A stretch of DNA of 64,000 nucleotides from Promethearchaeota archaeon (GTDB lineage Archaea > Asgardarchaeota > Lokiarchaeia > Sigyniarchaeales > SOKP01): assembly GCA_016839705.1 (NCBI GenBank), contig JAEOTR010000019.1:1-64000 (forward strand), written 5' to 3'. Positions within the stretch are counted from its first letter, which is position 1, and every line of letters begins with the position of its first letter. Below, piece after piece: positions 1 through 64,000 of this stretch. The notes beneath the pieces were generated by a model, which was not told the DNA's origin, ran no database searches, and saw nothing but the letters and a program-made list of their open reading frames with translations. A program made the position numbers and the translations under genes.

Positions 1-698
1 ATGAAGCTAATGGAGGCTATAAAACAGTTGGCAATAATCCAATAAGCTCTACTGAATTTAACAGAAAAATTAAAGCTGTAGCTAAAGAACTATATCCAGA
101 TGAAAGAATGAAAACTCACTCTTTAAGGAAATATTTTGCTACTCAAAACGGTTATGTAAACTTATCTGATTTTGCTAAAAAGAACCTAAACTTAGAGATT
201 GGTTCAGAAGTGGAGTTTAACTTTAAAGAACACCTAATGGGGCATGAAACTCATTACAGTTCAAAAGTCTATTCTAAAATCTTGTCAAATCGTAATATCT
301 ATTTTCAACTATGGAAGCAATTAGAAAAGAATTTAGTTATTGATATGCTTATAATCGAAACTACAGAGGAAGATGTAGAAGAGCTTAAAGAACAAATAGC
401 TAAACTTCAAGAAGAGAAAGCAGATATTCTTAAAAAGAATGAGCAATTGACATTAGAAGTTAAAGACTTAAAAGCAAACTTTAGCACTATTGAGAATCGA
501 GTTAATAAAATTGAGAAAAGCAGTGCTGAACGAGATATTCTGAATAAGGAACAAAGAGATTTGGTTCTCTCAGTTGTAAATATCGATAAGAATAAAGAGC
601 TTCTTGAAACTATAAAGGTTCTAAAGAATCTCGATATGAATCAAATTCAAAAGTTATTAAAACTTGTCAATCCTTTAGATAAATTAAATTCTAAGTAA
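1..698 (+). CDS. Tyrosine recombinase/integrase, C-terminal part (5'-truncated by window edge), with coiled-coil tail
   Basis: Frame of ORF 108..698 is open back to base 3 (EANGGYKTVGNNPISSTEFNRKIKAVAKELYPDERMKTHSLRKYFAT). HSLRKYFAT = HxLR box, EHLMGH followed by Tyr residues = box II; heptad-rich C-terminus. Confidence 0.8.
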   Translation, partial: EANGGYKTVGNNPISSTEFNRKIKAVAKELYPDERMKTHSLRKYFATQNGYVNLSDFAKKNLNLEIGSEVEFNFKEHLMGHETHYSSKVYSKILSNRNIYFQLWKQLEKNLVIDMLIIETTEEDVEELKEQIAKLQEEKADILKKNEQLTLEVKDLKANFSTIENRVNKIEKSSAERDILNKEQRDLVLSVVNIDKNKELLETIKVLKNLDMNQIQKLLKLVNPLDKLNSK

Positions 699-798
699 TC
701 TTTTTTTATTTTCTTATTTTTATTTTACAAAATCACTGGTTTGTAGTCCAGATTAAAAAACTACATATTTATATATATAGTATATATATTTTACATAT

Positions 799-1071
799 AT
801 GTTAAACATAAAACAGAGCGAAATTGAAGAATTCTTTGAAAAATATCTTAAACTCTTCGGAATAGTAAAAGCTACATACGTTACCAATAGGTACTTAAAA
901 AATGTCTTAAAGATATCGCCAGAAGTACTCAGAAGTAAAAAGATGCCTCAAGATATTAAAGATATAAAAAATATTCTCATTCTTAAATTCAAAAAATTAA
1001 TTCAAAAAGCAGTTAAAGAAGGAATAATTGAGAAAGTACCGTATGGTCACGTTCTCATAAAATCTGAATAA
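799..1071 (+). CDS. Small basic protein, possible winged-helix DNA-binding protein
   Basis: 90 aa, Lys-rich; C-terminus LIQKAVKEGIIEKVPYGHVLIK resembles wHTH helix plus wing. Confidence 0.45.
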   Translation: MLNIKQSEIEEFFEKYLKLFGIVKATYVTNRYLKNVLKISPEVLRSKKMPQDIKDIKNILILKFKKLIQKAVKEGIIEKVPYGHVLIKSE

Positions 1072-1374
1072 ATACTCATTTTTTCAAAAAACTTTCGATT
1101 CTTACTTGATTGTGGTTATATTTACCCTATATTAAACGGAAAAACACAAAAAAATAAGGAAAAAGTCTATTTTGTCGTGGTGTAGAAAGCCTCTCCTAAT
1201 ACCAATTCCTCAAGATCGTCTGGATTCGATAATCTCTTCGGTTACTAAAATCAATATTTAAGAAATAACTATTCTTTTTATTAAATTCTTAAATCCAACA
1301 ATCTTCCATTTATGCGAAGCCATTCTTTCCACTTTTTATAGTTTGGGAAGTTAAGAGAATTTCGCTCAAAGGGT

Positions 1375-1764
1375 ATGTCCTTTATCCTCTCTGATCAAAC
1401 ACCCTCAAGGCTGTTCACGTGCGTTACTACCCTTCCAAGCTTAAAAATTCTTTTTCGGGTAGGACACCCATGCAATACGACATTAATCGGTAATCCTAAA
1501 GAACAAGACTTCCTAATGCTTCAGAAAAATCGACAAGCTCTAATCTTAAATGGTGTCTCTGGTGAAAAATATATAATTGAGACCATAGACTACCTTTTAC
1601 CACATCAGATTGAAGATGAGGCTTCCGATTTTGATAATCTAGAAGTTTTCTGCCCTTTCTGTAAAAATAGCGTTGACAATGATTCGATGTTTTGTCAATC
1701 TTGTGGAAATCCTATAATTGATGATTTAATAAAAGAATCAGATAGTTTTGATTTAGATTTATAA
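1375..1764 (+). CDS. Zinc-ribbon domain protein
   Basis: C-terminal CPFC-x10-CQSCG. Confidence 0.65.
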   Translation: MSFILSDQTPSRLFTCVTTLPSLKILFRVGHPCNTTLIGNPKEQDFLMLQKNRQALILNGVSGEKYIIETIDYLLPHQIEDEASDFDNLEVFCPFCKNSVDNDSMFCQSCGNPIIDDLIKESDSFDLDL

Positions 1765-1780
1765 AAATAAGAAAAGTTGA

Positions 1781-2446
1781 TTGAATATGTCAGAAGAGTA
1801 TGATGAAAATTCGGAAGATATGGGAGAAGAAGCTGGAGATCAGCTTGAAGATGAAATAGATGAAGATTTAGATAATGAATTTGAACCTAATGATGAATTT
1901 GAGGATATTGATGAAGATCTTGATATTAATTATGAGCCTATGGATGAAAATGAGGATTTTGATGAAAATATTGAAATTGATTATGATCCCTTGGATGAAC
2001 CTGATGAATCAATCGGAGAAAATCCAAATGATACTCCAGATGAAGAGAACCAAGGTATTACTAATTCAGAACTAGAACCTAAACCTGATCAAGATCCTAA
2101 GCCTGATCAAGGAACTAAGCCTCGTCAAGACTCTAAACCTAACCAAGGAACTAAACCTGGTCAAGACTCTAAACCTGATCAAGATCCTAAACCTGATCAA
2201 GAACCACCTCCTATAATTCCGCCTCCGCCTCCTCCGCCTCCGCCAGGTCCCCGACCTCCAAAATCCCCAAATAAAGATAAATTTAGACCCCCACGTAGAC
2301 CTAGAGCACCACTCTCAAAAAAGACTAAAAAATTTCTTAAAAAACTGCTTAAAATGCGTTTTCCTGTCAGCAAGACAGATGAAGAACTTAAAAGTGAGAT
2401 GTTAAAAGACCAGTACCAAGAAATAAAATATGAAAGACACAAATAA
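1781..2446 (+). CDS. Low-complexity protein: acidic N-terminus, KPxQxx repeats, polyproline, basic C-terminus
   Basis: 221-aa ORF; likely start ATG 1787; sharply partitioned composition. Confidence 0.7.
   Translation: MNMSEEYDENSEDMGEEAGDQLEDEIDEDLDNEFEPNDEFEDIDEDLDINYEPMDENEDFDENIEIDYDPLDEPDESIGENPNDTPDEENQGITNSELEPKPDQDPKPDQGTKPRQDSKPNQGTKPGQDSKPDQDPKPDQEPPPIIPPPPPPPPPGPRPPKSPNKDKFRPPRRPRAPLSKKTKKFLKKLLKMRFPVSKTDEELKSEMLKDQYQEIKYERHK
2081..2206 (+). repeat. Coding tandem repeat, 7 x 18 bp (KPDQDP-like hexapeptide)
   Basis: aaacctgatcaagatcct / aagcctgatcaaggaact / aagcctcgtcaagactct / aaacctaaccaaggaact / aaacctggtcaagactct / aaacctgatcaagatcct / aaacctgatcaagaacca. Confidence 0.9.
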
Positions 2447-2460
2447 TAAGGTACAACGCA

Positions 2461-4239
2461 ATGAAAGATTATAATCATGATGATTTGGAGAATGAACAAC
2501 ACAATTATAACCCCAAATCCGAAGAAAACGAAATTGAAGAAGTTGATGAGGTAGAACACGAATTTATACCTAAGGATGAAGATACCAGCCATAATAGACC
2601 ATTTAAAGGAGAATTTATACCTAGAGATGAGGATGGGGAAGATTGGGAAAAATCTTTGGAGGAAAGTTTGAAACCATGGCTAGGGGAGTATTTTAATCAC
2701 ACCCCAGAATCCATTATTACGAACCCCTCTTTAAGTGATTTTGAGAGAGTTCATATTCTAGAGGTACAATTAAAGTCTTTGGAATATTTAACTCTTGACC
2801 ATAATCCCTACGAGCACCAAATCAAAAAACTAAAACACTACATCTTTGAATTACAAAAAAGAGCAGGGATGATATACACTTCTAATAATGATCCTAAATC
2901 TAATTTAAAAATCGGATTTAAGAAAGTTGAGAACAAACTTATAATTAAATCATTCCCGAAAAGCTCAAGAATTATTATTTGTGAGGAAATATATAAAAAA
3001 CTGAAATCAAATGTAGATTCTTCTGATTATCAAATAGCAAATTCAATCGTTAGAGATTTAATTTCTAAATCATCAGATTCAAAATGGAATAACAAATTGT
3101 CTGTTAAATACCTGAGAGAAATAAGGGAAAAATTATCTGGAAATACTATTAATAATGAAACTGTAAAATCATTTAAAGATTACTTCAACGATCTTTCTAA
3201 TTTAGTGAAAAGATTGAGAGATCTTAATATTAATAAAGAGAAAATTAACTTCTCAGAATTAAGTCGTAGTCTAATAAAAAAGAATAAAAATTTAAATTTA
3301 TCAAAAAGAGGTTTAGAGGTAGCAATAGCAGAGATTTATGAACATTTAACTGAAAGGTTTGATGATTTTAAGCTTGAACGAAGGAAAAGTAAATCTACTT
3401 CTGGGACGGAATCAGAGAAAGAATCAATAAGGTGTTTACGAAAAGAGTTGAAATTATTAAATGAGTTGAATAATGGTGAATACAGAGGAAAATGCTCAAA
3501 CACAAATTGTCTTACTGATTATAAGCGATTGCCAGCTATTAATTTTCACCATCAAGATCCAAAAATAAAAAAATCTGAATGGAATGAAATCATGCATAAA
3601 GATTATGATATAATAAAAAGAAACTTAGAATCCGAAAATGTAAAGCCTATATGTAATAATTGTCATTTAACTGAGACTGCTAAAATTTATAATGGATTTG
3701 AAGATATTATTACAAAAGAAGATTTATTTACAATTTCAAGTGAAAAACTAAGCAATTTAATAAATATTAGAGCAAGAGAATATATAAAACAAACCAAAAC
3801 AAAATATATTAGAAGCTCACTTAAATTTGAGGTTTTAAGATGGATTAAAAAAAGAGCTGTAATTGACCAAGTTTTTAATGGGAAGTGTGTTTCTTGTGAA
3901 GAAAAACGTCTCCCAGCTTTACAAATACATCATACAAATCCAGACCTTAAAAAGTTTAAATGGGGGCAGATTTCACGAAAGTGGAGCTCTAGAGATCTAA
4001 TTAATAAATTTATAATTAAGGAAGAGTGTGTATGCTTATGTGGGAATTGCCATTCTATGATATCTACAAAAAACTATGAGAATAATATCTCAAAGATAAT
4101 TGGAGAAAAAGATGTGGAGGATGTAAGAAAAGACTATGAGGAAATACATCGGAAAATTAGAATTTCAAGTGAAAGAATAAAAAGAATAAAACAAGGAAAG
4201 GAAAACCTAATAACTTTTGACAACTTCCAGAATATATAA
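2461..4239 (+). CDS. Tandem zinc-binding HNH endonuclease with acidic N-terminus
   Basis: Two modules: GKCSNTNC..LPAINFHHQDP..ICNNCH and GKCVSC..LPALQIHHTNP..LCGNCH. Confidence 0.8.
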   Translation: MKDYNHDDLENEQHNYNPKSEENEIEEVDEVEHEFIPKDEDTSHNRPFKGEFIPRDEDGEDWEKSLEESLKPWLGEYFNHTPESIITNPSLSDFERVHILEVQLKSLEYLTLDHNPYEHQIKKLKHYIFELQKRAGMIYTSNNDPKSNLKIGFKKVENKLIIKSFPKSSRIIICEEIYKKLKSNVDSSDYQIANSIVRDLISKSSDSKWNNKLSVKYLREIREKLSGNTINNETVKSFKDYFNDLSNLVKRLRDLNINKEKINFSELSRSLIKKNKNLNLSKRGLEVAIAEIYEHLTERFDDFKLERRKSKSTSGTESEKESIRCLRKELKLLNELNNGEYRGKCSNTNCLTDYKRLPAINFHHQDPKIKKSEWNEIMHKDYDIIKRNLESENVKPICNNCHLTETAKIYNGFEDIITKEDLFTISSEKLSNLINIRAREYIKQTKTKYIRSSLKFEVLRWIKKRAVIDQVFNGKCVSCEEKRLPALQIHHTNPDLKKFKWGQISRKWSSRDLINKFIIKEECVCLCGNCHSMISTKNYENNISKIIGEKDVEDVRKDYEEIHRKIRISSERIKRIKQGKENLITFDNFQNI

Positions 4240-4377
4240 TATCTTGTTTTAATTGATTAAACAAGAACATTATTCTTTTAAATAAATGTTATATATGACC
4301 TGAAGAAGAAAAAACTAAAATTTTTTTAGAAGCAATTATTATATTTCCTAACATCTAACTCTAACTTTATAAATTAT

Positions 4378-4510
4378 GGCTCGGGTAGTTTAATGGTAGA
4401 ATTGAGGACTGTGAATCTTTTTACGGCTTATCGTTTTAAGGACGACTCCTTAGACGGGGGATCGATTATTATAGCAGGTTTCCTGTATCTCGAGTAACCC
4501 CCTCCGAGCC
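4378..4510 (+). tRNA. tRNA-His(GTG) with encoded G-1 and two introns (about 4415-4445 in anticodon loop; about 4467-4496 in T loop)
   Basis: G-1 + GCTCGGG pairs with TCCGAGC + C73; D arm GTTT/GAAT; anticodon stem GAGGA/TCCTT with CT-GTG; T stem GGGGG/CCCCC; two 30-31 nt insertions must be removed to give a cloverleaf; no encoded CCA. Confidence 0.85.
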
Positions 4511-4553
4511 CTCCCCATTTTTAACACCGTCATTCTATTGAAGATTTAAAACA

Positions 4554-5009
4554 ATGACTAATATTGAACAAGACAAACTTCGTGACCTCCCAGGTTGGGA
4601 GATAAATGCTCCAGTCCCTATCTGTATGGGCGGTGATTATAGAGCCTTAACTTTTTGTTGTAAACCAGGATTTTCTTTAACTTTTGGATTTAAATGTCAA
4701 AGAGATGATAAATTAAGAGAATTAGGAATTGATCCTGGGGAATTTGTGAGGATTAAAGAGGAATTTTCAGAAGAGAATGAATGGGAATCTGATTATGTAT
4801 GTTTTAACTCGATCTCCTATTGCTGTATGCGTAGAGGAGGTTGTCCAAGAAGGGATGTTGTTTTAGTTGAACGCTATCCCGGAATACCATTGGAAGATAT
4901 TATGAAGATATACTTCCAAAAAAAGAAAGAACTATCGAAAAAAATTTTAGAAAGCGTAAATAATCAGAAAGGTAAAGATAAGGTTAAAGAATTACTGGAG
5001 CTTTTTTAA
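4554..5009 (+). CDS. Methanogenesis marker 9 domain protein
   Basis: WxxNAPxxIC-GGDYRALTFCC and CFNSISYCC..C signature. Confidence 0.75.
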   Translation: MTNIEQDKLRDLPGWEINAPVPICMGGDYRALTFCCKPGFSLTFGFKCQRDDKLRELGIDPGEFVRIKEEFSEENEWESDYVCFNSISYCCMRRGGCPRRDVVLVERYPGIPLEDIMKIYFQKKKELSKKILESVNNQKGKDKVKELLELF

Positions 5010-5141
5010 AACTAATTTTTGTTTAAACCTTTGCAAGTCGTTAAACCTCTTTCTAATTATTTTTAATAAGCAATATTCAATCTATTTTGTCGAATAAAAA
5101 ATAGGAAATTATTTAAATTGTTTCTAATTTTTCTACTCAAG

Positions 5142-5297
5142 ATGCTTGAAGAAGTTCTACCCCATCGTTTTCGAGATGATATCTACATAAATCAGATTGT
5201 TACCTCGCACGATGAAGTTAAAGAAAGCGATAAAATAATAATCAATCGAATTCTTCTTAAGGAAGTTGCTAGGGGAAGTATTGAACTAGTAAACTAA
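5142..5297 (+). CDS. Possible 51-aa small protein (not in ORF track)
   Basis: ATG..TAA frame MLEEVLPHRFRDDIYINQIVTSHDEVKESDKIIINRILLKEVARGSIELVN in an otherwise empty gap. Confidence 0.4.
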   Translation: MLEEVLPHRFRDDIYINQIVTSHDEVKESDKIIINRILLKEVARGSIELVN

Positions 5298-5370
5298 ATA
5301 TTAGTTTCTTCACTAAATTTGTAATTCAATTAATTTTTCTGGAATTAAATTTATCCTAAATACTTTTTAT

Positions 5371-6345
5371 TTGCTCCACTTTTTCTTATATATTGTGGAA
5401 AATGAGAACTTAAAAAAAGGACTCCTTTTTGGAATTATAGCAATTTTCACAATAGGTCTCCAGCCTGTTATTGCAAATTCCAGACCTAAGATTATCGACC
5501 CTTATCTATTTGCTGCTATTACATCCTTAATAGAAGCATTAATTTTTTTACCGCTCTATATTTTAGAAAGAAGAGAACTAAAGAAAAGCATAGAAGTGGG
5601 GATAGATAAGAAGCAACAATTAATGGATAAATCTTTATTAAATGGATGGAAAAAGTTTAATAGTATCAGATTACTTCTCATTATTGGATTAACCTTTAGT
5701 ATTGTTCCTGTTCTTAACTATATAGGATTTGAACTCGCAGGAGCAATTAATAGTTCATTGATTTTTAAGAGCGAGATAATATTTGCATTGATTTTTGGGT
5801 ATTTGCTTCTCAAAGAAAAAGTATCAAAAATTCAGATTGTTTTTTGTTTTTTGCTTTTTTTTGGTTTGCTTATATCAGTCACCCAGGCTTCCTTTAACGT
5901 CCTTGAATTAAATACAGGAGTAATAATTTTGCTTATTAGCGTTGTCATATTTACCTTAGTCCACACGCTTACAAAATCAGGTTTTGATAGAAATGAATTA
6001 TTTCCAACCCAAGTTGTTTTTATGCGGAATACTGTAAGTGGTATACTACTCTTTTCTACTTACTTTCTTTTCTTTCCTCTAGAAAACATACTAATTGTTT
6101 TAGATCCTCAAAATTTCATCTTTTTTCTACTTATGGGAGTAGATTATGGTTTTAGCCTCTTTCTATGGTATAAAAGCTTAACGTATATTGAAATAGGAAA
6201 AGCGAGTGTGGTTCTATCACTAACACCAATTGTTTCAGCCTTCTTCTCATTTATTATTCTTGGTGAGGTATTTACAATATTCCATCTAATTGGCACATTT
6301 ATAATTATTATCTCTATAACTATAATTGTAAAACAAAAAAAATAA
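5371..6345 (+). CDS. DMT/EamA family transporter
   Basis: About 10 TM; GYLLLKEK and FIILGE repeat-end motifs; true start may be GTG 5395. Confidence 0.9.
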   Translation: MLHFFLYIVENENLKKGLLFGIIAIFTIGLQPVIANSRPKIIDPYLFAAITSLIEALIFLPLYILERRELKKSIEVGIDKKQQLMDKSLLNGWKKFNSIRLLLIIGLTFSIVPVLNYIGFELAGAINSSLIFKSEIIFALIFGYLLLKEKVSKIQIVFCFLLFFGLLISVTQASFNVLELNTGVIILLISVVIFTLVHTLTKSGFDRNELFPTQVVFMRNTVSGILLFSTYFLFFPLENILIVLDPQNFIFFLLMGVDYGFSLFLWYKSLTYIEIGKASVVLSLTPIVSAFFSFIILGEVFTIFHLIGTFIIIISITIIVKQKK

Positions 6346-6359
6346 AAAAAGGAAAGAAG

Positions 6360-7397
6360 TTAGAATTTTGGATCTATCTTTATGCATATTAATGGAACTA
6401 AGTAGGCTAATATGAATGTAGGAAGTGCATATCTGAAGAATCTATAAACTACACTGTCAATTTTTATTAAATATTCGAAGGGTACAAAAACAACAAGGAG
6501 AACAATGATTCCAAAGGCTAGGTTTATCAACTTCTTCTTTGTACTAAGGTGTGTTGGATCATATTTAACATATTTTTGTTCTAACAAATATCCAACACCA
6601 AAACCTAATACAGCTCCTCCGACTTGGGCAAAAACACCATCGTCTACATAAAGGGGTGAGGGAGAGACTAGTCCTACCCCTGCTGAGGGGAACAAAAGAG
6701 TTCCTAGAAGAAACAAACCGATACCAATCAATGCAGTAATAATAACTTTAGCAATAAAATTTAATTTATTAAACTGTTCAGTTAAATGCGGTTCTATATA
6801 AATGAATAAAAGCAGAAATCCAATGCCTAGCAATAAGCCTCCAATTATGTCTTGTAAATCATGAACACCTATAATAATTCTTGAAATTGCAATTAAAAAG
6901 ATCAGGATGGACATGATGACGGGCACAATTTGAATGTTTCTGTATATATACTTATCCTTAAATTCATACCCGGAATATCCCCAAAATGATACTGCTGTTT
7001 GAGCATGTCCAGATGGAAATCCATAATCGGGTTCGACAAGACCATACTCTTCCGCGGGATCAATATTTGTATTTGGTCGTGGATCCTTGAAAAATTCTTT
7101 AAATAACCCATTCAAATAATATGAAAACAATAGAGAATAAGCAAGACGCTTAGCATATGTTTTGCTATAAACTAAAAACAACATAGCGATGATAATTATA
7201 AAAACAACTGGTTCACCAAGATATGTTATAGCCTTAAAAATAGATTGGACTGAAAATTTTGAAACATAGAACGCTTCGTTTAAGTTTACATAATATAGTA
7301 TTATCCCGATAATCAATATTGCTAATGAAACAATCCCAATAACCATTAATCCCTTTTGAGATATATATTCTTTTTTTTCAGACATTTTAAATCCCAT
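6360..7397 (-). CDS. PAP2 family membrane phosphatase
   Basis: KxxxxxxRP, FPSGH, SRxxxGVHxxxD motifs. Confidence 0.92.
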   Translation of the reverse strand: MGFKMSEKKEYISQKGLMVIGIVSLAILIIGIILYYVNLNEAFYVSKFSVQSIFKAITYLGEPVVFIIIIAMLFLVYSKTYAKRLAYSLLFSYYLNGLFKEFFKDPRPNTNIDPAEEYGLVEPDYGFPSGHAQTAVSFWGYSGYEFKDKYIYRNIQIVPVIMSILIFLIAISRIIIGVHDLQDIIGGLLLGIGFLLLFIYIEPHLTEQFNKLNFIAKVIITALIGIGLFLLGTLLFPSAGVGLVSPSPLYVDDGVFAQVGGAVLGFGVGYLLEQKYVKYDPTHLSTKKKLINLAFGIIVLLVVFVPFEYLIKIDSVVYRFFRYALPTFILAYLVPLICIKIDPKF

Positions 7398-7539
7398 ATA
7401 AATGATAGTTAAAAATCTTATTTGATAAAGAAGCTAATAAACCTTATGCAAAGAAAAAAAATTAATATAAAAATTAGTTGAGAACAAAAAATGCTTAGTA
7501 AAGAGCTATGTAGAGTTTTATAAATAATTTAGGAAGAAA

Positions 7540-8214
7540 TTAATCAATTCTTATACTTGTGTGCTTTTCATCAAGCTTTTTCAAGCGAACTTCGAGAATT
7601 CCGTTCACATACCTGGCTTTAGCCACATCTGAATTTATTGCACTTGAAAAATCAACTTCTTTATAATATGCCATGTTAGCATTCTCTTTTGTAGAGATCG
7701 TAAGACTATGGCTGGTTGCTTTTAGTTCGATATCATCCCGATCAACACCAGGCATTTCAGCAATTACTATTATATGATCTTTTTCTTCATTAACTTCGAT
7801 TAAGGGTTCTCTCTTTGATTTAACCTCAGGTTTTCCGGAGTATGGCTTAGCCTTAACATTACCAAATGAATCAATAGTGGGTCTACCATCTTTCCCAATG
7901 TTGATATTGAAACCATAAGTTATTGGAAAAAATCCAAACTTAGATTTATTTTTTGTGAACTCCTTCATAAGATCTTCGGGGGATAAGTTTTTTAATTCAG
8001 GAGGTAAATTATTTATCATTTTATCAAAGATTTCGTTAAAAAGTTTCTTGAAATCCTTAGATTTGAATAATTTAGTAGGATCGATGAAAAATTTATTTGG
8101 ATCTGAAAAGAATTTACTGGGATCTCCAAACTGTTTAAAAAAGTCAAAAGGACTTTCCTCTTCATCTTCATCGTCTTCATCATCTTCATCATCATATCTG
8201 TCTCTTTTAGGCAT
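7540..8214 (-). CDS. hsp20: Archaeal small heat shock protein Hsp20
   Basis: YGFNINIGKDGRP, REPLIEV, AEMPGV, ARYVNGILEV alpha-crystallin motifs. Confidence 0.93.
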   Translation of the reverse strand: MPKRDRYDDEDDEDDEDEEESPFDFFKQFGDPSKFFSDPNKFFIDPTKLFKSKDFKKLFNEIFDKMINNLPPELKNLSPEDLMKEFTKNKSKFGFFPITYGFNINIGKDGRPTIDSFGNVKAKPYSGKPEVKSKREPLIEVNEEKDHIIVIAEMPGVDRDDIELKATSHSLTISTKENANMAYYKEVDFSSAINSDVAKARYVNGILEVRLKKLDEKHTSIRID

Positions 8215-8443
8215 ACTAGATCATCTCTTTAATGTAATTGATTGGACTTCTAAATATCAATTAAATTTAATAAGCAAAATTTTTAATTAAGTATTATAGT
8301 AAAGCTAAAAACTAAATTGGTTATATTGTAGATATAATTGTCTAACCTAATAAATATAATCCCAATAAAAATTTAGTTAACTAAAATTAAAAATTGTAGA
8401 GGAGATAAAAATTTATTCTGAACTCTCAGATGACGATAAAGCT

Positions 8444-10231
8444 ATGTATTTAGATGTTTTGCGAGAAGCTCCAATCTTACCTTTCTCGAATTTTGTATCA
8501 AGAGGTGATATTCCTGATAAAATCGATATCGCTAGACCAAGAAGCTATATTGATCGAGAGGTTTATCGCTTGGTTCGTCAAACTGCTAGAGATAAATCAT
8601 CGCGATTAATTCCAATTCTGGGATCAGCGGGAACTGGGAAAACTCATGCATACCACTCTTTTAAAGATAAGGAAAGAGAGAATGAGAAAAAATTAGAGCA
8701 AGCTAAAGATGATCAGGAGATCGAAATCGGAAAATTAGAAGATTTTAATTGGTCAATTATATATATCCCCAGCCCTCCAGCAAGTATACGGGTATTACTT
8801 CATGTTTATACATGTATAATTGAAGAAATGGGTGCAGAATTACTTGATATTGTTTCGGAGAAATTAGTGAAAAAATGGGGAGGAGATAAGAAGGGATTAT
8901 TCCAAAAACCTAAGCTTGATGAAGTAATTCAAAGAGGAATCAGAGAATTTCCGGGAGTTTTTGCAGATTGTGTGAAAGCATTAGTAACTTATCAACTTGA
9001 CAAAAATATGAAGGCGTTAGCAGAAAGATGGCTTCTCGGTGAAGATTTAGATGATGAAGAACTAAATGAATTGGGTATAAATTCAGTTGTAGAGGATGAT
9101 GACGTATGTCTTGCGCTAATTAAAATCATTACTGAGAATTTAGATACAGTTCTTATCTTATACTTTGACGAATTAGAAAGCCCATATAGAATGTTAGGTG
9201 AAGCTGCCGAGCGTAAATTTCTGGAGATTTTAAAGCGCCTTTATAATGAAGTCAAGGGATTAGTCATCACCATTGCGGTTTTAAAAGAAATTTGGCCTAG
9301 AATTATTGAGATAGCTGATGCACCTCTACGTTCTCGAATGGAGCCTGAACAAGAATTAAAGCCGTTTAGTCTTAACGATCTTAAAATCTACTTTTCGAAA
9401 TCAATGGAAACCTTTTGGGAAGATAACAATTTAAATCCTCCATTATATCCATTATTTCCGTTGAATGAAAAATTAATTGAGATGATTTTTGAAAAAACTC
9501 AAGGGAATCCCAGGAACTCCATTAAGTTGTGTCGAAGATTTATTGATAAAATAGTTATGGAAGAAATGACTGTTGATGAACTTTTAGAAGTTGGAGCGGA
9601 TATTGTGGCGACAGCTAAACCGCAATCTCAAGTTGAGGAGGAAGTGATTGATTTTTCAAAACCCAGAGAGGTTATTAAAAAAACAATCGAAGACATTTTA
9701 GCAGAAGAAGAATATTCTATAGATGTAAATCCCCAATCTGTTGCTGGTGCTACATTGAAATGTATCAATATGATAGGTGAGGAAAAAGGTAAACAATATC
9801 AAACTCAGATGGAATTTAAGTTTATGCTTGGTAAAAGATCTCAAACTTTAGCTGCGTTAATCAAAGCAGAAGGTAAAAAATGGGGTTTAGAGATTCCATC
9901 TATTAAAACTTTCGATAGAAGTGCAGGAGTCGCAGGGTATTATGCTGCTAAACGCCTGAAAGATGCAATTGATCAAAAAGCGATTGATGAAGCTTTATTA
10001 ATCGTACCTACAGGCAGTAGTGGAGCAAAATTTGAAAGTATTTTGCAAAATAATGCAAATATTCATAAAATTGAATTGGATAATGAAGTAGGAGAAGAAT
10101 TAATCAAGAACGCATTGAGTTATCCAACAAAAAAAGGGTGGGAAATAGCAACAGTCATTTTTGGGGCTATTGGAGAATACAAACCACCTGTGATTGAAGA
10201 GACTCCCCCTGATGAGGATCTAGGAGAATAA
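8444..10231 (+). CDS. AAA+/P-loop NTPase (Cdc6/BrxD-like core) with extra C-terminal alpha/beta domain
   Basis: Walker A GSAGTGKT, Walker B ILYFDELE, LRSR Arg finger, GNPR sensor-2; possible ATT start at 8411. Confidence 0.75.
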   Translation: MYLDVLREAPILPFSNFVSRGDIPDKIDIARPRSYIDREVYRLVRQTARDKSSRLIPILGSAGTGKTHAYHSFKDKERENEKKLEQAKDDQEIEIGKLEDFNWSIIYIPSPPASIRVLLHVYTCIIEEMGAELLDIVSEKLVKKWGGDKKGLFQKPKLDEVIQRGIREFPGVFADCVKALVTYQLDKNMKALAERWLLGEDLDDEELNELGINSVVEDDDVCLALIKIITENLDTVLILYFDELESPYRMLGEAAERKFLEILKRLYNEVKGLVITIAVLKEIWPRIIEIADAPLRSRMEPEQELKPFSLNDLKIYFSKSMETFWEDNNLNPPLYPLFPLNEKLIEMIFEKTQGNPRNSIKLCRRFIDKIVMEEMTVDELLEVGADIVATAKPQSQVEEEVIDFSKPREVIKKTIEDILAEEEYSIDVNPQSVAGATLKCINMIGEEKGKQYQTQMEFKFMLGKRSQTLAALIKAEGKKWGLEIPSIKTFDRSAGVAGYYAAKRLKDAIDQKAIDEALLIVPTGSSGAKFESILQNNANIHKIELDNEVGEELIKNALSYPTKKGWEIATVIFGAIGEYKPPVIEETPPDEDLGE

Positions 10232-10232
10232 C

Positions 10233-11156
10233 TTATATATTATTTAAATTTTCTTTTATCTTATTATTTAAATCCTCTAAGTCTTTTGCAAGGCGGGTTG
10301 CTCTTTGGGAATTATTTTTAAAATTCATTAACTCACTAGTTAATTCGTCCTCTTCCAAACTGTTTGAAATTTCGATTAATCTGTCAAGAGGATCACTTAA
10401 TAAATCATATAAATATAATTTATTTCCCTCTAGTTCACTTGCTATTTTTTCAATTTCTTTATTTAGATTAACACGCTCTTTTAGGAAATCAGGGAAATTT
10501 CCAACATGTTCACCTTTATTCTGTAGAAAAGAACGAATTTCTTCTTCTTGTATGAGCACTGCTAATTCTGAAGCATTCAGAAAACTTTTTTTAGCTTTCT
10601 TATATTCTTTGTTTTTTAAAAATTCTTCAGCGATTTTTACCTCATCAGCGATTTTTTCTGGGATTTCTTCACCTAGATCAATCAGTTCTCTTGCTTCTTG
10701 GAGTTGGTTGTCATCGAGCATCTTCTTAGTTCTTTCATTCAATATTTCCTTAATAATTTTTGGTTCTTGCAATTTTTGAACTAAGCTTAATATCGAATTT
10801 AGGCTAGTTTTGAGGATTTCGGTCATCTTTTGCTTATCGTTTGAAAAACCTTGAATAACTTTGGTTTCAATATTGTCAAAAATACTCTTTAAAGAGATAA
10901 GATCTTCTCCTTCCTGTAAGATGAAACTTAGGTAGAGATTATCTTTATTGATTGATTGCGCATCAACTTTATTTGAATAAAAACGATTCTCATCTTTTCG
11001 AATAGTTACATCAGAATATCCTTTTTTTGCATGCTTTTCAGAAAATTCTTTCAATACCATGGTCGGTATCTTATCATCTTGTTTTAGATAATAATCAGCT
11101 AAAATATTTGGTCCAAATGACTGATCAATTTCATATAAGATTATTGCTCGGGGCAT
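10233..11156 (-). CDS. uDENN/longin-like N-terminal domain protein with helical C-terminus
   Basis: N-terminal IILYEIDQSFGPNI matches the hhhxxFDxxxGP start of uDENN/NPRL2-type longin domains; TPR-like helices follow. Confidence 0.55.
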   Translation of the reverse strand: MPRAIILYEIDQSFGPNILADYYLKQDDKIPTMVLKEFSEKHAKKGYSDVTIRKDENRFYSNKVDAQSINKDNLYLSFILQEGEDLISLKSIFDNIETKVIQGFSNDKQKMTEILKTSLNSILSLVQKLQEPKIIKEILNERTKKMLDDNQLQEARELIDLGEEIPEKIADEVKIAEEFLKNKEYKKAKKSFLNASELAVLIQEEEIRSFLQNKGEHVGNFPDFLKERVNLNKEIEKIASELEGNKLYLYDLLSDPLDRLIEISNSLEEDELTSELMNFKNNSQRATRLAKDLEDLNNKIKENLNNI

Positions 11157-11285
11157 TTCATTTAATCTCTGTGTATGTATTTCTAGTACTTTATTTAATA
11201 TTATAGAATTAATAAGCTTTTGATTTAAATTTTTATTTGATCATGTAATATCTTAAAAATATTAACAAAACTAAATTTTTACTCA

Positions 11286-12209
11286 TTGAAAATGGCAATA
11301 ATTGAAGATACATTCTGCGAGGCATTTGAGGGGCTTTGTGTTCAATTGATGATAACTGCTCAAGATGCTGAATTTTTAAATAGGGCTGCAAACGCGTTTA
11401 CCGCACTTCCTTCAACAGTTTTTGGAGATGCAGAGGGTGGAATTGTAAGATGGCTTAGTGAAAGTGAAAGCATTGATGGTAGATTAGGAGCAATTGTTCA
11501 GTTATGGGTGACTGGCACCGGTAAAAAAGCGACTGCGAAATTCTACGACCAACTAGGAAGAAGAATGAGACAGGGGATTCTTGTGGTTCCTACAACTGCT
11601 GTGTTCGATTACTACCCTATGACAAGTGAAAATAAATTCCAAATGATGGATAATGTAGGACATTGCGGGGATGGATATGAATGGATTGTCGAAAAATATA
11701 ATCGCAATCTCATTTCGGTCCCAATTATGATGGGGTATGATTTTTTAATTGAAGAAAAACTTTCTTATGCTCCAGGTGTAATGGGAGGGAATTTATGGCT
11801 ATATTGTGAATCTATTGATGTAGGAATTAAAGTAGGGAGAGAAGCAGTAAAGATTTTTGCTGAAATTGATGATGTTTGTACAACATTTGATGTTTGTTCA
11901 GCAGGTTCGAAACCTGAAACTAACTTCCCCGAAATTGGACCATCAACAAATCATCCTTATTGCCCTACATTGAAAAATAAGTTACCGCCAGAAGGATTCA
12001 AAGTTCCTGAGGGTGTCAAATCTATCCCAGAAATCATTTTTAATGGTCTTGATATCAACATAGTTGAAAGATCGATGCAAAAAGTAATTGAGGGGATTAT
12101 TGATATGGAGGGTCTTATGAAAGTCTCTGCAGGTAATTATGGAGGAAAGTTAGGAAAATTTAAAATATATTTAAGAAGATTAGGATTAAAAGAAGACTAT
12201 TTTAGTTAA
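11286..12209 (+). CDS. ftr: Formylmethanofuran:H4MPT formyltransferase
   Basis: IEDTFCEAF, PTTAVFD, GVMGGN, STNHPYCPTL, SAGNYGGKLG. Confidence 0.93.
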   Translation: MKMAIIEDTFCEAFEGLCVQLMITAQDAEFLNRAANAFTALPSTVFGDAEGGIVRWLSESESIDGRLGAIVQLWVTGTGKKATAKFYDQLGRRMRQGILVVPTTAVFDYYPMTSENKFQMMDNVGHCGDGYEWIVEKYNRNLISVPIMMGYDFLIEEKLSYAPGVMGGNLWLYCESIDVGIKVGREAVKIFAEIDDVCTTFDVCSAGSKPETNFPEIGPSTNHPYCPTLKNKLPPEGFKVPEGVKSIPEIIFNGLDINIVERSMQKVIEGIIDMEGLMKVSAGNYGGKLGKFKIYLRRLGLKEDYFS

Positions 12210-12240
12210 AAAGTCTTTTTAAGATTTGTGAAGGAGTTTT

Positions 12241-12897
12241 TTAAAGCTCATCTTTTTTTGAAAATGAAATCTTTGATACACGGCTAATCGCGGGATATTT
12301 TTCTTCAAAGACTCTTGCTATATCCTCAAGAGGTAAATCCGCATGTACGCCCCTATCCGTTAGATACTCCCCAAATTGATTCCCATCATTATCATATTTA
12401 GGAAAAACTGCATCACGTTCACCGTCAAATTCACACATTGGGAGGAATTTCCCTTTTATCGCTGTAGGGGTATCAAATGATGGTGTGAGTTTTATCCATT
12501 TACTATTTAAGTAAAATTCGCTATACCCATGGTAGTACATGACGTTATGTCCCATCATATCAATTATCCGTTGTGAAATCTTATGGTTAATTAGGTCAAC
12601 TAGATGAATACGCGCAGGAATACCTACAGCTCGAGCGAAACTGGATAACAGAATAGATTTGGAAACACAGAATCCATCACCTCTTTGAAGGGTTACACTA
12701 GCTTTAAAATTTTCTTTAATTTGAGGTATGTATGTTAGCATATTATATCTAATTTCATCTCGAACCCAATAAAATAAAGCTATAGCCTTTTCTTTATCAG
12801 TCTCACAATTTTTTGTGATTTCTAATGCTTTTTGGTTTACAGAGGTTTTATCGAAATCAAAGAATTCTGTGGATTGTAAATATTCTTCCATAACCAT
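12241..12897 (-). CDS. Transglutaminase-like protein
   Basis: FYWVRDEIRY, GFCVSKS (Cys), RAVGIPAR, HGYSEFY. Confidence 0.9.
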   Translation of the reverse strand: MVMEEYLQSTEFFDFDKTSVNQKALEITKNCETDKEKAIALFYWVRDEIRYNMLTYIPQIKENFKASVTLQRGDGFCVSKSILLSSFARAVGIPARIHLVDLINHKISQRIIDMMGHNVMYYHGYSEFYLNSKWIKLTPSFDTPTAIKGKFLPMCEFDGERDAVFPKYDNDGNQFGEYLTDRGVHADLPLEDIARVFEEKYPAISRVSKISFSKKDEL

Positions 12898-13160
12898 AAT
12901 TAGGTAAGATTTGGATCATTTTATAAGATTTGTATAAATGAAACTAGTTCAATCTTAATTTTAAATTTCGCATTAAAGGTTATGAAAAGGTTAAAATTTC
13001 TTTTTATTCTATTAATCGGATTATCTATTGAAACATGGAAATAAATTCAGAGAAAACTGTTAAAGTAATTTAATTTAAAAATAATCAGTTAAACAAAAAT
13101 TTAAATAATTCTGTTTTTACTTAAAACTCGAAGGTATATACTATAAACTCGTGAAAGTCC

Positions 13161-14822
13161 TTGGAAGCAGCATTAATCCTTAGTCGTTTTGACCCGCTGT
13201 ACGGTCCAACAATGGTTTTAAAAGCACCTAAGTCATTAGAAGGTGAAATTCTGAGTAAAATTCCGTCCCTTATGGATATTCCTACTCAAGGAATATATAT
13301 GCATATTTTTGGAGAATATAAAACTGCAAATTTGTTTTTCAAACTTATGAGTCCTTTTGCTAGAGGTGGATATGAGAGCTTTTTACTTTCTTTAGTAACC
13401 GAATCAAGTATAAATCTAACTTTAATGCTTGCAAATGAGCTTCTCGCGGGATTTGCTCAATATATCATTAAACTTGATGATGCCTATAAAGCATTCGATC
13501 ATGAACCAAAAGAGTTTAAAGCTGATCCTGATAAATTACAGGAAATTAAAAGCTTCTTTTATTCCTATTTTGAATCTATTAAACCAGCAATTAAGACATT
13601 AGCTATGGCTGAGCATCGTTATCAAGCACTTTTTAAAGCTGCAAGGGATGCAATATTTATAATAAATCGAGATACCGGAATAATTATTGATGCAAATATA
13701 CAAGCCGAAAAGCTTGTGGAAAAAACAAGAGATGAAATTGTCGGTCTTGAAGCTTTGAAACTTGAATTGTTTGATGAGGGATTAGTTGATCCAAATATGG
13801 TAAAGCATTTAATTGATCAACCACCCCCAATTATTTCAAGAATAAAAGAATCAAAAGGAACTCATTTGTATCTAGAAGTAACTGTGAACGAAATCCAGTT
13901 AGCGGATCAATATTTTACTCAATACATGTTTCATGATATAACTGACATTCATGTAGTCGAAGATAAACTTAAAGAACAAGTTAAAAAAATTGATATTTTA
14001 AATAAAATCATAAGCGTGGCTAATCAGGCTAACAATTTAAATGAATTATTGAAGAAGATTCGCGATAGCTTTATTAACTTATTTGAACTTAAAGCTTGTG
14101 CTATATTTTTAATTGATAAAGCTCAACATATAGCAAAAATAAAGAAACATAAAGGTTTCCCTTCATATTTTATCCTAGAAAATAGTGAATTAGATGTGAA
14201 TAAAAATCCTTACGATATCGTATTCACAAAGGGAGTAGCACTCATCAATGACAATTTCCCTGAATTTATAAGAGAATTTTTCCCAGAAATAGAAACATCT
14301 TCTACTGCAGTTATCCCGCTATTTTCGAAATTTGAAATAATAGGCTCTATTAATATGATTTTTCGAGATATGAAATCACTTTTACCGGAAGAGATGGAAC
14401 TTATCATTACGATAGGGTTAGAATTAGGGACAGCTATCGAAAGAATGCAAAATAAAGAAGAACTACGACAAAGTGAAATAAAAAGTAACATTTTATTCGA
14501 GCACATCCCATTCTCGATTTTCAAAATTTCAAAGCAGGGAATATTATTAGAGATCAAATTAAATAAAAAAATTAAGGCAATTATAGGACAAATGTTTACA
14601 TCGAATAATTTTATAGGTGAACATATAAATAAGTTTCTACCACCAGAAACAGCAGAAGTAGCTCAAGAAAAGATAGAACAGGCTCTTGAAGACAATGAAT
14701 CTAAAGAAATGAAAATCAATTTATCAATAAATAACAACCAAATAATTTTTCAATCAAACATAGTTCCATTAGGAGATAAAGAAGTTCTAGTATTTTTGCA
14801 GAATTTAACGAGAACTTGGTAA
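13161..14822 (+). CDS. uDENN/longin-like + PAS + GAF + PAS sensor protein without kinase domain
   Basis: N-term LILSRFDPLYGP; PAS RYQALFKAARDAIFII..FHDITD; GAF ..IPLFSKFEIIGSI..LGTAIER; PAS ILFEHIPFSIF..FLQNLT then stop. Confidence 0.75.
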   Translation: MEAALILSRFDPLYGPTMVLKAPKSLEGEILSKIPSLMDIPTQGIYMHIFGEYKTANLFFKLMSPFARGGYESFLLSLVTESSINLTLMLANELLAGFAQYIIKLDDAYKAFDHEPKEFKADPDKLQEIKSFFYSYFESIKPAIKTLAMAEHRYQALFKAARDAIFIINRDTGIIIDANIQAEKLVEKTRDEIVGLEALKLELFDEGLVDPNMVKHLIDQPPPIISRIKESKGTHLYLEVTVNEIQLADQYFTQYMFHDITDIHVVEDKLKEQVKKIDILNKIISVANQANNLNELLKKIRDSFINLFELKACAIFLIDKAQHIAKIKKHKGFPSYFILENSELDVNKNPYDIVFTKGVALINDNFPEFIREFFPEIETSSTAVIPLFSKFEIIGSINMIFRDMKSLLPEEMELIITIGLELGTAIERMQNKEELRQSEIKSNILFEHIPFSIFKISKQGILLEIKLNKKIKAIIGQMFTSNNFIGEHINKFLPPETAEVAQEKIEQALEDNESKEMKINLSINNNQIIFQSNIVPLGDKEVLVFLQNLTRTW

Positions 14823-14854
14823 GATTCTTCTCAATTTATTTTAGTTAAATGAAG

Positions 14855-15913
14855 TTAATTTCGTTGAATACTAAGAGATTTTAACATCCTGCTGATTTTC
14901 ACGCTTTTATTTTGAAAATCAAGAGCAAGAGAATCATCTCCTAATTCAAGGCATAAATTGCTGATATTTTCAAAAAGTGAAACTGCTGCTTCAAATTCTC
15001 CTCCTTCTAAAGCTTTTTGCGCTTCATCCATCAAATTTTCTCTCTCAAGTAAAGGTTTTAATAATGGTGAGACTTTTGTATCCATATCTAATAGATCTGC
15101 TATTATACGGATCATTTTTGGACGATTATTGGGATCTATTGCTATGAATCCATAGGTTTTATTACTCATTAATCTTTCAATGTCCTCAATTTTCATTGCG
15201 TTAGGTAAATCTTGCTTATTGGCAATTACAGCGAAGCGAGCATAAGGTACTGCTTTATTTACTAATTCAACAAAAAATCGACTTTTTTCGAGGTTCTCCA
15301 ATGTTGAATCAGTCATTAGGAGAACTGCGTCACTTCCCCGAATGAATTTTTCCCATAGAAAATCGAATTGATCCTGCCCTGCAAAATCCCAAAGAAAGAA
15401 GCTTAATTTGCCAATTTTAATGGTGGCGACCTCACCTGTTATTGTAGGAATATGTTGCATAGGGATTTCTTCTGATTTTATTAATCTTGTGGTAGTAGTT
15501 TTCCCCACCCCAGAAAATCCCACTATAGAGATTTTAGGTTTTAGATTCCTATGAATCGTATCTACAATTGGATCCAAAACCTCACCTATTATCTCAAATC
15601 CATCTTTTGTAAATTCTTCTCCGTAAAATTCAATAAATTCTTTTTTGAATTTTTTCAGTTGGGGTTCTACGTCTTTAAACTCATCACCCAAACCTGTTAC
15701 GAAAAGTAACACTAAATTAGATCTCTCATCAGTTATGTATGAGAGTTTGTATTCAAAAAACTCATATGTTCCCGTTTCGGGTCCAAATTTAGAAAGAGCT
15801 ACTTTCTTAACCTTTTGATATACATTTGAAAAAATAGAAACATCTAAACCCTTAGCAAAACTTCTCTGATAAGCCAATTTGTCATTTAAAACTATAAAGA
15901 CTTGTCGCAACAT
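14855..15913 (-). CDS. Longin-domain Arf-like small GTPase with C-terminal helical hairpin
   Basis: About 125-aa longin-like N-terminus; GFSGVGKTT, PTI, WDFAGQ, NKQD. Confidence 0.85.
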   Translation of the reverse strand: MLRQVFIVLNDKLAYQRSFAKGLDVSIFSNVYQKVKKVALSKFGPETGTYEFFEYKLSYITDERSNLVLLFVTGLGDEFKDVEPQLKKFKKEFIEFYGEEFTKDGFEIIGEVLDPIVDTIHRNLKPKISIVGFSGVGKTTTTRLIKSEEIPMQHIPTITGEVATIKIGKLSFFLWDFAGQDQFDFLWEKFIRGSDAVLLMTDSTLENLEKSRFFVELVNKAVPYARFAVIANKQDLPNAMKIEDIERLMSNKTYGFIAIDPNNRPKMIRIIADLLDMDTKVSPLLKPLLERENLMDEAQKALEGGEFEAAVSLFENISNLCLELGDDSLALDFQNKSVKISRMLKSLSIQRN

Positions 15914-15950
15914 GTTTAGAATTTTATATTATTATTATCTTCGTATAAAA

Positions 15951-16856
15951 TTATTGATTTAAATCCTTCTTTAAATCATCTAATATCTTAATCATATCTT
16001 CTTTTTCTAATGATTCAGAATAAAGCAAGATATATTTAAAATCTGAATTAACGTCATTTAATCTTTCAATTAATAGATGAAATAATTTGGGACCTAAATC
16101 TACAACGCTTACTTGTCCTATGAGGACTTCAGGGGATTTACTCTTATTATAAATTTCTTCGTATAAATAATATAGGATATTTAGATCAAAATCACTTGAA
16201 ATTTCTTGTATGATAAGATAATCATCCGGATTAGTTACAAATAAGCTTGTTTTCGACAGATTTCCTAATTTAGCTTTGATTTTCTCTTTTAGTACTGAAG
16301 AATTTTCAGAGAAATCACTTATCGTGTTTGAAATCGCATTATAGGTAGTATATATTAAATTTGGATGTAAACTTGTAAAATAGATCGGGATTTCATCAGG
16401 AAGCTCTAATTGTTTTATTATTTGTCTTCTTATTAAGGAAAGTAGACTACCTATTTTTTTTTTAATCACTAGATCGATTTTATGTAGAAATAATATTATT
16501 TTTGCATTAAAATCATGTTTCTTATTAATTTCATAAATTTTCCTAACATCATCAATTATATCTTGAGAATCGGATATCCACGTAGGATAATCAAATACAT
16601 AAATTATAGCACTTGTGTCCCCAAATGCTAATACTTGCTTTTGCTCATCATGTAAAATAATTGGTAGTGATTGACCAGGAGCATCAATCAAACTAACCTT
16701 TGAGTTCATGAAGTTGTGAACTGAATATTTTATTCCGATCGTCGCTTCAAGAGGAAAAAGAATTAAGTCATTCGGGTCTTCTCCTTCAAAAATAACCTTT
16801 TTAATTGTAGTTTTTCCCATCTCAGGAGGACCTATTATTGTTATTTTATCTGCCAT
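15951..16856 (-). CDS. Rag/Gtr1-family small GTPase with roadblock-like C-terminus
   Basis: GPPEMGKTTIKKVIF, EATI, DAPGQ, IIYVFD, HKID (Rag-type G4), YFTSL. Confidence 0.82.
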   Translation of the reverse strand: MADKITIIGPPEMGKTTIKKVIFEGEDPNDLILFPLEATIGIKYSVHNFMNSKVSLIDAPGQSLPIILHDEQKQVLAFGDTSAIIYVFDYPTWISDSQDIIDDVRKIYEINKKHDFNAKIILFLHKIDLVIKKKIGSLLSLIRRQIIKQLELPDEIPIYFTSLHPNLIYTTYNAISNTISDFSENSSVLKEKIKAKLGNLSKTSLFVTNPDDYLIIQEISSDFDLNILYYLYEEIYNKSKSPEVLIGQVSVVDLGPKLFHLLIERLNDVNSDFKYILLYSESLEKEDMIKILDDLKKDLNQ

Positions 16857-17126
16857 ATTGATACCTCAAGCTTTTCTAAAATTTCATTTCTTAGAATAAA
16901 TACAAGCAATTTCTTTATTATCAAATAATAAAAAGTATATTTAAACTTGAGTAAATCAATAGGTTCACAGTACAAGCGGAATTGATATTGTGTTTTTATT
17001 ATTGATAAATTTAATAGATACTATTAACAAAGAATAGAATAATTACAAATCACATTCTAATGAAAGAATATTTTTTACAATTAAAAATATTTTAAATAAA
17101 TGGAAGATAACATGTAAGTGATTATT

Positions 17127-17411
17127 ATGTACTATCGAGGTTATATATTAATTCGGTTAAAGGTAATTGGGACTGAATGGGAAGTTGTAAAAAAACTAAC
17201 AAATTTAAAATCATCTGATCCAGATGAGGATTGGAAAATTACCTATGCAACTCCTGTGTATGGGGGTTGGGATGTTATTGTTGAATGTTCATTTAGCAAA
17301 TTAAAAGATTTGGATAAAATTGTTACATATTGTAGAGTAGATAATGATTTATCTCAATGGATCGAGGAGACTACAACTCTTATGGGTTCGAAAAATGATT
17401 ATCTACGCTAA
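17127..17411 (+). CDS. Lrp/AsnC ligand-binding (RAM) domain protein
   Basis: GYILI..G..VYGGWDVIV..TTTLM pattern, no HTH; ATG 17127 preferred to GTG 17118. Confidence 0.75.
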   Translation: MYYRGYILIRLKVIGTEWEVVKKLTNLKSSDPDEDWKITYATPVYGGWDVIVECSFSKLKDLDKIVTYCRVDNDLSQWIEETTTLMGSKNDYLR

Positions 17412-17464
17412 GCTTTTTCATTTTAAATATTGATTTAAAACTCACATTTAAAGGCATATTTATC

Positions 17465-18055
17465 TTGGAAAAGAAAACAAAATATACTATTATTGTCATC
17501 GTCTTCTTAATTTTAACTATTCCGATTGTTTTTGGGGTATATGTAGAAACTATTTTTCTCCATGTAAGCAATTTATATGCAATTTTAGTCCTGTTCGGTG
17601 GCTTATTTGTACTTCTTTCGGTAGGTGAATTAATAGATATATATGGATTTAATATTAAAAGTTTAGAAGCGATAAAGATGCATGATGTAATCAAATCATT
17701 AACTGAAAAAGAAAATAGGTTTAGTACATTATTGCTCTTCATCATAACTATGATTATGGAGGAATTGATTTTTAGATATTATTTAATTAGTATATTATTT
17801 CATTCGCTGCATCTAAGTATAGTTTTGGTTTTAATTATCTCTAGCTTGATCTTTTCCCTTTATCACATTCATACTTGGTTTGCTTTTAAGAATATAAGGA
17901 TTTTAGGGATATTTCTAAGTACTTCCTTTTTACTCGGGCTTTTATTAGGCTATGTCTTCATAACTTTAGGATTTTTCTACTGTATTATAATCCATTCTAT
18001 TATTGCATTCCTCTTTTATTTTAATTTAGTGAATAGATATTTCAAAACGAAGTGA
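17465..18055 (+). CDS. CPBP (Rce1/Abi) intramembrane glutamic protease
   Basis: EELIFR, FSLYH, IIIH motifs in TM protein. Confidence 0.85.
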   Translation: MEKKTKYTIIVIVFLILTIPIVFGVYVETIFLHVSNLYAILVLFGGLFVLLSVGELIDIYGFNIKSLEAIKMHDVIKSLTEKENRFSTLLLFIITMIMEELIFRYYLISILFHSLHLSIVLVLIISSLIFSLYHIHTWFAFKNIRILGIFLSTSFLLGLLLGYVFITLGFFYCIIIHSIIAFLFYFNLVNRYFKTK

Positions 18056-18095
18056 TTATAAAACCATTTAATAATAATCAAAATATATAATTAAC

Positions 18096-18965
18096 ATGAA
18101 GCTATTTTTCCGTAAATTAACAGCTAAGGATCTTCCTGCAATCAAAGAAATAAGCAAGGATATTTGGGAAGGTGAGGATTATATACCTCAAGTTATAGAA
18201 AATTGGCTTCAAGACAAGAATTGCATGAATTATGGTACGTTTCTAGATGAAGAAAGAGAAGAAATGGTAGGATTTGGCAGAGTAAAACTTTTTGCTAAAG
18301 ATATTGCATGGCTTGAAGGAGGGAGAGTAAAAGCTGATTATCAAAAAAGAGGTATTGGTAGAGAGATGATAAAATATGCTTTAGATTACGCTCATCAGGT
18401 AAAAGCAAAAGTAGCACAATATGACACATCTTCAAAAAACTTAGGATCCCTTGCATTAGCAAAACACTTTGGTTTTAAAAGAAAAAAAAATATGAATGTC
18501 TTAGAAGCAGAAAGACAAGATATTAAGCCATTTAAAACTCCTTCTTTGAGTGTTAAAAGAGTTTCTGCTCCTGAAGCTAAGCAGCTCTATAAAAAATTCG
18601 ACATCGGTTTAGGAAATGAGATATGTATGGGGTGGAATTATAAGCCAATAGATTCTATTTCTGAGGAAGATGGCGAATGGTACGTTGTAAATTCCGAAGC
18701 GATTCTCCAAAAGATAAAGATAAGAAGAATCTCTATTCAAGAAAAACCAGAAGAAAATGATGTTTGGATGGTTATATACGGTAAGGTAAATATTTCAATT
18801 GAAATATTCAAATTTGTTCTTCAAAAAGAATTTAAAAATGAAAAAAGTAAGGTATTTTGTGCATTCTGCTCTCAAGAGATAGCGGATTTTATCGAGGATT
18901 TAGGATTTTCATATAACGAAGGCGAACCCTTTGCTGTAGTTCTATTTGAGAAAATCTTAGCTTGA
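18096..18965 (+). CDS. GNAT acetyltransferase
   Basis: WLEGGRV..YQKRGIG, N..S..L..HFGF. Confidence 0.88.
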   Translation: MKLFFRKLTAKDLPAIKEISKDIWEGEDYIPQVIENWLQDKNCMNYGTFLDEEREEMVGFGRVKLFAKDIAWLEGGRVKADYQKRGIGREMIKYALDYAHQVKAKVAQYDTSSKNLGSLALAKHFGFKRKKNMNVLEAERQDIKPFKTPSLSVKRVSAPEAKQLYKKFDIGLGNEICMGWNYKPIDSISEEDGEWYVVNSEAILQKIKIRRISIQEKPEENDVWMVIYGKVNISIEIFKFVLQKEFKNEKSKVFCAFCSQEIADFIEDLGFSYNEGEPFAVVLFEKILA

Positions 18966-19047
18966 TAAAACCTAGATAATTTTGCTTAAGTATTTTAGAA
19001 TTGATAATAGTATATTAAAAAAAAATTTCAAATCGAAGGAATTTTAG

Positions 19048-19770
19048 ATGATTTTAAGTTTGGAACTCATGCTCTTAGGTATTTTTACCTTGATTTATAT
19101 AGGAATAGTGTTGTTAGTAGGAATCATTATAATATCAAAATATTTTAAAATAAAAGATAAAACATTGCTATATATGGGAATTGGTGTTATAGGTGTAGCA
19201 TTCCCATGGTCGGGAGTTGCTATAAATTTTATTAGCATAGTCATTTTTGATATTATTCCCTCGATGGAGGTTCATTTCTTTTTTCATGGTGGTATGGCCC
19301 CAGCATTCCTATTCTTTTGGTTATTAGCAATATTTAATCTTTCAGGAATTCAATCTAAAAAACGTGAGAAGTATTTAATTTACATAGGTGCCGCAGCTTT
19401 CATCACTGAAATTATTTATTTAAGCTTAGTATTTTATAATACGGATATTTTGGGGATTTTATTAAATGAAATTCAAATTGATTATGCCCCTTTTAGTGAA
19501 ATTTATCTTCTAACACAATTAATTATAATTTTAATATCAGGTTTTTGGCTGGCAAGCAAATCTATAAAATCTGAAAATGATCGCATTCATCTAAAAGGAA
19601 AATTACTCCTGTATGGCTTTATCTTATTTCCCATAGCTAGCGTTTTAGAAGTACTAGTTCCCTTTATTCCAGTAATTATTTTAGCAAGGATACTATCAAT
19701 AGTAACTATATTTCTCATCTATCTTGGGTTAATCTTACCGGAGTGGGTGTTTAAACTAAAAAAAAAGTAG
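19048..19770 (+). CDS. Multi-pass (about 7 TM) membrane protein
   Basis: Seven hydrophobic segments, ends YLGLILPEWV. Confidence 0.7.
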   Translation: MILSLELMLLGIFTLIYIGIVLLVGIIIISKYFKIKDKTLLYMGIGVIGVAFPWSGVAINFISIVIFDIIPSMEVHFFFHGGMAPAFLFFWLLAIFNLSGIQSKKREKYLIYIGAAAFITEIIYLSLVFYNTDILGILLNEIQIDYAPFSEIYLLTQLIIILISGFWLASKSIKSENDRIHLKGKLLLYGFILFPIASVLEVLVPFIPVIILARILSIVTIFLIYLGLILPEWVFKLKKK

Positions 19771-19820
19771 AAAAACTTATCTTTAAAAAGAGTGAAATCT
19801 AAAAAAAAGGAAAAAAAAGA

Positions 19821-20339
19821 TTAAGATTCAATATTGATTGATTTGTCTTGAAATCCTTTACCACAGTGAATACAATATACAAATCCTTTATTTGATAAAG
19901 TTTGAATCATTGAATCTGAGAATTTACTTCCGCATTCACTACAAAAAGCAACATCAGGATTGATTGTTTGATAGGTTTTTTGAACAGGTATAATTGGTTC
20001 TGGTTGCTTTACAACATACGGTGCTACTTGCTGTTCTTGAGCAGGTTCACAGCATTCAGGTTTAGGTTTTCCTGAAATCGCATAGTACAATGCTTCAAAA
20101 AGTTTGTAGAAGAGCAATCCTATTCCCTTTAGTAGATAATAAACACCTTTTAATATGTAGTAAACTAAATAGGCAACTCCTTTCAAAACATAATATACGA
20201 TAACCACTGCAAGTGCTAATAATGCAATAACGCCAACTAAAACCAAAATTTGCCCATAAATTGGTTGAGCTAAAAACCAATTAACAATTTCTTCCCATGC
20301 AAGACCAAAAATATTTACATCAGCCATTTTTTGTATCAC
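19821..20339 (-). CDS. Membrane protein with YYxLKG repeats and C-terminal zinc ribbon
   Basis: TM helix, VYYVLKGV/VYYILKGV/YYLLKGI repeats, CSECG..CIHCG. Confidence 0.65.
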   Translation of the reverse strand: MIQKMADVNIFGLAWEEIVNWFLAQPIYGQILVLVGVIALLALAVVIVYYVLKGVAYLVYYILKGVYYLLKGIGLLFYKLFEALYYAISGKPKPECCEPAQEQQVAPYVVKQPEPIIPVQKTYQTINPDVAFCSECGSKFSDSMIQTLSNKGFVYCIHCGKGFQDKSINIES

Positions 20340-20479
20340 TTTAATTTGATTATTTTTTCTTAATTAAAAGGTGATAATAATCAAATTAAAAAAATTTGGA
20401 GTCCAATTTTTAATAGTAAAGGATTTAAAAATCGAAAAGAACCTAATTACTAGAATTAATAATAATTGATGATACAATT

Positions 20480-21901
20480 TTATTTAATTCCCGTTTGTAC
20501 TGTTTCGCCATATTTATGCATCATTTTGAACGCTTTAATAGCTTGATTTATTCTAGTCATAATTGGAATTATAAGGTTTGAATTATAATGCGAAGCACCC
20601 TTAAATACAAAGTCAAAAACCCATCTTGAGCCAAAGCTAACAATAATGCATGGTTTTCTAGATTTCTCAGCTGATTGTTTTAACGCTTTAAATTGCTCCT
20701 TGATTCCATCTAATGCAAATGAAGCCATTCTTTGAAGCGGTACTCTTGGAACCGAAAAAATATATAGCACGCAATCAACCGCATCATCTTTGAAAATTGC
20801 TTTAATAGAAGGGATAAAAGTTTCAAACATCGAAGGTCCTAAATCAATAGTTCCTCCTATTGACACCCAATTTGGGATTATATCTTTTATTTTATCAATC
20901 GTTTTTTTATTTAAATCAGCTAGATTTAACCCTTGTTTTCTAATTTCATCACAGGCTAAAGCCCCTAAACTCCCTGACCCAGTAACAATTGCTACATTTC
21001 TTCCTTTTGGAAGAGGTTGGGTTGCAAAAACATGAGCAATATTGAATAGTTCATAGAAGTTGTCAACCCTAAAGACATGTGGAAATTGATTAAAAAGAGC
21101 ATTATAGATCTTATCATTCCCCGCTATTGAGCCAGTATGGCTATTAACTGCCCGTGAACCAATATCACTTCTCCCGTTTTTAAGAATTAATACTGGCTTT
21201 TTCATCTCAGCAAGAACCTTTTTTAACATTTTGCCTCTTTTAGTACCTTCGAGATAAAGAGCAATTACTTTTGTTTCAGGATCTTCATTTAGGTATTCTA
21301 ACAGATCCACTTCGTCTACATCAACTTTATTTCCAATAGTTATTGCTTTTGAAAACCCGATCCCTTGACTGTTAGCCCAATCTATAAAGACATTCCCTAA
21401 TACCCCCGATTGAGCCACAACAGCGACATCACCCCTTATAGTTTGTTCAAAATCCATATCTGATGTGGTAAATTCATTATGGAAATTAGTTACTCCTATG
21501 CAATTTGGTCCTATAATCCGGATCTTTGATTCTTTCGCAATTTTTTCAATTTCTCTTTGGATCAGAGCATATTTTTCAGTACCCGTTTCTGCAAAACCTG
21601 CTGACTCTATGATAATTCCTTTTACATTCTTTTCAGCACAATCCTTTACAGCCTGAAGTACAAACTTGTTACTGACGATTATAATTGCTAAATCTATATT
21701 TTCGGGAACATCTTTAATATTTCTATAAGCTTTATGTCCAAAGATAATATCACTGTTTATATTAACCGGATAAGTCTTAAATTTAGAGTTCAAGAGGTAT
21801 GTAGTTGTTCCTGTTCCAAATTTAGGTTTTTCGGAGGCTCCTATTATAGCTACTGTTTTAGGTTTGAAAAAAACCTCCATTTTTGAAGTAGAATTCAACA
21901 T
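20480..21901 (-). CDS. acdA: ADP-forming acyl-CoA synthetase alpha subunit
   Basis: AIIGAS, SAGFAE, RIIGPNCIG, AQSG, SHTGSIAG (phospho-His). Confidence 0.88.
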   Translation of the reverse strand: MLNSTSKMEVFFKPKTVAIIGASEKPKFGTGTTTYLLNSKFKTYPVNINSDIIFGHKAYRNIKDVPENIDLAIIIVSNKFVLQAVKDCAEKNVKGIIIESAGFAETGTEKYALIQREIEKIAKESKIRIIGPNCIGVTNFHNEFTTSDMDFEQTIRGDVAVVAQSGVLGNVFIDWANSQGIGFSKAITIGNKVDVDEVDLLEYLNEDPETKVIALYLEGTKRGKMLKKVLAEMKKPVLILKNGRSDIGSRAVNSHTGSIAGNDKIYNALFNQFPHVFRVDNFYELFNIAHVFATQPLPKGRNVAIVTGSGSLGALACDEIRKQGLNLADLNKKTIDKIKDIIPNWVSIGGTIDLGPSMFETFIPSIKAIFKDDAVDCVLYIFSVPRVPLQRMASFALDGIKEQFKALKQSAEKSRKPCIIVSFGSRWVFDFVFKGASHYNSNLIIPIMTRINQAIKAFKMMHKYGETVQTGIK

Positions 21902-22004
21902 TTGTAATAATTAATATATATTGATAATTATGATAAATGAAATTTTTAATTTAACTTAAAGATTGGTTTGGAATCATTAAGAAACTTATTAGGCAATGGA
22001 ATCT

Positions 22005-23114
22005 TTATATGAAAACATCTAAAAAATTATCTACAACCTTAATGGTTTGATCTTCTCTTCCTGTTTTAGGAAAAACTCTATTTAGTAAAAAAGTTTCAAT
22101 TTCCATTATATCTAACCCAGCTAATTCAATCTTCTTTGAATTTATTACATTTTTTATAGTTTTAGCAGCATTTAATATCGTTGCTTGATCGATTCCAATA
22201 GCATTCCTAAACCGAGTTGCAATTATCTCCTTTAAGGCACCTACATCGGTATCAAAAGAAATATACATTTTTGATTTTTCAGTTCCTTTTAAGACGGTTG
22301 ACAATTTTTTGATCATTGTTGATCCTTCTGATTTTGGTATAAATTTTACGCCGTTCTGCTCCATTTCATCGTAAAATTCGACGAATTCTACAATTCTGGG
22401 ATCATGCAATGAACGAAATTTTGCGTCTGGATAATCTTGGCACCCGAAAATTATCAAATTTTCAGGGATAATAACATTTTCTTTTAATAAATAAAATAAA
22501 AAAGAAGCACATGTATATGTATCTACAACATTAAATTTTTCATTAACGGTTGCTATGTGTTCTGAAATCAATGGATTAGTCTCTTCAGGGTGTTCATTCA
22601 TATATTTTGCTATATTCAATGAAATATTAGCAGGTAAACCATCAAAGTGGGCATCAAAAATAAGGATTAGTAAATCTTCCGGTCCATATTCATGAGATAA
22701 TGCGTTCAACACTCCCCCAGTTAGAGAATGATCTACCCCAATCATTAAAGGAAAATCTGGTAATATAGTATTTTTCACATAGGTTTCGAGTCTCCCTGAA
22801 TAAATCCTAATAGCACCTTCACTGGAAAGTTTCTGGAATTCTAGTTGATTCATTAAAGGTAAATCCTTTAGATTTGGTTTAGGAGTCAGCCAAGATTCAA
22901 TAGGAAATTTACCCATTTTAAGATATTTATCTTTTGACAACACGCGACTATATAAAAGTAGTCCTTCGTACGGATCTAAAAAATTAGGATCTATTACGAG
23001 ATTTTGAGCCAATTGATTTAGATAATTTTGTTTAAATTGAAGACTAAGAGGGAGATCTGTTGCATCTAGTGCGGCTCCAAATACTTTTTTTAATTTTACC
23101 AAGTTTTCAGGCAT
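22005..23114 (-). CDS. Arginase/ureohydrolase family protein
   Basis: GVDHSLT, DAHFD, SFDTDV, DIMEI metal motifs. Confidence 0.85.
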   Translation of the reverse strand: MPENLVKLKKVFGAALDATDLPLSLQFKQNYLNQLAQNLVIDPNFLDPYEGLLLYSRVLSKDKYLKMGKFPIESWLTPKPNLKDLPLMNQLEFQKLSSEGAIRIYSGRLETYVKNTILPDFPLMIGVDHSLTGGVLNALSHEYGPEDLLILIFDAHFDGLPANISLNIAKYMNEHPEETNPLISEHIATVNEKFNVVDTYTCASFLFYLLKENVIIPENLIIFGCQDYPDAKFRSLHDPRIVEFVEFYDEMEQNGVKFIPKSEGSTMIKKLSTVLKGTEKSKMYISFDTDVGALKEIIATRFRNAIGIDQATILNAAKTIKNVINSKKIELAGLDIMEIETFLLNRVFPKTGREDQTIKVVDNFLDVFI

Positions 23115-23185
23115 TCTATCAACTAATATGAAAATTGAATTAATCTATAAATAATATAAAGGATTTAATATAATTTATAAGGTCG

Positions 23186-24619
23186 ATGAAAATGATAGAT
23201 AACGAAATTATTACGGAATTAGAAGGAATTGTAGGGGAAAAATTTGTTTCGGATCAACCTGAAATGCAATATCTATATCATTATGATTTCATAACAGCTG
23301 AGCCAGAAGGAAAATGCGATATTGTAATTATGCCAAATACTGCAGAGGAAGTTCAGGAAATTGTCAAAATTGGTAATAAAAACAAAATTCCTATTGTTCC
23401 ATGGGTTTCTGGTATAAATTTTGGCTCTCTTGCCACCCCTAGAAAAGGAGGAATTGTTGTTGATTTAAGGAGACTAAATCGAGTATTGGAAGTAAACGAG
23501 GATGATATGTATGCATTGGTTGAGGGAGGGATAACGTGGGCAGATTTACAAGGGTACCTCGAAAAGAATCATCCTAATTTAAGAGCGGGAGTAACATGGT
23601 CCCCTCCAGGTACAGGAGTAGTTCCTTCATGTCTATGTTATGGGATGTTTGATTTAGGCATGATTGGTGGCTCTGGTGCTGAGTTTTTAAACGGTTTAGA
23701 AGCAGTACTAGGATCGGGAGAACTTGTTAAAATAGGTTCTTGTGCCCTTTCTAAACATTGGTATGGTAGACAGCCATTACCAGATTTAGCGGGATTGTTT
23801 ATAGGTTGGGAAGGTACAACGGGGATCGTAACCAAAGCTGCTATTAAATTGTGGCCAAGACTACCTTTCAATGAAACTTTTACAGGTATGACGCTTAAGG
23901 TAGATGATGGTATTCCTGTCATGCTAAAACTTGCGAAAGCTGGTCTTGGAATTACTGATATAGTTGTGGTTAATCTCGGTTGGAGCCAAGCAGTCCAATT
24001 TTTAAATGAGAATAAAGTACCTAAAGATGCCATGGAAGCAAAACAACCAGATTTTATAGCAAGTATTGCAACTCAAGCATATACTGCTCAACAACATGAA
24101 GCTCAATGCGAAGCCATTCAAGAGATTTGTAAAAAGGATAATATATATCTTCTTCCAAGAGAAGGAGGCATAGAAGTAATACAAGGCCCCCCAAATCAGG
24201 TTTGGGGTTGTTGGAATTTTTCAAGAGGTGGTGGTGGTCAATGGATTGGGTCTTATTGCTCAACAAGAGACATAGCGAATTATTACAATGTAGCACGGAA
24301 AATTTGTTTGAAATATAATAAACCTCCACAATTTTATAGTAGAATAATGTTTGGAGGGCATTATTGTGTTGCGCGCACGAACATTAATTTTAATAAGAAT
24401 GATCCTAACGAGATTGAAATGGCACGGAATCTCTTAAAAGAAATTCACGAGGAAGTTCAACAAATTGATGGAGCTATAATGTATAAATCACCAAAATGGG
24501 CATATGAAACACATAAAGAAAAAATATTTCCCGCTACAGGCGAATTAATTGAAAAAATTAGAAAGCTTCTTGATCCAAATGGAATAATGAATCCCGGACA
24601 AGGAAGAGGAGAAGAGTAA
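23186..24619 (+). CDS. FAD-binding oxidoreductase (GlcD/D-lactate dehydrogenase, VAO family)
   Basis: PCMH FAD fold; GWEGTTGIVT; LDPNGIMNPG. Confidence 0.9.
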   Translation: MKMIDNEIITELEGIVGEKFVSDQPEMQYLYHYDFITAEPEGKCDIVIMPNTAEEVQEIVKIGNKNKIPIVPWVSGINFGSLATPRKGGIVVDLRRLNRVLEVNEDDMYALVEGGITWADLQGYLEKNHPNLRAGVTWSPPGTGVVPSCLCYGMFDLGMIGGSGAEFLNGLEAVLGSGELVKIGSCALSKHWYGRQPLPDLAGLFIGWEGTTGIVTKAAIKLWPRLPFNETFTGMTLKVDDGIPVMLKLAKAGLGITDIVVVNLGWSQAVQFLNENKVPKDAMEAKQPDFIASIATQAYTAQQHEAQCEAIQEICKKDNIYLLPREGGIEVIQGPPNQVWGCWNFSRGGGGQWIGSYCSTRDIANYYNVARKICLKYNKPPQFYSRIMFGGHYCVARTNINFNKNDPNEIEMARNLLKEIHEEVQQIDGAIMYKSPKWAYETHKEKIFPATGELIEKIRKLLDPNGIMNPGQGRGEE

Positions 24620-24620
24620 C

Positions 24621-25862
24621 ATGGCGAAGAGGAGAATTAGAAATATACCTGGTACTGGAATTTCTAAAATAACTTTAGCTCATGAAAATCAGAAACTTGA
24701 AAGACATCAAGATTTAACGCATTATGAGAACACCTTTTTTCAGTGTGGTAAGTGTGGAACGTGCAGAACAGTTTATAAAGATGCTTATTGGTCTAAAGTT
24801 TGTCCATCTGGAGAATTTGGAGGTTTTGAAGCGTATTACCTTGGAGGAAAAAATCTGTTAACATGGGCAATAACTACAGATAAGCTTAAATGGAGTGAAA
24901 ATTTAGCAAAGATCTTTTATCAATGTTCTGTTTGCATGGCATGTATTCAGCAATGCCAAATACCAGAAATACACTCTTTTGCTGGCGAATGGTTAATGGC
25001 AATGAGACAAGAAGCTGTTAAGGCGGGATATGGTCCAATGCCAGAACAAGCTAAGTATACTGACCATGTAATGACAGAAAAAAATCCATATATGGAAAAA
25101 AATGAAGATCGATTAGAGTGGTTACCTTCACACATCAAACTATCATCAGATGCTAAATTAGCTTATTTTGTAGGGTGTACCTCCAGTTATAGGGAAAAAG
25201 AAGTTGCTATTGCTACTGCTGAAATATTAAATAAATTAAATGTTGATTTTACTATTCTTGAAAAGGAAGGATGTTGTGGATCTCCTGTATATATGACGGG
25301 ACAGACAGAAAAAGCTAAAAAATTAGCACAAAAAAATGTTGATATATTTAAAGATGCAGGAATTGAACAAATTATTACATCTTGCGCAGGATGTTATAGA
25401 ACATGGAAAGATATTTACCCAAATAAATTTGGTTTAGATCATGGAATAGAGATTAGTCATTTACCACAGTTCATTAGGAAAAAACTAAAAAGCGGAGAGT
25501 TAAAATTCAACAATAAAATTGATATGAAAATTACATATCATGATCCCTGTCATATAGGACGTCATATGGGTATATACAAAGCACCTAGAGATGTAATCCA
25601 AGACATCCCTGGGATTGAATTGATAGAGATGACACGAAATAGACACAATGCATGGTGTTGCGGTTCGGGAGGAGGAGTGAGATCATCATTCAAGGATTTA
25701 TCTGCTTTTGCAGCAAGTGAAAGAATAGAAGAAGCTAAAGAGACTAAAGCTAATGCACTTGTTTCTTGTTGTCCCTTCTGTCTAAACCAATTTAAATCCA
25801 ATATCGAAAATGGCGAGATTCAAGCAATGGATCTTTCTGAATTAATTAATAAAGCACTTTAA
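24621..25862 (+). CDS. HdrD/GlpC-like Fe-S oxidoreductase
   Basis: CxxCxxC..CP, CxxCxxCxxxC, two CCG domains, YHDPC. Confidence 0.92.
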   Translation: MAKRRIRNIPGTGISKITLAHENQKLERHQDLTHYENTFFQCGKCGTCRTVYKDAYWSKVCPSGEFGGFEAYYLGGKNLLTWAITTDKLKWSENLAKIFYQCSVCMACIQQCQIPEIHSFAGEWLMAMRQEAVKAGYGPMPEQAKYTDHVMTEKNPYMEKNEDRLEWLPSHIKLSSDAKLAYFVGCTSSYREKEVAIATAEILNKLNVDFTILEKEGCCGSPVYMTGQTEKAKKLAQKNVDIFKDAGIEQIITSCAGCYRTWKDIYPNKFGLDHGIEISHLPQFIRKKLKSGELKFNNKIDMKITYHDPCHIGRHMGIYKAPRDVIQDIPGIELIEMTRNRHNAWCCGSGGGVRSSFKDLSAFAASERIEEAKETKANALVSCCPFCLNQFKSNIENGEIQAMDLSELINKAL

Positions 25863-25919
25863 AAAATTCAAAATTCTTTTTTTCTTTTCTTTAAAATATT
25901 AGAATTATAAAAAAAAATA

Positions 25920-26699
25920 TTAAGATTTTAATTGCTCTTTTGCGGTTAATGCTGCTCCTAAAGCACCTATTAACTGAGGATCAACAGGCAGTTTTTTTGA
26001 CTGCACCCCTAAACGTTTCTCTAGATACGCAACAACTCCTATATTTTTTGCTACTCCCCCAGTTATAGTTAAATCTTCTTCAAGACCAACCCTATAAACC
26101 AGAGACATTATTCTAGATGCAATAGCATCATGTATTCCCGCAACAATATCTGAAACTTCCACGCCATCCGCCATTAAACTAACAACTTCAGTTTCAGCAA
26201 AAACACTACACTGAGCAGTGATTTTTGCCTGATTTTTCGATTCTAAAGATATAGGTCCAAGTTCTTCTAATTTTAATTCTAAAGTTCTCGCCATTACTTC
26301 TAAAAATCGGCCTGTTCCTGCTGCGCATTTATCATTCATGGCAAAATCTAAAATTTTCCCATTTTTATCTACTTTTATTACTTTACAATCTTGCCCGCCA
26401 ACATCTATTATCGTTCTAATTGATGGAATAAGTGAGTGAGCCCCTTTACCATGGCAAGATAACTCAGATAATTCAGAATTCGCAAAGGGGATTTTTACTC
26501 TCCCGTATCCTGTCCCTACAATATAGTCGATTTTTTCTAAAGATAAATTCCCCTTTTTAAGTGCCTCATCCATCGCATCTTGAGCAGTTCTCTCCGGTTT
26601 AGGTGTTGTTGGAACAATGCTATAAGATAAAATTTCATCATCATTTAATATAACTGCTTTACCTGTTAAGGAACCTACATCACATCCTGCTACTATCAA
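25920..26699 (-). CDS. 2-hydroxyacyl-CoA dehydratase activator (HgdC/BadG-type ATPase)
   Basis: GCDVGS, TGYGR, DVGGQDCK, MNDKCAAGTGRFLE, CSVFAETE. Confidence 0.93.
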   Translation of the reverse strand: MIVAGCDVGSLTGKAVILNDDEILSYSIVPTTPKPERTAQDAMDEALKKGNLSLEKIDYIVGTGYGRVKIPFANSELSELSCHGKGAHSLIPSIRTIIDVGGQDCKVIKVDKNGKILDFAMNDKCAAGTGRFLEVMARTLELKLEELGPISLESKNQAKITAQCSVFAETEVVSLMADGVEVSDIVAGIHDAIASRIMSLVYRVGLEEDLTITGGVAKNIGVVAYLEKRLGVQSKKLPVDPQLIGALGAALTAKEQLKS

Positions 26700-26715
26700 T
26701 TTTAATAAACCTCCT

Positions 26716-28044
26716 TCATAAGACTACTTGAGTAATAAAATCCGAAATCCCTCCCCTTATAGCTTCTGAGGTTACTTCACGTGAATCGTATGGATCACAA
26801 CCAAAGATATAAACTGGAACACCTGTTTCCTCTCGCACGGCTTCTGAGCTAACTCGCGCCATTAAATAAGCATGTTTACAAGCAAACTGCATTGGCATTA
26901 TCACACAATCTATTTTATAATCTTTTACATAATTTATTAAAAATTCAATATAGTATTCGATCGGACCCCTACATGTACCAATCATGGAAAAATCAAGAGT
27001 TCCTTTTGCTAAACTCTCAAAACATTTTTCTGGTGTTGAAACATCATGGGGTAGAACTTGATAAAATCCCAGTAAATCCATTATAACCACTGCTTGAAAT
27101 GTTTCTTCTAGCCATGTTAATAAATCTCCATCAAAAAAAATATGAGTATAAGGCCAAGCAATCCTTATTTTCTCATCAGGTACGCCAGCAATACCATTTT
27201 TTACATTTTTTGCTGCCGAGTCCCTTAACCACTTAGTAGATTTAACAGCATCATCAGTTCCCCCATAACCTACCATTGATAGAAAATTCCCCATACCAGC
27301 TTGACTATTAACTGGACAAGGTACAGTTTTTAGTAATTCATTAAATTCTAAAATATATTGTCTAGCTTGATTTACTTTAACCATCGTTTCCTGAAATTTC
27401 TCAAATTTTAATTTTTGATTTGTTTTTTGTTCTAGCCAAGATATTAACTCTTTTGATTGATTTATCATGTAATCAATGACTTTATCATCATTAAACTCCC
27501 CAGCTTTATCGTAAGTCCAATATGGGATATCAATGTTAAATGAAGGGATGCTCGCTAACTGCTCAAAGACTTGATACGTCATAGCAAGGGAATTACAAGG
27601 TGTTGATAGAAAGAACAATAGATCAGGGATTGGAGCGACTCCTTGCATATAGGACCCAATTAAAGGTCTTTGAGCATTACAAACCGTTGGGTTATCTCCG
27701 TATCCTATTTTATTAGCAAGATCTAGGAAGGGTTCATTAAGACGTAAAGGTGCCAATCCAACACTGTATGTTTCCTGCATCAAAGGCACTAAATCCATTG
27801 CATAAAAAATTTCGGGACCGTAATTAAAGGGGTGCATCATAATTTTTTTCCCTTCCTTTCTTGCTTTAGGAATAGCAAGGAAATAATTTAACAACATTTC
27901 AGTAATTGGAGTTAGTTCATCCCCTTTTCTCTGATTTAATAAACCAATATACATCATTTTTAACATAGAAAGGTCCTTTCCCCAGTTACCTCTACTAAGG
28001 TTTTTATATTTTAGATAAATTTCGTCATCCAATTTTTTTACCAC
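26716..28044 (-). CDS. 2-hydroxyacyl-CoA dehydratase alpha-like subunit (HgdA/BcrB family)
   Basis: C..Q, STPCN, CPV, DEKIRI, FACK; paralog of 28057..29382. Confidence 0.85.
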   Translation of the reverse strand: MVKKLDDEIYLKYKNLSRGNWGKDLSMLKMMYIGLLNQRKGDELTPITEMLLNYFLAIPKARKEGKKIMMHPFNYGPEIFYAMDLVPLMQETYSVGLAPLRLNEPFLDLANKIGYGDNPTVCNAQRPLIGSYMQGVAPIPDLLFFLSTPCNSLAMTYQVFEQLASIPSFNIDIPYWTYDKAGEFNDDKVIDYMINQSKELISWLEQKTNQKLKFEKFQETMVKVNQARQYILEFNELLKTVPCPVNSQAGMGNFLSMVGYGGTDDAVKSTKWLRDSAAKNVKNGIAGVPDEKIRIAWPYTHIFFDGDLLTWLEETFQAVVIMDLLGFYQVLPHDVSTPEKCFESLAKGTLDFSMIGTCRGPIEYYIEFLINYVKDYKIDCVIMPMQFACKHAYLMARVSSEAVREETGVPVYIFGCDPYDSREVTSEAIRGGISDFITQVVL

Positions 28045-28056
28045 CTTTATCCTTCT

Positions 28057-29382
28057 TTAAATTACAATTTGTGTTAGAAAATCTGAAATTTTTCCTTTAA
28101 TTTCTTCTGAAGTAACTTCTCTTGAATCATATGAGTCGCAACTGAAAATCAAGCTCGGAATTCCAGTTTCTTCTTTTATAGCTTCCGATGTTACTTGTCC
28201 CATTAGGTAGACGTGCTTGCATGCAAAATGCATAGGCATAATAACACAGTCAATTTTATAATCTTTAATAAAATTTATCATATATTCTATGTAAAATTCA
28301 ATAGGACCTCTACATTTTCCAACCATCGAGGCATCTAATGTTCCCTTAGCTAAACTTTGAAAACAATTTTCGATTGTTGATGTATCGTGGGGAAGTACTT
28401 TATAATGACCCAATAGATCCATTATAACTACAGCATTAAAAGAGTTTTCTATCCATGTTAAAAGAGTTGCGTCAAAAAATACGTGAGTGTAAGGCCAAGC
28501 AATCCTGATTTTCTCGTCAGGGACACCACCTATCCCATTTTTAACATTATATGCTGCTTCGTCTCGCATCGATTTGGTAACTTTAACTGCATCCATTGAA
28601 CCTCCACGAGTTACCATAGTTTGAAAAATCGACATCCCAGTTACACTAGTCACTGGACAAGGAACCGATTGTAAGAGCTCATTGAATTCCAAGACATAAC
28701 CACGCGCTTCATTACACAATTGCATAGTGTGTTGAAATCTTTCTTCATCAAATGTCAATTTTGTATTATTTTCTATCCAATTCACACAATTTTTTGATTG
28801 ATCAATTACATATTCCACTGTTTTTCCATCATAATAATCATTTCCTTGGTCGTAAGCCCAGTATGGAATATCTAAATTAAAAGAGGGAATTTTTGTTATA
28901 CTTTGAAAAACTTGGTAAGACATTGATAGGGAGTTACACGGTGTTGAGAGATAGAACAGAAGGTCAGGTAAAGGTGCTCCTCCTTGTATTGCCAAGCTAA
29001 TAAAAGGTCTTTGAGCATTACAGATTGTAGGATTATCACCATATCCTATTTTATTTGCGAAATCAATGTATGGTTGATTCATATGGAAAGGGGCTATCCC
29101 TACGCTAATTGATTCTTGCATTAATGGTGTTAAATTCATCGCGAAAAATAATTCAGGTTCATAATTAAAAGGATGCAGAATAATTGGTTTTCCTTGCTTA
29201 CGTGCTTTGGGAATATCTGCAAAAGTATTGAGAACCATCTCATTAAAAGCTGTTAACTCTATATCTTTTTGATAATTTAATAATCCAGTAAACATCATTT
29301 TCCATATAGCAAGATCTTTACCCCAATTTTCTTTTGAAAGCTTATCATATTCATTGAATAATTCAATATCGATAATTTTCAC
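28057..29382 (-). CDS. 2-hydroxyacyl-CoA dehydratase alpha-like subunit (HgdA/BcrB family)
   Basis: Same motifs; GTGA overlap with the stop of 29379..30500. Confidence 0.85.
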   Translation of the reverse strand: MKIIDIELFNEYDKLSKENWGKDLAIWKMMFTGLLNYQKDIELTAFNEMVLNTFADIPKARKQGKPIILHPFNYEPELFFAMNLTPLMQESISVGIAPFHMNQPYIDFANKIGYGDNPTICNAQRPFISLAIQGGAPLPDLLFYLSTPCNSLSMSYQVFQSITKIPSFNLDIPYWAYDQGNDYYDGKTVEYVIDQSKNCVNWIENNTKLTFDEERFQHTMQLCNEARGYVLEFNELLQSVPCPVTSVTGMSIFQTMVTRGGSMDAVKVTKSMRDEAAYNVKNGIGGVPDEKIRIAWPYTHVFFDATLLTWIENSFNAVVIMDLLGHYKVLPHDTSTIENCFQSLAKGTLDASMVGKCRGPIEFYIEYMINFIKDYKIDCVIMPMHFACKHVYLMGQVTSEAIKEETGIPSLIFSCDSYDSREVTSEEIKGKISDFLTQIVI

Positions 29383-30500
29383 CTTTGTTCTAATATTTCC
29401 ATAAAAGTTTGAACACGAGTTTTCATAGATCCAGCACCACTTAACACATATTCTCTTTCTAATTCGAGAAATGGGATTCCTTCTTCTTTTAATTTATTAC
29501 GGAGCATAAAGATCTCCGCCCACCATAACGCACAAAACTTCATTCTTTGAAAAATAACACCCTCTACCTTAAAATCCTTAATCATTTTCAACATAAATTC
29601 AGATCTTTCATGTTGTCCCCCAGACATTCGCGGGCATGAGACTCTTGATAAATATCGTTCAGCTAAGGCATCAAGTGGATCTGATTCTTCATCAACTAAA
29701 TCCCAAAAGTATCGGGTTCCTAGACATAACGAATCTGTAACAATTAATCCACCCAGATCTTCTATTACTTTTAGATATTCTGGTTCATCAAGCAAACTTC
29801 CAACAACCATTAATCTAGCTCTGTGATCAGAACTACCTTCCACATTGTCAATATCCCTAAGTAGTTCTGTTAAAAGTTCATTAAATTGGTCCCTTGGAAT
29901 TGAAACCCCCGCAGAGATTACATTCAAAATATCTGTACCAGTAATAGGAGGGTCATCTTTCATTCTAAGTTTATATAACTCTTTAAGATGGGTACGGGAT
30001 TTGTTGTATTTCCTTATTGCATCTCTTAATTTTTCGTCAGTGATTGTGACATTGAAACTTTTTTCGATTATTTTTTTAAACTTAGATAACTCATGTCTAA
30101 ACCAATCTAATGTTGTTTCATTAACATTACCAGGCACACCCATAATATAGTGAAAGGGAAAAGGAGCTTTATACCTTATATTATCATATAGTCGTCGAAT
30201 CTGATCACAACAATTACAAGAGACAATACCGTCAAGAAAATTATACTCATTTCTATTTGCTAATTCAAGACAACACCTTGTAAAACTACATGCCGTTGGA
30301 GTCATATAGGCATCCCCCATCGGTGTATCAGTACAATCTCTTGCCCTAACTCTTACTGGTAAGATACCAGCAGCATAAATAATTTCCTCAGGGATATATG
30401 AGCAAAAATATCCTAAAATTTTCTTTCCCTCATTTTTCCATTGATCTATCCAAGGATTCATAAGGGGAATAGTCTTACTGAATTTTTCCATAACAGTCAT
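29379..30500 (-). CDS. 2-hydroxyacyl-CoA dehydratase beta-like subunit (HgdB/BcrC family)
   Basis: CSYIPEEIIYAAG, CCDQIRR, KFC, KTRVQTFME. Confidence 0.9.
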   Translation of the reverse strand: MTVMEKFSKTIPLMNPWIDQWKNEGKKILGYFCSYIPEEIIYAAGILPVRVRARDCTDTPMGDAYMTPTACSFTRCCLELANRNEYNFLDGIVSCNCCDQIRRLYDNIRYKAPFPFHYIMGVPGNVNETTLDWFRHELSKFKKIIEKSFNVTITDEKLRDAIRKYNKSRTHLKELYKLRMKDDPPITGTDILNVISAGVSIPRDQFNELLTELLRDIDNVEGSSDHRARLMVVGSLLDEPEYLKVIEDLGGLIVTDSLCLGTRYFWDLVDEESDPLDALAERYLSRVSCPRMSGGQHERSEFMLKMIKDFKVEGVIFQRMKFCALWWAEIFMLRNKLKEEGIPFLELEREYVLSGAGSMKTRVQTFMEILEQR

Positions 30501-30716
30501 TATTTCATCTCTGGTAAGTAACTAAGAAATCCATAATTCTTCAGGTTTCAGAAATCTAGGATTTATATTTAAAATGAAACTTTAATTATAAATTACGTTC
30601 TATAAGTTTAAAAAAGTAATGCAGTTCAGCGATGGTTTTTTTTTTTATAAAAAGAATTAAGTATTAAATTAAACATCATAATATAAATAAAATAAACAAA
30701 AGGGAAGAAAAGGAAG

Positions 30717-31496
30717 ATTAGTGATTATAAGCAAAATTTAGAAAAGATCAGAAATTTTATAAAAGAAGAATCTCAGAAAGGTAAAATAGTAGTAAAATAT
30801 CCACCACATCCTTCTCTTCCCGACTTCTTAAGTAATTTCAATATAAAAATCGAATTAGATAATTGTAAAGAGATAATTCTTCAAGAAGAAACTCAACTTG
30901 AATTAGGAGGGGCGACTAAAAAGTCATTTTCTTTGGTATATCCGATATCTGAGTCGGAGTCTTTAAACTTTATAAAAAGTAGAAGAATCACCTTAATAGG
31001 TCCTGAGATTAAAGAGATATCTACCCCCTCTGTTGATTTTGGCATGTTTATATTAATCGGAGGAAAGAGAATTTCAGAAAATGACTGGACTTCTCTAAGG
31101 CAATTTAATTTCATCTCTAATGGTATAGAAGGTTTTTCAATTAGATCGGTACCTCGTAGATTTTGGTGTAGAATCAACTCTAAGATTATTAAAAATAATT
31201 TTTCTTTTGAAATCTTAGGAAATGCGATTTTTTATTTATATACTCAAAAATTCAAGAACTTGATAGAAAATATAGAAATTTTGTTCATTGTTTCTTATCC
31301 TAACTTAATTGACCAGTTTATTAAAACAACATCAGATATTTCTGCCGATATAAATAAAAAGTGGAAGAGTAAAATAGATAAATGGAAGAAAAATATAGAT
31401 TGTGATTATGATTGGGGTTGTGAAATATGCCCCTACCGAGAAGAATGCTATAATATTAAAGAAGTTTTAGTTGAACGAGAAAGAATTGGAAATTAG
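30717..31496 (+). CDS. Stand-alone acetyl-CoA synthase beta (CdhC)-like domain protein with C-terminal Cys cluster
   Basis: Frame open from 30696; IILQEETQLELGG lies upstream of the track start 30933; EGFSIRSVPRRFWCRI; CDYDWGCEICPYREEC. Start ATT 30717 is inferred. Confidence 0.65.
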   Translation: MSDYKQNLEKIRNFIKEESQKGKIVVKYPPHPSLPDFLSNFNIKIELDNCKEIILQEETQLELGGATKKSFSLVYPISESESLNFIKSRRITLIGPEIKEISTPSVDFGMFILIGGKRISENDWTSLRQFNFISNGIEGFSIRSVPRRFWCRINSKIIKNNFSFEILGNAIFYLYTQKFKNLIENIEILFIVSYPNLIDQFIKTTSDISADINKKWKSKIDKWKKNIDCDYDWGCEICPYREECYNIKEVLVERERIGN

Positions 31497-31521
31497 TTTA
31501 CCATTAAAAAGTGGTAATTAA

Positions 31522-32319
31522 ATGGAACATAAAAAGCTTATAAAAAAACCATTAATCATAGCTGTTGTAGGAAAGGGGGGTGTTGGTAAATCAATTATCA
31601 CAGCCCTTCTTGCTAAAATTGTTTCACAGAACTATAATTTTAAAATGCTATTAATTGATGCCGATCCTACTCACCCACATTTAAGCAATATGGTTAAATT
31701 AATTCCAAAAATAAGTCTTGAAATGATTAGAATTGATGTAATAAATAAAACTTTAGATAAAGAAAAATCTATTCAAGAGTTAGCAGAAAATATTGATTTT
31801 GAAGTTTATAACGCAATAGTTGAAGGTAAAGATTTTAGTCTGATTTCTATTGGCCAACCAGAGGATCCAGGTTGTTTTTGCCCTTCAAATACGCTTTTAA
31901 GAAAAGTCATTGAGTCAATATCGAAAGATTTTGACATTATCTTAATAGATTGCGAGGCGGGTCTAGAACAAATCAATCGAATGGTAATAAAATCGGTAGA
32001 TATCATTTTAATTGTGTCAGACCTCTCAATAAGGAGTGTGGAAACCGCCAATACTCTACGAAAAAGTGCGAAGAAATTTACAAATTACAAAAAATTAGGG
32101 GTAATTCTCAATAAAGTTAAGGGTAACATTGAGCATATTGTCAATAAACTTGAAGAACTTAATTTGCCACTTCTAGCAAGAATTCCCGAAGATCCTAATA
32201 TTACAGAATTTGACGCAAAAGGAAGCCCGATAATCGATCTACCAAATAATTCAAAAAGTCTATCATCAATAAATAAGTTAGTGGAAAAAATGCTTAGTAG
32301 TAAATATTTGATGGAATAA
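31522..32319 (+). CDS. cooC: CooC/AcsF nickel-insertion ATPase
   Basis: GKGGVGKS, IDADP, GCFCP, DCEAGLE. Confidence 0.9.
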   Translation: MEHKKLIKKPLIIAVVGKGGVGKSIITALLAKIVSQNYNFKMLLIDADPTHPHLSNMVKLIPKISLEMIRIDVINKTLDKEKSIQELAENIDFEVYNAIVEGKDFSLISIGQPEDPGCFCPSNTLLRKVIESISKDFDIILIDCEAGLEQINRMVIKSVDIILIVSDLSIRSVETANTLRKSAKKFTNYKKLGVILNKVKGNIEHIVNKLEELNLPLLARIPEDPNITEFDAKGSPIIDLPNNSKSLSSINKLVEKMLSSKYLME

Positions 32320-32378
32320 AAACCTCTTTTTATTCTTTTGAAAAATAGAAAAAAAAAAATTTTAAATATATTGGTATT

Positions 32379-33410
32379 TCACATTCTAAAGGGAAGTTTT
32401 GCATCATCAGGTATTGTATCAATATATTTCTGTCGAAAATCTAAATCTATCATTGGACAATGCTCCGACAAACACTCATGACTATACATAGGATGGCTAA
32501 ACATTTTATCAAGAATTGTTTTAAAGGATTCTTCCCGGATATTTCCAAAAGAAAGGGGCATAAAACAGCAAGGTTGGACATCACCATAAGGTGAAATATA
32601 CATATACGCCTTATCAGCAACTCCTCTACATTGACTTGAATGTTGGGTCTGGAAATAAAAATCTCTGCAAACATAAGGAAAGTCTGTTAACGCCCAAACT
32701 TTTTCTTCCTCTTCAGGCGTTAATAATACATCGGTTTCATGTAACCACTTACCTGCAGGTGTTGGTAATAAATATCTTACTCCATGCGTACCCATATCTT
32801 TTGACATTTGAATAACCTTTTCAAAATCACCATTGGCTAAACTTTCTTTAGTCATGTAGGTAGAAATTACACATTTTAATCCTACATCAAGTGCATTTTT
32901 TATAGCGCCCACAGCCTTGTCAAAACATCCTTTTACTCCACGATATTCATCATGTAATTCTGGAACGGGACTATCTATACTTACATAGAGTAGCTCCAAA
33001 CCACTATCTTTTAACCGTTGGGCGTAATCTTTCGTTACAACTAGACCATTAGTGTCTGTAAATACATACATTGATCTTTCTGAAGCATATTCTATTAGTT
33101 CCATTATATCTGGTCTTAATGTTGGTTCGCCACCAAAAAAATTAACTATTAGAGGTTTAGCAGCTTGATCTAATACATCTTTTATCTCTTCTGTAGTAAG
33201 ATCTCGATGCTTTTCTTTTACGTAATTACCAGTACAACAATGTCTACAACTACACTGACATTCATAAGTGATACCAAACATCAAATAAAACACTGGTCCT
33301 GCCTCAGAATTAATCCACTTAGTCAATTTTGCCGGATCGACAGTTAGGGGAAGTTTTAAAAAAGTTTCGGCCATTTCTGGCAAATCATTAGATTCCATTT
33401 TTTCCATCAA
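32379..33410 (-). CDS. Radical SAM protein with SPASM/twitch domain
   Basis: CQCSCRHC, GGEP, YISPYGDVQPCC. Confidence 0.92.
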   Translation of the reverse strand: MMEKMESNDLPEMAETFLKLPLTVDPAKLTKWINSEAGPVFYLMFGITYECQCSCRHCCTGNYVKEKHRDLTTEEIKDVLDQAAKPLIVNFFGGEPTLRPDIMELIEYASERSMYVFTDTNGLVVTKDYAQRLKDSGLELLYVSIDSPVPELHDEYRGVKGCFDKAVGAIKNALDVGLKCVISTYMTKESLANGDFEKVIQMSKDMGTHGVRYLLPTPAGKWLHETDVLLTPEEEEKVWALTDFPYVCRDFYFQTQHSSQCRGVADKAYMYISPYGDVQPCCFMPLSFGNIREESFKTILDKMFSHPMYSHECLSEHCPMIDLDFRQKYIDTIPDDAKLPFRM

Positions 33411-33682
33411 CCTTCAATTATTTAATTTCTTAAATTAATCATTAATTGGATTATGTTTTATTGATTAGTGTTTGAAATTTAAGACAAATGAGTATTTATA
33501 CCTTATTATCTTTACTCTATTGTCAAGATTTAGTTTCTAAATTTTAAGGAATTTAGCAATCTATTATACTTTAATTTGGGGAGGAATTCGTCGATTTATT
33601 AGAATGAGAAATGAGGGAGTTTAAATATTCAGATTAAGATTTATTTCAAACTCTTGAATAATATATCTAATCTATTATACTG

Positions 33683-34243
33683 ATGTTGGTGCCGACAACT
33701 ACTAAAAAAATCGAAGTAATATGCCCCATTTGTAAAACTAGGGATCTTATAGGTATCCCTGGAAAAAGAATTATAAATAGTTCACATTTAACAACAATTT
33801 CAATCCAGAAGGGATTAATTTGCCCTCATCATTTTCAAATTTTCGTCGATAAGAACCTACAAGTTCGTGGTTATCAGAAAGTAGATTTTGAATTAAACCA
33901 CGATAATTCAATAGAATTAAGGAATGGAATAAAAGCATTTAATCAAAAGGAAGAGAAACAAAGTAACCTTTTTGAAAATATTACCCTTGATGATAAATCA
34001 GTAAAAATTAACGCATTCAATAGTGTTAATAAAGTTAAAGACAGTGATTTACAACATGAAAATATCTCAAAACGCAAAGTTGCGACTTTAAAAGACATTT
34101 ATGAAGAATTTTGGGAATTTATTGATGACGATAATGAAAAATTTCATGTTTTTATTAAAAAAGATAAAAAGCGCAAGAAATTATCAATTGATCCAAATAG
34201 AAACGAATATTATAATCCTTTAGAATTAGAGCAAGAAATTTGA
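33683..34243 (+). CDS. Hypothetical protein with N-terminal zinc finger
   Basis: CPIC..ICPHHFQIFVDKN..VRGYQ. Confidence 0.6.
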   Translation: MLVPTTTKKIEVICPICKTRDLIGIPGKRIINSSHLTTISIQKGLICPHHFQIFVDKNLQVRGYQKVDFELNHDNSIELRNGIKAFNQKEEKQSNLFENITLDDKSVKINAFNSVNKVKDSDLQHENISKRKVATLKDIYEEFWEFIDDDNEKFHVFIKKDKKRKKLSIDPNRNEYYNPLELEQEI

Positions 34244-34368
34244 TTAGGAAATTCTTTTTTTTTAATCTCCTTTTGAGATAACACAATTTTAGGAATTGAA
34301 AGATTTAAGTAGAATTGATTTTACAATTATTAAAAAAATTGGTTTAGAGTGAAGAAAATTGTAAAAAA

Positions 34369-34971
34369 TTATTTTTGCATAGCTTTTGTAAAGACCATCT
34401 CATCACTAATTACTTGCCAGGTTCTCCAACCATTTGCGACTTTTTCTTTGACTTCTTTAATAAAAGAATCATAACCAATTTCTTGACATCTTTTTAAATT
34501 GTTGCAGGTATCTCTACTATATCTTGTGCAAATTAATTTAGTCATTTGACCCGGATCTGCCATTGGCATCGGATTGTTTCCCACATTAGGACATGGATTA
34601 TCTTCAGAGGAATTATAATCGTCACATTCAGCACAAGTCCAATAACCCTTACTTTTAACACATTTTGAAATACCACAGAATTGACCAGCAAACCCTCCGA
34701 TATAACACCCTGGACACTTTCCTCTCTCACCACTTTCTATTACTTTATTTAACACTTCTAATGTAACATTGATCTCTTCTGGATTTAGCCCCATTGTAAT
34801 CCCAGAATCCTTTAAATTGCCACCTTCCCAAATATTTTTCAATTTTATTGCTGCTTCTAAACCTTCTCCAGTATGGCCATCACATCCTAAGCATACAATG
34901 CCGCATGGCGCGATAATACCTCTATCTTCTTCCTTTACATCATCTAGTTTCAAATTCAATTTTTCCACCAA
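34369..34971 (-). CDS. DUF3795-like Cys-rich protein
   Basis: IAPCGIVCLGC, CPGC, C..CV..KG..TCAECDDY..PC. Confidence 0.8.
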   Translation of the reverse strand: MVEKLNLKLDDVKEEDRGIIAPCGIVCLGCDGHTGEGLEAAIKLKNIWEGGNLKDSGITMGLNPEEINVTLEVLNKVIESGERGKCPGCYIGGFAGQFCGISKCVKSKGYWTCAECDDYNSSEDNPCPNVGNNPMPMADPGQMTKLICTRYSRDTCNNLKRCQEIGYDSFIKEVKEKVANGWRTWQVISDEMVFTKAMQK

Positions 34972-35316
34972 CTAAGAATTTCAGCTTGATTGAATAATAA
35001 ATTAAACCATACTTTTTTTATAAAGACATAGTCTCTTTCAAAATTTATATAAAAGAATTTTCATCTTTTTTTTTATTGATTGAATAATCTTTACTGTTAC
35101 CTTCCAGTTCAAATTTTCAGAGATTTTCAAAACTGTTTTATGTTTTATGTCTCCTATGACTGACTAATTGATTTTTAGAATACATACCTATTCTTAATAA
35201 GAAAAAATCTTAGTTTGAATACAAAAGATATAAGAAAATTTAAAATTCAGTACTTAATTCTCAAAATTATTAAATTATTTTATAATAAAACTATAAAAAA
35301 TAGATAAATTAAAAGG

Positions 35317-36807
35317 TTGGAAAATATGAGCTATAAATTACCAGATGAAAAAGATTTAGAAGCTATGATTGGTATTGTCGGCAAGGAATACGCTACAAAC
35401 AACAAGGCTATTACCGCTTCTTACTTATCAAAATCGGTTATGGGATTAGAATCACAGATTCCAGATATTGTAATCCGACCGAAATATGTAGAAGAGATTC
35501 GTAAAATCTTAATATATTGCACCCAAGAAAAAATTGCAGTTAGCCCTATTTCGGGGGGATTATCAGGGGGATTTGCGTGTCCAACGATTAAACCTGGAGG
35601 GGTTTTACTCGATTTAGGGAGAATGAATCGAATTATTGAAATTGATGAAGAAAACCGCTTTTGCATCATAGAACCGGGAGTTACCAATGGTGAACTTTGG
35701 GCTTATATGCATAAATATCATCCAGAGTGGGCGCCTCCTATACCTGATGGCGCACCTCCAGCAGCAACAGTTATGGGTGATGCTATTGATAGAGGGTTTT
35801 CACTTTATACATCAAGTGTCGGTCCTCAAGGGGATAACTTTATGTGTGGGGAAATTGTCTTTCCTAATGGCGATGTTGTACGGACTGGTTCTTGGGCACT
35901 ACCTTTTGCGAAACCTTTCTATAAATATGGTTTGGGTCCTGATATGTGGAGTTTTTTAATGGGATCTCAAGGTTCTTTTGGTGTAATAACTAAAGCTGCA
36001 GTTAAAATTTATCCACACCCTAAATTTAAAACAGTAGTCGTCTGGGGTATGGATAACCCTTACGATATGCAAGATCTAACTCTTGAGGTTGGTAAACAAG
36101 AATTTGGTATATCCCACAACACTGTAATGGTTCAAGGAGGGAATTATCCTCTTGTTATGGCTCGATGGCCAAAGGATAAAGTTCCACATAACTACGATTT
36201 CTATAAAGAAATAGGAATTTCTCAATGGTGGATGAATTGGGAGTGTTGGGCACAGACACAGGAGGAATTGGATTATGTAACTAATAGAATTGATAAAATG
36301 GCCGAGGACTTTAAGAAAAGAGCAAAAAGTCCTGATGCAATTATAAAACAAGAACTACATCCTAAACAAATCGCAAGCAGGATGAAAAAGCCAAACAAGA
36401 TTGCTATTTCATACAGTTTCTGGGAAGCGGGATTTCTGTTTATTACTTGGTATACCCCATGGAATGAATCAGCACATTTCGCCGAGATGTACACTAAGGC
36501 TATGGAAAAGTATGGATTTCCACCAGTAATGTGGATTGCTAGTATTGAGCGATGTAGACAAGCTATATGTATGCCTATCATTTGTTTTGATAGTACGGAC
36601 CCCAAAAACCTTGAGAAGGTTCAGGAATTGAATAGAGAAACTACGGAATATGCGTTAAAACAAGGATGGTTAAATTATAGACCTGATCCGTACATTCATG
36701 TGCAAGCTTATTACCAAGCTGCAATGTACTGGAAATATTTACGTGCTTTTAAAAAGCTTGTAGATCCTAATATGATAATGCATCCAGGAAGACTCGCTCT
36801 TCCATAA
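35317..36807 (+). CDS. FAD-binding oxidoreductase (GlcD/VAO family)
   Basis: LLDLGRMN, GSQGSFGVIT, VDPNMIMHPG. Confidence 0.9.
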   Translation: MENMSYKLPDEKDLEAMIGIVGKEYATNNKAITASYLSKSVMGLESQIPDIVIRPKYVEEIRKILIYCTQEKIAVSPISGGLSGGFACPTIKPGGVLLDLGRMNRIIEIDEENRFCIIEPGVTNGELWAYMHKYHPEWAPPIPDGAPPAATVMGDAIDRGFSLYTSSVGPQGDNFMCGEIVFPNGDVVRTGSWALPFAKPFYKYGLGPDMWSFLMGSQGSFGVITKAAVKIYPHPKFKTVVVWGMDNPYDMQDLTLEVGKQEFGISHNTVMVQGGNYPLVMARWPKDKVPHNYDFYKEIGISQWWMNWECWAQTQEELDYVTNRIDKMAEDFKKRAKSPDAIIKQELHPKQIASRMKKPNKIAISYSFWEAGFLFITWYTPWNESAHFAEMYTKAMEKYGFPPVMWIASIERCRQAICMPIICFDSTDPKNLEKVQELNRETTEYALKQGWLNYRPDPYIHVQAYYQAAMYWKYLRAFKKLVDPNMIMHPGRLALP

Positions 36808-36826
36808 ATAAAGGAGGGAAAAAAAA

Positions 36827-38227
36827 ATGGCAAAAACTGGAATGGATAGGCTCGAAGAGCTTAAAATGGATATTTTTAAATGTATTCACTGTAAAGCATG
36901 TAGATCCGCTTACAGTGGTGAACCGGATAGAGAAGGCATTGGTGAGTTTGCTGGTAAGCAAGGAACTGTACTATATGAAGGTATAGTAGATGCTTGTCCA
37001 GCTGGTATTGAATATGGGTGGGAAGCCTTTTGGAATGCAGGAAAGATGTGGATCGCTCGTGCTATCTTAACTGGTGACTTAGAAATGACTGAAGAAGTTA
37101 GAGATGTTATTTTACCATGTATTACCTGTGGTCAGTGTTCAGCTCAATGTGAAAATAAAATTCGTACTGTCGATATTATTGAGGCTTTAAGAGCAGCCTG
37201 TATTGAGTCAGGAGTGCCGATGATTGAAAAACACGAATTAGTAGACAACTTAGTAAAAGAGCGAAATAATCCATATGGCGGAGCTGCTGTTGATAGATTT
37301 AAATGGGCTAAAGAGGCTGGCTTGGAAAAGTTTATCGATAATAAAGATGCGAAAATTGCTTATTATGTCGGATGTACTGCGAGTTATCGGCAAATAGAAG
37401 TTGCGATAGCGACTGCTAAGTTATTTGAATTATTAGGTATGAATTTCACATTAGTTGCCGATGAAGTTTGTTGCGGAAGTCCATTTTTCAGGATAGGAGC
37501 AGTTGATACCGCACAGGGATTAATGAGGAAAAATCTTGAAGCTTTTAAGAATGTAGAAATGGTTTACTTCAGCTGTGCTGGGTGTTATCGAACTATTACT
37601 ATTGATTACCCAAAATGGATGGCTGAAGACGAAGAACTTCCTTTTAAAACTGAACATGCATTTGAACTAGTAGCAAGATTAGTCCAACAAGAGAAAATCA
37701 AATTCAAACCTAATAAGGAATTAAAGGGTAAAGTGGTAACATACCATGATCCTTGTCACACTGGTAGACATTTTGCAGTTGATATGGAACAAGAGATGAT
37801 TGAGAAATCAGAAAATCTAATGATGGATAGTAGAAAAATTAAGAACAAAATCGAAGAATGGTATGAAGTTCCACGTATAATTCTTAGAAAACTTGAAGAA
37901 AATGTAGGAATTAAATTTGAAGAGATGTACCGCATAAAGCTTGATAGCATGTGTTGTGGAGCTGGTGGAGGCGTGAGGGCAGGGTATCCTGAATTTTCTC
38001 TTAGAACCGCAAGTCTTCGATGTGATGAAGCGAATGCAGTAGGTGCGGACATTTTAACAACCGAATGCCCATTCTGTTGGAGAAATCTTTACGATGCTAA
38101 TGAACAATACAATCATGGTATGGTTGTAATGGGAATTCTTCAAATGATTACAGAATATAATCTCTTAGATATTACAGAAAAGCCGAACGAAGAAGACTTT
38201 TTAACACCATCGATTAGGGAAAATTAA
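36827..38227 (+). CDS. HdrD/GlpC-like Fe-S oxidoreductase
   Basis: CIHCKAC, CITCGQC, two CCG domains; SD ggagg upstream. Confidence 0.92.
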   Translation: MAKTGMDRLEELKMDIFKCIHCKACRSAYSGEPDREGIGEFAGKQGTVLYEGIVDACPAGIEYGWEAFWNAGKMWIARAILTGDLEMTEEVRDVILPCITCGQCSAQCENKIRTVDIIEALRAACIESGVPMIEKHELVDNLVKERNNPYGGAAVDRFKWAKEAGLEKFIDNKDAKIAYYVGCTASYRQIEVAIATAKLFELLGMNFTLVADEVCCGSPFFRIGAVDTAQGLMRKNLEAFKNVEMVYFSCAGCYRTITIDYPKWMAEDEELPFKTEHAFELVARLVQQEKIKFKPNKELKGKVVTYHDPCHTGRHFAVDMEQEMIEKSENLMMDSRKIKNKIEEWYEVPRIILRKLEENVGIKFEEMYRIKLDSMCCGAGGGVRAGYPEFSLRTASLRCDEANAVGADILTTECPFCWRNLYDANEQYNHGMVVMGILQMITEYNLLDITEKPNEEDFLTPSIREN

Positions 38228-38434
38228 GGAAAAAATCAAAAAAATGAGTGAATAGCTCATTATAATCTTATTTCTTTTTTAAAATTTCTAAACATTTAAT
38301 ACTTCTATTCTCAAAATTTATATTTCAGATTAATTTCTATTTTGAGGTTATTTCTATAGAAAGTATTGAAATAAATAAAACAAATTTATAAGCCCAACTA
38401 GCTTTATTTTTAATTAATTACACTAAATACTATT

Positions 38435-39925
38435 TTGTCAAGTAATTTTATGAATATAAAAAAAATAGCACCAATTATCGTTATCGGGATAATTGCAGTT
38501 TTAGTTATTGCTCTAATTATTGTATTTCTACCACCGGGATCAACACCAGCCCCCGGTTCTAAGAAAGCAATCATATTGGGAAGTGCAAATGATTTTTTTA
38601 GAAAAGATGGAGAACCAGATTTTAACGATGGGCATGATGCAAAATTTTCTAATGAATCAGCTCAATTCAATTGGTCAGGAAGTTGGAATACAAATGGAAC
38701 GGGATGGATGGATGAACATGGAATTGGCCATAATTCATCTGGATTTATAGCGTTAGCGGCTTTGGGTGGAGGAGGCTATGTAAATATGGAATGGGTATAC
38801 AACTGGACAGACTTCTATACATTGCTTAAATTTGCTGTATATAATTTTTCTGCCTGGATTAACGTCACAACTAATGCTTGGACTCCTACTATAATAAATA
38901 TTCCCCCAGGAACAGGAGCTAGAATAGGGTTACGTTGGTTAAATTCTAGTAACGGGATTGTTAGAACAGATTGGTCAATGGGGATAATTGGATTGACTCC
39001 CGGGTGGAATTTTCTAAATGTAACCGGTATAGCTGATAATTCCACACCTAACGAAATTACTCAATTACAATTGGTTTTAGCAGTTGAAGGGATTATGCTT
39101 CCTTGGGACATGGTGCTTTTTGATGATCTTAACATAGAATATTGGTTTCCACCACCAATTCCAAGTCCACTCCCCAGCAATATTGATACCGATGGTTTCC
39201 CTGCTCAAGCACTTCACGTCTATTGGGTTCTAAGGAATAATGGGTACGCGAATGATAATATATTCTTAATGCTCTATCATAAAGATGATCCAACAATAGA
39301 TATCTATGTAAACGATTCAATATCAAATGATTTGCCCGAAGCAATTGTTGATGTGGAAGATGATAATGTGACTGCAAATAGGTTTAAACAAGAACTAAAT
39401 ATCTCAATCTCGGGTTCATTTGCCTCAGGAATACAAGCTAAAGATGAATTAATCATTTTTATCACAGACCATGGTTCAAATAAAGTGTCTAGTGATGGGA
39501 ATGCTACATTTCATTTCGAGGCGGATGACAGCTATATTACAGAAGGAGAATTCTTTAACTTAGTTAAACAGATAAGCTGTGCACGTATGTTAATAAATAT
39601 TGATATGTGTTTCAGTGGTAATTTTCTAAATGAAAATGCGAACATAGGGTCAAGTTGGTATAATATACCTAACTCCATATTGATCTCCTCAACAACAGAT
39701 CTGCTGTCATGGTATTGGAGAGATAATAATAATGCCGATGGGTTTGCGGGATCATGGTTTTTTCATCAATTTTGGGAGCAAATAAATCAAAGTCAAACAG
39801 TTGGCGATGCTTTTACTAATGCAAAAAATTTTGTTCCCGCTGGTCAAGTGAACTCCATAGATGATATCCAAACACCTTTAATCCAAGACAATTTGGGGAT
39901 AAAAGATACTTGGGTTTTAATCTAA
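38435..39925 (+). CDS. Membrane-anchored C13 (legumain/GPI8-like, clan CD) peptidase with inserted carbohydrate-binding-like domain
   Basis: N-terminal TM; KKAIILG first strand; Trp/Asn-rich insert ending FDDLNI; FITDHG and INIDMCFSG His-Cys dyad. Confidence 0.75.
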   Translation: MSSNFMNIKKIAPIIVIGIIAVLVIALIIVFLPPGSTPAPGSKKAIILGSANDFFRKDGEPDFNDGHDAKFSNESAQFNWSGSWNTNGTGWMDEHGIGHNSSGFIALAALGGGGYVNMEWVYNWTDFYTLLKFAVYNFSAWINVTTNAWTPTIINIPPGTGARIGLRWLNSSNGIVRTDWSMGIIGLTPGWNFLNVTGIADNSTPNEITQLQLVLAVEGIMLPWDMVLFDDLNIEYWFPPPIPSPLPSNIDTDGFPAQALHVYWVLRNNGYANDNIFLMLYHKDDPTIDIYVNDSISNDLPEAIVDVEDDNVTANRFKQELNISISGSFASGIQAKDELIIFITDHGSNKVSSDGNATFHFEADDSYITEGEFFNLVKQISCARMLINIDMCFSGNFLNENANIGSSWYNIPNSILISSTTDLLSWYWRDNNNADGFAGSWFFHQFWEQINQSQTVGDAFTNAKNFVPAGQVNSIDDIQTPLIQDNLGIKDTWVLI

Positions 39926-40073
39926 AACTAAATTATACTGAAATTTAAACATACAATTAATTTCAAAATTTTATTAAATAATCCAAATTCCAACTCTGAT
40001 ATTTTTTTGGCTTAAAATTTAAATTTGACTTAGGATTTATTCTAACTTAATATTAAATCAGCAAACAACAATC

Positions 40074-40664
40074 GTGAAACATATTTTAACAAAGAGAAAA
40101 TTCTTTATTTTTCTTGTAATAGTCGCTTACTCCTTAAACTTGACTATTTTCCTTTTAACTCCAAAAATATTGAGTAACGATGCATTCAGTCTTGGCGCAG
40201 CTAATGATGATACCACTGCTCCTGTAATTACTTTTGTGAAACCTGATACTAATGACACTTCAATAAGAACAAGATATTATGATTTTATTGTAAACATAAC
40301 TGATGCTAATCCCCCTTTACCTGGGAATGTGACAATTGAAATATCCAATGCAAGCATCTCCTTTTTTAACGCTTCTATGCTTTATGATCAAGGAATCCAA
40401 TGGTTTTTCTCTTGGGAGAATACAACATCATATCCAAATGAAAACACATATATAATTAGGGTGAGAGCTATAGATTCTTCGTCAAATGAGAATGCTGGTT
40501 TATCGAATGACTTGTCTGTTTTTTTAGACATAAATGAAGGGGGAGGTTTTGATACCCTAAATTTTGTGCTGTATATTATCGCTGTGGTCTTTATTTTTGC
40601 TCTAATCATGCTATATTTTAATAAAAAACGAGTATTCTTAAAAAAATTTAAAGACGAAAGTTAG
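40074..40664 (+). CDS. Exported Ig-like domain protein with C-terminal membrane anchor
   Basis: Signal-like N-terminus, DTTAPVI..Y.I.VRAIDSS.N, C-terminal TM plus basic tail. Confidence 0.7.
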   Translation: MKHILTKRKFFIFLVIVAYSLNLTIFLLTPKILSNDAFSLGAANDDTTAPVITFVKPDTNDTSIRTRYYDFIVNITDANPPLPGNVTIEISNASISFFNASMLYDQGIQWFFSWENTTSYPNENTYIIRVRAIDSSSNENAGLSNDLSVFLDINEGGGFDTLNFVLYIIAVVFIFALIMLYFNKKRVFLKKFKDES

Positions 40665-40886
40665 ATGTGAATATTAATCCTTAAGCTTATGATTGGATAA
40701 TTATATGCTTGAGAAGAGCATAATAAGATTAAAGTATCGTGAGTTTTCTTACCTTTTGTTAAGCCCCCGTCCAAATTTTTTATGATTTAAAATAATTATA
40801 AACGTGATGATTCAAATTCAAAAAAAATAAATGTCAAGATTTTCATTAATTATAAAATAAGAAAATATGCCATAATCGGGGTTTCT

Positions 40887-43800
40887 TTGAATTTGATTAA
40901 CATTGAACAGAAGTCAGCTTATCCATATATCACCAAATTTAAAAAAGAGCCATTTAAATCATTTGCTATCGTTAAAAGAAAAGAAATTGGACGTTTTTAT
41001 GTAAAAGATTATAATAGATTACTTGGGTTTTACAATTCTTTTGATGAAAATTTATTACATGATTCTAGTCTAACGTTAGAAAAATTGTTTTGGATCACTT
41101 TACTTGGAAAATATCTCAAAGAAGAAAAGAAGAAAAAAAGAGATGATCTATTTAGTTATATTAAAAAATGTGAAATCAGGAATGAGGAACAGTTAGGATT
41201 TAAGCCTTCTCTTAATCCTCACAAACACCCCGATATTTACTCTACTTATTTTGCTCTAGTAAGCATAAAAAATATTGGACTTTTAAAGGAATATTTCGCT
41301 TCAGAAAATCAGAGCCATATTAAAGAAGAGATCAAGAATTTTATCTTATCTCTTAAAAAAGGTAATATATTTTTACATTGCCATGATAAAGAATGTGAAA
41401 TTTGTAAAAATAATTCACCTTCAATGACTCTATTTTACGTAATGGAGATTTTCACGCTACTAGGTGTGGACATTCGCAATAGTAGAGATCAATTCCGTAC
41501 GTTTATTGGGGAAACGAAAAAAAAGAGCAATGGATTAATTTATAAATATTTATGTTTAAAATATATTGATTTAGATTCTGAAGTAAAAGAAAAAGAAATT
41601 CAAAGTCTTCACCAGTATCAAAAAGAAAGTGGTGGTTATGGATTTAATCAAACGGAGATTCTTAACGATACTTTTTGGATAGTTTATATACTAAACTTAT
41701 ATTCATGGCTTTTAGATTATAATCCCTCAGGTGTATATTCGTTTATAAATAATCAATTAAATGAGATCTTAATTAGTACCGAAATTTGGGATGTTGCACA
41801 TTTAATTGCTACTTCCAAATTAATTGTCCTTTTATCGTTGATATGGAAGAAATTTATTAATGAAATTGAAAGGGTAATATTTAAAGAATTAGAAAAGGAA
41901 AAATTTATTGATTTAAGTCAATTAAAAACGAATTTTGGTTTATCAAGTGATATTGAAGATCTAATCTCATATATTAATCTTAATTACAATTTTAATCTTA
42001 GAATTTTAGACAACAAAATCGAATTTAAAAATTACCTTAGGAATCTGAGTAAGGGAAAACAAGATTTTATCCAGAAATTTTATGATCAAATTAGTAACAA
42101 AAGTATTGTTTCTCTTTCAGAGATGCTTAAGAAATATAAAACTTTGAATCTGGAAACTCTAAAGCTGAAAGAAGATATTATTCCTATCATCAACGAGATG
42201 ATTTCAAAGAATTTTTTTAAAGGAAATATTCGAGTAAAAAAACCATTCTTAGCTAAAACAAAATACAACTTTTATTTGAACAATAATTTAGAAAAAATAA
42301 TAGTATCTGATACTGAAATAAATACAGAGAGAATTCTTGAGGAAAAAGACAAAATAGAAGATATTAGAAATGACATCTATAATATTACCTTAAAATTACA
42401 AAACATAAGTGATCATATTAGAGAAGAAATTGAGAGTTATCTTCTGATTGACGAGGTTGATTATGCTAAGGAAAGACTGAAATTTATAATAAGAAATGCG
42501 GTAATAGAGGCTGATTTTTTAAATGAAAATATTGAAAATTCATTCAATGAAGATCTATATTTTATTCAATTAAAAACGATTTTAAGCACTGAAATAACGC
42601 AATGGAACAAGGTTTATTCCGTATTGCATAATAATTTAGTAGAAGTCGATTCATACCTTAAAGGAAAAATAAATGAGAAGGAGATATTAAGGAATTTAGA
42701 TAAATTATTAGAAAATTTAATGGAGAGACTTAGTTTAATTGAAGAAGACTTAGATAAGAAGTTGGATTCATTTAAGAGAATATTTAGTGAAAACCTTGAA
42801 AAAAAATTTGCTGAAATTAAATTACTTCCAATTATTCAACATTTGAATCAACTAATTGATAATATTAACAGATATGATAAAATAATTTATAATATCTCCC
42901 AGCAAATAACTGTAAAAGAAGCAGATATTGTTGATAAACATAGAAAAATAATAGATAATTGGATAGGTATTAAAGAAAAATACGAAAACGAGTATAATTT
43001 TTATAATGAGGGATTTCAGTTTTTTAAAGAGCATTTGAATAAAATTGAGGCTGTACATGTAGAATTAAATAATGAGATATCGAAGATCGGAGAAATAACA
43101 AAAAAGAAGATCTCAGCAAATCAATTTCAAGAGGCTTTTGAAATAATTAAAAATGAATCCGACATCGTACTAAATGAAAAAATAACGGAGATTAAAAATC
43201 TTCAATCTGTCGTGAAGAATGAGATATCAAAAAAACAGAAGCTCTACTTACTATATAAACATTTAAATGATGATCTAGATAATTTAGAATCAACGATTAT
43301 TGATTCTATAGCCAAACAATCACAATCTTTAAAGGAGAAGGTTACAGAAGAGAGAAATAAAACAGAGGTACAAGATTTTGATAATTTTGTTTCCCAGGAG
43401 GTGATTAACTTAAAAAACGCATTAGTAAATACTAAAGCTAGACTTGATCAAATAAAAATTTTAGAAATAAGGGAAATAAATAAAGAATTTGACATGCTTC
43501 AATCTGATTTTGACAAAGCAAACAAATTGTTTACAAAGAAATTTAATAGCTGTATTAAATCCATTGAAAATTTTAAGGAGAAATCAAAATTAACAATTCT
43601 ACAATGGGAAAATTTCGTTAATTTTTTCATTAATGAAACAGCTGAATTAAAAGACGAGTTTATCAATGAAGTAATTTCAAACAGAATAAATGTAATGGCA
43701 ATAGAGAACAAAACTAATAATATTAAACTTGTTGATTTAAGAGATGATTTAAAACTTTCTTGTAAGGTTCTAATTAAAAGATTAAAGGATATGATTGATA

Positions 43801-45299
43801 TCTCTAAAATATCTGCTGATTTGAATGAAAACGATAAATCAGTACTAATTCACACGGACTTTTATTATTTAAATAAAGAACTAAGAAATTATATAGATAA
43901 TCACTTGTTAAAATTAAACAGAGAAAGAGTTGGGAAGATTCTATCCCTCTATGATTCAAGTATTAGGAATTTAACTTTAGGGACAAATATGCTAGAGCTT
44001 CAAAATAGAATTAACGATTTAAATGTTTTTGAAGAAATTATCCCAAAGAAATTCTATGATAAAACCAGTGAACTTCAGATTAATCAGGAAAGAAAAGAAT
44101 TTCTTGATACAAAGGAATATTTTGAGTCAGTAATAGAAAGTGAAAGAAAGGCTATTATTACTATAAAAATTGCGCTTGATCTTTTTAACTCAATGCAAAG
44201 ATTTGTTGATCAAAAGTATAATAAATTAAAAATTGAGTTAAAAGAATACTACAATAGATTTGTAAAAGATTCTGAAAACTATGATTCTTATTTAGAAAAC
44301 CAAGAGAACTTTGAAAATAAAAAACAAGAATTCGAGGAGAGATCACAAGAAATACAGAACCAAGTAGAAAATGAATTAAAGAAAATATCTTATAAAATAG
44401 ATGATTCAAATAAGTTAATACCAGAGATAAGAGAAACATTTGTAACGAAAAAAAACGATTATTTAGAAGAGTTCAATAATAAAACTGAGAAAATTAATGA
44501 TCAAATAGAGATCATGAAAAATGAATCTTTTCGGGAAAAACTAATAGACTTTATAAATAGCAATAAAATTAAATTAAGTCAAATGCTTGGAAATCTTGAG
44601 AGAAAAGTAGAAGATAATATCGAAATTAAAGAATTTAAAAAAATCAACATCTTAATCCAAAAAAGAGGAAAGAATATAGAAACTGAGATTAAAGAGATTA
44701 GTAGAGCCGCAAATATTATGATAAGAGAATATAATAGGCAATCAAAAAACTTTCAACAAATTTCTAAATTTGTATTAGATGATTATAATAAATTCATTAT
44801 CGAATTCAATGAGATACTGAATGAAAAAGTAAAATCATTAGAACGCTTAATTTTGAAAGCTTATATCAACATGATAATTAAAGCTGTTGCTAACGAATTC
44901 TTAACAGTGAGTTTTTTAAATAATGAACTAAAGATTAGGAAGCAAAATATCCAAGATCATTTATTATTCCTAATAAGTACAGGAGAATTAAAAGGGAAAT
45001 ATGATCCTCGATTTTTTATATATTTTGAAAATCCAGATGTAATGGATGGTTTAGATGAGACAGAATTAGAAGTTATAAAAAGTACTAATTATAAATTACA
45101 GATGTTTAAACACAATCTAAGAAACTTTGCTGTTCAATATGGCAGTATAATCGCATTCTTTTCTTCTATTGTAGCTATCTCATATTACTTATTTCTTTTT
45201 AGTGGTAGTAATCCCGTTGCACTTATTTTACCCATTATTTTTACAGTACTCATTTTAGGATATTACTTAATGAGGAAGAGGGAAGAAAAGATTAATTGA
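40887..45299 (+). CDS. Large protein: prenyltransferase-like repeats, PCI-like winged helices, long coiled coil, two C-terminal TM helices
   Basis: GFKPS..PDIYSTYFAL and QKESGGYG..DTFW; wH-like segments ending MISKNFFKGNI, MIDISKISADL, LISTGELKGKYD; hydrophobic C-terminus. Confidence 0.6.
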   Translation: MNLINIEQKSAYPYITKFKKEPFKSFAIVKRKEIGRFYVKDYNRLLGFYNSFDENLLHDSSLTLEKLFWITLLGKYLKEEKKKKRDDLFSYIKKCEIRNEEQLGFKPSLNPHKHPDIYSTYFALVSIKNIGLLKEYFASENQSHIKEEIKNFILSLKKGNIFLHCHDKECEICKNNSPSMTLFYVMEIFTLLGVDIRNSRDQFRTFIGETKKKSNGLIYKYLCLKYIDLDSEVKEKEIQSLHQYQKESGGYGFNQTEILNDTFWIVYILNLYSWLLDYNPSGVYSFINNQLNEILISTEIWDVAHLIATSKLIVLLSLIWKKFINEIERVIFKELEKEKFIDLSQLKTNFGLSSDIEDLISYINLNYNFNLRILDNKIEFKNYLRNLSKGKQDFIQKFYDQISNKSIVSLSEMLKKYKTLNLETLKLKEDIIPIINEMISKNFFKGNIRVKKPFLAKTKYNFYLNNNLEKIIVSDTEINTERILEEKDKIEDIRNDIYNITLKLQNISDHIREEIESYLLIDEVDYAKERLKFIIRNAVIEADFLNENIENSFNEDLYFIQLKTILSTEITQWNKVYSVLHNNLVEVDSYLKGKINEKEILRNLDKLLENLMERLSLIEEDLDKKLDSFKRIFSENLEKKFAEIKLLPIIQHLNQLIDNINRYDKIIYNISQQITVKEADIVDKHRKIIDNWIGIKEKYENEYNFYNEGFQFFKEHLNKIEAVHVELNNEISKIGEITKKKISANQFQEAFEIIKNESDIVLNEKITEIKNLQSVVKNEISKKQKLYLLYKHLNDDLDNLESTIIDSIAKQSQSLKEKVTEERNKTEVQDFDNFVSQEVINLKNALVNTKARLDQIKILEIREINKEFDMLQSDFDKANKLFTKKFNSCIKSIENFKEKSKLTILQWENFVNFFINETAELKDEFINEVISNRINVMAIENKTNNIKLVDLRDDLKLSCKVLIKRLKDMIDISKISADLNENDKSVLIHTDFYYLNKELRNYIDNHLLKLNRERVGKILSLYDSSIRNLTLGTNMLELQNRINDLNVFEEIIPKKFYDKTSELQINQERKEFLDTKEYFESVIESERKAIITIKIALDLFNSMQRFVDQKYNKLKIELKEYYNRFVKDSENYDSYLENQENFENKKQEFEERSQEIQNQVENELKKISYKIDDSNKLIPEIRETFVTKKNDYLEEFNNKTEKINDQIEIMKNESFREKLIDFINSNKIKLSQMLGNLERKVEDNIEIKEFKKINILIQKRGKNIETEIKEISRAANIMIREYNRQSKNFQQISKFVLDDYNKFIIEFNEILNEKVKSLERLILKAYINMIIKAVANEFLTVSFLNNELKIRKQNIQDHLLFLISTGELKGKYDPRFFIYFENPDVMDGLDETELEVIKSTNYKLQMFKHNLRNFAVQYGSIIAFFSSIVAISYYLFLFSGSNPVALILPIIFTVLILGYYLMRKREEKIN

Positions 45300-45360
45300 T
45301 TATTAACTTCTTTATAGCCTTTCTTTTCTGGGGTACGCATATAGATTAATGTTAGAGAAA

Positions 45361-47508
45361 CTAATCATAGTCCATTATGAATTGAACATAATCCTCATGT
45401 TTTTTGAGATATCCTTGAAAACAAGCTTGGTTAAAATGAGTATAAAATATTATATCAACGATTTCTTCATCTCTGGCAAGATCCTGAAACTTTTTAAAGT
45501 CTAACTTCCCGTTTTCCCCAAATGTTTTCACGAGTTGAATTAATGCTTTCACATTTTTATTTAAATACCTTTTTCTCGATTTTTGAGGTTGGTTCTTTTT
45601 CCCTTTTAACTTTAATATTTTATTTTTCATATTGGGTAGATCTAATTTAATTAAGTCAGAATAAAAAGTCACTCCAGATTCCTTTATTTTTTCATACTCC
45701 TCGCTATTGCAAAAGTCATCTAATTGGCTAAGAATGTCATCAATAGAGCGGTTTGCTAGCATCTCTTTTTCTTTTTCTCTTCTTTCCTTAAAGTTTTTTA
45801 TGAGATCCAAGTCTGCACATTTGCTTATCTCAGATACAGAAAAAGTAATGGATTTTCGTTGCAAGTTTTCGTTTAACTGAATTTGCTTATATTCGGTTAA
45901 AATAGATTTCATTAAGTTTTCTTTTCTTCTAGCAACGTGATAGAAAGGAATATCAACAGTATCTTCAGTTACGAGTATATAACACCTTCCAGGGGCGTAC
46001 CTACCAGTTCTACCTCGCCTTTGAATTAATCTTATTTCAGATGGGACCGGTTCATAGAATATTATTCCATCTACATTTGGGATGTCAATTCCCTCTTCAG
46101 CAACGCTAGTCGCTATTAATACATTTATTTTATCCTCTTTAAATTTCTGAAGAATATCAGTTTGTACTTGTTGAGAAAACCCAATATCATCTGTTTTGGA
46201 AGATTGGCCAATAAATTTTTCAATTAATAATTGATTTTTAAATACGCTACTCAATTTTTGCTTTAAAAATTCAGCCATCTCTCTATATTGCGTAAATATT
46301 ATGATTTTTTTATTATTAAATTCTTCTACTTCTTCGCGGATAATTGAAATAATCTTCCTAATTTTTGGATGAGTTAAATTTGATAAATTTTCTTTTTCAA
46401 TCACTGAATCGATGAACATAAAATGTTTTGAATTCACTATTCTTTTTGCAGATAAGATACCTTGCTCAGCCTTATTTTTCAAACGTTCTAAAAAAGAAAT
46501 AAAGAGTGAAATATCTTGTGTTTCGATTAAATCTTTTGCATGAAGTAAAGAGACACAACTTGAACAATAGGAATATACAGAATGTATGTCAATGTCATTT
46601 TCTTTAATTATATCAATAATTTTTGGTTCCTGATAAAATAAACATTCTAAATACTCATCTTCTAATTCGTAACCCTGTTCATATCTTATTGAGATCGTTA
46701 AATCATGTGAAATTCTCAAAAAATCTAATTTCGAGTAATATCTTTTGAAAGGATTAATCAATTTTCGATCTATGAAGAACCTTAAAAAGCCTTGAAATAA
46801 ATTTTGCCACACTTGGCTTAGTTCCATAATTTTTGTTGGTAGATCTACTAAATTTATAAAAGTATCTATATCATGAATATAGTTTTTTACATCCTCATCT
46901 TCATAACTTCGATATACTATATTCTCAATTTGTAGATTATCACAGATTTCTTGGATTCGTTCATAATCTTTTCCAGGTGATGCTGTCAATCCTAATATCA
47001 ATGGATCATTACATGTTTCGATATATTCTTTTGAAATGAAATTGTAAGAATATCTCCCTTTTGTTTTATGAGCTTCATCAAATATAATTAATGAAACTTG
47101 TGTTAAATCATAGCGCCCTCTCACTATATCGTTATTAATTACTTGAGGGGTAGACACTATTATATTCGAATTTTTAAATAAATGTATCCTTTTATCAGGA
47201 GATATTTTTCCTGTGAAGGAGATGATTTTTTCAGCATCAAGCTCTAGAAATTTTTCACAGGAGCTTTTATGCTGAATAATTAATGGTCTTGTAGGAGCAA
47301 GAACAATTATCTTTCCCTTGGGATATTTTTCAAGAGAATGAGCAATCAATAAAATACCAATAATCGTTTTTCCTAACCCAGTAGGCAAAACAACTAAAGA
47401 ATTTTTAGTTTTACAACTTCTAACAATGTTTTCTTGATAATGTCGGTACAAGACAGTATCTTTTTTTATATAAAGCCCATTGTAATATTTTCTTGATTCG
47501 ATATGCAT
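45361..47508 (-). CDS. hef: Hef/FANCM-like SF2 helicase, apparently without ERCC4 nuclease domain
   Basis: LPTGLGKT, DEAH, LTASPG, ATSVAEEGIDIP, QRRGRTGR. Confidence 0.88.
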   Translation of the reverse strand: MHIESRKYYNGLYIKKDTVLYRHYQENIVRSCKTKNSLVVLPTGLGKTIIGILLIAHSLEKYPKGKIIVLAPTRPLIIQHKSSCEKFLELDAEKIISFTGKISPDKRIHLFKNSNIIVSTPQVINNDIVRGRYDLTQVSLIIFDEAHKTKGRYSYNFISKEYIETCNDPLILGLTASPGKDYERIQEICDNLQIENIVYRSYEDEDVKNYIHDIDTFINLVDLPTKIMELSQVWQNLFQGFLRFFIDRKLINPFKRYYSKLDFLRISHDLTISIRYEQGYELEDEYLECLFYQEPKIIDIIKENDIDIHSVYSYCSSCVSLLHAKDLIETQDISLFISFLERLKNKAEQGILSAKRIVNSKHFMFIDSVIEKENLSNLTHPKIRKIISIIREEVEEFNNKKIIIFTQYREMAEFLKQKLSSVFKNQLLIEKFIGQSSKTDDIGFSQQVQTDILQKFKEDKINVLIATSVAEEGIDIPNVDGIIFYEPVPSEIRLIQRRGRTGRYAPGRCYILVTEDTVDIPFYHVARRKENLMKSILTEYKQIQLNENLQRKSITFSVSEISKCADLDLIKNFKERREKEKEMLANRSIDDILSQLDDFCNSEEYEKIKESGVTFYSDLIKLDLPNMKNKILKLKGKKNQPQKSRKRYLNKNVKALIQLVKTFGENGKLDFKKFQDLARDEEIVDIIFYTHFNQACFQGYLKKHEDYVQFIMDYD

Positions 47509-47647
47509 GTTATAGAGAGGAAGAGGTTTTTTCTTTTTAAAAATAATATCGCTGTTAGATTATTATAATATTGTGTTGAATTTTAGCTATTGAATTTACT
47601 TATTAATTGAGAAATATCTTATTAAATTCCATGCTTAATGGTCAAGA

Positions 47648-48643
47648 TTATGCTAGGAAAAATAGAATCTTCTTTTTCACAATTTCCCGTCTAATTATTC
47701 CCTTCTCTTCTAAGAATTTTAAAGTTAGAACTACCCAATCACGTCCGATTATACGTGTGAATCGTCTAGTTTTAGGGTATATAATATCAAGGATTTGATC
47801 AGGAGATACTCCCTTTTCTGAATAATTTTTAATAGCATCCAATACTTGTGCTTGGCGTTCATTCATCCGTTCCATAATTGCAGCAATAGTTTCTTTTGGA
47901 TTTTCGATAGTTTCACCATGTGCGGGAAGAATTAGTTTCAAATTAGGTAGACTCTGCATTTTTTTAATAGTTTCAATATAATCTGTAAGATTTGACTCGG
48001 GTGGTCCAAGCCAAGTTGATCGCATTTTTAAAACATTATCCCCAGAAAAAAGGACCCCTTTTTCCTCATTATAGAGAGAAATATGCTCAGGGGAGTGTCC
48101 GGGAGATGGAAAGATTTTCCACGGTTCACTATTAATTAGTATAACTGAATTATTATCAACAATTTCATCGGGTTGATCTAAATAAGAAAGACCGTGGATA
48201 CTCCTAAAAAATAAAAGTGTCCCAATATGACGAAGTCCATTCCAAATTTTTTGTATAAATTCATTTCTAACTCGTAAATAGTCTTCATAATCATCACCTC
48301 GAAAAGTGGTTTCGAAACTTACTTTATCTTTTATAGTTTTAGCAACATTCTCTGTTAAAACGATCTTTAAACCAAGAGCCTTACTGACAAAATTTAAACC
48401 ACTAAAATGGTCAGAATGACCGTGACTCACGATTATTCTTGTAATCTTAAATTCTTTTCTTTGCTTTTTAAATGAACTCTCTATTTTTTTGAATTCCTTA
48501 AGAAAGAACTTTAATGCTTTCTGGTATCCATATCCCGCATCAAAAATGATACCATCATTTCCCGCTAAAATATAAATATTATCTGAAGGTCTGAATCTTC
48601 CCTTTTCTTCGATTAAAAAAATCTCAGGATAAACTTCTCTCAT
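47648..48643 (-). CDS. MBL-fold metallo-hydrolase with C-terminal winged helix
   Basis: HGHSDH, PGHS, FSGD, PAHG. Confidence 0.9.
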   Translation of the reverse strand: MREVYPEIFLIEEKGRFRPSDNIYILAGNDGIIFDAGYGYQKALKFFLKEFKKIESSFKKQRKEFKITRIIVSHGHSDHFSGLNFVSKALGLKIVLTENVAKTIKDKVSFETTFRGDDYEDYLRVRNEFIQKIWNGLRHIGTLLFFRSIHGLSYLDQPDEIVDNNSVILINSEPWKIFPSPGHSPEHISLYNEEKGVLFSGDNVLKMRSTWLGPPESNLTDYIETIKKMQSLPNLKLILPAHGETIENPKETIAAIMERMNERQAQVLDAIKNYSEKGVSPDQILDIIYPKTRRFTRIIGRDWVVLTLKFLEEKGIIRREIVKKKILFFLA

Positions 48644-48825
48644 TCAACTTTGAAAAATATTAACTGAAAAAAAAACTTTTGAATAATTCCCAAGTGATTG
48701 TTTTTGCTCTCCTTAATACTAAGGAGGATCTAGAATTTTTCATAAAGAACAGAACGATTAAAAAAGGGAGGTAAGATTTTAAATAATGGATCAAATATTC
48801 TTTATTATTTTTATGTTAAAGAAAG

Positions 48826-49596
48826 GTGAAAAGAATCGATCTTAAAAATATCTTAATAACAGGTTCAGGTTCTGGTCTCGGTAGAGCAATGGCAATAAGG
48901 TTAGCAGATGAAGGATATAACATAATTTTAAACGGTAGAACTGAAAGTAAGTTGATTGAAACAAATGAGATATTAAAAAAATTCAATATTAAATCTACAA
49001 TAAAAGTAGGAGATGTATCAGATTCTAAATTTGTTGAATCGATGATTTCGGAAATTATTGAAGAATGGGAATTACTTTATGGAGTTATTAATAACGCTGG
49101 AATCAGTAAGGGAAGTGCTTCAATTCTAGATAAAAACGAAAAAGATATGCAAAAAATAATGGATATAAATTTTAAAGGAGCATGGTTAGTATCAAAATAT
49201 GCAGCTAAATGTATGATAAAACAGAGAGAATTAAAACCTTTAAGGGGGAAAATTATTAATGTGTCCTCAATAGCGGGATTAGATCCAATGCCAGGTATTG
49301 GAATATATAGCTGTAGTAAAGCAGCATTGAATATGTTAACTAAAGTCCTGGCAAAAGAACTGGCACCTATAATAACCGCAAATGCAATTTGTCCAGGGTA
49401 TCATGTTACACCAATATATAATAATGATCCAAAACTAATTCAAAATTTCTGGGATTTGATAAACATGAAACCGCTCTTAAAAAGAGTAGGAACTGCTGAA
49501 GATGTTACAGGATTGATTTCCTATTTGGTATCAGACGATTCAAACTACATGACTGGTCAAATTATAAGTATGTGTGGTGGGGTTGTACTTCATTAA
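48826..49596 (+). CDS. SDR family oxidoreductase
   Basis: TGSGSGLG, NNAG, YSCSK. Confidence 0.93.
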   Translation: MKRIDLKNILITGSGSGLGRAMAIRLADEGYNIILNGRTESKLIETNEILKKFNIKSTIKVGDVSDSKFVESMISEIIEEWELLYGVINNAGISKGSASILDKNEKDMQKIMDINFKGAWLVSKYAAKCMIKQRELKPLRGKIINVSSIAGLDPMPGIGIYSCSKAALNMLTKVLAKELAPIITANAICPGYHVTPIYNNDPKLIQNFWDLINMKPLLKRVGTAEDVTGLISYLVSDDSNYMTGQIISMCGGVVLH

Positions 49597-49811
49597 GGTG
49601 AGTTCTGAGTTAATGCCTGTTTAAAATTCTCTTAGTTTTAAAAATATTTCAATGAGCTCTTTCTTCCAAATATTTTGATATATAACAATATTTTTTTAAA
49701 AAAATTTGTGAAACAGATTCACAGAATAATATTAAAACTTATATCAAGAAAAAGAGAAAAAGAAAAAAAAAAATAAGATATTGTATAAATTTCGAGATTA
49801 ATCGTTAATTC

Positions 49812-50021
49812 TTAGAAGTATTTAATGGCAAGTAAAATGTCGTCCCGAGTTACCTTCTTACGTTTTGCATGTTTGGTTAAAGATAATGCGGTTTTAGTAA
49901 GTTTTTCAGCTGATTGACCCATCCAATCAACTAACTCATCTACAGCATCTCGAGCAACGATAACAGCGCCATTGTGTTTCATTAATCTTCTAATAGGACT
50001 CCAACTAATATATTCAGACAT
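49812..50021 (-). CDS. Archaeal histone (HMf-type fold), 69 aa
   Basis: PIRRLMK..GA..VA..A..HAKRKKVT..DI; GTGGAGG upstream is the SD, so start is ATG 50021 not 50036. Confidence 0.92.
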   Translation of the reverse strand: MSEYISWSPIRRLMKHNGAVIVARDAVDELVDWMGQSAEKLTKTALSLTKHAKRKKVTRDDILLAIKYF

Positions 50022-50547
50022 TTTTAATTCCTCCACTTTATAATTTTTAAATGATTATTTTTGTTAATTTTTGTTATTATTAAAGAGTTTATTATATAGA
50101 TATTGATCTTTTGGATATTTAAAGATTTTGATATACTCTTGATTTACTTGGGATAAAAATAAAAAAAATTGAACGACAAAATTCGAAGTTATAAAAATGA
50201 TCAATCTCGTGTAAGTTAGTCTATTTTATTGGATAGGTAAATCTTGTTAAAATTTAAGACTTTTAAATATAAATCAATTCAATTCCTCATCAAAATTGAC
50301 TTTCTCGAAATTAATTTCAAAGATTTAAGAAATTCGATCAAATTTCGAAACGCTGAACTAGCTATTTTTGCAATATCGATAAGCTAGTATTTTTAAAATT
50401 TTCATTTAAGAAGTAAGCGATTGGGCAAAATAAGAAGAGTTTAGAAACAATTTATTAATTTCGGTTGAAAATCGATATGTTAATAAACTAAAGTTAGAAA
50501 ACTTAAGAATATAATCATCAATATCGAGTAAAATAATAGGAAAAAAA

Positions 50548-51537
50548 TTACCATACCAGTTGTTCATATTTACATTTAGTACATTGAATTTCCTCTCCTT
50601 TTTTTGGAAAATAAGGGAGATTGGCTCCACAATACTTGCATTCTAAATCGTGTATATCGTCGAGATTATTTATGATTTCTCTAGTTAAAAGTTGTTTTTT
50701 AAATTCATTTGATAATGACGTTAAAAATGAAATAAGCACATGATGGTTTTTCGAGGTGCCGATTATTTCTACCTTATATGATGCAATCTGCCCAATTATT
50801 AATACATCATCTGTCGATTCTAAATCAGATCCAAAATACCAAAAGATTCTTCTTTCTGGATCCTTTGTTATTAATTGAAGGCTTTTTCTTAAGAAAACCT
50901 GTTCTAAGATATTGAAATATAAATCGGAATTATAATTTCCTAATGCTCCAATCCCTAAGCTTTTTATTGCTCTTTTCATTTCGGGAATTTGGGAAAATTC
51001 TCCGATATAAGAACTTGGGATTATCTTAGGATTAATAGTTATATTATCTAATTTTACATTAATCGGTTCTGAATTAAGGACCCGTATAAAATCTTTGTTA
51101 TTCACAAAGGTGACTATTGATCTTATCTCTCCTTCTCTTCCTAAAAAGAGAGGAGTAAAATGTAAATTAATTTGCTTTTTGCCTCTTTCGTTTAATTCAT
51201 CAAATTCAAGAGTTATTTTTGTTTCTTCCCCTTCTTCAATCGGTTCGGGAATGTATATAGTAGGAGGATAGCTTCTCGTGAGTGTTAAGAAATTTGAATA
51301 GTAAGTCTTAATTTTTACTTCGGTTATTGGCGCCATACTTTCATTTACTAATTGGATTGAAAGAACATAATGCCCACCATAGGGTTTAAATTCATGTAAT
51401 AGTAATATTTTATTTTCCTGATCAAAAGTTTCAAATGAATATTTAGGAAACTCTTTACTTTTCTTTTCTGCTTTACTTTTAAAAACCACGAGATTTTGTG
51501 TCAGATCTGGGCTTATACCATTTCTTTTTTCCTTCAT
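50548..51537 (-). CDS. Ig-sandwich plus platform (adaptin/BBSome appendage-like) protein with C-terminal zinc ribbon
   Basis: Beta pattern IQLVNES..ITEVKI..INLHFTP..IRSIVTF, linker INPKIIPSSYIGEF, alpha/beta segment, CKYC..CTKC. Confidence 0.45.
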   Translation of the reverse strand: MKEKRNGISPDLTQNLVVFKSKAEKKSKEFPKYSFETFDQENKILLLHEFKPYGGHYVLSIQLVNESMAPITEVKIKTYYSNFLTLTRSYPPTIYIPEPIEEGEETKITLEFDELNERGKKQINLHFTPLFLGREGEIRSIVTFVNNKDFIRVLNSEPINVKLDNITINPKIIPSSYIGEFSQIPEMKRAIKSLGIGALGNYNSDLYFNILEQVFLRKSLQLITKDPERRIFWYFGSDLESTDDVLIIGQIASYKVEIIGTSKNHHVLISFLTSLSNEFKKQLLTREIINNLDDIHDLECKYCGANLPYFPKKGEEIQCTKCKYEQLVW

Positions 51538-51668
51538 AATAGATGAAGATGATTGTTAATTGTCAAGTTTGATTTGAATTTCTAAATTTCGATAAATAAT
51601 AATACGACAATTTGATTTATATATTTTTTAATATTAATTTTTTTACTTTCATTACTTACTTAATCCTA

Positions 51669-52346
51669 GTGATATATAAAGAATTAGAAGCATTATTTGA
51701 AAGCTCTACAATTAAACCTTCATTTGAGGAAGTTCATGTTATATTGAGTTTATTTATATTTGATGAGCATCGGGAAGGAATTGGAAGATATCGCTTACAG
51801 AAAGAATTATTAATTGGTGAAGGAACAGCTAAATCCTTAATTAAAAAACTTAATGAAAAAACAAGATTTTTAATTGTAACTGACAGAGGGAAACGAAAAG
51901 GACATATACTTACAGAAAAAGGGAATAATTTTTTAATTGAAATTAAGAAGAATATACCGATATTAAGAGAAGGAGATCTATCTATGTTGAGGAGTATTAT
52001 AATCATCGAATCGTCCAACATTAACCCATACTTTTGTTTAATAAAAAGCGCTGCAGAAAATATTACAAATGGAATTGAACAAAGAGATGCTGCAATTAAA
52101 GTTGGAGGGAGCGGTGCAACTTGTCTTATTTATAATGGAAAAAATTTGGTATTTCCTTCACGTTTAGATTCCGATGATTCCTTTAATATCATAAAAGATG
52201 ATATTCTTAACTATTTTAAAAAGGAGATTACCAAAAACAAAATTAACTTAGAGAAAAATGATGTTATCATTATTGGTTTAGGAGAAAATACACAAAAGTC
52301 GAGATTGGCAGCATTAAATTCTGCCCTAACATTGATAGGAAGTTAG
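51669..52346 (+). CDS. DUF4443-like winged-helix protein
   Basis: IGRYRL..EL.IGEGTAKSL, GIEQRDAAIKVGGSGAT; GTG 51669 preferred as start. Confidence 0.75.
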   Translation: MIYKELEALFESSTIKPSFEEVHVILSLFIFDEHREGIGRYRLQKELLIGEGTAKSLIKKLNEKTRFLIVTDRGKRKGHILTEKGNNFLIEIKKNIPILREGDLSMLRSIIIIESSNINPYFCLIKSAAENITNGIEQRDAAIKVGGSGATCLIYNGKNLVFPSRLDSDDSFNIIKDDILNYFKKEITKNKINLEKNDVIIIGLGENTQKSRLAALNSALTLIGS

Positions 52347-52362
52347 AGGTTATTAGTAATTT

Positions 52363-52860
52363 ATGAAGAGAGAAAATGATATAAAGTTAATCCTCCCATT
52401 AAGCATTGTAGAGGAATTAAAAACGTGTAATAGAAAGGCATTACCAATAGAATCGTGTGGATTAATTTTCGGAGAAATTGCTGAAGTTGAAATTAATCTT
52501 GAAAAGCGTCAAATTCATTATAGAGGAAAGCGATTTTATTGTATAAAATCAAATGTTGAATCTTTAGGATCTTTTAATTTAATCCAGGATTCAGATAAGT
52601 ATTTTGAAATACATCAAGAAGCTGTGATAAGAAATAAGTTAAGAATGATAAGTATTTTTCATTCTCACCCGGTTCCGGCATATCCAAGTTCTATCGATGT
52701 AGAGAATATGAAATTCCTCGATAAAGATATTGGGAAAGTTAAAAATCCATTTAAAAATCAAATTTGGACGATAATGAATATGGAAACAGAAGAAATTAAC
52801 GGGTTTATTTATTTTAATGAAGAATTAATGCAAATTGATTTACAAATACGAAAGAATTAG
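52363..52860 (+). CDS. JAMM/MPN+ metalloprotease
   Basis: ESCG..FHSHP..PSSID. Confidence 0.9.
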   Translation: MKRENDIKLILPLSIVEELKTCNRKALPIESCGLIFGEIAEVEINLEKRQIHYRGKRFYCIKSNVESLGSFNLIQDSDKYFEIHQEAVIRNKLRMISIFHSHPVPAYPSSIDVENMKFLDKDIGKVKNPFKNQIWTIMNMETEEINGFIYFNEELMQIDLQIRKN

Positions 52861-52874
52861 TGTAAAAAAACAAT

Positions 52875-53516
52875 TTATTGAACCTGTTTATAACCAGCCT
52901 GATCTATGGTACATAATTGAATCGCGAAACCACTACCCGCATCCCTCTCTTTTGAACTTGTGATTGCAGTTTTTATTAACTCTACTCCATCTGATTTAGA
53001 CATGTCTGGCTTCCAATCCGCTTCTAACACTCCTAATGAAAAAGGTGAGCCTGAACCGAAGGATATAAAACTGTCCTCTTCATACAAGGTTCCTAACATG
53101 TCTATACCATAGAGTTTACCTAATTTTTCCGTTTGTGAATAACCACCAACAATCATCATGCTCATGAAAAAACTTCTACCACTAAATAGTATATTGCGGC
53201 AAACGCTAGCCATATATTTAGGACCAGGAACTACTTCTTCCTCTACTTCCTTTATTTTTGAAAGAGCCCGTAATTGGTTTACAACATACTGACAGTCTGC
53301 AACCCCTCCGGCGATGGTAGCTGCTGTAAAATTATTAATTTCAAACAATTTCTGAGCTTGTTTTGAGGCAACGAGAAAACCTCCAGACGCTTGGCTCTCG
53401 GTACCAATCACTACACCATCTTTAACGATGATTCCAACTGTGGTTGTGCCCGTTTGAATAGCTTTAGCAAGTTCCTTTTCATTGATAATGTGATTATTTA
53501 TATTATTATTTATCAT
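52875..53516 (-). CDS. psmB: Proteasome subunit beta
   Basis: TG-TTTVG propeptide junction, AGGVAD, GSGS, RDAGSG. Confidence 0.95.
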   Translation of the reverse strand: MINNNINNHIINEKELAKAIQTGTTTVGIIVKDGVVIGTESQASGGFLVASKQAQKLFEINNFTAATIAGGVADCQYVVNQLRALSKIKEVEEEVVPGPKYMASVCRNILFSGRSFFMSMMIVGGYSQTEKLGKLYGIDMLGTLYEEDSFISFGSGSPFSLGVLEADWKPDMSKSDGVELIKTAITSSKERDAGSGFAIQLCTIDQAGYKQVQ

Positions 53517-53698
53517 TTTTTTCTAGGTAATATCTGTTATAATCAATAACTAAAGATTGATATGTTATGATAGATAAAAGTTATTTCTATATTTATTTTT
53601 CCTTAATAGATCATAATTTAGTTCGCATTTTAAAAAAATTTTAAAGATATCGTTCGTTATCAATAACATTCAGTAAAAATCTTTTTAGTTATAATACC

Positions 53699-54082
53699 AT
53701 GGCAAGGTCTCACGCGAGGAGCAAACGTAAATATACCGGAAAGAAATATAGGCATTTTAGGAAGAAAAGAAAAAGAGAACTTTCTCGCCCTACAGTAGAT
53801 ACGGTTGTTGGGGAGGATAAGAAAAAAAAGCAAAGAACTCTTGGTGGAAATGCTAAGATTAAATTATTTTCTACAAATTTTATAAATGTGACTGACCCAA
53901 ATACTAATAAGACGTCAAAAGTTAGAATCTTAGGATTTGAAAGTAACGCTGCTTCAAAAGATTTGAATAGAAGACATATTTTAACAAAAGGAGCAATTGT
54001 TGAGACTGAATTAGGGAATGCAAAAATAACTAGTCGACCAGGACAGCATGGTACCCTTGATGGGATTCTTATTTTAAGTTAA
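53699..54082 (+). CDS. rps8e: 30S ribosomal protein S8e
   Basis: RSKRKYTG, RKREL, LTKGAIVETELG.A.ITSRPGQHG. Confidence 0.97.
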   Translation: MARSHARSKRKYTGKKYRHFRKKRKRELSRPTVDTVVGEDKKKKQRTLGGNAKIKLFSTNFINVTDPNTNKTSKVRILGFESNAASKDLNRRHILTKGAIVETELGNAKITSRPGQHGTLDGILILS

Positions 54083-54099
54083 AATTTGATAAATTATTC

Positions 54100-54471
54100 T
54101 TATTCTTGAATTTTAATATTTTTAACGTTGGCTTTTTTACCTTCAGTTATCTCAGTATTATTACTTCCACAATGCGAGCATTGAAATAATTGTAATCCCG
54201 TTAATTGAGCCTCTTTTGTTATAGAAACGACGGTGTCTTTATTACACTCTCGACATTTAATTTTACCTGGAGTCATTTTGATTGTTAATTTAGCTCCTTC
54301 GGCAATTGAGCCTTTAGTAGCCATCTCAAATGATCGCTGAAGTAGTTCAGGTACAATAAGAGTTAATTCACCAATTTCTAGAAGAACCTCTGTTATTTTT
54401 TTGGCTTTATACTTAATTGCCGTAGCCTCAGCTACTTTAAAGATGTTATAAGCGAATGAAAATTCGTGCAT
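54100..54471 (-). CDS. hypA: Hydrogenase nickel metallochaperone HypA
   Basis: MHEFS, CREC, CSHCGS. Confidence 0.95.
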   Translation of the reverse strand: MHEFSFAYNIFKVAEATAIKYKAKKITEVLLEIGELTLIVPELLQRSFEMATKGSIAEGAKLTIKMTPGKIKCRECNKDTVVSITKEAQLTGLQLFQCSHCGSNNTEITEGKKANVKNIKIQE

Positions 54472-54480
54472 GATAATCCT

Positions 54481-54777
54481 TTAAGATTTTGAGTGTAATT
54501 TCCTAATTTCCTTAGCAACTTCAAGCAATATTTTAGATTTTTTCTTTCCTTTTGCGTCTAAAACTACCCTACCCGGATCATCCCACCATGTTCTAGAATA
54601 TTTATATCCTTGTTCAATAGTCGCATTGTATCCTAGATTCTTCGCTGCTTTGGCAATATCACTAGTAGTAACTTTATCTAGCGCAAATTTTTTTGGCAAT
54701 CTTCTCCCTTTACTTCGACTTCTCTTCCCATCAAAGTATTGTGGCCAGAAAATTAAGAAGGGTTTTCGTAATCTCAT
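54481..54777 (-). CDS. srp19: Signal recognition particle protein SRP19
   Basis: WPQYFD..SRSKGRR, YSRTWW..GRV. Confidence 0.95.
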   Translation of the reverse strand: MRLRKPFLIFWPQYFDGKRSRSKGRRLPKKFALDKVTTSDIAKAAKNLGYNATIEQGYKYSRTWWDDPGRVVLDAKGKKKSKILLEVAKEIRKLHSKS

Positions 54778-54918
54778 AAAATTATCAAATGAGTGAGTTT
54801 TATAGGAAAAAACAATATGATAAAAAACTCTTTAACTAATATAAAAATTATTAGTTAAAATTATAGATTCCTCAGAAATAAATATTAATTAAGCACATTT
54901 ACTATTCCTTATAATAAT

Positions 54919-56487
54919 TTGGAAAAGAAACCCAACATGAATTTAAGAGAATTAGTGGAAAATCAAGCGAAAAAATACAAGAACAAGACCTTTTTGTTCT
55001 GGGAAGATTCTAAAATTTCATATTCTCAACTGAATGACTTAACTAATAAAGTAGCGAATTTTTTATATGAGTTGGGAATAAGAAAAGGAGATAAAGTAAG
55101 TGTTTACTTACCAAATATGCTTGAATATGTTTACCTTTATTTAGGCATTCCCAAAATTGGGGCAATTACTGGTCCGGTAAATGCTTTGTTTAAAACTCGA
55201 GAGGTAACATTCGTAATTGAACATTCAGAAGCGAAGGCTATAATAACAATCCCAGAACTCATGGATATAGTCAATGAAATAAGGAATGATCTTCCTAATT
55301 TGAAACATGTAATTGTAATAGGAGAACAAGTTGAGAATTCGCTTAACTTTTGGAAACTAATGGATAAAGCTTCAAATGATGCGCCTCCTAAGATAGAGAT
55401 TAATGAAAAGGAGGATATAGCAGCTATTCTTTATACGTCAGGTACTACCGGATTCCCTAAAGGTGTTTTACAAACTCATTTTAATATTCGGAGAAATGCA
55501 GAAATGACACGAGATTACCTAAATCCCACTGAGGATTTTCGATTTATGCTCATTTTACCGTTATTTCATGTCAATGCTCAAATTGTTACTGTTATGACTC
55601 CCTTCTTAGCAGGTGCTAGTTGTATTTTAACTCGTGGTTTTTCAGCCCAAACTCATTGGGAAACTGTAGCAAAGTATAAAGCATCAACCTTTAGTGCTGT
55701 TCCAACAGTGCTTTCTATCTTGCTTAAAATGCCACATGAAAATTTAGATTTATCTTCTTTAAAGTTTGTAGTTTGTGGAGCAGCCCCATTACCAGTAGAG
55801 GTATTTAGAGAGTTCGAAACAACTTTCAATTGTAAAGTTGTTGAAGGTTATGGTCTTACCGAAGGAACGTGTGTTTCTTCAGTAAATCCGTTACCCACGG
55901 AATCTGAAGATAGACGTAAAATAGGAAGTATCGGATTAGCTATACCCGGTAATGAAATGAAAATCGTAGATAATGAAGGTAATGATGTCCCTCCAAACAC
56001 TAAAGGGGAGATCCTTATTAAAGGTGATAATGTTATGAAAGAATATTTTAAAAATCCCGAAGCAAATGCTCAAACACTTAAAGATGGATGGTTATACACT
56101 GGAGATATAGGCCACATGGATGAAGATGGATTTTTCTTTATAACAGATCGTAAAAAAGATATGATAATTCGAGGTGGTGAAAATATATACCCAAGGGAAA
56201 TCGAAGAAGTCCTTTACTCACACCCGGATGTTTCTTTAGCAACGGTTATTGGAGTGCGAGATAAAATTTATGGAGAACTTCCTAAAGCGTTTGTAGTATT
56301 GAAAGAAGGAAAATCTACATCACCAGAAGAAATCATCGAGTACTGTAAAAAGAATCTTGCCAATTTTAAAGTCCCAAAATATGTAGAATTTAAAGAAGAC
56401 TTACCGAAGACACCTACAGGGAAAATAATGAAGGAACCATTAAGAGAAGAGGAAGAGCAAAAAACGGGGAAAATTTTCAATTCCTAA
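54919..56487 (+). CDS. Long-chain fatty-acid-CoA ligase
   Basis: YTSGTTGFPKG, EGYGLTE, TGD, RGGENIYP, PKTPTGK. Confidence 0.93.
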   Translation: MEKKPNMNLRELVENQAKKYKNKTFLFWEDSKISYSQLNDLTNKVANFLYELGIRKGDKVSVYLPNMLEYVYLYLGIPKIGAITGPVNALFKTREVTFVIEHSEAKAIITIPELMDIVNEIRNDLPNLKHVIVIGEQVENSLNFWKLMDKASNDAPPKIEINEKEDIAAILYTSGTTGFPKGVLQTHFNIRRNAEMTRDYLNPTEDFRFMLILPLFHVNAQIVTVMTPFLAGASCILTRGFSAQTHWETVAKYKASTFSAVPTVLSILLKMPHENLDLSSLKFVVCGAAPLPVEVFREFETTFNCKVVEGYGLTEGTCVSSVNPLPTESEDRRKIGSIGLAIPGNEMKIVDNEGNDVPPNTKGEILIKGDNVMKEYFKNPEANAQTLKDGWLYTGDIGHMDEDGFFFITDRKKDMIIRGGENIYPREIEEVLYSHPDVSLATVIGVRDKIYGELPKAFVVLKEGKSTSPEEIIEYCKKNLANFKVPKYVEFKEDLPKTPTGKIMKEPLREEEEQKTGKIFNS

Positions 56488-56600
56488 GTTTTTTTTATTG
56501 ATAATTAAAGATAAATAGAATTCATGATTTTTCTTATCACCGCATTAAACTAGACTATAAAAAATACTTATACGTTAACTGATTGCTCGCATTTTCAAAA

Positions 56601-56704
56601 GGGAGGGTAGTCTAGCTTGGTATGATACTCGGCTGGGGGCCGAGAGATCGCTTAAGGTCTAAGCGATGAGGTAATGGTCGAGGGTTCGAATCCCTCCTCT
56701 CCCA
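56601..56704 (+). tRNA. tRNA-Pro(GGG) with about 30-nt insertion (probable intron, about 56645-56674) in the variable region
   Basis: Acceptor GGGAGGG/CTCTCCC + A73; anticodon arm CTCGG-CTGGGGG-CCGAG; T arm GAGGG-TTCGAAT-CCCTC; insert contains hairpin ATCGCTTA/TAAGCGAT. Confidence 0.9.
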
Positions 56705-56788
56705 TTCACAATCATTATAGTAAGATCTTGAATTTTTTAAATTCTTCTATAATATTGGTAGGTTTATAAGGTCATCCATACTAAGAAT

Positions 56789-58312
56789 CTAAAAATCAAA
56801 ATTTAATATTCTCGGTCTAGCATTAACCTCTTCTCTTAGTTTTTCAAACTCTCTTTCTAGTTTTAGTATTTCTTTTGGGTAGTTTTTGAAAAACCATTTA
56901 GGTTTGTTTTGGAGAAACATTCTTTCTACTAAAACATCATAATGTGATTTTCCTCTTAAGCTTGTGAGTTTTGAAATATCCTCAGATTTTAATTTACCTT
57001 TTTTAACTAAATCCATCCGTGCCATGAATTGATCTTTAAGTTTAATCCTTCTTAGAATTATTGAAATTGCAAAAGAAATCTTTTCCATGATTGATTCTAG
57101 TTTTGATTCGTCCATGTATTGAAATTCTTCAATTTGAAGCAAGAAATTTCGAATTTTTTTTATCATCGAACTCTTATTATAATAACTAACTACAACTTTG
57201 GGATTAATAATTTCTGACAAATACTTGATGACTCTATTTCTAATATCAAAATCTATGCGTATACTTGCCATTTCTTTTTCAAGTTTATCTAAAAATTTTC
57301 TCTTTAGGTACTGTTTGAATTTTATTACAATAGCTTCAGTTTCTTTCTGATCTGAGCAAATTTCAATGACTTCACCTTTAGGAGTAGAATAGGTGAATCC
57401 TAAACCCTCGGGGCCTGTTCCCCCAATCAGAACCATTGATAAACTATAAAAATTATAATTATCTTTATTCAAAATACTAGCTTTATGTTGCTTGATGATG
57501 TCGGGGTAAACAATATGGATTTCACGAAACCTTTGAAATCCACCTCTGTATATCCTATAATGGTCAATGGGACTAAATTCTAAAAATATCATGTCCTCCT
57601 GTAGACTGGTTACTTTTTGTTTTTCCTCAACTTTCTTAATAAAATCTTCTACGCGTCCTAAATTCCTAACAACTAAATCATAGATTGAGTACCCGTCGGT
57701 CCAGTTTCTTAAAGAATTTGGATTCATCAAAAATCTGTGTCCTCTGGGGTTTTTCAACATATCTCTTATCCACTTCACATAATCATAAGGCATTACTTTA
57801 CAGACATAATAAATTAACGAATCTGAGACAGTCCTAAATAATTCTTTTAAGTTGACAGCAAGTAATTTATCGTTATCTTTAATATATTGTATTATTTTTA
57901 ATTCTTCAGCGTTAAAATTTCTCTCGAATAAGTTGTATTTATTAAAAAAGCTAACAAGTTCAATAATTCTACTTCTGAGTCCATTTTTAAGACCATCTAT
58001 ATGTAATTCACTTATGATTCCCTCAACATCGATGTTGGAGACATCAATAAAGATACCTAGTTTATCAGAATAATCAAAAAGCTGAGCAACAACCTCTTTC
58101 GACTTAAAAAAGTTATCTTTCATTGAAATGAGGTGCTCTGATATCGCTTCATAATAAACTTTTTCAAGATTTGCTCTGAATTGATTATAGTTTTTCGAAT
58201 TGATAAGGTTGTAAGGTTGGTTTTCTGTAAATTGATCAACAAGGTTTATGAATTTAGAGATGGATTCCGATTTTAATGCCTTGATAAGTGCTTGAAATTG
58301 TGATGAATGCAT
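56789..58312 (-). CDS. Hypothetical protein, paralog of 58476..59987
   Basis: Shared core SMVLxGGxGPxGLGFTYSTPxGExxEICSDQKE and LTSLRGKSHYDVL. Confidence 0.8.
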   Translation of the reverse strand: MHSSQFQALIKALKSESISKFINLVDQFTENQPYNLINSKNYNQFRANLEKVYYEAISEHLISMKDNFFKSKEVVAQLFDYSDKLGIFIDVSNIDVEGIISELHIDGLKNGLRSRIIELVSFFNKYNLFERNFNAEELKIIQYIKDNDKLLAVNLKELFRTVSDSLIYYVCKVMPYDYVKWIRDMLKNPRGHRFLMNPNSLRNWTDGYSIYDLVVRNLGRVEDFIKKVEEKQKVTSLQEDMIFLEFSPIDHYRIYRGGFQRFREIHIVYPDIIKQHKASILNKDNYNFYSLSMVLIGGTGPEGLGFTYSTPKGEVIEICSDQKETEAIVIKFKQYLKRKFLDKLEKEMASIRIDFDIRNRVIKYLSEIINPKVVVSYYNKSSMIKKIRNFLLQIEEFQYMDESKLESIMEKISFAISIILRRIKLKDQFMARMDLVKKGKLKSEDISKLTSLRGKSHYDVLVERMFLQNKPKWFFKNYPKEILKLEREFEKLREEVNARPRILNFDF

Positions 58313-58475
58313 AATTAAATAATAATTTAATGATAAAAGAGAATTTATAAAATAATTAAACTAGTGGTGTTGAAGATCATTATTTAATTTGATTAAAATA
58401 AGCATCTTCTAATTATTTATAGAGAGCTAAATAATAACATTCATCCCGATTTTCCACAATTTTATTAAAATCTTC

Positions 58476-59987
58476 TTATAATGTTAAAAATTTATTATTA
58501 AGTTCTTCTATTTCCTTAGCATAATCCTTGAAAAACCAATTTATTTCATTTTGAAAGAAAAATCTTTCCCTTAAAACATCATAGTGAGATTTTCCTCTTA
58601 GGCTTGTTAGTTTAGCGATATCCTCAGATTTAATTTTACCTTCTTCCACTAATTCCATTCGAGTTATGAACTGATCTTTCACTTTAATATCTCTAAGGAT
58701 TATAGAAATAGCTTCAGTTATTTTACTTAAAATCTTATCCCGTTCAGATTTATAATCATGTTGAAATTCATCAATCTGATAAAGAAAATTTTTGATCCTT
58801 CTTAAGATCCGATCCTTATCATAGTAGCTGATCAAATTTTTTGGATTAAGAGTTTTGAATAAATAATCTAACACGTTTAATCTTACATTTTCTTTAATAC
58901 CTAAATTCTCCATTTCTTTTTCTAATTTAGCTAAAAATTTTTTTTTTAAATACTGCTTATATTTTATAATTATAGCTTCATTTTCTTTTTGATCTGAGCA
59001 AATTTCAACGATTTCCCCTCTGGGGGTAGAATAAGTGAAGCCTAAGCCTTGTGGCCCTAAACCACCAAGAAGTACCATGGAGATACTGTAAAATTTATAC
59101 TTATCTTTTTCCAAAATTTTATCCTTGTTTTTTAAAATGGTCTCTGGATTCACAAAATGTTTTTTGATTTCATGAAATTCATGGTCCTCATCATCTCCAA
59201 AATAGAAAGTGCGATAAATGATATTAAATTCTAGGAGTTTCTTACTGCCATCATAGTTCTTTTCAAAGTTATCAATAAATTGTTGCACAGAACCCAGATT
59301 CCTTACACTCAACCCATACATAGCATACCAATCAGTCCATGTTTTTAAATAATTTAAACTGTATCTACCTCTCAATTCTGACCGATATTCATGATTATTT
59401 AGATAAAATCTTACTCTTTCTTTGTTTGATAAAAGAAGATCATAAGGCATAACTTTGCATGAATAATAAACTAATGAATCCGAGACATGCCCAAATAAAT
59501 CTTTTAAATTAGCAATTAGAGCTTTATCATTCTTTCTAATTGTGTTAATTATTTCTAATTCATCTTTAGAAATTTTTTTCTCAAATAAATTATATTTATT
59601 AAAAAATCGTATAAATACAAAAACCCTACCAATCAAACCTTTTTGCATACCATCCAAATGCAATTCTGCCATAATTTTAAATCTAAAGGGAATTTTTTTA
59701 ACTTCAAGAAATATCCCCATCTTATCAGACATATTAATCAACTGACTAAACTCATTAAATATTACTACTTCATCACCCGTACCTCTATAATAAGATAATA
59801 ATGTAAGCAATTTCGAAAGAGCTAAATAATAACATTTTTCTTTATTATCACTAATTTTTTCAAAATCTTCTGAATCATTCAGATTTAAGAATTCCATTTC
59901 TTTGTAGTAAAGGAAAAAGTCTTCAAATTGAGAGATATCTCCGGTTGTGATTGTTTTAATAAGTGCTTGTAATGTATCCGAAGGCAT
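58476..59987 (-). CDS. Hypothetical protein, paralog of 56789..58312
   Basis: Same conserved blocks, colinear over the full length. Confidence 0.8.
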   Translation of the reverse strand: MPSDTLQALIKTITTGDISQFEDFFLYYKEMEFLNLNDSEDFEKISDNKEKCYYLALSKLLTLLSYYRGTGDEVVIFNEFSQLINMSDKMGIFLEVKKIPFRFKIMAELHLDGMQKGLIGRVFVFIRFFNKYNLFEKKISKDELEIINTIRKNDKALIANLKDLFGHVSDSLVYYSCKVMPYDLLLSNKERVRFYLNNHEYRSELRGRYSLNYLKTWTDWYAMYGLSVRNLGSVQQFIDNFEKNYDGSKKLLEFNIIYRTFYFGDDEDHEFHEIKKHFVNPETILKNKDKILEKDKYKFYSISMVLLGGLGPQGLGFTYSTPRGEIVEICSDQKENEAIIIKYKQYLKKKFLAKLEKEMENLGIKENVRLNVLDYLFKTLNPKNLISYYDKDRILRRIKNFLYQIDEFQHDYKSERDKILSKITEAISIILRDIKVKDQFITRMELVEEGKIKSEDIAKLTSLRGKSHYDVLRERFFFQNEINWFFKDYAKEIEELNNKFLTL

Positions 59988-60174
59988 GATTAAACGCTAA
60001 TAAAATAGGATTTTATATATTAAAATTTAATTCTAATTGATTATTAAAAATAAGATATTGTTGCTTTTTATTTAATTCGATTAGTTTTAAACATTTTTTA
60101 ATTATTATAAGTTTTTAAGGGTTGTTGATCTTTTTTTTATTTAAAAATTAATTAATATTAAATTGTGATTAGAC

Positions 60175-60474
60175 ATGAGTGAAATACAAGAAACAGATAA
60201 ATTAATGCGAATCGCAGCAATTATTGGTGGAATTGTTGCAATAGTAGAATCCTTTTTAGAATTAATAGGCTTTGGATTAATGCCATGGGGATTTGGTTGG
60301 ATAGGTGGACTTCTTGGACTCTTATTTGCGATACTAGTAATTCTCTTAGGGATTAGACCAATTCACTATGCACCAGTTTTTATAGGAATTTTAGGAATAC
60401 TATTGTTAATATTTGCAATTTTGATAGGAGGAATAATAATATTAATTGCGACAATATTAGGTGCTATTAGTTAG
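60175..60474 (+). CDS. Small Gly-rich membrane protein
   Basis: 99 aa, 3-4 hydrophobic segments. Confidence 0.7.
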   Translation: MSEIQETDKLMRIAAIIGGIVAIVESFLELIGFGLMPWGFGWIGGLLGLLFAILVILLGIRPIHYAPVFIGILGILLLIFAILIGGIIILIATILGAIS

Positions 60475-60548
60475 CCAATTTTTACTTTTTTCTTTTTTTT
60501 TAATAAATCTCAATTTTGCTAATAGAAAGATATAATCGAGGTTAAAAA

Positions 60549-61373
60549 ATGGATTTAAACATTAATTCCACACAAAAATTGAATAATGGAGTAGATATTC
60601 CGTGTTTAGGCTTAGGAACTTGGGATCTTAGAGGTAGAGAAGCATATAAAGCAGTTTTATGGTCATTAGATCTAGGATATCGGTTAATTGATACTGCCAC
60701 ACTTTATGGAAATGAAAATGAAATTGGAGAAGCTTTGAAAGATACAAATATTCCTCGAGAAGAGATTTTTTTGACAACTAAAGTTTGGAATACCGATCAA
60801 GGTTATAATAACACATTAAATGCTTTTGAAAAGAGCTTAAAACGATTAAAAGTAGATTATATCGATCTCTATCTTATTCATTGGCCAGTTAGCGGTTTAA
60901 GAAATGATACATGGAAAGCGTTAGAAAAAATATATGAAGGTGGGAAGGCTCGTTCTGTGGGTGTGAGTAATTTTACTTCACAACATTTAAAAGAATTACT
61001 TGAATCTTCAGAGACAACTCCGGCCGTTAATCAAATCGAGTTTTCCCCATTTTTATTTCAAAAAGAATTAATGGATTATTGTAAAGCTAATAAAATTGTC
61101 GTAGAAGCTTATACCCCACTAACCCGAGGACGAAGATTTGGAAATATAATAGTAAAAGGTCTTGCTCAAAAGCATAAAAAGACTCCCGCTCAAATCTTAA
61201 TTCGATGGGGACTACAACATGAAATCATCGAAATACCAAAATCAGGAAATAAACAACATCTCCGAGAGAATGCTGAAGTTTTTGATTTTACTTTAGACTT
61301 AGAAGAGATGTCGCAACTTGATGAATTGAATGAAAACTATAGATTAGTTGATGACCCTCACTTGATTGACTAA
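60549..61373 (+). CDS. Aldo/keto reductase
   Basis: GLGTW, IDTA..YGNE, DLYLIHWP, GVSNF, IPKS. Confidence 0.95.
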   Translation: MDLNINSTQKLNNGVDIPCLGLGTWDLRGREAYKAVLWSLDLGYRLIDTATLYGNENEIGEALKDTNIPREEIFLTTKVWNTDQGYNNTLNAFEKSLKRLKVDYIDLYLIHWPVSGLRNDTWKALEKIYEGGKARSVGVSNFTSQHLKELLESSETTPAVNQIEFSPFLFQKELMDYCKANKIVVEAYTPLTRGRRFGNIIVKGLAQKHKKTPAQILIRWGLQHEIIEIPKSGNKQHLRENAEVFDFTLDLEEMSQLDELNENYRLVDDPHLID

Positions 61374-61376
61374 AAA

Positions 61377-62234
61377 TTAAGACAAGGCTAATGCTAAAAG
61401 AAATGCACCATGAATTTCTGAAATTTCACCAACCCGAGAAGTATCAATAATTACATTTTTTAATCCCATATAAATAGCTCCGTAAGCCTTTCCCCCTCCT
61501 AAATGTACCAGTGTTCTATAAATTAAATTCCCTGAGATTCCATCAGGAGCAAGGATTAAGTTAGATTTATTCAACACAGCATCCTCAATTAGTATTTCAT
61601 GATGCTTTATCGATAAATCAGGGTACTTAGTCTTCATTATTTCCACAATCTTCTCACTCTCTCTAATGGATTTATCGATTCTGTCGTCTCTTCCTATGTC
61701 ACCCCGCCTACCGCCACTTAATATACTTATTTTTGGTTTAACGTTTAACAATTCAAATTGTTTTAGTGATTGTTCAATAAATTCGAGTTTATCCACCAAA
61801 TTATTACATTCGTCAATACCTACAGGGCCATAAAAGAATTGGTGCCCATTTACTGTTTCTAATAATGCTAATCGATTTATTTTTTTAGTATTTAAGAATT
61901 TTCTAAGATTTGTTAGGAATTTGTTTGAACTTAAAGAACCTCTAATAATTGCATTTATTGCCTTCTTATCTAGATATTCAAAGATCTCTTTTTCTGCTTT
62001 TTCACTTTCGACAAAATTAATATTTAACTTTTGATTCTCAGAGGAAAAATATTTTTCAATACTCAGTATAGCGTGTTTTTTACCAAAGATAAATATCTTT
62101 AATTCTTTTTCTCCTAAAAAATCAATACATGCTTTTAAGATCTTTGTATTATGTAATTCCGATGTACCCAATCCTATTCCTATTTCTACCCTTTTTCCTT
62201 TTGACAATAATTCAAACTTTTGGATCAAACTCAT
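61377..62234 (-). CDS. mtxX: MtxX / methanogenesis marker protein 4
   Basis: IRGSLSS, PVGIDE, LSGGR..D.GR, APDGISGNLIYRTL, IDTSR. Confidence 0.85.
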   Translation of the reverse strand: MSLIQKFELLSKGKRVEIGIGLGTSELHNTKILKACIDFLGEKELKIFIFGKKHAILSIEKYFSSENQKLNINFVESEKAEKEIFEYLDKKAINAIIRGSLSSNKFLTNLRKFLNTKKINRLALLETVNGHQFFYGPVGIDECNNLVDKLEFIEQSLKQFELLNVKPKISILSGGRRGDIGRDDRIDKSIRESEKIVEIMKTKYPDLSIKHHEILIEDAVLNKSNLILAPDGISGNLIYRTLVHLGGGKAYGAIYMGLKNVIIDTSRVGEISEIHGAFLLALALS

Positions 62235-63331
62235 TATACCATCCCATAAAGTAAGTAAGTCATCACTATTGCTAACACATCATAAACACCATGAGTTATC
62301 ATAACAGCGATTAAATTTTCATTTCTCCAATTATATAGCCAACCTAACATCAATGAAATTGCAAAATAAGGTGTAAATGACAAAAAAAATGATATTATGA
62401 AGAGATAAGGTGATTCTAAAGCGAGAAGAAAAATACCTACTAGATGAATCAATGAAAATATAATGGCTGATGTGATTAACCCCCATCGTTTCCCCAAGCT
62501 TCTGACTAATCCTTTTTGCATAAATCCTCTAAATAAGATTTCTTCAGAAGTACCAATTACTAAAATTACAACAACGGAAAACACAATCAAACTAGGTATA
62601 TCTGGGGGAAGTATTTCACCTGTTAAACCAGTAGTATCATGAATTACGTTAATCCCTAAAAAAAATTCTAAAATTAATTCAATTACAACCGATGTAAAAG
62701 TAACTACAAATACTCCAATTAGAGCAAAACCTAATCCAATTAAAATTTCTTTATAGATTCTTTTTCTATCATAATTTTTCGTAGTAAATCCTAGTAGTAT
62801 TAATCTATTTTTTAGGGACGGATTCTTGAGATACTTACGTACATAGAAAATGGGGATAATAAAAAAAACTAACTCAAAAAGTGAAATTATTGAAATGAGG
62901 TAAGAGTTTGACACAAAATCAAGAAGTAGAGTTAAATCGTTCGATAAGAACATTATTAGTGAAAGAAATCCTCCAACTAAACCATTCATTATTAGCAGAG
63001 CTATCACAGGTAATCCAATTGATGCCGTGGTTCCCCAAAGTTTATGATCTTTATTATCAATTAAATTCTCATCAGAAAGTAATTCGGGTCCGTAATAGAT
63101 AGGAGGAGTATCATACAGAGAATATTGTGTTGGCGATTTATATGGATTAGAAGTATATCGCGGTTTCAACTTCTTATAATCTTTAATATATTGAATATCT
63201 GTTCCACAAACAGTACAAAATTTAAGGTTTTGAATATTTTGTAGCTTATTCCCACATATAGGACAAAATTTCCAATCTGAAGTAGGGAAATCTTGATCTC
63301 TGTCTGTCTTAGGAACTTCTTTATTATTCAT
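62234..63331 (-). CDS. Zinc ribbon + CPBP intramembrane protease
   Basis: CPICG..CTVCG; EEILFRG, FSLIH, HGVYD. Confidence 0.88.
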   Translation of the reverse strand: MNNKEVPKTDRDQDFPTSDWKFCPICGNKLQNIQNLKFCTVCGTDIQYIKDYKKLKPRYTSNPYKSPTQYSLYDTPPIYYGPELLSDENLIDNKDHKLWGTTASIGLPVIALLIMNGLVGGFLSLIMFLSNDLTLLLDFVSNSYLISIISLFELVFFIIPIFYVRKYLKNPSLKNRLILLGFTTKNYDRKRIYKEILIGLGFALIGVFVVTFTSVVIELILEFFLGINVIHDTTGLTGEILPPDIPSLIVFSVVVILVIGTSEEILFRGFMQKGLVRSLGKRWGLITSAIIFSLIHLVGIFLLALESPYLFIISFFLSFTPYFAISLMLGWLYNWRNENLIAVMITHGVYDVLAIVMTYLLYGMV

Positions 63332-63415
63332 TCTTAAGATAAAAGAAGTAATCTAATTAAAAAAAGTTTACATTTCAAATTAAATTGAAGCACTTACAGT
63401 TGAATCCTAAATTGA

Positions 63416-64000
63416 TTATACAAAATTTCTGGTAAATTTTAAAATAGGGTTAGCATGAAGTTCATTTTGATGAAATTCTTTATAGAATATAGGATGATAT
63501 ATGGATTTTTTACTTTCTTTTACTTCTAATTTGAATTTTATTGAAGGCATCCAAAAAGTTTTATTAAAATGTTGGTATTCAATCATTACCAATGAAAGAA
63601 ACATGCCCTTCTGTTTTGGATTAATTCTTGTCTTAACCTTTTTTGTTTCATTTGCTTTCAACTTTTTAATACTTGTAAACCCTAATTTATTCTGCAAAGC
63701 TTCTGGCATAAAGAAGTAAATCATAATATTCTTAATATCAACTGAATTAGGATTTTCAATTATAAGCGTTACTACTTCAGGATTATTTAGTTTTAATGTT
63801 TGTTTTGGTATTTCGATATCGATAAAAAGAGGATAAGGTAGTATTTCCTCATTTAATGTAAAGCTTAAATCTATTAGTTTTTGAAGATTTGGTTTTATCT
63901 CTGATATAAATTTATTACGTTGTTCTCTTAGTGATAAATCATTTTTACTTCTCAAAACTTCGAAATCCTTTAGCATCCTAATTATATACTTTGAGATATA
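63416..64000 (-). CDS. C-terminal part of a protein ending in an Ig-like (CARDB/GAE-like) domain, truncated by window edge
   Basis: Frame stays open beyond ATG 63976 to the window end (YISKYIIR-M); VTLIIENP..L.ANETK.V...I.P...G pattern. Confidence 0.6.
   Translation of the reverse strand, partial: YISKYIIRMLKDFEVLRSKNDLSLREQRNKFISEIKPNLQKLIDLSFTLNEEILPYPLFIDIEIPKQTLKLNNPEVVTLIIENPNSVDIKNIMIYFFMPEALQNKLGFTSIKKLKANETKKVKTRINPKQKGMFLSLVMIEYQHFNKTFWMPSIKFKLEVKESKKSIYHPIFYKEFHQNELHANPILKFTRNFV

Follow-up and report, generated by a model that had tools for sequence, protein, structure and literature searches.

Longin domains of the GTPase-activating (GAP) kind are marked by a defined GP motif, which is absent from non-GAP longins (PMC12290439), and by a β4–β5 loop that carries the arginine fingers of SMCR8 (R147), FLCN (R164) and the Avl9 type. 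By itself, the SMCR8 longin is inactive as a GAP. In Asgard archaea, GAP activity has been proposed for longins with a GP motif and an arginine finger, and the question has been raised whether ArfR or Rag proteins are their partners (PMC12290439). Fusions of longins to sensory domains have also been described: Liu et al. (10.1101/2020.10.19.343400) present NPRL2-like longins of Asgard archaea that are joined to domains of two-component signalling, and report no homologue of the mTOR kinase domain in these archaea. For MK-D1, Tran et al. described a Rag-like operon pair together with longin/roadblock-GTPase fusions (PMC10933270), and the Loki Rag structures 8YL2 and 9M28 are available. As GTPase genes of MK-D1 generally lie outside operons with longin genes, matching them with GAPs is hard (PMC10933270). 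Here, we describe a locus of a lokiarchaeial Asgard archaeon in which a sensor-longin gene and two GTPase genes lie side by side, and which is an exception to this layout rule. The parts of this trio are already published (Liu 2020; Tran 2024; PMC12290439), and we found no paper on their pairing.

The three genes and their products

Within the window, the whole stretch of 64,000 nucleotides that was analysed, the sensor gene occupies positions 13161–14822 of the plus strand, starts with TTG and encodes a longin-PAS-GAF-PAS protein of 553 residues. The genes for an Arf-like GTPase (14855–15913, 352 residues) and a Rag/Gtr-like GTPase (15951–16856, 301 residues) lie in tandem on the minus strand, 37 bp apart, and converge on the sensor gene across 32 bp. 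This is the anatomy given by the first-pass annotation, whose reading frames and gaps we found again. The genome contains 61 GTPase-like ORFs, and a GTPase gene adjoins only 3.6% of its other genes. A promoter and terminator scan of the locus was of the bacterial type and uninformative.

The N-terminal domain of the sensor (residues 1–146; 13161–13598, plus strand) has the order β-β-α-β-β-β-α-α and was modeled by AF2 with a pLDDT of 92.6. In VIA-align, it matches FLCN (6nzd_H; Z 14.0, rmsd 2.4 over 135) and NPRL2 (8fw5_B; Z 12.6, rmsd 2.8 over 131), while DENND1A, Mon1-Ccz1 and TRAPP reach a Z of 10 or less; the top Foldseek match is a GATOR1 chain (E 3.5e-6). Its identity to FLCN/NPRL2 is 13%, and Pfam gave no match over residues 1–150. 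Since sequence profiles matched no solved relative and Pfam Folliculin was matched weakly by 4 of the 129 longin family members (best E 0.0028), we give no residue-level alignment to FLCN. The longin fold, on which the earlier interpretation depended, is thus present and of the FLCN/NPRL2 type. The accompanying label 'uDENN' can here mean longin and nothing more, because no cDENN or dDENN follows: residues 150–553 are PAS-GAF-PAS.

Both marks of GAP longins are found in this domain. The GP motif (Gly15-Pro16; 13203–13208, plus strand) lies in the β1–β2 turn at the start of β2 and is present in 56/56 orthologues, with G and P each in 123 of the 129 family members; GS or GA takes its place in some trio members. 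Arg68 (FARGG; 13362–13364, plus strand), a candidate arginine finger overlooked by the first-pass annotation, lies in the β4–β5 loop between model strands 53–63 and 71–81. It is conserved in 56/56 orthologues and 124/129 family members, and was matched to the GAP-longin loop by model position and conservation, without residue-level superposition on FLCN R164. The two motifs point to a GAP rather than a GEF, and we placed an interpretation as GEF or DENN protein below that as GAP. Because the motifs are family-wide, and are shared by longin-PAS-kinase proteins and by further longins of the genome without an adjacent GTPase gene, they do not name a substrate. In the wider longin family, 41 of 149 members are direct fusions with a small GTPase.

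The remainder of the sensor was resolved by Pfam into the PAS-GAF-PAS architecture proposed earlier, with all three domains on the plus strand. PAS1 (about residues 153–259, Pfam 153–251; 13617–13937) is the most conserved sensor domain among orthologues, with a mean column identity of 0.83. The GAF domain (about residues 291–428, Pfam 294–428; 14031–14444) contains an invariant Cys313, and PAS2 (about residues 451–550, Pfam 465–550; 14511–14810) is missing from some relatives. Long linker helices span residues 123–161 and 261–289; neither a chromophore motif nor a cofactor motif was recognized. A fold search with the whole sensor gave only GAF, PAS and phytochrome matches, which reflect shared folds and offer no reason to regard the protein as a phytochrome. 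The protein is soluble (maximum hydropathy 1.48, no transmembrane helix) and has no kinase, cyclase or HTH output. As it lacks HisKA/HATPase and stops after PAS2, it is not a two-component histidine kinase.

The Rag-like protein matches Pfam Gtr1_RagA (PF04670) with an E-value of 3.4e-21 and 76.2 bits, the cut-off being 22. It aligns with Gtr1 (E 3.4e-21) and with RagA over profile positions 1–281; the Loki Rag structure 8YL2 matches the Rag profile with an E-value of 9e-14. Its G motifs are intact (GPPEMGKT, T39, DAPGQ, HKID and a TS at G5), and H, K and D of the HKID are invariant in 17 aligned homologues, in agreement with its previous description as a Rag-type GTPase with an HKID G4. The RagA/Gtr1 alignment reaches into the C-terminal domain, a putative roadblock (Atlas score 0.84, lead-level). 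Likewise, the Arf-like protein matches Pfam Arf (PF00025; E 2.5e-18) and Arf1 (E 1.2e-20), and has intact G motifs (GFSGVGKT, PT157, WDFAGQ, NKQD) with the interswitch Trp and NKQD of an Arf-type G domain. As ArfR and ArfL are separated (10.1101/2024.02.28.582541) and the assignment here comes from profile matches and motifs, we refer to the protein as Arf-like only. Instead of an N-terminal amphipathic membrane helix, it has a globular domain of 122 residues before the G domain, and a C-terminal helical hairpin after it. By its sequence pattern, the N-terminal domain (residues 1–122) is probably a longin without a GP motif or Arg loop. The searches did not confirm this part of the former 'longin-fused Arf-like' assignment: the domain matched nothing significantly in the PDB, Pfam or the Atlas, and a profile comparison with the sensor longin was likewise negative.

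Linkage of the three genes

The three genes are adjacent in 35 of 54 same-genus genomes; 14 have none of them, in 3 they end at contig edges, and 2 are partial. The orthologous GTPase pair occurs without the sensor in 0/54, and no case of sensor-only loss was found. The trio was lost jointly, with the upstream transglutaminase gene kept, in at least five changes on the marker tree, plus one further genome (G020). Plain synteny was rejected as evidence, as gene order is conserved across the genus over the entire 15-kb block, flanking genes included; a contig scan anchored on a flanking gene yielded two loci only. In 16 genomes from other families, many of them incomplete, no orthologous trio was detected.

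Divergent paralogous trios are found in six other gene contexts (L113/L146/L147, L117, L149/L152, L151, L090 and G133), with identities of 40–57% for the longin, 49–56% for the Arf-like and 39–51% for the Rag-like protein. The GTPase order is swapped in the L160 trio, and the genes are co-directional in that of L090. Sensors of the trios range from 385 to 1137 residues with variable PAS/GAF content, the longin being the sole alignable part in the most divergent ones, and the longins that belong to trios group in a single clade (FastTree support 0.77). The joint losses of the trio and its reappearance at unrelated loci put its linkage above background synteny. Of the three refuting conditions named by the first-pass annotation, two, missing linkage and an N-terminal domain without longin fold, did not hold. 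There are also departures from the trio: two genomes, G092 (98% complete) and G111, have a shortened sensor with the Arg intact and no Rag homologue that this query could find; G022 keeps the sensor next to a broken GTPase pair; and L091 and L092 are Rag–Arf pairs without this sensor.

Possible roles of the trio

Joint presence and absence, the relocation of trios, the longin fold and the conservation of GP and Arg68 lead us to read the three genes as one functional cassette. We give an even chance to the view that it is a sensor-gated GAP for the Rag-like/Arf-like GTPase pair. The two GTPases would probably be co-transcribed and assemble through their roadblock and longin domains. Judging by fold and motifs, the sensor longin would stimulate GTP hydrolysis in the manner of FLCN, NPRL2 and SMCR8, inserting Arg68 into a GTPase active site, and would dock most likely on the Arf-like protein. 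Either the Arf-like G domain would be the substrate, or the putative N-terminal longin of this protein would supply the second longin required by such GAPs, leaving Rag as a possible substrate; a sensor homodimer is the other putative source of a second longin. Ligand or redox state of the PAS/GAF domains may shift the helical linkers and thereby gate activity, as in one-component sensors.

Structure prediction of the sensor with the GTPases, a check suggested previously, gave a weak, Arf-dependent signal: the complex scored 0.46 against 0.00 for the best control and for the complex with a replaced Arf chain, and one of three runs scored 0.01. The runs share at least 37% of their contacts, with a partner pLDDT of at least 79. 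The mark was reached by 58 of 80 solved and 2 of 110 mismatched pairs, in 7 of the 80 solved pairs and both mismatches at 0.60 or less. The prediction may reflect memory of the solved FLCN/SMCR8 complexes.

Against a gated GAP, we count that neighbours can go in one deletion and that the convergent layout excludes co-transcription of the sensor with the pair, as well as the family-wide occurrence of GP/Arg, the exceptions G092, G111 and G022, the sensor-free pairs and the inferred nature of the second longin. The longin may instead work without GAP catalysis, as a platform for binding, as an effector or as an exchange factor, with Arg68 serving in binding. Longin and roadblock dimers are mainly GEFs or platforms (PMC10933270), the Arg is present across the family whatever the partner, and neither linkage nor complex prediction separates binding from catalysis; we nevertheless consider this unlikely, given a GP motif that non-GAP longins lack (PMC12290439) and top folds that are FLCN and NPRL2 rather than DENND1A, Mon1-Ccz1 or TRAPP. 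It appears more doubtful still that the GAP is constitutive, the PAS/GAF domains merely dimerizing the longin into a symmetric pair or localizing it, with no ligand sensed. The free variation of sensory domains in number and kind, the missing cofactor motifs and linker helices suited to dimerization would fit, but PAS1 is the best conserved domain and Cys313 is invariant. Moreover, sensors typically exchange input domains while the output stays fixed.

Lastly, the genes could be incidental neighbours, an old juxtaposition, perhaps from fission of a longin-GTPase-PAS fusion, that was copied as a block while the sensor targets proteins elsewhere. The syntenic 15-kb block, the many GTPase-like ORFs, sensors without an intact pair and the existence of related longin-GTPase-PAS-kinase fusions speak for it. 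We regard it as improbable, because two opposed transcription units were repeatedly lost jointly, the sensor never by itself, and because the trio survived being moved, inverted and reordered, with identities of 40–55%.

Of the earlier idea that sensors feed into a GTPase regulator, the linkage and the FLCN/NPRL2-type longin stand; its analogy to nutrient sensing and TORC1 found no support, Liu et al. (10.1101/2020.10.19.343400) reporting the mTOR kinase-domain homologue as absent. A more specific version of the gated GAP is a self-contained one-component switch, in which small molecules sensed by PAS/GAF would let the arginine-finger longin, together with the longin of the Arf-like protein, turn a Rag–Arf heterodimer off. 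This version is tentative and, to our mind, somewhat unlikely. If true, regulation of the FLCN/GATOR1/C9orf72 type would have a prokaryotic forerunner made of three proteins, and longin GAP catalysis would be demonstrated in archaea.

Comparison with known systems

A regulator, a candidate catalytic residue and two candidate clients can be named from this cassette. Its proteins are all small and soluble, which brings the question of pre-eukaryotic longin GAP catalysis within reach of a three-protein assay. The cassette would show prokaryotic sensory domains wired to eukaryote-like GTPases, and is a specific candidate for a predicted signal-controlled GTPase off-switch older than eukaryotes.

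Among Asgard proteins, the fusions of Liu et al. (10.1101/2020.10.19.343400) are of the same class, GAP-type longins joined to prokaryotic signalling domains; the accessible part of that source gives no GTPase partner or arginine finger, whereas the trio has no kinase and a fixed Rag and Arf pair. The longins of PMC12290439 share both motifs with the sensor, but come from Heimdallarchaeia and similar proteins and are given without sensory fusion or genomic partner. As in MK-D1, adjacent GTPase genes with roadblock/longin domains are predicted to heterodimerize, the pair here being Rag-like and Arf-like. Compared with the eukaryotic longin GAP complexes, the trio comes without DENN domains, an identified second GAP subunit, Ragulator or lysosome; its input is a fused PAS/GAF module and its GAP role is predicted. 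With FLCN-FNIP2, which acts on RagC/D, GATOR1 NPRL2-NPRL3 (RagA/B) and SMCR8-C9orf72 (Arf), it shares the longin fold, the GP motif and the arginine of the β4–β5 loop, and its candidate clients are likewise of the Rag and Arf types.

Three neighbouring genes and their linkage in the genus

The sensor gene (13161-14822, forward strand) converges on tandem genes for an Arf-like GTPase (14855-15913, reverse strand) and a Rag-like GTPase (15951-16856, reverse strand), and the three open reading frames and both intergenic gaps agree with the first-pass annotation. Across the orthologous loci, the facing ends of the sensor and Arf-like genes (14822-14855 in the window) either share 18 bp or meet without a gap in roughly half of cases. 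In the 553-aa sensor, Pfam places PAS, GAF and PAS domains across residues 153-550 and matches nothing in residues 1-150; it assigns Arf to the 352-aa and Gtr1_RagA to the 301-aa protein. None of the three has a transmembrane helix. Homologues with names come from Asgard MAGs, labelled mostly Promethearchaeota or Lokiarchaeota and including Ca. Lokiarchaeum sp. GC14_75 (74%).

That these genes form a unit, as first proposed, is borne out in part. Genomes of the genus share the trio in synteny, but this by itself tells little, because the surrounding 15-kb block is shared in the same way. All three genes are adjacent in 35 of the 54 genus genomes (including G068, where their 3' ends are damaged), wholly missing in 14 and interrupted by contig ends in three; G022 holds the sensor and half an Arf-like gene with no Rag-like gene, and G013 nothing but a 99-aa sensor stub. 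In G011, G012, G014, G020, G043, G054, G056 and G057, the assembly covers the site but none of the three genes is there, and the transglutaminase gene upstream of it is kept. On the flanking-marker tree, at least five changes are needed, the stub counted, and G020 makes a sixth. No orthologous GTPase pair without the sensor was found among the 54 genomes, a joint absence that is supportive rather than proof, because one deletion can remove adjacent genes. The background in the window's genome is 3.6% adjoining a GTPase gene.

The sensor longin and the two GTPases

Fold searches with the whole sensor matched GAF and PAS only, and a shallow alignment gave a poor model of its N-terminal domain. 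A profile search recovered 319 relatives of this domain, of which 129 were aligned; folded alone with this alignment, it reached a pLDDT of 92.6 with longin topology. The best solved match is FLCN (6nzd_H; Z 14.0, rmsd 2.4 over 135); NPRL2 (8fw5_B) follows at Z 12.6 (rmsd 2.8 over 131), and the longins of TRAPP, adaptin, DENND1A and Mon1-Ccz1 at Z of 10 or less. Foldseek placed GATOR1 chains on top, and an Atlas search returned Asgard clusters together with NPR2, SMCR8 and Avl9. The model thus upholds the longin assignment, with FLCN and NPRL2 closest; the accompanying uDENN label is dropped, as the sensor is not a DENN protein.

GAP longins carry two marks, a GP motif before β2 and an arginine finger (PMC12290439), which in SMCR8/FLCN and Avl9-type GAPs is found in the β4-β5 loop. 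G15-P16 and R68 of the sensor occupy both positions, and they are invariant in 56 orthologues and present in 123-124 of the 129 family members. R68 is a candidate catalytic arginine, and by fold and motifs the sensor longin appears to resemble a longin GAP in its working and is a candidate member of that class.

Most of the 301-aa protein can be aligned with Gtr1 and RagA (E ~1e-20); its G1-G5 are intact and the switch II glutamine is kept. The G domain of the 352-aa protein retains all motifs and has Arf1 as its closest solved structure; the Arf membrane helix is missing, and the protein is named Arf-like rather than ArfR or ArfL. Judged by sequence, its residues 1-122 look like a longin without the GP motif or arginine loop, although PDB, Pfam and Atlas searches with this part returned no significant match. 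Either GTPase gene, or the pair, is often duplicated locally (L021, L026, L034, L036, L054, L058, L071, L076, L082, L087), while the sensor remains single. Elsewhere in the window (8444-11156), the gene for a highly conserved AAA-type ATPase (82-94% within the genus) is convergent with one for a 307-aa protein that is confined to the genus among the relatives searched and bears a weak likeness to the N- and C-terminal parts of the Arf-like protein, without a G domain.

Paralogous trios and other combinations

Paralogous trios occur in other gene contexts, at L113/L146/L147 (sensors of 528, 772 and 1137 aa, PAS domains only), L117 (sensor of 647 aa), L149/L152, L151 (longin-PAS-GAF sensor), L160 (GTPase order swapped), L090 (all genes co-directional) and in G133, from another genus. 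Longin identities range over 40-57%, those of the Arf-like proteins over 49-56% and those of the Rag-like proteins over 39-51%; where the sensors have diverged most, the longin is the only alignable part. Trio-linked longins form one clade (support 0.77), outside which none adjoins a Rag-Arf pair; 41 of 149 longin-family representatives carry a fused small GTPase. There are counter-examples: G092 and G111 have sensors that stop behind the GAF domain, and a search there found no Rag, and L091 and L092 hold Rag-Arf pairs without this sensor. The two shortened sensors (L191:242-1579, L192:183-1523) are open frames, near-identical to each other, with no ATG, GTG or TTG start near the N-terminus, which points to decay at an early stage or to a non-standard start codon.

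Another cluster conserved in the genus sets a 711-aa PAS-PAS histidine kinase beside tandem Rag-like GTPases (~437 and 512 aa), in many cases with more kinases on its flanks (L093:4800-9805, L095:5440-10443, L097, L100, L101, L102; partial at L098 and L099), and is a further sensor-to-Rag link. Fusions of this longin family with a small GTPase, 830-1140 aa long and with kinase motifs as well in representatives, occur at L136-L141 and in the window's genome (L193:3-3350, contig C60), the latter having lost the loop arginine. The same genome encodes a 493-aa single chain (L195:1198-2679, contig C70) that unites a small-GTPase domain with a roadblock-like tail and a GP/ARG longin region weakly matching Pfam Folliculin.

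Possible mechanism and relation to known systems

Prediction of a complex of sensor longin, Arf-like protein, Rag-like protein and GTP scored 0.46 (individual runs 0.52, 0.01, 0.46) against 0.00 for the best control, graded as weak support; the score fell to 0.00 with the Arf chain replaced. The runs share at least 37% of contacts, with partner pLDDT of at least 79. Among solved pairs 58 of 80 reach the mark applied, as do 2 of 110 mismatched ones, but only seven of the 80 do so at 0.60 or below, together with both mismatches, and resemblance to solved FLCN/SMCR8 complexes may contribute to the score. The prediction hints at the Arf-like protein as docking partner.

We consider functional linkage of some kind very probable. 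The likeliest reading, with an even chance of being correct in our view, is that the sensor works as a gated GAP for the two GTPases. Since the SMCR8 longin is active only with a partner longin, the N-terminal domain of the Arf-like protein or a sensor dimer would provide the second one. A non-catalytic platform or a GEF seems rather unlikely. A constitutive GAP with structural PAS/GAF domains is less probable still. Least probable are incidental neighbours. The trio is a real, non-random cassette of known Asgard parts.

Our literature searches found no paper on such a trio. Liu et al. (10.1101/2020.10.19.343400) describe fusions of NPRL2-like longins with two-component domains and report that an mTOR kinase homologue is absent. 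Tran et al. (PMC10933270) report fusions of GTPases to longin or roadblock domains and a single operon with a Rag-like pair, GTPase genes generally lying outside operons with longins. Asgard archaea have GP/Arg longins whose GTPase partner was left open (PMC12290439), a question that the trio makes testable.
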